A stretch of DNA of 29,457 nt from Candidatus Hodarchaeota archaeon (GTDB lineage Archaea > Asgardarchaeota > Lokiarchaeia > Sigyniarchaeales > SOKP01). The first letter of the stretch is position 1. Each line of letters starts with the position of its first letter. Below are positions 1 to 29,457 of the stretch, in pieces. The translations under genes were made by a program, and so were the position numbers. The notes under the pieces are model-generated. The model made no database searches. It saw only the letters and a program-made list of their open reading frames with translations, and was not told where the DNA came from. Location: the NCBI GenBank assembly GCA_048886685.1, contig JBHLKM010000029.1, forward strand, positions 1-29,457. The letters are read 5' to 3'.

Positions 1-582
1 GATAAAAAATCCGGTTTAAACGTTTATATACAAAATTTTTCAGAGAAAAAAATTGAAGCATCGCTAATATCTGGATTTTTACAAGCAATCCATTCGTTTG
101 GGATTGAATTAATTAAGGTTGAGGATCAATCTCAGACAATTAAATTAGAATATAAGGATTCAATTATCTTAATGAGCGAATTCGTCAATATTAGAATAAT
201 AATGATAATGAAAGAAAGCCCATCTAGATTTTTTCTATACGCACTCGAAGATTTAGCCTATGATATTTATAAAAATTTCGGAGGATTAATAGATACTTTT
301 GATGGAGATGTTAAGCCTTTTAAATCAATTGAGATCTTGCTAAAACAACATTTAAACGTATCTTTTATATATCCCTTAAGAATTGCTAAAATTGAAAAAC
401 TTAAGAAGATTAGAATTACACAAAATGAAAGAGTGTATATTAATAAGGCAGTAAATTTGATGAAAACCACTAATTTAGATTACTTTTTCATAAAATCATT
501 ATTACCTGAAGAAGAATGTAATCCAAAAGATATAGAGAATTTACTTAGCTTAATGGAAAAGAACGTATTTCAGTTGGCATAA
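1..582 (+). CDS. 5'-truncated CDS; C-terminal longin-like plus helical domain, paralog of the C-terminus of the next gene
   Basis: Frame 1 is open from base 1 (DKKSGLNVYIQNFSEKKIEASLISGFLQAIHSFGIELIKVEDQSQTIKLEYKDSIILMSEF...) to TAA at 580-582. It shares GLN.Y, ASLI.GFL.AI..FGIEL, QSQTIKLEY, MSEF, MKE.PS, IYPL and DYFF with the 728-2974 protein. The ORF-track start at 172 is internal. Confidence 0.85.
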   Translation, partial: DKKSGLNVYIQNFSEKKIEASLISGFLQAIHSFGIELIKVEDQSQTIKLEYKDSIILMSEFVNIRIIMIMKESPSRFFLYALEDLAYDIYKNFGGLIDTFDGDVKPFKSIEILLKQHLNVSFIYPLRIAKIEKLKKIRITQNERVYINKAVNLMKTTNLDYFFIKSLLPEEECNPKDIENLLSLMEKNVFQLA

Positions 583-589
583 AAAATTA

Positions 590-603
590 ATTTTTTCTTT
601 TTT
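590..603 (+). terminator. Oligo-T tract, probable archaeal terminator
   Basis: T-rich run just after the stop at 582. Confidence 0.35.
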
Positions 604-727
604 AATCTCATTTATATTAATTAAAGTCTAAATTTCACTTTTATTTTTTCTTTAATTGATCGCTACTAGACATAACAATACCATAAATAAATCAAATTTA
701 TATTTTCAAATTATCATGTATGAAATA

Positions 728-2974
728 ATGAAAAAATTTGGTTATTCTTTACCGATAATTAGTATTTTTTTTACTTCAATTATTGCTTTAAGCATAGTTC
801 AATATATTGATATTTCTTATGCTCAAGGCAATGATGGGACTATAGATCTATCATCCAAATTTCAAATGACAGAAATTACAGAAAATATCGACAATATTAC
901 GAGTGTAAGCTCAATAAACATACCATTACCTTCAGAGAGCTGGAACATTACAAACATCGAACTGAACATTACTGACGTTAAATTAGGCAAAGAAGTTAAA
1001 TCTATTGAAGATAAGGGCCAATCCATTGAAATTATAGATTCAAAAGGAAAATTAGGCTATGGAGTAGAACTAAATATAACTGAGCCTACTATTTTATTTG
1101 GTGTTTATATATATGGGTATATAACAGGAAATCCTGTCTTTCCTGTTTATGTTCAAATACAAGGGTATAATATTGGTACTGATGCACCAGATGAGAATAT
1201 TTTAGGGACTACTGCAATAAATCTATCAAGTCCCGGTTGGCACTTACAAATATTTGAAGAAGCGGTTTCACTTTCTTCAGGCAAATATTATTTGGTAATA
1301 AATGGTTCTGAATTGACTTTTCCAGCAGATAAATCAACTTATAATTGGTTTTATAATGGAAGTGGTTCTATTAATAATTTGAAAACAGCTCTTTATGATG
1401 GTGATTGGAAACAATATGATATTGGAGAACCATTCTTGCATAAACTAGTTCAACGAGTTAATCGATCTTTTAATCCTGAGGAAGTTAACATGACTGCTGA
1501 ATTTAATGGATTTTCATATCCTATACTAGATGGACCAGTTCAATCTACTGGAAGTCTTACAATTAGTGAATTGATTGCCCCAAATAGTACAAATTTTAAT
1601 ATTGCAATTAAAAATAATTGTTCGATCGATTTATTATTTAATTTGAGTTATCATATTAAATTAATCAATAATTTTTATTCTGATGGGCAAGTATTATTAA
1701 GCGTTGGTTCAGCTAATACATGGGTTTTAACTCCTAATATCAATAAAATTCACTATAATTATACAGTTAAATTTAATTATCCTACTTCATGGTATAACTT
1801 TTCAATAATAAGAGATGGAATAGATGTCACTTCAAATGTTACTATAAATCCAGTGGATCATTATATTTTATTCCCAAATAAAACGATAATTGATGGGGCT
1901 TCATGGGAAATATTTGCTAATTCTCCTAATGTAGTTTTATCATTGAATACACCAAAATTAAAATTCGGTCCAAACCAAGATTTAGAATTTTCTGTTTTGC
2001 CGCCTATTAATCCAGGGAATCTTACGTATATATTGATAAATTCATTAGGATTTGAGGAGTACAGGGAGACAATTGAAATAACACAAATAACTACATATCA
2101 AATAGTATTATCTTACACATTATCCTCTAATCCAAATGAAGGAATCTACTGGGCTTATATTTATTGGTTTGATGGAGAAAATGGAGGGATCAAATCTCAA
2201 GATTTTCAAATCAATATTCCATTCGTTTTAGATCCAATATATATTATTATAATCGCTGTAGGTTCAATTGCTCTCGCAGGTGCTAGTTTTACATCATATA
2301 AACTTATCAAAAGATCAAATAGAATCCATCAAGAATTCAGACAAAAAATATATAATAAATATATGGATGTCTTGAATTTAGATTATTTTATTATTATTGA
2401 AAAAAGAACTGGGTTAAATATTTATGAACAGATGCTTGCGGGAAAGGATATGGATGCGTCACTCATTACAGGCTTTTTGGAAGCTATTCGTAATTTTGGT
2501 ATAGAATTAACAGGGGCTAATGAACAATCTCAAACTATAAAACTAGAATATCACAAATCTAAGGTAATAATGTCTGAATTTAAAGATTTTAGAATTTTAC
2601 TTGTAATGAAAGAAAATCCCTCTCAGGACTTTTTAGACTCAATAAAATCATTATCATATGATATTGATAATACTTACGGTAAAGATATTGTAAAATTTAC
2701 CGGAAACATTGATAAATTTGCAAATATTAGAGATTTATTGGATCAGCATTTAGTAACTTCTTTAATTTATCCATTGGAATTACAACATCAAAATGTAAAA
2801 ATAAACTCAGATGAAAAAGCAATGATTAAAAGAGCTGAAGAAATTATGAAAATGAGGAAAACTGATTATTTCTTCCTCTCTTACTTACTTTACGCTAAAA
2901 AAGGCTTTCAAGTAAAAGACGCTGAAACAGTCCTCAATCTAATAGGCAAAAAGATATTTCAACCTAAAATATAA
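728..2974 (+). CDS. Secreted single-pass membrane protein with large beta-rich ectodomain and cytoplasmic longin-like C-terminal domain
   Basis: ATG at 728 gives a signal peptide (MKKFGYSLPIISIFFTSIIALSIVQY); alternative starts at 716 and 656. Many N-x-S/T sequons, one TM helix (PIYIIIIAVGSIALAGASF) followed by basic residues, then a longin-like region (GLNIYEQ...DASLITGFLEAIRNFGIEL). Confidence 0.8.
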   Translation: MKKFGYSLPIISIFFTSIIALSIVQYIDISYAQGNDGTIDLSSKFQMTEITENIDNITSVSSINIPLPSESWNITNIELNITDVKLGKEVKSIEDKGQSIEIIDSKGKLGYGVELNITEPTILFGVYIYGYITGNPVFPVYVQIQGYNIGTDAPDENILGTTAINLSSPGWHLQIFEEAVSLSSGKYYLVINGSELTFPADKSTYNWFYNGSGSINNLKTALYDGDWKQYDIGEPFLHKLVQRVNRSFNPEEVNMTAEFNGFSYPILDGPVQSTGSLTISELIAPNSTNFNIAIKNNCSIDLLFNLSYHIKLINNFYSDGQVLLSVGSANTWVLTPNINKIHYNYTVKFNYPTSWYNFSIIRDGIDVTSNVTINPVDHYILFPNKTIIDGASWEIFANSPNVVLSLNTPKLKFGPNQDLEFSVLPPINPGNLTYILINSLGFEEYRETIEITQITTYQIVLSYTLSSNPNEGIYWAYIYWFDGENGGIKSQDFQINIPFVLDPIYIIIIAVGSIALAGASFTSYKLIKRSNRIHQEFRQKIYNKYMDVLNLDYFIIIEKRTGLNIYEQMLAGKDMDASLITGFLEAIRNFGIELTGANEQSQTIKLEYHKSKVIMSEFKDFRILLVMKENPSQDFLDSIKSLSYDIDNTYGKDIVKFTGNIDKFANIRDLLDQHLVTSLIYPLELQHQNVKINSDEKAMIKRAEEIMKMRKTDYFFLSYLLYAKKGFQVKDAETVLNLIGKKIFQPKI

Positions 2975-2999
2975 AAAAAAAGAAAAATTTTTTTTATCC

Positions 3000-3587
3000 T
3001 TATTTTTTTCTCCACTTTACAAAATATAAAATTATAAGTACAATAGCAGCTAAACCACCAAAAATTATAACAATCCACATGAAGGTCAACATATATGAAT
3101 ACAGCCAATAGGTGTATGGTTTGTCGCCAAATGGCGTATTGTAGTTCCCATCCACTGCAATATAAATACAATAAGCAATAAACATAAAGATACTAAATCC
3201 ACCACCGCCACCACCATATTTTTGTGCTTTACGTGCTTTTTCTTTTTTCTCCCTATCTTTAAATTCCTGTTTTTCTTCTTCAGGTAATCTGCGCCACCAT
3301 AAATATCCACCAATACCAAAAAATAAACCTGCTGGGACTCCAACAAATAATAAATCCCATAGAATTAAAATTATTATGAATCCCACGAGATAATTAAGCG
3401 TCCAACTGTTAAAAGTACCGATACGTGGATCTACAAAAGGATTTGCCTCTATAACCCAAAGTAATACTAATATTAAACCTATAAAAGCAAATACTCCTGC
3501 TATTATAACTACTATTAATGTTTTCCAGTGTTTTCGAAGTATGTTCTTCCAAAACGTCCAATCTTCTAAATCTTCATTTTCACTCAT
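3000..3587 (-). CDS. Hypothetical integral membrane protein (about 4 TM) with Gly-rich loop
   Basis: 195-aa ORF with four hydrophobic segments and a charged loop ending in GGGGGG. Confidence 0.8.
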   Translation of the reverse strand: MSENEDLEDWTFWKNILRKHWKTLIVVIIAGVFAFIGLILVLLWVIEANPFVDPRIGTFNSWTLNYLVGFIIILILWDLLFVGVPAGLFFGIGGYLWWRRLPEEEKQEFKDREKKEKARKAQKYGGGGGGFSIFMFIAYCIYIAVDGNYNTPFGDKPYTYWLYSYMLTFMWIVIIFGGLAAIVLIILYFVKWRKK

Positions 3588-3780
3588 TTTTAATGCCTTT
3601 GAATAATTTTTTTTTTCTATAGAATAAAAATCTTAGAATTTTGATATATAGTAAAGATATTAAAAGATTAGGAGTCCATTATTTAAAAATATTGATTTTA
3701 GTTTAAATATTAAAGAAAAGAATTAAGAAATATGAAATATTCCTTCTAAAAAATTAAATTTAATTCGTTTTTGAAGGGAA

Positions 3781-5448
3781 GTGATTAATATCGCAGTTAC
3801 CTTTATGAGGAAACTAGAACTCGAACCAGATACCTATGATGAGCAATTTACAGTTTTAACAAAAGGCGTTAATTTAGAAGTTAAAGATTGGATTTCAGAA
3901 CGGATTGGAACATCTAAATATATATTAGAAGTAGGATGTGGTACAGGCGCCCTTGCTGCTAAGATCGCACTACAAGGGAATGATGTTTTAGCAATAGACA
4001 AAAATTTTCAAATGATAAATACTGCCATGAAGAACTATCCTTCTGAAAATGATGTAAAACTAATCTATCAAATAGGAACTATCAGAGAATTACCCGCTGA
4101 TGAAGAATCAAAAGATTTTATTGTAAGTACATTTATGCTTTCTGAGCTAGGACCATTTGAACAACAAATTTTTCTACGAAATGCTTGGAAAGTATTGAAA
4201 CCAGGGGGTAAATTAATAGTCGCTGCTGAATTTATGCCTTCTGGATTTTGGAAAATAACATTTAGAGTAAAACGATGGTGGTACAAGAAAAAATTAAGAA
4301 GACTGCGACTACCAAGTACCTCAGTCGTCAAATGGTTTTTTAATTATATAGAACCTATAGGATTCAAAATCAGTGCAGAGCGAAGATGGAAAAAGGGAAC
4401 AATTAAAGCTCTGGAATTAGAAAAGGTTGGAGAGAACCCAAATTATTATCGCCCTGCACAAAAAAAATTCAAAGGGCTTCTAGGACAATTTCAAATATAC
4501 CGATGTATTTTAACAGGACAAGTAGATCATATTCCTATTGAACCCGGAATTTATCAATCTGGAAAACCAGACCAAAAATCGCCAATAATCGCAACTGCAA
4601 ACTATATTTATACATATATAAAAGTCATGAGATCTCTTAAAGGAATAGATGCTTGGGTACTATGTGTAGATTCAAGAGGAATAAATGTTTGGTGTGCGGC
4701 TCGAGGGGATGATTTTGGCAACAGACAATTAATTGAAGCTGTTGAAGCAACAGGAATAGATAAAATAACGAATAGAAAAACATTGATCCTTCCTCAACTT
4801 TCAGCGGGAGGTGTTGCTGCACCATTAATCTCCATTGAATCTCCTGATTTTCCATTCAATCTATTATATGGTCCAGTATGGGCTAAATATTTACCTAAAT
4901 ACTTAGAAGGACGTCCTGCGAAAAAACCAGATAAGTGGAAATTGGCCAGATTTACTGGTTCTCATCGATTAAGAGCGTTTATAACACACACGACATTTTT
5001 ATTGAGAAAGATTTTCTTTTGGCCAACAATTTTCATTCTTCTGCTCCTTTTAGGGTTAAGTTTTGTTAGTACATTTTGGATCGACAAATTTTGGAGGATT
5101 GGAGAGATATGGCTTTGGATAATTCTTAGTAATTTTCTCATAGCGTCTCTCTTCCCTCTTACGAATTTCACACGGAAATTTCTTATTAAAGGGATGATCT
5201 TTGGGATATTAAATGTTTTATTTCTCGGTGCGATAACATGGATAATTCATCGTTCACTACTATTAATTATATGGAATTTTTGTTTCTATTTCTGGCTAGC
5301 GTTCTTCTCAACTATGAGTTTTAGTGGTTATTCGATGGCTACTAGTCCCGCTGAGATTCAAGAGGAATATCCAATTTTTAGGAAATTGCATCTTCCATTG
5401 TTGTTCATTGGATTGATTACAATTACTTTCGGATTTATCTTTTATTAA
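3781..5448 (+). CDS. hgcA: Fusion of a class I SAM-dependent methyltransferase with an HgcA-like corrinoid protein and C-terminal membrane domain
   Basis: N-terminal third: ILEVGCGTG (motif I), AIDKN, DFIVSTFMLSEL, LKPGGKLIV. Middle: EPGIY..GKPD..SPIIATANY, DAWVLCVDSRGINVWCAARG, LILPQLSAGGVAA, YGPV. C-terminus: 4-5 TM helices ending MSFSGYSMATS..EIQEE (HgcA pattern MNFTG.T..TS.SGV..E). GTG start is preceded by GAAGGGAA; alternative ATG at 3805. The symbol means hgcA-like; mercury methylation is not demonstrated. Confidence 0.85.
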   Translation: MINIAVTFMRKLELEPDTYDEQFTVLTKGVNLEVKDWISERIGTSKYILEVGCGTGALAAKIALQGNDVLAIDKNFQMINTAMKNYPSENDVKLIYQIGTIRELPADEESKDFIVSTFMLSELGPFEQQIFLRNAWKVLKPGGKLIVAAEFMPSGFWKITFRVKRWWYKKKLRRLRLPSTSVVKWFFNYIEPIGFKISAERRWKKGTIKALELEKVGENPNYYRPAQKKFKGLLGQFQIYRCILTGQVDHIPIEPGIYQSGKPDQKSPIIATANYIYTYIKVMRSLKGIDAWVLCVDSRGINVWCAARGDDFGNRQLIEAVEATGIDKITNRKTLILPQLSAGGVAAPLISIESPDFPFNLLYGPVWAKYLPKYLEGRPAKKPDKWKLARFTGSHRLRAFITHTTFLLRKIFFWPTIFILLLLLGLSFVSTFWIDKFWRIGEIWLWIILSNFLIASLFPLTNFTRKFLIKGMIFGILNVLFLGAITWIIHRSLLLIIWNFCFYFWLAFFSTMSFSGYSMATSPAEIQEEYPIFRKLHLPLLFIGLITITFGFIFY

Positions 5449-5508
5449 ATAAAAGAATAACATAAATATGAAAAAACATATTATCTTATTAAAACATTAA
5501 ATAAGGAT

Positions 5509-5814
5509 GTGTTTGAAATAACCCTAAAACCCTCCTCGATTCAAATAACAATAACACTTCCAAAAATATCAATCGATCCAGATTTATGCACTGGATGTGG
5601 AATCTGCGCAGAAATCTGCCCTTTTGGAATTCCCCAACCAAATAATGTTGGGAAATTCGAAATATATGAACCTGAAAGATGCACTGAGTGTAGTGCATGT
5701 AAAAGAAATTGTCCTGCAATGGCAATTCTTCTCCAAGAGCGTAAAGGGTGTGGATGCTTATGGGATGCTCGAGCTCGATCCAAAAATCCCCAGAGTAATA
5801 GTTGTTGTGGATAG
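5509..5814 (+). CDS. hgcB: HgcB-like 2x[4Fe-4S] ferredoxin
   Basis: CTGCGICAEICP and CTECSACKRNCP ferredoxin motifs (HgcB consensus C(M/I)ECGAC), GCGC (HgcB GVGC), C-terminal SCCG; lies 60 bp downstream of the hgcA-like gene. Confidence 0.8.
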   Translation: MFEITLKPSSIQITITLPKISIDPDLCTGCGICAEICPFGIPQPNNVGKFEIYEPERCTECSACKRNCPAMAILLQERKGCGCLWDARARSKNPQSNSCCG

Positions 5815-5825
5815 GAATCTTGAAC

Positions 5826-7160
5826 TTATGTTTCTTTTTCCTCCTTTAGGTTGCTACCACAATAAGTACAAAACTTTTGATCGAAACTAATTGGAGTTTG
5901 GCAAAATGGGCAAAATAAATCTTCCGGGATAATCTCTTTGGTCTTTGGTTCTTTAAATCTCTTTTTTCGTGGTTTAGGTGTTTCAGATGGTACATATATT
6001 TTCCTATAAACTATTACACTAATTGCTATTCCTATCAAAGAAAAAACTCCAATAAAAATGAAAATTAACATGAAATATTCATTTTCTCCGCTTGGAAGAG
6101 TTGGTTCTTCATCTATATTAACTGTAAAATATACTAGATTTGATTTATAATAATAGCCGGAAGTGCTTCTTCCATATATTCTTAATGAATGAACTCCATT
6201 TATTGGCATTGGAATAGTAGTATCTCCTAATATCGATTTGTTAGTTTGACCATCTAGTGAATACCCTATCCACTCTAGAACAGTATCATTCTCAAAACTT
6301 AATAATAACCCTTCATCTACATTATCTCCTATATTATAATTAGGATCCCAAGAATATCCAACAGCATCGAAATAGGTTGAATAACCCGAATAACCGTCAG
6401 CCGCTAAAAATATAATGCTTTCAAGGTATACTTGATCATGAGTCCCTACCAGTGGGTATTGACCATATTGTACTTCATCAATATAAACTTGCCACTGCCC
6501 TTCTGATAATCCTTCATAAGCTCCACTTGAGCATTCGAAATCAATGCGGATGTGGTACCACATGTTATCAGAAGCACTTTTTCCTATATCAAACCATTGA
6601 AAGCCTGGCGAATAATAACGCCTGAACTTATCATTTTGAATTGAAAGTACAACTGAGTAGTACCCAATTGAAAGTGGTTCCATTACCCAAATGTCGGTAC
6701 GATCAGTGGCATCCTCTATTCTCCACCATAATTCAATTGTTCCAGATGATTGATTGTCGTTAAAAATATTATTAACATAGGGGGCATCCACAGAATCTAC
6801 ATGATCCATTTCTACCACTTTCTTATGACCATCTAATGTTGGAATTATATTTATTGGATTATCTCCTACTTCATTAACCGTCCACCCAAAAGGATCTGCA
6901 CCATCAACATCATTCTCAAACCCAAAACTTGCAGGATAATACCCACTCATCGGTGTTGTATAAGTTTTATTTTCAGGAGTTGTGATATTGATCTCCTGTG
7001 CACTTATTTTTAAGTTATGATAATTATCTGAAAATTCTTGATCAATTTCTCTCTTTAAACGAAGGTTCTGGACAAATGGAATATAAAGGAAATTGATTAT
7101 TATTAAAATTAGGATAAAAATTATTCTTGATTTCTGTAATGTCCTATTATCTCTCAACAT
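5826..7160 (-). CDS. Membrane-anchored secreted protein (Ig-like and concanavalin/LamG-like ectodomain) with cytoplasmic zinc ribbon
   Basis: N-terminal hydrophobic segment; INITTPENKTY...WIGYSLDGQTN (Ig-like); SGTIELWWR and WYHIRIDF (LamG-like); TM FMLIFIFIGVFSLIGIAISVIVY; C-terminal CPFC...CTYCG. Confidence 0.75.
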   Translation of the reverse strand: MLRDNRTLQKSRIIFILILIIINFLYIPFVQNLRLKREIDQEFSDNYHNLKISAQEINITTPENKTYTTPMSGYYPASFGFENDVDGADPFGWTVNEVGDNPINIIPTLDGHKKVVEMDHVDSVDAPYVNNIFNDNQSSGTIELWWRIEDATDRTDIWVMEPLSIGYYSVVLSIQNDKFRRYYSPGFQWFDIGKSASDNMWYHIRIDFECSSGAYEGLSEGQWQVYIDEVQYGQYPLVGTHDQVYLESIIFLAADGYSGYSTYFDAVGYSWDPNYNIGDNVDEGLLLSFENDTVLEWIGYSLDGQTNKSILGDTTIPMPINGVHSLRIYGRSTSGYYYKSNLVYFTVNIDEEPTLPSGENEYFMLIFIFIGVFSLIGIAISVIVYRKIYVPSETPKPRKKRFKEPKTKEIIPEDLFCPFCQTPISFDQKFCTYCGSNLKEEKET

Positions 7161-7330
7161 ATTTGATGAACATACAGATTTTTATCTTTTTTGAATATTA
7201 AAATATATTAATTCTATATTTATTATAAATCTAACTTAAGATAATTCGATTAAATTAATCATTTTAAATTATTATAGACACCAAAGGAAGTAAATTCAAG
7301 AAACCTAAAAAAAAATTGCATAACTACAAA

Positions 7331-8176
7331 TTAAAAATAGCTTTTCTTCTTTTTTTCTTCAAGATAACTCATTTTTGTAAGGATGTCGATTTCTGAGATG
7401 AGCCAGCATAGTTCATCATAAGAACAACTTGAATTAAACACTTCTTCAGCCTTCTTCCGTATATCTTCAATTGACGGGAGTTCAAGATTTATCTTTTGGA
7501 TACGTTCAGCCAATAACCAACAGAGTTCATTATAAGTGTATTTTTTTAAAGAGAAATAATAAGCTGCTTCTCGTATTTGAGTTTTGAACTCTGGTTCTTC
7601 TACTTGTTCTATAAGTGCTTCTTTTTGAGTAATTTTTTCGGCAAGGAATGTTTCACTATATTCTTTTTCGGCAGATGATTTTTCAGTTTTAATAACTTTG
7701 ACAGTTTCTGAGGTTTCGTCAGCTTTTAGTCCTGGTTCCAAACTTCTATGTTCTTTAATTTGAGTCAGCCATTCTCTTAACCTCGTTTCAACTTTAATTT
7801 CACGCTCCTCTGGTGTTCCATCAAGTTTAATAGATTCAATCTTTTCAGGGGAGACTTCAAATACGAACTCGGGTCTTCTTTCAATAGAAACTCCTGGAAT
7901 TAATCCCTTTTTGAGATGATGCATCATTGCTAAAAAGGAACCATATTCTCTTTTTTCTTTCATGATGAGTATTTTTGTAGAACCACCACGTTCTTTATCC
8001 AGTTTTCTTGCAGTTTCAGCAGTGATATCCTTTTTTTCTTGTTGGACTTTTGATCCCACCCAAATATATATCGTGTTTTTTTTTTCATCATCTACAAGAT
8101 AAACATCATTTTCCTCAAAGGATAATTTATCTAATTGGATTAATTCTCCTTTTTCACTGATTTTATATAATCGCAT
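7331..8176 (-). CDS. Gelsolin/villin-domain protein (single gelsolin domain, acidic linker, duplicated C-terminal helical motif)
   Basis: LYKI...SFEENDVYLVDD...IYIWVGSK...EK...A..LDKERGG...E..E...F is the gelsolin repeat pattern. C-terminal repeats IREAAYY...YNELCWLLAE and IRKKAEE...YDELCWLISE. Confidence 0.8.
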   Translation of the reverse strand: MRLYKISEKGELIQLDKLSFEENDVYLVDDEKKNTIYIWVGSKVQQEKKDITAETARKLDKERGGSTKILIMKEKREYGSFLAMMHHLKKGLIPGVSIERRPEFVFEVSPEKIESIKLDGTPEEREIKVETRLREWLTQIKEHRSLEPGLKADETSETVKVIKTEKSSAEKEYSETFLAEKITQKEALIEQVEEPEFKTQIREAAYYFSLKKYTYNELCWLLAERIQKINLELPSIEDIRKKAEEVFNSSCSYDELCWLISEIDILTKMSYLEEKKKKSYF

Positions 8177-8351
8177 TTTACTCTCTCTAAAGAATATTCT
8201 TATAATATAGAAATAAATACAATTTTAGTTTAAAAATCTTTTTTGCCCACATAAATTTTTGGTTTACTTAAATTTTTTAATAATTTCTCTATTATGTTTT
8301 TAACAAAAAAATGCACGATACAAACAAAATTTTTGAAAGTTGAGTAATGAA

Positions 8352-8870
8352 ATGGGAGAAACAAAAGACCCTACTCTCACAGAATATGAAAATTTAATTG
8401 AACAATTGATGCAGGAGAATGAAGCTTTAAAAAAACGAGTCTCTGAATTAGAGGAGGAAAATGATCTTCTCAAACATATAGATTACTCTTTTAATGAGCC
8501 TTCACCACCATCTATTGAGAAAGAAGCTAAAAAACCAATGAAATTATTTAAAAAAATAATTAAAAAAGATAAACCAGAATCTCTTGAACCAATCCAAGTA
8601 GAGATACTAGAATCTCCTGAACCCTTAGAAGAACCAGAATTAGATGTCTTATCTGATTTAGAAACACCTGTCCCAACTATAAGTAGTTCAAATAAGCCAA
8701 TTGTTGAAAGCTATTCAAGACGTCAGTGTCCTCACTGTGATAATAACCGACATATGTTTATTTATGAAGAAATCGACAAAACAAACATAATTATGGCTTA
8801 TCCACGCATTTATGGAAAGAAATATAAGTGTGGAAAATGTGGGACTTATTGGGTTGTAAAAAATGAGTAA
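8352..8870 (+). CDS. Coiled-coil, Pro/Glu-rich linker and C-terminal zinc-ribbon protein
   Basis: Heptad segment LTEYENLIEQLMQENEALKKRVSELEEENDLLK; CPHC...CGKCG. ATG at 8352 (TTG at 8340 is the alternative). Confidence 0.8.
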   Translation: MGETKDPTLTEYENLIEQLMQENEALKKRVSELEEENDLLKHIDYSFNEPSPPSIEKEAKKPMKLFKKIIKKDKPESLEPIQVEILESPEPLEEPELDVLSDLETPVPTISSSNKPIVESYSRRQCPHCDNNRHMFIYEEIDKTNIIMAYPRIYGKKYKCGKCGTYWVVKNE

Positions 8871-8957
8871 AGTTCTCAAATCTCTAGCATAATGGAAAAT
8901 TCAAAAGCTATTTACTCTTTTTAAATTTATGCAAATTACCTTAGACCAGGCAAGTTA

Positions 8958-9006
8958 AAGAAAATAGGCGAATTTCTTAAGATAAGAAAATAGGACTATT
9001 TCTTAA
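8958..9006. promoter_or_regulatory. Tandem pair of 23-bp imperfect palindromes, candidate double operator
   Basis: AAGAAAATAGGcgaATTTCTTAA (8958-8980) and AAGAAAATAGGactATTTCTTAA (8984-9006); 20/23 identical, 26-bp period, about 80 bp upstream of the cupin start. Confidence 0.6.
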
Positions 9007-9085
9007 ACATGTTCGAATTTAGTTTTAAATAGAATTTTTCGTTATAAAAGTTAGTTAATTTTGTATTCAATAAGATGAAAAAATT

Positions 9086-9412
9086 ATGAGTGAGAAAGAA
9101 ATTTTAGCCCGTGTATTTGATTTAGAAAAACTATTAGATTATCAAGATGGCTCAGTTGTCAGTAGAACTTTAATTAATAAAGATATTGGTACTGTCACGT
9201 TATTTTCTTTTGATAAAAATGAAGGATTGAGTGAACATACTGCACCTTTTGATGCTCTTGTTTATGTTTTTGATGGAGAAGCTGAAATCTCAATATCAAA
9301 GCAAGCATACATTGTTAAAAAAGGTCAGATGATAATCATGCCAGCGAATGAGCCACATGCATTAAAGGCGTTGGATCGGTTTAAAATGATGTTAGTGATG
9401 ATAAAGGCCTAA
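9086..9412 (+). CDS. Cupin domain protein (QdoI/Cupin_2-like)
   Basis: VVSRTL, TLFSFDKNEGLSEHTAPFDALVYVFDGEAEI, MPANEPHAL..FKMMLVMI. Confidence 0.9.
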   Translation: MSEKEILARVFDLEKLLDYQDGSVVSRTLINKDIGTVTLFSFDKNEGLSEHTAPFDALVYVFDGEAEISISKQAYIVKKGQMIIMPANEPHALKALDRFKMMLVMIKA

Positions 9413-9493
9413 ATACGTATTATTAAGTAATATCTTAGAACTTAAATCATAAACAACCTAAATTTTATATTTTTATTTTACTCTTATTAACCT

Positions 9494-9652
9494 GTGAATG
9501 GAAAAGAAATCACAGATGAAGAATTGGAAGAAGAACTCGATAAAGCATTTAAAGCTAGTGAAAGTAAAAGAGACGTGTTTAGTATCATAAGAAAAGAAAA
9601 AGAATCCTTAGAAGCTAAAGAAAAAAGAATAAGGGATAAATTTAAGCCCTAA
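9494..9652 (+). CDS. Small charged helical hypothetical protein (52 aa), missing from the ORF track
   Basis: GTG at 9494 to TAA at 9650-9652: MNGKEITDEELEEELDKAFKASESKRDVFSIIRKEKESLEAKEKRIRDKFKP; purine-rich, coding-like composition in an AT-rich gap. Confidence 0.55.
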   Translation: MNGKEITDEELEEELDKAFKASESKRDVFSIIRKEKESLEAKEKRIRDKFKP

Positions 9653-9692
9653 ATGATTACAATTTATATATATTTTTAGTTATAATATTATT

Positions 9693-10931
9693 TTAATGGG
9701 ATGTACCCTCTTCTTTGGGAATACTTTGCTTTGCTATTTTATATAAAAAAGACAGGATAAAAACAAATAATACAGATATACCAAATATAGAAAGATATAT
9801 TCCTGTTATGGTTTCTGATAGTGGGGATAATGTAGTAGGAACTAATGCAATTCCGATAAAATATCCTGCTGTGAGCAAACCTGCTAAGGCACCCCGCCTT
9901 TCTGGCGACAATATTTGACTATAATAAGTTATAGCTGGAAAAAGAGTTCCACCTGCGAGACCTGCAATTATCCACCCTATAGCTAAGCCAATAAATGCTT
10001 CTCTTTGAGTAATATCTCCAACTAGCAATAAAATCGTTAATGAAATGAATAATGAAACAGAACCAAAAACCAGTGGAATCTTGATACCTTTTTTCTTAAT
10101 CATAGTACCTGTTAAAGCGCCAGTTATTGCAGAACCGATTCCAGCTAAACCAAGTACCAATCCAACTAAAGTTTCATCTATTTCACCTGAAAGAATTCTC
10201 GAAGTCCATATATTTATCGCTAAATAGGTATGTGAAATTAAGAAAGCTGAAAATACCATTAGAATGATAACTGAACGCCTTAATTCTATTGAGAGCTGTG
10301 ATAACAAAATCTTTATCCCTGATTCCTCTGGAACTTTCTGAGGAGGTCTAGTGGATGAAAAAAAATAAATTAATCCAAATACACTGATTACTACAAATAA
10401 TATATAAATTGACTGCCATCCTATTAATAACATTTGAGATGCTATAAGAGGTCCTAATCCAACACCTAAATTAGCGCTGGCACCAAGAAATCCCATTTTT
10501 TTAGGAAAACTCGGTAATGCTGTTATATCTGTCATCAATGCAATCAACACTGGATTAATAAAACCAAACCCTATTCCCCCTAGGATGTTTGCTATTGCAT
10601 ACAGTTCCAATGAAAAAGATAAGGCAGCTATAACCATCGCAGAACCAAATAGGATTAAACCAATAATTAATACTGGGAATCTTCCTTTTATATCTGAAAT
10701 TACTCCAGAAAAAAGTTGAGTTATTGCAAATGGAAACATGAACGCAGGAATTGCAACTAGCACCGCACTTTTAGACACATCAAATTTAGTTGAAAGCTCG
10801 TGAAATAAGACGAGTATAACATTCCCGGTTAAAGGACCAAAGAAAAAAAGCAAATAAATAATAAATTCTAGAAATTTCGAAGATTTACCATTATTGGCAT
10901 TAGGTTCTTTATTTTCAGAAAATGAAGACAT
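9693..10931 (-). CDS. MFS transporter (drug:H+ antiporter-like)
   Basis: About 12 TM; motif A GVISDIKGRFPV; GVGLGPLIA (motif C-like); PERRGALAG. Confidence 0.9.
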   Translation of the reverse strand: MSSFSENKEPNANNGKSSKFLEFIIYLLFFFGPLTGNVILVLFHELSTKFDVSKSAVLVAIPAFMFPFAITQLFSGVISDIKGRFPVLIIGLILFGSAMVIAALSFSLELYAIANILGGIGFGFINPVLIALMTDITALPSFPKKMGFLGASANLGVGLGPLIASQMLLIGWQSIYILFVVISVFGLIYFFSSTRPPQKVPEESGIKILLSQLSIELRRSVIILMVFSAFLISHTYLAINIWTSRILSGEIDETLVGLVLGLAGIGSAITGALTGTMIKKKGIKIPLVFGSVSLFISLTILLLVGDITQREAFIGLAIGWIIAGLAGGTLFPAITYYSQILSPERRGALAGLLTAGYFIGIALVPTTLSPLSETITGIYLSIFGISVLFVFILSFLYKIAKQSIPKEEGTSH

Positions 10932-11019
10932 AATTTTACTATCATTATTTACTCTATTTAAAGTATGTTCTTATGATTTCATTTGAAGAAATTTAATGAG
11001 CAACAATAATTTTTCCACG

Positions 11020-12486
11020 TCAGATATCAATAGGCACTTCTATTGTTGGTAAAATAATTTCCATTCTTTTATTTCTAAAAAGCTTCTCAAATAATTCGGG
11101 ATAATTAGTATGTACTGGTATTAACTTTTCAGGATTTATTCCGTTGATAAATCTAATTAGATCATGAACTTTAGCATGACCTGAAGAATGTATTCGATAT
11201 GAAGGAATTCCTTTATCTAATAGCTCATTTGAAATTTGGTTTTTATAAAATCTGTAATCTTCAGCGTATGGATCGATATTAGAACAAATAAACGCACCTC
11301 TCAGATGGGTTGGTATAAAATTTTTAATCTTATTATAATCCCAATTTGAAGCAAAATATAGAAAAAACTTCCCGTCAAGATTTCTTAAATCATCTAAAGA
11401 AATTCGTCGCTTTACCATTTTATCCCCTTCTAATATTTTATTTAAATTCTTTTTCCAGGGTAATTTTACATCATCCTGAGACAAAATAAAAATATTTTCA
11501 TTTAATTCAATATTAGGATTTTTCATGGTATCATAAATAGCTTTCTTATTCAACCTGCTGTAGAAATATGCATCTTTCTCACTAATAATAAACTTCCAAT
11601 TATATTTTTTTGCTATATCTACGTATGTTCTAAACCTATCCCAGTCTACTCTATCATAATGTACAAGAGCGTAATCGAATAATTTATAGCCAAATAACTT
11701 CCTTAAATGCTGTTTTACTATTCTCTCTGATTCAATCACACCTTTATTAATATGTGTACCCTCACAGATTAATGTTTTTATATTTTTTCCTTTTTTCTTG
11801 CTTATTTCTTTAGCTCTTCGCATTAAGTCTATCGTCATTAATCGGAGTGGTCCATGCATTCGAAAATCTCCTGAGTATACGATGATTCCTTCTGAGGTAC
11901 ATATAATAAATCCATAAGCACCAGGGATGGAATGATCAACATGAACGGGATATATTTCCATTCCCTTGATATTAATAATATTTCCCGTTCTAAAGCGAAT
12001 CCATTGTAATCCATGTAAAAAATTTTCGAATTTGGGCGGAGAGCACAATGATAAGGCTTTTATTATTCTTTTAGTCACTACACCAGCATAAATTGGTATA
12101 TTTCGATTAACGAATGAAAGTCCTTGATAATGATCTCTATGCGGGTGCGAAATTAAAATTCCATCAAGATCTGAAGGGGGATCTACCTTATTTTCACATT
12201 CTTTTACTTTTTGGCGATATTTGTATTTAGTATGGTCATATATGAAATATCTTGAATACAGGTTCTGAACTGGAAGGTCTTCTCCTCGAGGTAATACATG
12301 ACTTTTAGTTAGTTGTCCAATTTCAATTGGATCTGGAGTCTCCAATCGAACACGTGCGAAATCGGATGAATTTATCCCAAAATCAATAAATAATTTAACA
12401 TTGAATACATTGTCTTCTAATAAAACTTTATTTCCCCCTACTTTATTTAATCCGCCATAAAATGTTAACTTGATTGCAGATTCCAC
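11020..12486 (-). CDS. MBL-fold beta-CASP ribonuclease (RNase J-like)
   Basis: GG..VGGNK, IDFG, ISHPHRDH, VDHSIPGA, YSGDFRMHG, CEGT, HSSGHA, IPVHT. Confidence 0.88.
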   Translation of the reverse strand: MESAIKLTFYGGLNKVGGNKVLLEDNVFNVKLFIDFGINSSDFARVRLETPDPIEIGQLTKSHVLPRGEDLPVQNLYSRYFIYDHTKYKYRQKVKECENKVDPPSDLDGILISHPHRDHYQGLSFVNRNIPIYAGVVTKRIIKALSLCSPPKFENFLHGLQWIRFRTGNIINIKGMEIYPVHVDHSIPGAYGFIICTSEGIIVYSGDFRMHGPLRLMTIDLMRRAKEISKKKGKNIKTLICEGTHINKGVIESERIVKQHLRKLFGYKLFDYALVHYDRVDWDRFRTYVDIAKKYNWKFIISEKDAYFYSRLNKKAIYDTMKNPNIELNENIFILSQDDVKLPWKKNLNKILEGDKMVKRRISLDDLRNLDGKFFLYFASNWDYNKIKNFIPTHLRGAFICSNIDPYAEDYRFYKNQISNELLDKGIPSYRIHSSGHAKVHDLIRFINGINPEKLIPVHTNYPELFEKLFRNKRMEIILPTIEVPIDI

Positions 12487-12715
12487 TTAATTTCATCTCT
12501 TTTGGCAATTTAGTCTTAAATAATTATAATCTTCAAAATTAGTAAGTACAATACAAGAACAATACTTTTATTTAAAAATTTTAGTATTTATCATAAAATT
12601 GTTAAACACTACATAAATAAACTCATCATAATCAAATTAAAGATGAGATATTTACTAATTATATATGATAAAGATAAAAATTTTTATTAAAATTCATATA
12701 GAAAACTGGTAAAAA

Positions 12716-14236
12716 ATGACCTCTATTACAATTTATGATGGAACCAATACCATTGGTGGAAATAAAATTCATGTGAATGAGAATGGAAAAAGTTTTTTTC
12801 TCGATTTCGGAATGAACTTTAAAAAATATGGATTTTTTTTCCAAGAATTCTTATCTTCTAGAGGAAATCGAGGAATTTACGACCTTATTCAACTCAACCT
12901 AATTCCAAAGCTTAATATTTATCGTAAAGACTTAGTTCCATCGGATCTTGATATATCTAAATTTCCTAACTTAGATGTAGATGCTATTTTACTAAGTCAC
13001 GCACATATGGATCATTTTGGGAATATTGGGTTACTTAATCCGAAGTACCCCATTATTGCTTCCCCCTCAACTTTAATGTTACTTAAGGGGATCTTAGATT
13101 GTTCTACTGTTATGCTTGGATCTGATGTAGCATACTATTCCATTAAAAAACAAAAAGAAGATGGAAGAATCTTAGAAACTGAAAGAGGTAAAGATATCGG
13201 GAGAGATTTTATATGTACTAAAAACTTTTCTGAAGAACTTACTGATTTTATGGTTACACGTGTTACGAAAAGAAAAACATACGAAGAAGGCAATATTACT
13301 CAATTGAAAGATTATCCCTTAGATTTTGAGATCGTGCCTTATGAGGTTGATCACTCCATTTTTGGCGCCACAGCTTTTTTAATTACGGGGGAAACAAAGA
13401 TAGCATATACGGGTGATTTCCGTTTACACGGTAAAAAAGGAAAAAAAAGTGAGAAATTTATAAATGAAGCTAAGGGAGCTTCAATCTTAATTATAGAAGG
13501 GACTAGAACCGCTAAGGAAGATATTAGTGAATCAGAAGATATCGTTTATGAGAATTGCAGAAGAGCTGCTGAAATAGCAAAAGGACTAATTGTTGCTGAT
13601 TTTTCTGCAAGAAATTTTGAAAGACTGGAGACATTTCAAAAAATTGCGAAACATGTAGGAAGATCGCTTGTTATTACACCCAAAGATGCTTATTTGCTTA
13701 ATGCTCTGAAAAAAGCTGATGGGATAAATAGAATTAAAGATTTATATGTGTATAAAGATCTTAAAACCATAAAAAAGGGCTGGGAAAATCTCCTTCTAGA
13801 AGAGCAACTCGATGTAAAATTCTTAGACCCAGAAGAGATCGCAAAAGACCACGAGAACTTCCTAATATGCTTCTCACTTTTCGATATGAAAAATTTGTTG
13901 GATATTAAACTTAAATCGGGTACTTATATTTATTCCTCAAGTGAAGCATTTGAAGAAGAATCTGAATTTGATTTCTTAAGATTAAACAATTGGCTTGATT
14001 ATTTTAAATTCAAAATTTATGGGTTTGAAGTCGTGGAAGAAGGAGGCAGGGAAAAACCGAAATTTACCAAAGGATTTCATGCTTCTGGGCACGCTTCCAA
14101 AAAGGATTTAACATGGGCAATTGATACAATTAATCCTGATATTATAATACCTGTGCATACTGACAATCCCAAGTGGTTTGAGGATAACTTTGAAAACACA
14201 GTGCTATTAGATGATGGTCAAACTCATGAAATATGA
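12716..14236 (+). CDS. MBL-fold beta-CASP ribonuclease (RNase J-like), second paralog
   Basis: IGGNKI, LDFG, LSHAHMDH, VDHSIFGA, YTGDFRLHG, IEGT, HASGHAS, IPVHT. Confidence 0.9.
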   Translation: MTSITIYDGTNTIGGNKIHVNENGKSFFLDFGMNFKKYGFFFQEFLSSRGNRGIYDLIQLNLIPKLNIYRKDLVPSDLDISKFPNLDVDAILLSHAHMDHFGNIGLLNPKYPIIASPSTLMLLKGILDCSTVMLGSDVAYYSIKKQKEDGRILETERGKDIGRDFICTKNFSEELTDFMVTRVTKRKTYEEGNITQLKDYPLDFEIVPYEVDHSIFGATAFLITGETKIAYTGDFRLHGKKGKKSEKFINEAKGASILIIEGTRTAKEDISESEDIVYENCRRAAEIAKGLIVADFSARNFERLETFQKIAKHVGRSLVITPKDAYLLNALKKADGINRIKDLYVYKDLKTIKKGWENLLLEEQLDVKFLDPEEIAKDHENFLICFSLFDMKNLLDIKLKSGTYIYSSSEAFEEESEFDFLRLNNWLDYFKFKIYGFEVVEEGGREKPKFTKGFHASGHASKKDLTWAIDTINPDIIIPVHTDNPKWFEDNFENTVLLDDGQTHEI

Positions 14237-14366
14237 TTTGGGAGAGAATTTTTAGCATCAAACTCATAATAGAATACAACAATTCTAAATATTTTTAACT
14301 TTATAATGTGAATCTTAAAAAAGAATAATTGAATTAATTATTCAAAAAAATAATTTATGATTAAAA

Positions 14367-14951
14367 ATGACAAAAAATAGAATTCGACCTGGTGTATATG
14401 TATATCCCATGCCTGTTTCACTTATTGGAACAATGGTGAAAGGAAAACCAACCTTTATGGCGTTAGCATGGATTAATGTCGTGGAATATAAACCCCCGTT
14501 AATTGCTATTGCTTCCTTTGAAACACATTACACAAACATTGGTATGAAAGAAAATATGACTTTTAGTGTAAATATTCCATCAGAAGGGATGGTAGAAGTT
14601 GCGGATTATGTCGGTGTAGTGTCAGGTATGGAAGTGGATAAATCAGAAGTTTTTGAAGTTTTTTATGGAGATTTAAAAACAGCTCCTATGATAACACATG
14701 CTCCGGTAAACCTTGAGTGTAAGGTTGTAAAAATAATTGATACTAAGGAATTTTCAGAAGCAAAAAAAGGACATGAACTCTTTATAGGGAAAGTAATCGG
14801 TGCTTATGCTGATGAGTATTATCTTACAAATGGAATACCAGACATAACGAAATTGAAACCCTTTGTATTTTCAATTGATAATAAATATTGGAAAATAGGA
14901 GAATTTCTTGGAGCGGCTTTTAGCATAGGAAAAACCTATAAGAAAAAATGA
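14367..14951 (+). CDS. Flavin reductase-like (flavoredoxin family) protein
   Basis: YPMPVSLIG, PPLIAI, HYTNIG..EN.TFSVNIP, D..G.VSG..VDK, APMI...PVNLEC, HELFIG. Confidence 0.9.
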   Translation: MTKNRIRPGVYVYPMPVSLIGTMVKGKPTFMALAWINVVEYKPPLIAIASFETHYTNIGMKENMTFSVNIPSEGMVEVADYVGVVSGMEVDKSEVFEVFYGDLKTAPMITHAPVNLECKVVKIIDTKEFSEAKKGHELFIGKVIGAYADEYYLTNGIPDITKLKPFVFSIDNKYWKIGEFLGAAFSIGKTYKKK

Positions 14952-15007
14952 TCATAAATGTTTTATAATAATAGAATAGTTTAGTTTTAATTAGGAAATG
15001 ATTTAAA

Positions 15008-15481
15008 ATGAGCAGTTTAGTAGTTTATTATTGAAGAAAAGGTACAACCAAAAAAATCGGCGAATTAATTTCGACTGAAGCAAATTGGGAAAGCGAGGAA
15101 ATTATAGACACTAAAAAGCGCAAAGGATTTATAGGTTTTCTAAAGTGTGGTAAAGATGCCACATTGAAAAAGTTAGCAAATATTAAAGAAATTCAAAAAA
15201 ATCCAGAATTATATGATTTAATCATATTAGGGACACCAATTTGGAATAAGAGAATGACACCGGCGATTAGAACCTATATCACAAAATTTAAATCTAAAAT
15301 TAAGAATGTTGCTTTTTATTGCACTGAAGGTGGAAGTGGTGGGCAAAAAACATTCGAAAGCATGGAAAAATTGTGTGATAAAACACCAATTTCAACTTTA
15401 GAAATTACAAAAAATGAAATTAAGAATGGAGATTATAAAGATAAAATCAAGAGCTTTATACAAGCTCTCAAAGCAGATTAA
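15008..15481 (+). pseudogene. Flavodoxin with in-frame TGA at codon 9 (probable nonsense allele; recoding not excluded)
   Basis: ATG at 15008 reads MSSLVVYY*RKGTTKKIGELI...GF.GFLKCGKDA and runs in frame into the 15164-15481 ORF (YDLIILGTPIW, VAFYCTEGGSG). TGA at 15032-15034 replaces the Ser of the flavodoxin YYS-x-T-G-x-T loop. Confidence 0.75.
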
Positions 15482-15603
15482 TCTTTTGCTTAAATAAATC
15501 TCTCCTTTATTCTTCCTGTTCTTAAAGAAAATTGATTGAAGAATAGACAGATATGTCTAATGTATTGATTAATTTTTAATAAATATTATGCATACTATAC
15601 TCT

Positions 15604-16734
15604 ATGACTGAAGTAGATTATTATGATGTTGTAAGAAAGAAGTTAGTTTTAGGACCAATAAGCGCCCCGAAACATAGAAAAATAACTAAGCTAATGAAGG
15701 TATTTTGGAATGAAGAAGAAATTAAGTTGCTTTCTCACTTTGACTCAGCTGACAGCTGGACATCATTAAGACAATTAGAAGAAAGATCGGGAATACCGAA
15801 AGATGAAATTAAGCAGAAATTAAAAAGATCTTTAAGAATCGGTACGATATCTAAAAGAGGTTCTAAATATTGTCTTGAACCAATAATCCCAGGAATTTTT
15901 GAGAAGTATTTTCAAAGAAGTCTCGATACTGAAGAGAATTTAAATAAAGCAGCTCAATTATATAGAGATATTATGAAGCAGGTAATGCCTCAAAATACCC
16001 GTGATAACGATTGGAGTCTTTTCCGTCCACTTCTTCCCTTGGAGGCAAATGAAAAACTAATCGAAATTAATAAGGATTATGATGTTCAATCACAAACCTT
16101 ACCATATGAAACGGTAATGAACCTTATTGATAAACACGATCAATTTGGGGTAATAACTTGCCAATGCCGTTTGATAGGTGAATTATCTGGAGAACCCTGT
16201 GAAGTAGCTCCAGCAGAGATGGGATGTTTTATAGCTGGTCCAGCAGCTCAAATGATGGTTGATAATGGAGTTCGTGGAGCGAGAGTATTAAATAAGGAAG
16301 AAGCTATTGAATTTCTCAAAGAAACCGAAAAAAAAGGCTTAGTACATAATGCTATTTTTGATACCGGTTTTGAATCTTCAAATTTCTTTTGCAATTGCTG
16401 CGGTTGCCATTGTGGAGCTTTATTTCCCGCAAATATATTTCACGAAAGGGGAACTATTCAGTCTAATTATTCCCCTAAGTTTAATAACGATCTCTGTACA
16501 AAATGCGAAACTTGTATGAGAAAATGTCCTCATGGAGCAATATATCATAGATTTCAAAATGAATATAACTTACATGATGAACAAATGGTTGTAAAGGAAG
16601 AGTTGTGCATAGGCTGTGGCATTTGCGCAGCAAATTGTCCAAATGATGCTCTTAAAATGATAAAAATACGAGACAATATTCCCCCAGAAAAACAGCTAAT
16701 AGGAAATAAAACTTTTACAGAAATGCTGCAATAA
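15604..16734 (+). CDS. 4Fe-4S dicluster protein with N-terminal HTH-like region and Cys-rich central domain
   Basis: CQCR, GLVH, CNCCGCHC, CTKCETCMRKCP, CIGCGICAANCP. Confidence 0.88.
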   Translation: MTEVDYYDVVRKKLVLGPISAPKHRKITKLMKVFWNEEEIKLLSHFDSADSWTSLRQLEERSGIPKDEIKQKLKRSLRIGTISKRGSKYCLEPIIPGIFEKYFQRSLDTEENLNKAAQLYRDIMKQVMPQNTRDNDWSLFRPLLPLEANEKLIEINKDYDVQSQTLPYETVMNLIDKHDQFGVITCQCRLIGELSGEPCEVAPAEMGCFIAGPAAQMMVDNGVRGARVLNKEEAIEFLKETEKKGLVHNAIFDTGFESSNFFCNCCGCHCGALFPANIFHERGTIQSNYSPKFNNDLCTKCETCMRKCPHGAIYHRFQNEYNLHDEQMVVKEELCIGCGICAANCPNDALKMIKIRDNIPPEKQLIGNKTFTEMLQ

Positions 16735-16745
16735 AATTCTTAAAG

Positions 16746-16762
16746 TTTTTTTTTCTTTCTTT
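16746..16762 (+). terminator. Oligo-T tract, probable terminator
   Basis: TTTTTTTTTCTTTCTTT just after the stop at 16734. Confidence 0.4.
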
Positions 16763-16955
16763 AAACTAAGATTATCTTCTAATTTTACTGCTATAGTTTT
16801 GATCCATTTAAAATAAAATAAAAAAAAGGGAATATGTAAGATTTAAAATAATCGAGAGAAGAAGTTTAAAACACCCTTATTATATATTTTTTATCTTGCA
16901 AAATTCCTTATTCTTAATGCTTTTTACTAACCTTTTTTACTAATAAATTAATTTA

Positions 16956-17210
16956 TTAATAAAATGATTTTCGGCCACGTGAGCTCATTCGAGGTCCTTT
17001 TTGAGTAATCTTTACACCACTAGCTTGAGGACCCTTTTTCCCCTCTGTGATTTCATACTCTACGATGTCCCCTTCATAGATAATCTTAAATTCATCACTC
17101 TCTCCTTGAATCGCAGTATAGTGAACGAACACATCTGGGGAACCATCATCAGGGGTTATAAACCCATAGCCTTTCTTGCTATTAAACCATTTTACTGTTC
17201 CTTTTACCAT
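16956..17210 (-). CDS. cspA: Cold-shock domain protein
   Basis: [15 protein letters not shown] (RNP1), DVFVHYTAI (RNP2), GKKGPQA; basic C-terminal tail. The symbol denotes the family. Confidence 0.95.
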
Positions 17211-17386
17211 TGAAAAAACCTAGGTATTTTCATGAAAATTGGTACATATTAATTATGCACCAATCAAGATTTTTAAGAATTCCATTGTAATATATTTTTC
17301 TAAAATTTAACAGTATAAAATCATAGACTGATGCAAGAAAAATAAGAAATTTGAATCTGATTTACCACTATCTTACATAGAATTTG

Positions 17387-17767
17387 TTAATAAGAAAATG
17401 CCTGAAACCATTCAAATACTAATGGAAGATTTTCAATTATTCGGTATTTAATATCCTTATGTAACACCACCATGAAAATCTCCCCAAGTTTTCTTATTTT
17501 TTGATAAACTTCTTCGTCTGTAATTTCCTTAAGGTTGTTCTTTTCATCTGTATCAATATAAAAGATTATATAGTCATCCATATCAGCATATTCTGCTCCC
17601 CAGCAATATTCAATCTCTTCTTGTAAATGTGAAATAAATTTAGGTAGAGTTTCTTCAAGGGAAATCCATCCGTCTATTGAAATATCCTCATCTTTGAATA
17701 AAACAAAAAAATTTGCTATAACTTCTGAACGTTGAAAATTTTGCATTATTTTTTTAAAGTCGGGCAT
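17387..17767 (-). CDS. Hypothetical acidic protein
   Basis: 126-aa ORF with ATG start filling the gap; no motif recognised. Confidence 0.65.
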   Translation of the reverse strand: MPDFKKIMQNFQRSEVIANFFVLFKDEDISIDGWISLEETLPKFISHLQEEIEYCWGAEYADMDDYIIFYIDTDEKNNLKEITDEEVYQKIRKLGEIFMVVLHKDIKYRIIENLPLVFEWFQAFSY

Positions 17768-17942
17768 TTTTAAAAAATCTGGGTTAAGTTTTTAATTATC
17801 TCTTTTTCGACTCACACTTAATAAAAATAAGTTGTATTAATATTATAATAAATAAAAAGATATAATTGCATTCTATAAGATAATTAAAAATATATAAATA
17901 TTATTTCAATATTGACTCAAGACAAATTTATTAATTAAAATA

Positions 17943-18479
17943 ATGGGTATTAAATCTGCATTTTATAAGATCTGTATAGTGGGTGATTATGGAGTAGGAA
18001 AAAGCACTCTCTTACATCAATATTTAGAGAGGCGTTTTATATCTAATGTACAATCTACTATAGCATCAAACTTTTTTGTAAAACGTTTAAAAATCCCTAA
18101 CGTTAAAAATATGGTAACATTGCAGATATGGGATCTAGCGGGTCAAGATCATTTCAAATGGGTTCGACAAGCTTTTTATAAAGGAGCGAAAGGGATAGTA
18201 ATCATTTTTGATTTATCTCGGAAAGAAACCTTTGACCATCTAACAACCTGGATATCAGAAGTGGAAAACACTATTGGTTTTGTCCCAAGAATTTTAGTAG
18301 GTAATAAATTGGATTTAATCAACCCTCATACCAGAGTTATTCCAGAGCAAAATCATTTATCTTTCAAACAAACCATAAACGCCTGTTCATATGAAGAAAC
18401 CAGCGCTAAATTAGGTACTGGAGTAGATAATATTTTTTATAAGCTAACACTTGAAATGAATAAAAAGTATAATAAATAA
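17943..18479 (+). CDS. Rab-like Ras-superfamily small GTPase
   Basis: G1 GDYGVGKS, G2 STI, G3 LQIWDLAGQ, FYKGAKG, G4 GNKLD, G5 ETSAK; no C-terminal Cys motif. Confidence 0.95.
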   Translation: MGIKSAFYKICIVGDYGVGKSTLLHQYLERRFISNVQSTIASNFFVKRLKIPNVKNMVTLQIWDLAGQDHFKWVRQAFYKGAKGIVIIFDLSRKETFDHLTTWISEVENTIGFVPRILVGNKLDLINPHTRVIPEQNHLSFKQTINACSYEETSAKLGTGVDNIFYKLTLEMNKKYNK

Positions 18480-18508
18480 TATATATTTCCTTTTATATTG
18501 CAGTTAAA

Positions 18509-19399
18509 ATGGAATACTCTAAAGTTTCTGATAATATATATGTGATGCATCCAATTCGGATTGGTAACTCCCAAAAAAGTGTTACTAATACAGTTCCTAC
18601 GACGTGTATTGCACATCTAGAGGGATTAATTTTTGTTGACTGTGGCGCTTACCCAGATTTATCATCTCGATTTCAATTAGACATGGAGACAAAATTTCAG
18701 AGAAAAACAACTCATTTAATATTAACGCATTTGCACTGGGATCATTTTCTGGCTATGGAGACCTTTAAAGATGTCGATATTATTGCATCAGAATTAGGAA
18801 TCCATGAATTTAATAATTTTATAAATACGATAGATAAACTCGAAGAAGAGAAATGGGCAACTACATTATTTATTGATGAAGAAGAAATCATTGATATTGT
18901 CAAAAGTGCAAAACTTTTTTCCCCAAATATTCTAGTTAAAGAAGAATTAAAAATTGACTCACCAGGAAGCGAAATTATCTTTAAAACTATAGGTGGACAT
19001 AGTGTAGATTCCGCTTATATCTATATCCCATCTGAAAGAGTTTTATGTGCAGGAGATAACTTAATTGAATGTTTTGCTCAACTTCCTGGGACACCTGAAA
19101 AAACCTTAGAAATTTATTCCCATTGGGAATCTTTAGAAATTGATAAAGTAATACCTGGTCATGGAAATGTGACCGATAAAGAGTATCTTCTCAAAATTAA
19201 GTTGTATTTTGAAGGGTTAATTTCCACAGTAAAAAATCTCATAGAGATTAAAACTCCTCGAAAAGAAATATTTTCTCACCCTTCTTTGCCTAAATATTTC
19301 GCAAGAAATCAAGAAAATTGGTCCGAAAGCATTAGACCAGACATAAAATGGATAGAGATGACCATAAAAAGCTGGTATAGGCATCTTAAGCGGGGTTGA
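18509..19399 (+). CDS. MBL-fold metallo-hydrolase (glyoxalase II/cyclase-like)
   Basis: FVDCG, LTHLHWDH, GGHSVDS, AGDNL, VIPGHG. Confidence 0.88.
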   Translation: MEYSKVSDNIYVMHPIRIGNSQKSVTNTVPTTCIAHLEGLIFVDCGAYPDLSSRFQLDMETKFQRKTTHLILTHLHWDHFLAMETFKDVDIIASELGIHEFNNFINTIDKLEEEKWATTLFIDEEEIIDIVKSAKLFSPNILVKEELKIDSPGSEIIFKTIGGHSVDSAYIYIPSERVLCAGDNLIECFAQLPGTPEKTLEIYSHWESLEIDKVIPGHGNVTDKEYLLKIKLYFEGLISTVKNLIEIKTPRKEIFSHPSLPKYFARNQENWSESIRPDIKWIEMTIKSWYRHLKRG

Positions 19400-19518
19400 A
19401 TCCAATTGGTATAGGTATAAGATCTCAATTTATGAAAAAAATTAACACATAATTTCTAAAAAATGCACAAAAAAATAAATTTAAATATAAATTTTCCCAT
19501 AATTATATTAAAAAAATA

Positions 19519-19542
19519 AAATTTGCGTTTAAATGCAAATTT
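19519..19542. repeat. 24-bp near-perfect palindrome
   Basis: AAATTTGCgTTT|AAAtGCAAATTT with one mismatch. Confidence 0.6.
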
Positions 19543-19568
19543 GCCTTTCTTCAACCAATATTCATTCC

Positions 19569-19605
19569 TTTAGCTAGAATGAATTCTTTTTCATTCTAGT
19601 CTAAA
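19569..19605. repeat. Inverted repeat / stem-loop
   Basis: TTTAG-CTAGAATGAA-(TTCTTT)-TTCATTCTAG-T-CTAAA: 15-bp stem with one bulge and a 6-nt loop. Confidence 0.65.
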
Positions 19606-19720
19606 TGATTCTTTCCTTGCTCTTGTTTTATAATTTTTCAAGAAAAAGATAAAAATTTAGCTCTCCTAAATTAATAAGATATTATTTTATGATATTCTTG
19701 ATGGTGCGACGGGTGCCTAA

Positions 19721-22033
19721 ATGATTGATAATATTCATGAAAAGTTTAAATCAGATTTATTAGAAATACTTCAGCCTGAAATTCAAAAACACACTTTCGG
19801 TGTTTATAAAATTATAAACTTTAAAAGAAAACACATTCAGAATACAATATGTAAAATCGACCCAATAGGTCTTCCCGAAGAATTATCAAAAGAAATTTAT
19901 AGTTTCTTACTAAAATTTTTTTCTCAGTATTTTAAAAACGGGGAGTTTCATTATGAAGGTAAGCATTATGAATATTCCACATCTGTTTCTAATGAAAATG
20001 AAGTTCTTTTACATTGGTTGAATAAAGACCAGTACTATGTGAAATCTATAGATTCATATATCAAATCGGGAAAAAAAATTTCAAAAGACTATTTTATCCA
20101 TAAAGATTTAAAAGGATTTCTTGAGTCTGAATTAAATGTCTTTATTTCAAAAGAGATATTAAGATTTGAAATTCTTAGAAAACTTGAATATGAAGATTTA
20201 AACAAATATTTGGAAATAGCTAAAGTTGTAGAAGAGATTGCTATTAAACTAATTGATATATTAGCTAAAATTGAAATTTTTCAACTACAAATATGGAACA
20301 AGAGAAATTTTGTATTAAAAACCAATTACGTTATTACACTCGATAAAATAAAACAATATGCAGGAGAGAGTTTTCTAAGAAAAATTCTTTCCAAAATTTT
20401 AAACAATAAAGAACAAATGAAAGAATGGTCTGATTTTTTTGGAATTAATGACGAAAACAAACCTGAATTACCAATAAGCGCCCAAAGTAATATTGACACA
20501 TGGAAACATCTCCCTATTGATACGAAATATTTCGATGATGACTTCAAATGGGAATTAATTACTTTCCTAACATATAATCATAGTTTAGATAATATACTTG
20601 ATGGAACCTTAATAAAAAGCGAAAATTTTCAAGCATTAAATTTGATAATGAAAAAATGGAGAGGAAAAATAAATCTCATTTATCTGGATCCTCCTTTTAA
20701 TACGGGAACTAAAGAATATCTTTACAAAAACGATTACTTAGACTCTTCATGGCTAGTAATGATGTATGACCGTTTAAACCAAGCCAAAACCATATTAAAT
20801 GAAAATGGGAATATATTTGTTAGAATAGATAATAAGGGTAATCATTATATGAGATTTTTACTAGACATGATATTTGGTACGCCAAATTTCAGAAATGAAA
20901 TTATAATCAATAAAACTAAAGCAAAAAGACAAATAAAAAAACCCTTTATTCAACAAACCGAAAGTCTCTTTTTTTATTCAATTTATGATGAATATTACTT
21001 CAATCAAATCCAACACAAAAGAAAGGAACCAAAGTGGTATGAACTTTTAGATTTACCTAGATCAAATGAAAATCCGCGAACAATTCTAGGAAAGAAATAT
21101 TATCCACCTAAAGGTAGAAGATGGGGGCTTTCCCAAAAAAGAATTAATATTTTTGAACAAGAAGGAAAAGTGAGGATAAACAAGCAAAAAAGGTATATTG
21201 ATTGTTTTGAAAATATAATAAATGAAAAACCTGAATTATATTATGATTTAGAACCCATACGAAATGATTGGTTGGATATCCCTGGTTATTCTCAAGTTCA
21301 TAAATTTTCAACAGAAAACTCTGAAGAATTGCTACAAAGAGTAATTGAAAGTGGATCAAAAGAATACGACTTAATTTTAGATTTTTTCTTAGGTTCTGGT
21401 ACAACTTCTGCGACAGCTCATAAATTAAATAGAAAATGGATTGGGATTGAGATTGGTGATCACTTTGAAAATTTCATTTTACCACGGATGAAATCTGTTT
21501 TAAAAGGTGAAAAATCTGGAATTTCAAAAACCATGAATATTAATAAGGATGGATTTTTTAAATATCACTATTTAGAACAATATGAAGATTCTATTGAAAA
21601 TGTCAAATTTGACCACCCTGAAAAAACACTCTACCAATTTAATGATAAAGAAAATCAATTAAGCCTGAATATTAATAATATAGATGACCCTTTTCAATTT
21701 AAATTAAGAATCTCTGATATCCATGGATCAAAATTAGTCGTTGTTGATTTAATCGAAACATTCAATTATCTGATAGGTTTAATGGTCGAAAGGGCCCATA
21801 AATTAAAAAAGGATGATAAAGATTATATTATCATTACAGGGAAAGCCAGTGCTGATCGGGTCGTCATAGTTTGGCGTGAAATTATTGATCTCGATTACGA
21901 GCAGGATAAAAAATTTATTAAAGAGAATTTAAAAGACATCTACTACGATAATTTATACGTAAACGGAATGTGTTTAGTCAAAGGTTATAATCAAATAGAG
22001 GTGGAACTGAAAAACTTAATATGTGAATTTTGA
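19721..22033 (+). CDS. Type III R-M Mod-like amino (N6A/N4C) DNA methyltransferase, beta class, orphan
   Basis: LIYLDPPFNTG (motif IV) precedes LDFFLGSGTT (motif I); YKND..DSSWL.MM.DRL, FRNEII, WIGIE. LHW.NKDQYYVKS, LEQYED and VDLIETFNYLIGL are typical of long Mod subunits. Confidence 0.88.
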   Translation: MIDNIHEKFKSDLLEILQPEIQKHTFGVYKIINFKRKHIQNTICKIDPIGLPEELSKEIYSFLLKFFSQYFKNGEFHYEGKHYEYSTSVSNENEVLLHWLNKDQYYVKSIDSYIKSGKKISKDYFIHKDLKGFLESELNVFISKEILRFEILRKLEYEDLNKYLEIAKVVEEIAIKLIDILAKIEIFQLQIWNKRNFVLKTNYVITLDKIKQYAGESFLRKILSKILNNKEQMKEWSDFFGINDENKPELPISAQSNIDTWKHLPIDTKYFDDDFKWELITFLTYNHSLDNILDGTLIKSENFQALNLIMKKWRGKINLIYLDPPFNTGTKEYLYKNDYLDSSWLVMMYDRLNQAKTILNENGNIFVRIDNKGNHYMRFLLDMIFGTPNFRNEIIINKTKAKRQIKKPFIQQTESLFFYSIYDEYYFNQIQHKRKEPKWYELLDLPRSNENPRTILGKKYYPPKGRRWGLSQKRINIFEQEGKVRINKQKRYIDCFENIINEKPELYYDLEPIRNDWLDIPGYSQVHKFSTENSEELLQRVIESGSKEYDLILDFFLGSGTTSATAHKLNRKWIGIEIGDHFENFILPRMKSVLKGEKSGISKTMNINKDGFFKYHYLEQYEDSIENVKFDHPEKTLYQFNDKENQLSLNINNIDDPFQFKLRISDIHGSKLVVVDLIETFNYLIGLMVERAHKLKKDDKDYIIITGKASADRVVIVWREIIDLDYEQDKKFIKENLKDIYYDNLYVNGMCLVKGYNQIEVELKNLICEF

Positions 22034-22115
22034 AGATATTGCAAAAAAGAAATCAGAAACTATATGAGCCAAAAAATATTTTTTAATAAAACTAAATATT
22101 GACTGGTTTGGTATT

Positions 22116-23366
22116 TTGGCAATAAATAATTTTTCCTCCCATAATTATCGAACTTGGCCTATATTTTCACTTTCTTTTATAAGATTATTTTATATTTCAA
22201 TTTTTGAAAGAGCTCTGTCAAATTACCTGTATTTAATTATAGGTATTCGAGCGAGTGTGTTAGGATTTATAAGTGCTGCGGGTGCTCTTATTTATATAAT
22301 AGCACCACTTGTAGGACAGTTTCTTACTACAAAATATCTAGGGGTCCGTAAGGCTTTAATTTTAAACTCAATTCTCACACCTATTTTAACTGGCCTCCAA
22401 ATAGTATATCCTGGAGCATTGTTCTTAATCATTATTCGGATTTTGGCGGGATTAAATATGGGTTTATTTTGGCCCAATTGCCTTAATATGTTAAGCAAAT
22501 GGCAGCGGGTGAGCAGCATTGAAAAATCTAAGAAGAATTTCGCAGTCTTTAATTTCTCATGGAATTTTGGGTTTATTTTCGGACTTCTTGTAGGATTTTC
22601 TTGGGCTTTATCTATTGGTGATTTTGCAGCTATGGTTATTTCTTGGAGTTTATCAATCTTATTAATTCCTGTAAGCTTCTTCTTAAAAGAGGATGAAAAA
22701 AGAGATATCTTGGAAGAAAAAGTTATATATCAAACTGAAGACCCTCTTACTCACTTAGATATTGAAGAAGATTTAGTTATAAATTCACAGACACCGATGA
22801 TAATCTTCCCAGTATTATTTTCCTGGTTGAGTATAATGTTTTTAGCAACTTCGAAATCAATTTTTATATTTGGTTATCCTGTTCTTTTGAAGGCGTTCTT
22901 TCCTACTGACACACCTACTTGGCCTACTTATCTTGTCCAAGGAGGGATTCAAATGGCCCAACTTATAGGCCTAACATGGATTAATTCAATGAAAACCTAC
23001 AATAGGAAGATAGCTTCTCTGTTAAGTATCGCAATGGTTATCCTTGCTGCTCTACTAATTATTCTATCCGGAAATATTTGGTATATTTCAATCATAATTG
23101 CTACGGTTGGACTTTTTTTAGGATTGATTCACGGTGTTGGGATGAAAATTATGCTCGAATATGGTACAGTAAAAAATACATCAAAATATTCAACGATAAA
23201 TGAAATTCTAATAGGCATAGGATTTGGAGTGACACCAATTATCTCTGGATTTATCGTTGAAATCCAAATTTATGCAATTCACGGATTTGTAATTATATTT
23301 GGGATTTGTGCCTTAATTGGATTAATATACCTTTCTCGATATATTAAAAGATCATTATTTTTATAG
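22116..23366 (+). CDS. MFS transporter
   Basis: About 12 TM in two halves; GQFLTTKYLGVRK, RILAGLNMGLFWP, FNFSWNFGFIFG; TTG start. Confidence 0.85.
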   Translation: MAINNFSSHNYRTWPIFSLSFIRLFYISIFERALSNYLYLIIGIRASVLGFISAAGALIYIIAPLVGQFLTTKYLGVRKALILNSILTPILTGLQIVYPGALFLIIIRILAGLNMGLFWPNCLNMLSKWQRVSSIEKSKKNFAVFNFSWNFGFIFGLLVGFSWALSIGDFAAMVISWSLSILLIPVSFFLKEDEKRDILEEKVIYQTEDPLTHLDIEEDLVINSQTPMIIFPVLFSWLSIMFLATSKSIFIFGYPVLLKAFFPTDTPTWPTYLVQGGIQMAQLIGLTWINSMKTYNRKIASLLSIAMVILAALLIILSGNIWYISIIIATVGLFLGLIHGVGMKIMLEYGTVKNTSKYSTINEILIGIGFGVTPIISGFIVEIQIYAIHGFVIIFGICALIGLIYLSRYIKRSLFL

Positions 23367-23448
23367 GTTTTTAAGTTAAAAGTTTTAATGATAATATTTA
23401 TGTACACTTCAGTTTATTACATTCATTAAAAAAAAAAGAAAAAAAAAT

Positions 23449-23793
23449 TTATTCTATTTCAAGATTAATAGCGTCTTTTAGCATGTCTAAATAGGGTACT
23501 GTGATCTTTAGTAATCCGTTTTTATATTTTGATTTTGCCATTTCAGGTTCAACAGGACAACATAATTGATAAATTCCCCCGTATTTTATGGAGTCAGACT
23601 CACCATACACAACTAGATTGTCTTTATCCATTTTTACTTTAAGTGTATCTTTTTCCACACCAGGTAACATTACTTCAATGATATAACCTGTGCTTTCTTC
23701 ATTATTATACATACAGATTTCAGGTATCAATAAAGCTTTTTTAGTCTCTTCCTTTACTTCTTCAATTTCACCTTTTTCTTCTACTTCTGACAT
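23449..23793 (-). CDS. Small heat shock protein (Hsp20/alpha-crystallin)
   Basis: IEVMLPGVEKDTLKV, PVEPEMAKSKYKNGLLKITVP; ATG at 23793 (ORF-track start at 23811). Confidence 0.9.
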   Translation of the reverse strand: MSEVEEKGEIEEVKEETKKALLIPEICMYNNEESTGYIIEVMLPGVEKDTLKVKMDKDNLVVYGESDSIKYGGIYQLCCPVEPEMAKSKYKNGLLKITVPYLDMLKDAINLEIE

Positions 23794-24037
23794 TTCAGCC
23801 AATATTTTCACCTTATTGATTTCATTACATTATTACTACTTTGAAGGAAAAATCCAAGTATTTTTAGATTGGTATAATAAAATATCAAATACACCTCGGT
23901 ATTTGTTTATAAAATTAAGTGATTTTTGATGATTACTTTTTGAATTTATATTTTTAATCTTAGATATCGGTAGAAAGGCTAAAATAAATATTGGACTAAT
24001 GAATTTTTAATATCTATACTTTTAATAATTATTTAAC

Positions 24038-25150
24038 ATGGTAGAAAAAATGTTTTGTTATAATTGTGGTCAAAAATTAGATGATACCGCAATTTATTGC
24101 GAACAGTGTGGAGTAAAAATAAGAAAAGAAGATTCAACTCAATTTTTTAGTGAATCTGATGCTCTATTCCGTTATCATGAATTAGAATATGAATTAGAGG
24201 ATATAAAAGAAGAACTCGAGACCTTACCTTCAAAACAAGCATATATTAATCGATTATCTCAATCTAGAGATCAAAAGTTAAACCAACTTAAGCAAGTTCG
24301 CAATGTAATGTTAAAAGAAAAAAAGGACTATGATGATCTTCTAAAATTAAGTTTCTCTTCAATTAAAGCACGGTTAAGTGGTGATTTAGATCAAAAAAAA
24401 CTTAAGGAAGAAGCAGAATATTTAGAGGCTCTAGCAAATTTTGAATATATTGAAAAAGAATATCAAAATCTAGAAAATGATGTGAAGAGTGTTCAAAATG
24501 ATATAGATCATATCCAAGGATTAAAATCTCGCATACCTACAATCGAAAGTGAAATGGAAAAATTACTTGAGCAATTAACATCTGGAAAGGCAACTGAGAG
24601 CCTTAAAAAGTTGGAGGGGGAATATAAAAGATTACAGAAAGAGGTGACAAAGGCTCAAGATATTTATAACAAATTTAATGAAGCTGAATCACTCATGATT
24701 GCTGCGGATAATTATTTAATAAGTTCTGTTGATAAACTTAGACATGCAGAAAGCCTTGGTACATGGGATATATTCTTTAGAGGAGGAATTTTTATTGATT
24801 CAATGAAACATGGAAATTTAGATGGAGCACGACATGATATTAATCAAGCTCAAGCTCTTATAAGACGCGCCAGAGATTTGGTTGATGTTATTGATGATAT
24901 CTATATTGATTTTGAAGCACCTAACTTATTTTTCGATATATTCTTTGATAACTTTTTCTTTGATATTTTTGGTAATACGAAAATTACTCGCACTAGAGAA
25001 CGAGTTGAAGGAGCCTTGCACCAACTAAGCAATAGTCGAAATACACTAAATCAACATAAATTACAATGGGAACAAAAGAGAAATAACTTTGTAAGTAGAA
25101 TAAATAATATTAGAAAACAAATTCGCGAAGAAAGATTTTTACTAATATAG
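24038..25150 (+). CDS. Zinc ribbon plus long coiled-coil protein with aromatic C-terminal motifs
   Basis: FCYNCG...YCEQCG; extended heptads; GTWDIFFRGG..IDSMKH; FFDIFFDNFFFD. Confidence 0.85.
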   Translation: MVEKMFCYNCGQKLDDTAIYCEQCGVKIRKEDSTQFFSESDALFRYHELEYELEDIKEELETLPSKQAYINRLSQSRDQKLNQLKQVRNVMLKEKKDYDDLLKLSFSSIKARLSGDLDQKKLKEEAEYLEALANFEYIEKEYQNLENDVKSVQNDIDHIQGLKSRIPTIESEMEKLLEQLTSGKATESLKKLEGEYKRLQKEVTKAQDIYNKFNEAESLMIAADNYLISSVDKLRHAESLGTWDIFFRGGIFIDSMKHGNLDGARHDINQAQALIRRARDLVDVIDDIYIDFEAPNLFFDIFFDNFFFDIFGNTKITRTRERVEGALHQLSNSRNTLNQHKLQWEQKRNNFVSRINNIRKQIREERFLLI

Positions 25151-25173
25151 AATACCTAAGTTTTTTAAGTAAA

Positions 25174-25392
25174 ATGGAAGAATTTGACAAAATAGATAAG
25201 AAAATTAGAAACATATCTCTATTGGTAATATTTGTTGCAGTAGTCTTATTGATCATTTGGATTATAAGTTTATTATACTCCCCAGACGAAGCCTCTCCAT
25301 TATTAATGTCTTTAGGTATAGCTTTACTACTTGGGGGGATCTTATTATTTACAAGGATACAATATATTATTTGGATGAAAAAGCGTTATTGA
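25174..25392 (+). CDS. Small two-TM membrane protein
   Basis: 72 aa with two hydrophobic helices; 23 bp after the previous stop. Confidence 0.7.
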   Translation: MEEFDKIDKKIRNISLLVIFVAVVLLIIWIISLLYSPDEASPLLMSLGIALLLGGILLFTRIQYIIWMKKRY

Positions 25393-25406
25393 GAAAATTT
25401 TGTTAG

Positions 25407-25892
25407 CTAGAATAACCTAGGAATCCACTTTCTTACTTTCTTTTTATATTCTAAATAATCATCCCCAAATATAGCTTCTAAGACTTTTTCTTCATAGTTA
25501 ACCATTTTATTATAGATTAGTACTACTATAACAAATAAAACAACGCAAATCAATGAAATAGAAAGAAATATGAGTGAAACATATATCAAGAGGATACCGA
25601 GATATAAGGGATTTCGAACACGGTTGAGAATTCCGTTAACAATAAGAGTATCGGAAGGTTCATCCCCTTCGAACAGGGCATCATGAGAAAGTTTCACTAG
25701 AACAAATGCTAAAATTAGAAAAATGATAAATATGACTAATCGACCGATAAAAGGGACATATGTATCAAGAATATTTGAATATGAAAAGATTTGAGTATCT
25801 AATATCCAAATTATGACATATATAACTGGTAACGTAGCCTGAATCAGATGAGAATGTCTGACTTCTCTTTTTCTATGATTATTGGATCCCAT
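25407..25892 (-). CDS. ICMT/PEMT (Ste14-like) membrane methyltransferase family protein
   Basis: LIVNGI..RVRNPLYLG, EEKVL...FGDDYLEYKKKVRKWIP. Confidence 0.88.
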   Translation of the reverse strand: MGSNNHRKREVRHSHLIQATLPVIYVIIWILDTQIFSYSNILDTYVPFIGRLVIFIIFLILAFVLVKLSHDALFEGDEPSDTLIVNGILNRVRNPLYLGILLIYVSLIFLSISLICVVLFVIVVLIYNKMVNYEEKVLEAIFGDDYLEYKKKVRKWIPRLF

Positions 25893-25951
25893 TTGTTCTT
25901 CACTAATAATTCATATAATATACTCATGATAAGAAAAAAAATCCATAAGAA

Positions 25952-26941
25952 TTAAAATTTAATATCTTGACCAATATTTTCTTTTAGTGCTCGATCATAA
26001 ACTAATTTGGCCACGGCTACATCCTGAGCACTAATTCCTACAGATTTAAATACAGTTATATCTGAATCTGATGTACGTCCCTTCTCTTTACCAGTAATAA
26101 TATCTCCAATTGATATGATATCATCTTCTTTAATAATCCCTTCATTAATAGGGATGATATAATCACCAGCTTCAGCTAAACAAGCTTCCCTCAGTCCCGC
26201 TGTCAATAATGATGCTTTTTTAATAATCATCGAATCCAGTTCTCTAGCCGATGGAGCATGTGCACCTATCGAAGATATGTGAGTTCCTTCAGTAACTCTA
26301 CCTCCTGAAAAAAGAGGTGTTGAACTTGTTGTTGCAGCAACTATAATATCTGTATTTATTAATAAATCATCTCCTTGTTTTGCGATCTCTACTTCAATTT
26401 CTAATTGATTTTCTATTTCATTCTTAAATTCCCTAGCATTATCTTCGTTCAAATCATAAACAATACACTTTTCGAGTTTCTGGTCCAAACCCCAATATAC
26501 TCCCCCTACTTGTTTTTTTGCTTGAACTCCTGCCCCGTAAATTCCTAATATTTTGCTATCCTTTCTTGCTAAATACTTTACTGATACTCCTGTTGCGGCA
26601 CCTGTTCTCATTGCAGTTATTAAACTCCCATCCATAATTCCGACAATATCTCCTGTATTAATATCTTGTACCATAATTTTCGCCAAGACTGTAGGCATAT
26701 TATACTTTTCTGGATTCTGTTTATATACAGAAACTATTTTTGTTGCAAGTGCATCCATCTCTCCTCCAATAATCCCTGGCATTATTAAAGTTAATCCTGG
26801 AGCTGGATCAGTTATAGCTATACGTTGCGGAACGATTACATTTCCAAGTGTAAGCTGCTTATATGCTTCCTCAACATAATTTAAAGCATCTTGCATAGTA
26901 AGTAGTTTTTTTACATCTTCTAGTGTTAAAATTCTTACCAT
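25952..26941 (-). CDS. Ornithine cyclodeaminase/mu-crystallin family protein (archaeal alanine dehydrogenase-like)
   Basis: PQR, LIMPG, TKIVSVY, ITAMRTGAA, GAGVQA, IGAH...RELD, FKSVG.SAQDVA; ATG at 26941 (TTG at 26947 is the alternative). Confidence 0.92.
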   Translation of the reverse strand: MVRILTLEDVKKLLTMQDALNYVEEAYKQLTLGNVIVPQRIAITDPAPGLTLIMPGIIGGEMDALATKIVSVYKQNPEKYNMPTVLAKIMVQDINTGDIVGIMDGSLITAMRTGAATGVSVKYLARKDSKILGIYGAGVQAKKQVGGVYWGLDQKLEKCIVYDLNEDNAREFKNEIENQLEIEVEIAKQGDDLLINTDIIVAATTSSTPLFSGGRVTEGTHISSIGAHAPSARELDSMIIKKASLLTAGLREACLAEAGDYIIPINEGIIKEDDIISIGDIITGKEKGRTSDSDITVFKSVGISAQDVAVAKLVYDRALKENIGQDIKF

Positions 26942-27072
26942 TCTCAATTACAACCCCATAAAATCTATATTTTTTAATGTACCTAAATTACAAACATTTA
27001 AATATACAAGTGCATATATATTTTTACAGTAAAAAAAGCTTTTACCATAAAAAAAAAATTGTAACGATCATT

Positions 27073-27285
27073 ATGATTGAAAATAGAACAAAAAATAATT
27101 GTAATGAAGTTAGTTCTTTCCGTATAATAACCTGCCCAATTTGCGGATTTACGTTAAGGTTAAGTGACCTTAAAAAAAGAAGAAAAAAAAGGAATTGCCC
27201 TATGTGTGGTGGTTTGTTATTTGGTTTAGATCTCAACAAAATTATTTTCTTCAATAGAGATAAATCCTTTCAAAATGTTAGATAA
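27073..27285 (+). CDS. Small zinc-ribbon protein
   Basis: CPICG...CPMCGG with a basic KKRRKKR spacer; ATG at 27073 preferred over the 26977 extension. Confidence 0.6.
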   Translation: MIENRTKNNCNEVSSFRIITCPICGFTLRLSDLKKRRKKRNCPMCGGLLFGLDLNKIIFFNRDKSFQNVR

Positions 27286-27709
27286 GGTGGAGAAAATGGC
27301 AAAGAAAGAACAAAACAAAAAAAAGCCAATTTTTGAAAAAGTTGGAATCGTATTTAGGAATCCCGTGAGAGCTGATATTATGAGGGAACTATCAGAAAGC
27401 CCTCAAATACCTAAAAAACTGGCAGATAATATTGGAATCCAGAAACAAAATATTAATTATCACTTAAATGCTCTGAAAAGAGGTGGACTAATAAGAACTC
27501 ATACAGAGGAATTAGATGAAAAAGAAATCCCAAAAGGGAAAGGAACCCGAATTAATGGGGTAGGAGGAGGTGGAAAAATCAAGGTCAGCTATGGGGTAGA
27601 ACTAACAAAAAATGGTAAAAATATTGTAAACCAATTTATAGATCCACTCTATGAAGAAGAGAGTGAAATGAAAGAAAAAATAAAAAATGATAAAAAGGAG
27701 GATAAGTAA
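27275..27709 (+). CDS. ArsR-family winged-HTH transcriptional regulator
   Basis: FRNPVRADIMREL...PKKLADNIGIQKQNINYHLNALKRGGLI...ELTKNG; start at 27275 or 27296. Confidence 0.85.
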   Translation: MLDKVEKMAKKEQNKKKPIFEKVGIVFRNPVRADIMRELSESPQIPKKLADNIGIQKQNINYHLNALKRGGLIRTHTEELDEKEIPKGKGTRINGVGGGGKIKVSYGVELTKNGKNIVNQFIDPLYEEESEMKEKIKNDKKEDK

Positions 27710-27711
27710 TT

Positions 27712-28752
27712 TTGAAAAGTGAAAGTATTCATGTTGTTAAGTCAATCTTTGAAGACCCTGTAAATTTTCTTAAATTAGGAAACCCTCAAGTTTATGAGAA
27801 TATGGCTGTTATCCCTCTCATTATTCAAGATGATAAGTTTATAGAGTTCATTAGTATAAAGGAAGCCGAAGAATTAGAATTAGTTGAAATTGTTGAAACT
27901 GACACAGTTAATCAGTTAGAAGTTATTAATAAAAGTAATAAACAGATATTAATTCCATTTGGGATGACTGTAAAGGGTGGTAAACAAGACAGAACAATTT
28001 GGGAGCCGATTTTGTTACCCGCAGGTGGAAAGCAAAATATTTTCAGGCAAAATAACAGAACATTCAGTCAAAAATACACAATTCCCGCTAAATGCATAGA
28101 ACAGTCAAGATGGAACTATATTGGCGGTCGCGGATTCAAATCTGCAAAAATGAGGCTTCACCCTAATGTTGCATATGAAGCTATTTCCGCAGGGGGTCAA
28201 AGCGCTGTATGGAACGAAATTCAGTCTCACAGATCTGAGATGAATTACGCAATGAGTATAGCTCCAACACAAAGTTATCTTGAAATGACAAAAAATTCTG
28301 AGAAAGAAGTAGAAAAAATAGTGAAAAATTTTGAGAATATCCAAAACCAATGTGGGATTGCTGTGTTTATAAATGGTGAATGTATCGGCTTAGAATTTTA
28401 CGCTAACTCACAAGCATGGAAAACTATGAGCCATGATATTTTAAAAGCATTCTCAATTGAAGCTTTAAGATTTAAGGATGAAGCTCAGAAAACTAATAAA
28501 ATCGATTATCACTTTGATTTTATTAACACCTTGCTTAATATTAACTGCAAATTTACTGAGAGAGTTGGTGTTGGACTAGGAAATGTAGTAGAATTCAATT
28601 CTAATGATAACAAGTGGCGAGGAATTACACTAGTCCATGATGGTATCATGGCACAATTCTATCTTGTCTCAAAACGAGGAGGATATCAAGCTCAATACCA
28701 AAACCGATCAAACTTACAATTTCAAACTATTATAAATCAAAGATACACCTAA
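27712..28752 (+). CDS. ARPP-1 (DUF6569-like) domain protein
   Basis: YENMAVIPL, E...VNQLEVINKS, G..VKGGKQDRTI, CIEQSRW, QSAVWNEI, QCGIAVFING...GLEFY, GVGLG; TTG start 2 bp after the HTH gene stop. Family recognised from memory. Confidence 0.75.
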   Translation: MKSESIHVVKSIFEDPVNFLKLGNPQVYENMAVIPLIIQDDKFIEFISIKEAEELELVEIVETDTVNQLEVINKSNKQILIPFGMTVKGGKQDRTIWEPILLPAGGKQNIFRQNNRTFSQKYTIPAKCIEQSRWNYIGGRGFKSAKMRLHPNVAYEAISAGGQSAVWNEIQSHRSEMNYAMSIAPTQSYLEMTKNSEKEVEKIVKNFENIQNQCGIAVFINGECIGLEFYANSQAWKTMSHDILKAFSIEALRFKDEAQKTNKIDYHFDFINTLLNINCKFTERVGVGLGNVVEFNSNDNKWRGITLVHDGIMAQFYLVSKRGGYQAQYQNRSNLQFQTIINQRYT

Positions 28753-28778
28753 TGAAATATTAATAAATTTGTTTTTTT

Positions 28779-29387
28779 TTACTTATTTAATTTTTTCTTC
28801 TCTAATTTATCTGCTGATCTTGAGATCAATAAACCTAATATTATTCCAATTATAAATGGAATTATTACTTGAAGCCAGAATAATTCAATCGGTAATAAAT
28901 ACCTAGGTGGCTCATGTTGCTCATTTGGTGGTATTGTTCTTAAATAATAAGAAAAAGCAGAAGTAACCCAGAGATAGGACCAACCTAAGAATGTAGCAAT
29001 TCCTAACCATTTAGCATGTTTATAAATATAAGATTTCTTAAAATAAGATGCGTAGGTCTTCCAAACAATTATAACCAATATGGCAAAATTAGGCCATACA
29101 TGGAAGTTATAACTTATATCTGTTCCTTCGAAAGGTGGCTCACCAAAAAAAATACCTCCCAAAAAACCTACCATACCTGCAAATAATCCTAGAAAATATA
29201 AAGTTGTAGCAAAACTTCCAAAAGCCCGGTGTGATCTGAATAAAATGTCGTTGGTCTTTAAAAGAGCTTTTTTTTTTTTATAATAAAAAGCATATGCTCC
29301 TGTAAAGGCTTGTACGGTTGCACATAAGCATCCTAACATTGTTATGATAGTATTGAATTCTGCTACAGAGTATGTAAGTCCTGCCAT
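28779..29387 (-). CDS. Hypothetical integral membrane protein (about 5 TM), possibly cytochrome b561-like
   Basis: Hydrophobic helices with His near helix starts (RSHRAFG, NFHVWP, KHAKWLG). Confidence 0.75.
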   Translation of the reverse strand: MAGLTYSVAEFNTIITMLGCLCATVQAFTGAYAFYYKKKKALLKTNDILFRSHRAFGSFATTLYFLGLFAGMVGFLGGIFFGEPPFEGTDISYNFHVWPNFAILVIIVWKTYASYFKKSYIYKHAKWLGIATFLGWSYLWVTSAFSYYLRTIPPNEQHEPPRYLLPIELFWLQVIIPFIIGIILGLLISRSADKLEKKKLNK

Positions 29388-29457
29388 TATTAATCAAAAT
29401 TTAGAGTAATTAATTTTGTTTATATTTTTTCATCTAAAAAAGTTATTGTATGTACTC

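Follow-up and report, generated by a model that had tools for sequence, protein, structure and literature searches.

A CpaM-like SAM methyltransferase fused to an HgcA-like corrinoid protein in Lokiarchaeia: a candidate metalloid methylation system found beside arsenic genes in relatives

Results

The fusion gene and its partner ferredoxin

The window analysed here is a 29,457-nucleotide stretch of DNA from a Candidatus Hodarchaeota archaeon. An open reading frame on its forward strand (3781–5448, +; 555 aa counted from the GTG at 3781) encodes a CpaM-like SAM methyltransferase continuous with an HgcA-like corrinoid and transmembrane (TM) protein, and is followed after 60 bp by a 101-aa HgcB-like 2[4Fe-4S] ferredoxin (5509–5814, +). 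This three-part architecture, with its reading frames and motif positions, is as the initial annotation of the sequence described it. Both genes may in fact use non-AUG starts, the fusion at ATC 3790 (probably giving 552 aa) and the ferredoxin at ATA 5518, because SD-like GTGAT/GATGTG sequences precede these codons by 5–6 nt and the ATG codons of relatives align there.

The methyltransferase domain (aa 7–213; 3799–4419, +) belongs to class I. Its best NCBIfam match is CpaM (NF043040; 136.8 bits over model positions 3–214 of 216, cutoff 180), with the next methyltransferase family at 48 bits, which bears out the CpaM resemblance that had been suspected for the N-terminus; Pfam places Methyltransf_11/25 at aa 48–147 and CdhD at aa 236–342. 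SAM-binding motif I, ILEVGCGTG (3922–3948, +), is conserved in the family: G52, G54, G56 and D73 are nearly invariant across 146 members. C53, within this motif, is the only Cys of the domain.

The corrinoid-binding domain (about aa 232–390; 4474–4950, +) matches PF03599 and NCBIfam HgcA (NF040863; aa 251–546, 163 bits, cutoff 275), while the HgcAB-like fusion family (NF043039) scores 165 bits on the fusion, with a cutoff of 285. Its cap helix GINVWCAARG (4678–4707, +) carries the Cys expected of HgcA, Cys305 (codon TGT, 4693–4695), which is present in 146/146 family members and, judged from sequence, is the counterpart of Cys93, the cobalt ligand of ND132 HgcA (PMC7305189). Hydropathy, AF2 helices and motif counts mark out a five-helix TM domain like that of HgcA (5011–5442, +; five hydrophobic segments within aa 411–554), and motif counts support a variant of the HgcA C-terminal motif, FSGY.M.TSP.EIQ.EY (5320–5370, +).

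The AF2 model of the fusion (pLDDT 85.8, pTM 0.82) has as its best structural match a computed HgcAB model (9a0b), followed by class I methyltransferases; among solved folds the methyltransferase domain is closest to phosphatidylethanolamine N-methyltransferase (8ys9, TMt 0.76). A PDB sequence search returned generic methyltransferases and CFeSP only. The model also has a long basic-aromatic helix at aa 157–174 of the methyltransferase domain. Docking of the unlinked methyltransferase and corrinoid/TM parts scored 0.39 with the best control at 0.00, which is weak support: of 80 solved pairs 58 reach the docking mark, as do two of 110 mismatched pairs, but at scores of 0.60 or below only seven of the solved pairs do so, along with both mismatched ones. 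At least 95% of contacts agree between the docking runs, and partner pLDDT is at least 82.

The ferredoxin finds its best family in HgcB (NF040864; 53.6 bits, cutoff 99). It has the HgcB layout and adjoins an hgcA-like gene: two CxxCxxCxxxC cluster motifs (C27–C37 and C58–C68; 5587–5619 and 5680–5712), then C81/C83 and C99–C100. In place of the HgcB motif C(M/I)ECGAC it reads CTECSAC. C81 lies in a GCGC motif (5746–5757, +) that adds an extra thiol, C83; it stands 13 residues past the last cluster Cys, the spacing of Cys73 in HgcB, which is essential (PMC7305189). Nearly every partner ferredoxin in the fusion clade has GCGC, whereas canonical HgcB has one Cys at this site, mostly as GVGC. The C-terminal Cys-Cys pair (5803–5808, +) resembles Cys94/Cys95 of HgcB. 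This thiol tail is kept in the fusion clade and absent from 8/8 HgcAB-like fused proteins examined. The fusion and ferredoxin thus retain equivalents of Cys93, Cys73 and the tail CC alike.

The fusion is genuine and under purifying selection

Single contigs from three runs of one study bridge the junction at 4400–4520, and the full-length fusion recurs; together these exclude an assembly chimera. Nearly all of the best 120 homologues are full-length fusions (GINVWCAARG in 120/120), and 30 of 35 same-genus genomes encode the fusion, so that its recurrence across Asgard genomes, raised in the initial annotation as a point to be surveyed, holds. Overall dN/dS is 0.06–0.12, that is, strong purifying selection, at 0.10–0.12 for the methyltransferase domain and 0.055–0.067 for the corrinoid domain. 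A triple fusion that has been split, or that is restored by read-through, was rejected as well: the two genes share a frame, but two in-frame TAA codons stand between them and the ferredoxin has its own gene clade-wide.

Zhang et al. 2023 reportedly deal with the mercury-methylation potential of Asgard archaea in mangroves. Our full-text literature search found no description of the fusion architecture, which may nevertheless be mentioned in Zhang et al. 2023, Haft and Gwadz 2023 or Smith et al. 2015, and found nothing on CpaM in connection with a corrinoid. One phylogeny placed some Loki/Thor sequences within the HgcAB subtree, with 327 N-terminal columns trimmed without comment (PMC10083202).

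A separate clade within the HgcA family

In our trees the corrinoid domain of the fusion forms its own Asgard clade (100/92) outside the canonical HgcA clade (99/93), from a bootstrap that had not fully settled; the AU test allows canonical HgcA to be its sister group (p=0.27). The HgcA family including the fusion separates from CdhE with 100/100 support on a long branch. The trees cover proteins of at least 300 aa, with near-duplicates removed and only a minority of the canonical HgcA sequences (32–36) kept; they were rooted on four Asgard CdhE sequences and have an unresolved backbone. A CdhE/AcsC paralog is thereby rejected, as the initial annotation had expected; NF003195 gives the fusion 58.8 bits (cutoff 306), and the genome has a CdhE of its own on contig C1. 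By sequence, the fusion and its partner ferredoxin fall outside canonical HgcA and HgcB: an Asgard canonical HgcA reaches 436 bits in the same type of search in which the fusion reaches 163. Their earlier description as 'full HgcA-type' and 'HgcB-type' is therefore right about family and key Cys residues and overstates membership, because both proteins score under the family cutoffs; the fusion lies in a separate clade and has a variant cap motif.

These placements bear on whether the fusion is an overlooked mercury methylase, acting on Hg(II) as HgcAB does with the methyl group supplied by the SAM domain. Equivalents of every residue needed for mercury methylation are present (cap-helix Cys, TM domain, Cys73, terminal CC), and the sisterhood with canonical HgcA that the AU test allows would suit this reading. 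We nevertheless regard it as improbable, given the separate clade, HMM scores far under the cutoffs, and the fact that tested organisms with non-canonical fused HgcAB do not make methylmercury. Among annotated neighbours, moreover, ars genes were recognised and mer genes were not. The cap motif NVWCAARG is also absent from the verified set, six high-stringency motifs comprising NVWCAAGK and five variants (PMC10087281). The fusion fails these and passes the short filter N(V/I)WCA(A/G) used for HgcA surveys (PMC12484752), so sediment Lokiarchaeia may be either scored as mercury methylators or missed.

CpaM is not a general partner of canonical HgcA: a CpaM-like neighbour occurs at 0/81 canonical hgcA loci, only 36 of which span at least 8 kb. 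The best CpaM scores at these loci are 65 bits or less, the level of generic methyltransferases (family members score at least 136), and at three of the four matches the locus also matches ArsM. Purified HgcAB, moreover, binds SAM itself (KD 33 uM) and methylates its own cobalt without a partner methyltransferase (PMC11588087). The fusion had been taken as Rosetta-stone evidence for a dedicated methyltransferase; for HgcAB in general, that inference is not supported.

Arsenic genes flank the fusion in relatives

In relatives, the fusion and ferredoxin pair belongs to an ArsR/Acr3 operon. Across about 79 clade loci, which include a few duplicates and are related to one another, so that the counts are not independent, the gene directly upstream of the fusion is acr3 in 32 and arsR in 14, together 46; at loci of other HgcA-like clades this is so in 0/17. 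Linked loci occur in several genera of this family and in a second Loki family, with arsR also in a distant Asgard family. The full arsR-acr3-fusion-ferredoxin operon is found in two closed genomes, G049 (4,324,194 bp) and G054 (6,035,313 bp), and ArsC homologs lie downstream of the fusion in several loci. Other CpaM::HgcA-like clades share the architecture without the ars context. Canonical hgcAB, too, is often near ars genes (PMC7438021); in our set, 19/81 canonical hgcA loci have ArsR and 9/81 Acr3. The ancestral operon also contains a candidate tandem-Sec selenoprotein and a DUF166 protein.

Regulation points the same way. The CxC(E/D) site is present in 42/43 clade-associated ArsRs (CVC-type); such sites can sense other soft metals as well. 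A palindrome, TCAWAT-N12-ATWTGA, lies upstream of 29/43 arsR genes with at most one mismatch (22/860 shuffles), and directly before the fusion at four loci where acr3 is gone and three where arsR is not adjacent. In 13 further clade loci a Cys-rich MarR precedes the fusion; its best homolog in this genome is the first gene of an operon with a methyltransferase and arsM, an arrangement repeated in 8 related genomes. Arsenic-type regulators thus stand over the gene in most relatives, and arsenic is therefore favoured over mercury as the substrate.

The copy in this window has left the operon

No ars genes lie near the copy in this window, and the palindrome was not found in the divergent intergenic region upstream of it (3588–3780), where the best PWM score is -4.3, compared with 14–27 at operator-bearing loci. 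The best match genome-wide (18.6) falls in an arsR-acr3 spacer on contig C14, a spacer outside the training set. There arsR, acr3 and two small downstream genes constitute the rest of the ancestral operon without the fusion. The fusion in this genome has thus left the arsR/acr3 operon and lost the palindrome, and is therefore probably not arsenic-induced through ArsR; dN/dS shows no relaxation of selection after this exit. The acceptor had been left open by the initial annotation, and the gene context of relatives now points to arsenic, though this copy lies outside it. This genome has both ArsM and the fusion, as do 14 of the 35 same-genus genomes, one of them with an acr3-linked fusion, and also G054. 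With no strict complementarity between the two, the fusion is not a simple substitute for ArsM.

Discussion

Proposed function

We consider it likely that the fusion and its ferredoxin pass a methyl group from SAM, by way of the corrinoid, to a thiophilic metal(loid); the chain from SAM through Co(I) to an acceptor, suggested from the outset, still seems the likeliest chemistry. Arsenic is our tentative candidate for the native acceptor, as thiol-bound As(III) or a methyl- or thio-arsenical, possibly also Sb(III). With the same reserve, we picture a corrinoid methyltransferase that is anchored in the membrane, charges itself and acts on a metalloid bound by thiols, As(III) being the first choice. 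The HgcB-like ferredoxin would, by analogy with HgcAB, reduce the corrinoid to Co(I). From the SAM site and the cap-helix Cys we infer that the CpaM-like domain would bind SAM and methylate Co(I) to Me-Co(III), with the Cys305 thiolate as ligand. The four free ferredoxin thiols visible in the sequence (CGC and terminal CC) could then hold the metalloid and offer it to Me-Co, and the methylated product would depart for export or volatilisation. Direct ArsM-type arsenic binding by the methyltransferase domain was rejected: with its single Cys placed in the SAM motif, any arsenic methylation would run via cobalt.

The system might instead be induced by arsenic and methylate something else, such as sulfide, selenide or a thiol, a membrane lipid or a quinone, in a stress or repair function. 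The 8ys9 lipid methyltransferase fold and the helix at aa 157–174 would fit, as would the selenoprotein and DUF166 neighbours in the ancestral operon, the strong conservation after operon exit and the sister clades without ars context. Lipid methyltransferases, however, need neither corrinoid nor ferredoxin, and the clade-conserved four-thiol tail better suits a soft cation; we hold this reading to be unlikely, if worth keeping in view. Chances are slimmer for the reverse direction, in which Co(I) demethylates methylarsenicals and the SAM domain serves only to reactivate cobalt that has become oxidised, cf. methionine synthase. Anaerobic arsenic demethylation is known (PMC13262295), 10.64898/2026.08.27.747368 calls its mechanism less resolved, and such a role would be compatible with ArsM co-occurrence; yet the operon has no conserved methyl-acceptor enzyme downstream, and the SAM step of HgcAB is irreversible and part of turnover (PMC11588087). 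Reductive dehalogenation of halomethanes, proposed as the native role of canonical HgcAB, draws on a preprint reporting that HgcAB, expressed heterologously, dechlorinates CCl4 and trihalomethanes (10.64898/2026.04.26.720869). It leaves the conserved SAM domain and the ArsR/Acr3/MarR context unexplained, and we give it very little credence.

Returning to methylation of a metalloid, Hg(II) might plausibly be methylated incidentally, independent of the native role, though we hold this to be less likely than not. We give similar weight to a broader scheme, in which the system would be a dedicated pathway of arsenic methylation that depends on cobalamin and not on ArsM; arsenic chemistry would then be what the HgcA family natively does, and perhaps did ancestrally, with mercury methylation as a side reaction of the branch that has no SAM domain. 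Methylcobalamin-dependent arsenic methylation is described as a side reaction of MtaA (PMC13262295). Against an arsenic role, ND132, which carries canonical hgcAB, formed neither mono- nor dimethylarsenic at detectable levels when given As(III) or As(V) and, by the authors' summary, the knockout lost no significant arsenic resistance (10.1101/2022.10.17.512643).

Why microbes have HgcAB has long been asked, and scattered gene neighbourhoods had already raised the suspicion of arsenic. The present clade of HgcA relatives combines a SAM-binding domain of its own with every residue known to matter for mercury methylation, and its genomic context ties it to arsenic in three ways: acr3 or arsR lies adjacent, the palindrome linked to arsR recurs, and a MarR family is common to the fusion and arsM. 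With only two genes and a specific predicted substrate, the system makes the natural role of this enzyme family testable.

Comparison with known systems

With CdhE/AcsC the fusion shares the PF03599 corrinoid-binding fold; CdhE lacks the cap-helix Cys that the fusion has in Cys305. ArsM (NF008823) resembles it in the class I SAM fold and in regulation by ArsR, with Acr3 and a common MarR family, but the family scores the fusion at 35 bits (cutoff 263), and the ArsM on contig C8 of this genome has 11 Cys, compared with one in the fusion's methyltransferase domain.

CpaM (NF043040) and the HgcAB-like fusion (NF043039), the P. furiosus-type fused HgcAB, pair the same methyltransferase family with an HgcA-family corrinoid protein. 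The association with such a protein that the CpaM family name implies takes the form here of a single reading frame, and some fused Hodarchaeales proteins already carry the NCBI label CpaM. Many relatives have a second locus with separate cpaM and hgcAB-like genes or a 580–670 aa triple fusion. The present system differs in that its methyltransferase is part of a fusion, whereas the ferredoxin, with its thiol tail, is encoded separately rather than joined to the corrinoid/TM protein.

Canonical HgcA/HgcB share with it the corrinoid domain with cap-helix Cys, the five TM helices, a 2[4Fe-4S] ferredoxin that is encoded separately downstream and has a Cys 13 residues past the clusters and a terminal CC, and frequent ArsR/Acr3 neighbours. 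What sets the fusion clade apart is the N-terminal SAM methyltransferase domain, which canonical HgcA lacks, a cap helix reading NVWCAARG instead of NVWCAAGK, and a ferredoxin with CTECSAC and GCGC where canonical HgcB has C(M/I)ECGAC and GVGC.

The fusion is genuine and recurs in Asgard archaea

The 555-aa fusion is encoded at 3781-5448 and the 101-aa ferredoxin at 5509-5814, both on the forward strand, as are the SAM motif ILEVGCGTG (3922-3948) and the cysteine codon of GINVWCAARG (4693-4695), which the initial annotation had located correctly. Pfam places a class I methyltransferase at aa 48-147 and CdhD (PF03599) at aa 236-342 of the fusion, and a ferredoxin with two clusters in the 101-aa ORF. 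NCBIfam bears out the proposed families, with every score under its cutoff: CpaM is the nearest model for the N-terminal domain (136.8 bits, cutoff 180), HgcAB-like (165, cutoff 285) and HgcA (163, cutoff 275) for the rest of the fusion, and HgcB for the ferredoxin (53.6 bits, cutoff 99). The AlphaFold2 model of the fusion (pLDDT 85.8, pTM 0.82) matches the computed HgcAB model 9a0b best, followed by class I methyltransferases; five TM segments lie C-terminal to the corrinoid domain.

Alignment to relatives suggests that the real starts may be non-AUG codons, ATC at 3790-3792 for the fusion and ATA at 5518-5520 for the ferredoxin. Across 58 fusion genes the codon aligned with the initiator is ATG in 30, ATC in 17, ATA in seven, GTG in two and CTG in one (one is misaligned), while 15 of 17 ferredoxins of the window's subgroup have ATA, ATC or ATT at this position; an SD-like motif lies 5-6 nt before the aligned start codons.

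As for the possibility of a chimera raised initially, single contigs bridge the fusion junction in three sediment runs of one study: the fusion is no assembly artefact. Nor is it confined to one genome: 30 of 35 genomes of the same genus have strong, mostly full-length matches, and homologues of 30-35% identity occur in at least two further Asgard families. Of the best 120 database matches (self excluded), nearly all are fusions over their full length, with 60-87% identity; all 120 carry GINVWCAARG, and the named ones are Promethearchaeota/Lokiarchaeota. Compared with the closest relatives, dN/dS is 0.06-0.12, which indicates purifying selection on each of the three domains.

The clade is related to, and distinct from, canonical HgcA

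In a tree of 131 corrinoid domains, CdhE (100/100), canonical HgcA (99/93) and the window's clade (100/92) form separate groups. The alternative of a CdhE-type domain is thus set aside; the HgcA-type and HgcB-type labels stand as family kinship and fail as membership of canonical HgcA and HgcB. The clade comprises 40 NVWC(A/G)ARG sequences from Lokiarchaeia and one distant Asgard family, presumably Thorarchaeia. The tree's backbone is poorly supported, and an AU test does not reject a sister relationship of the clade to canonical HgcA (p=0.27).

Other branches hold further methyltransferase::HgcA-like fusions, in Hodarchaeales and in proteins labelled Anaerolineae and Abyssubacteria, stand-alone CpaM adjoining HgcAB-like fusions, and triple fusions; pairing with CpaM is therefore characteristic of the family's non-canonical branches. 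The triple fusions, methyltransferase::HgcA-like::ferredoxin, span 580-670 aa (loci L116, L134, L135, L167; proteins P0265, P0267, P0272, P0285). Stand-alone Asgard HgcA-like clades of about 320-330 aa, with neither domain fused (L189, L190, L191, L184-L186, L196, L197), have the cap motif NVWCGSRG or NVWCSAAG. The sole canonical hgcAB in the 200 Asgard genomes searched (L138, G083:C110; 436 bits) is close to Anaerolineae HgcA; upstream of it lie genes for an ArsM-like methyltransferase and, probably, a flavodoxin-fold reductase.

Many relatives of the pair lie in arsenic operons

Relatives most often show a divergent arsR followed by acr3, the fusion, the ferredoxin and two small genes; in some loci DUF166 precedes acr3, and in some arsC comes last. 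The gene upstream at about 79 clade loci is acr3 in 32, arsR in 14, a Cys-rich MarR in 13 and none of these in 20, compared with none of the three at 17 loci of other clades; the clade loci are related, so these counts are not independent, and the ars link spans several genera and families. Two closed genomes, G049 and G054, hold the complete operon, and in G049 we found no ArsM above cutoff.

The clade-linked ArsRs have a CxC(E/D) site in 42 of 43 cases. A palindrome, TCAWAT-N12-ATWTGA, a candidate Lokiarchaeia ArsR operator, is enriched upstream of arsR (29 of 43 against 22 of 860 shuffles) and lies directly before the fusion at loci that lost acr3 or the adjacent arsR. Its top match in the window's own genome, outside the training set, is the arsR-acr3 spacer on contig C14 (L168/L177, C14:113949). 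This locus retains arsR, acr3 and both small downstream genes and lacks the fusion, so the pair has most likely moved out of it. In the window the pair is flanked by a small membrane-protein gene on one side and unrelated genes on the other, with no regulator beside it and no palindrome at its present site.

The MarR preceding the fusion in a sister group is 54-59% identical to its best homologue in the window's genome, which leads an arsM operon; eight related genomes have the same arrangement. In the window's genome this operon (L170, C8:64080-66430, reverse strand) carries a true ArsM and a methyltransferase of 267 aa behind the Cys-rich MarR. ArsM occurs in 14 of 35 same-genus genomes, sometimes together with an acr3-linked fusion, and the two are therefore not alternatives. 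The methyltransferase domain of the fusion is not itself an ArsM, since its sole Cys lies within the SAM motif.

Other genes of the operon and window

The ancestral ars operon also contains a candidate undescribed selenoprotein (L168:351-827, equivalent to C14:111739-112215, reverse strand) with homologues at about 25 loci, among them L059:10460-10807. In each of the 30 copies whose 3' end is complete, the ORF stops at TGA-TGA or TGA-GGN-TGA-TGA; TGA stops account for 17% in neighbouring genes. The frame stays open for about 35-45 conserved residues past the TGA, followed by an AUGA..AA..GA eukaryote-like SECIS, and the genome encodes tRNA-Sec. An NCBIfam search gave no match, and none of the families named in the consulted passages of PMC11227280 corresponds to the protein.

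The window further encodes a gelsolin-repeat protein (7331-8176, reverse strand), the usual downstream neighbour within the fusion's subgroup, and a Ras-family small GTPase (17943-18479, forward), both ordinary Asgard eukaryotic-signature genes. Two further forward-strand genes code for a protein of 376 aa with a 2[4Fe-4S] domain at its C-terminus (15604-16734) and one of 770 aa that has an N6/N4 DNA methylase domain in its interior (19721-22033).

Proposed mechanism and comparison with HgcAB

By analogy with HgcAB, from which every chemical step is taken, the observed parts and context would most likely operate as follows. The ferredoxin would reduce cobalt to Co(I), the fused CpaM-like domain would pass on a methyl group from SAM, Cys305 (present in 146 of 146 family members) would serve as ligand of Me-Co(III), and the ferredoxin's four free thiols would offer a soft metalloid, to which the methyl would move. 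Docking of the unlinked domains (0.39 against 0.00 for the best control, a kind of pass that is wrong more often than right unless likely beforehand) lends weak support to a methyltransferase-corrinoid contact.

Given the gene context and the methylcobalamin-dependent arsenic methylation known from MtaA (PMC13262295), arsenic is the best candidate acceptor, with a probability approaching an even chance. Against it, ND132, a Pseudodesulfovibrio mercurii strain with canonical hgcAB, made no detectable methylarsenicals (10.1101/2022.10.17.512643), and the window copy is detached from the ars context. Of the rival readings, a system induced by arsenic that methylates another acceptor is unlikely, and one that demethylates methylarsenicals with SAM as reactivator is quite unlikely; halomethane dehalogenation seems highly improbable. 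The predicted function is sharply testable. HgcA-like proteins in Loki/Thor genomes (PMC10083202) and an hgcAB-arsenic association (PMC7438021) have been published, and the NCBI CpaM model already labels some fused proteins; in the literature covered, no paper describes this architecture or how ArsR/Acr3 context regulates it.

The initial annotation took the fusion as evidence that a dedicated methyltransferase serves the corrinoid. This can be upheld for the window's clade and does not extend to canonical HgcAB: a CpaM-like neighbour occurs at none of 81 canonical hgcA loci, and HgcAB, once purified, methylates its own cobalt and binds SAM with a KD of 33 uM (PMC11588087). In ND132, HgcAB depends on Cys93, the TM domain, Cys73 of HgcB and one or more of the terminal Cys residues (PMC7305189), and each element has an equivalent in the window pair, including ferredoxin C81, 13 residues past the last cluster Cys. 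Mercury methylation is plausible, if less likely than not, as a side reaction and very unlikely as the native role. Organisms with HgcAB-like fusions, where tested, produced no methylmercury; the thiol tail is absent from all eight such fused proteins examined, whereas ferredoxins across the clade keep CGC and a terminal CC or CxC. The clade ferredoxins have two Cys at the site that corresponds to GVGC of canonical HgcB, which mostly carries a single one there.
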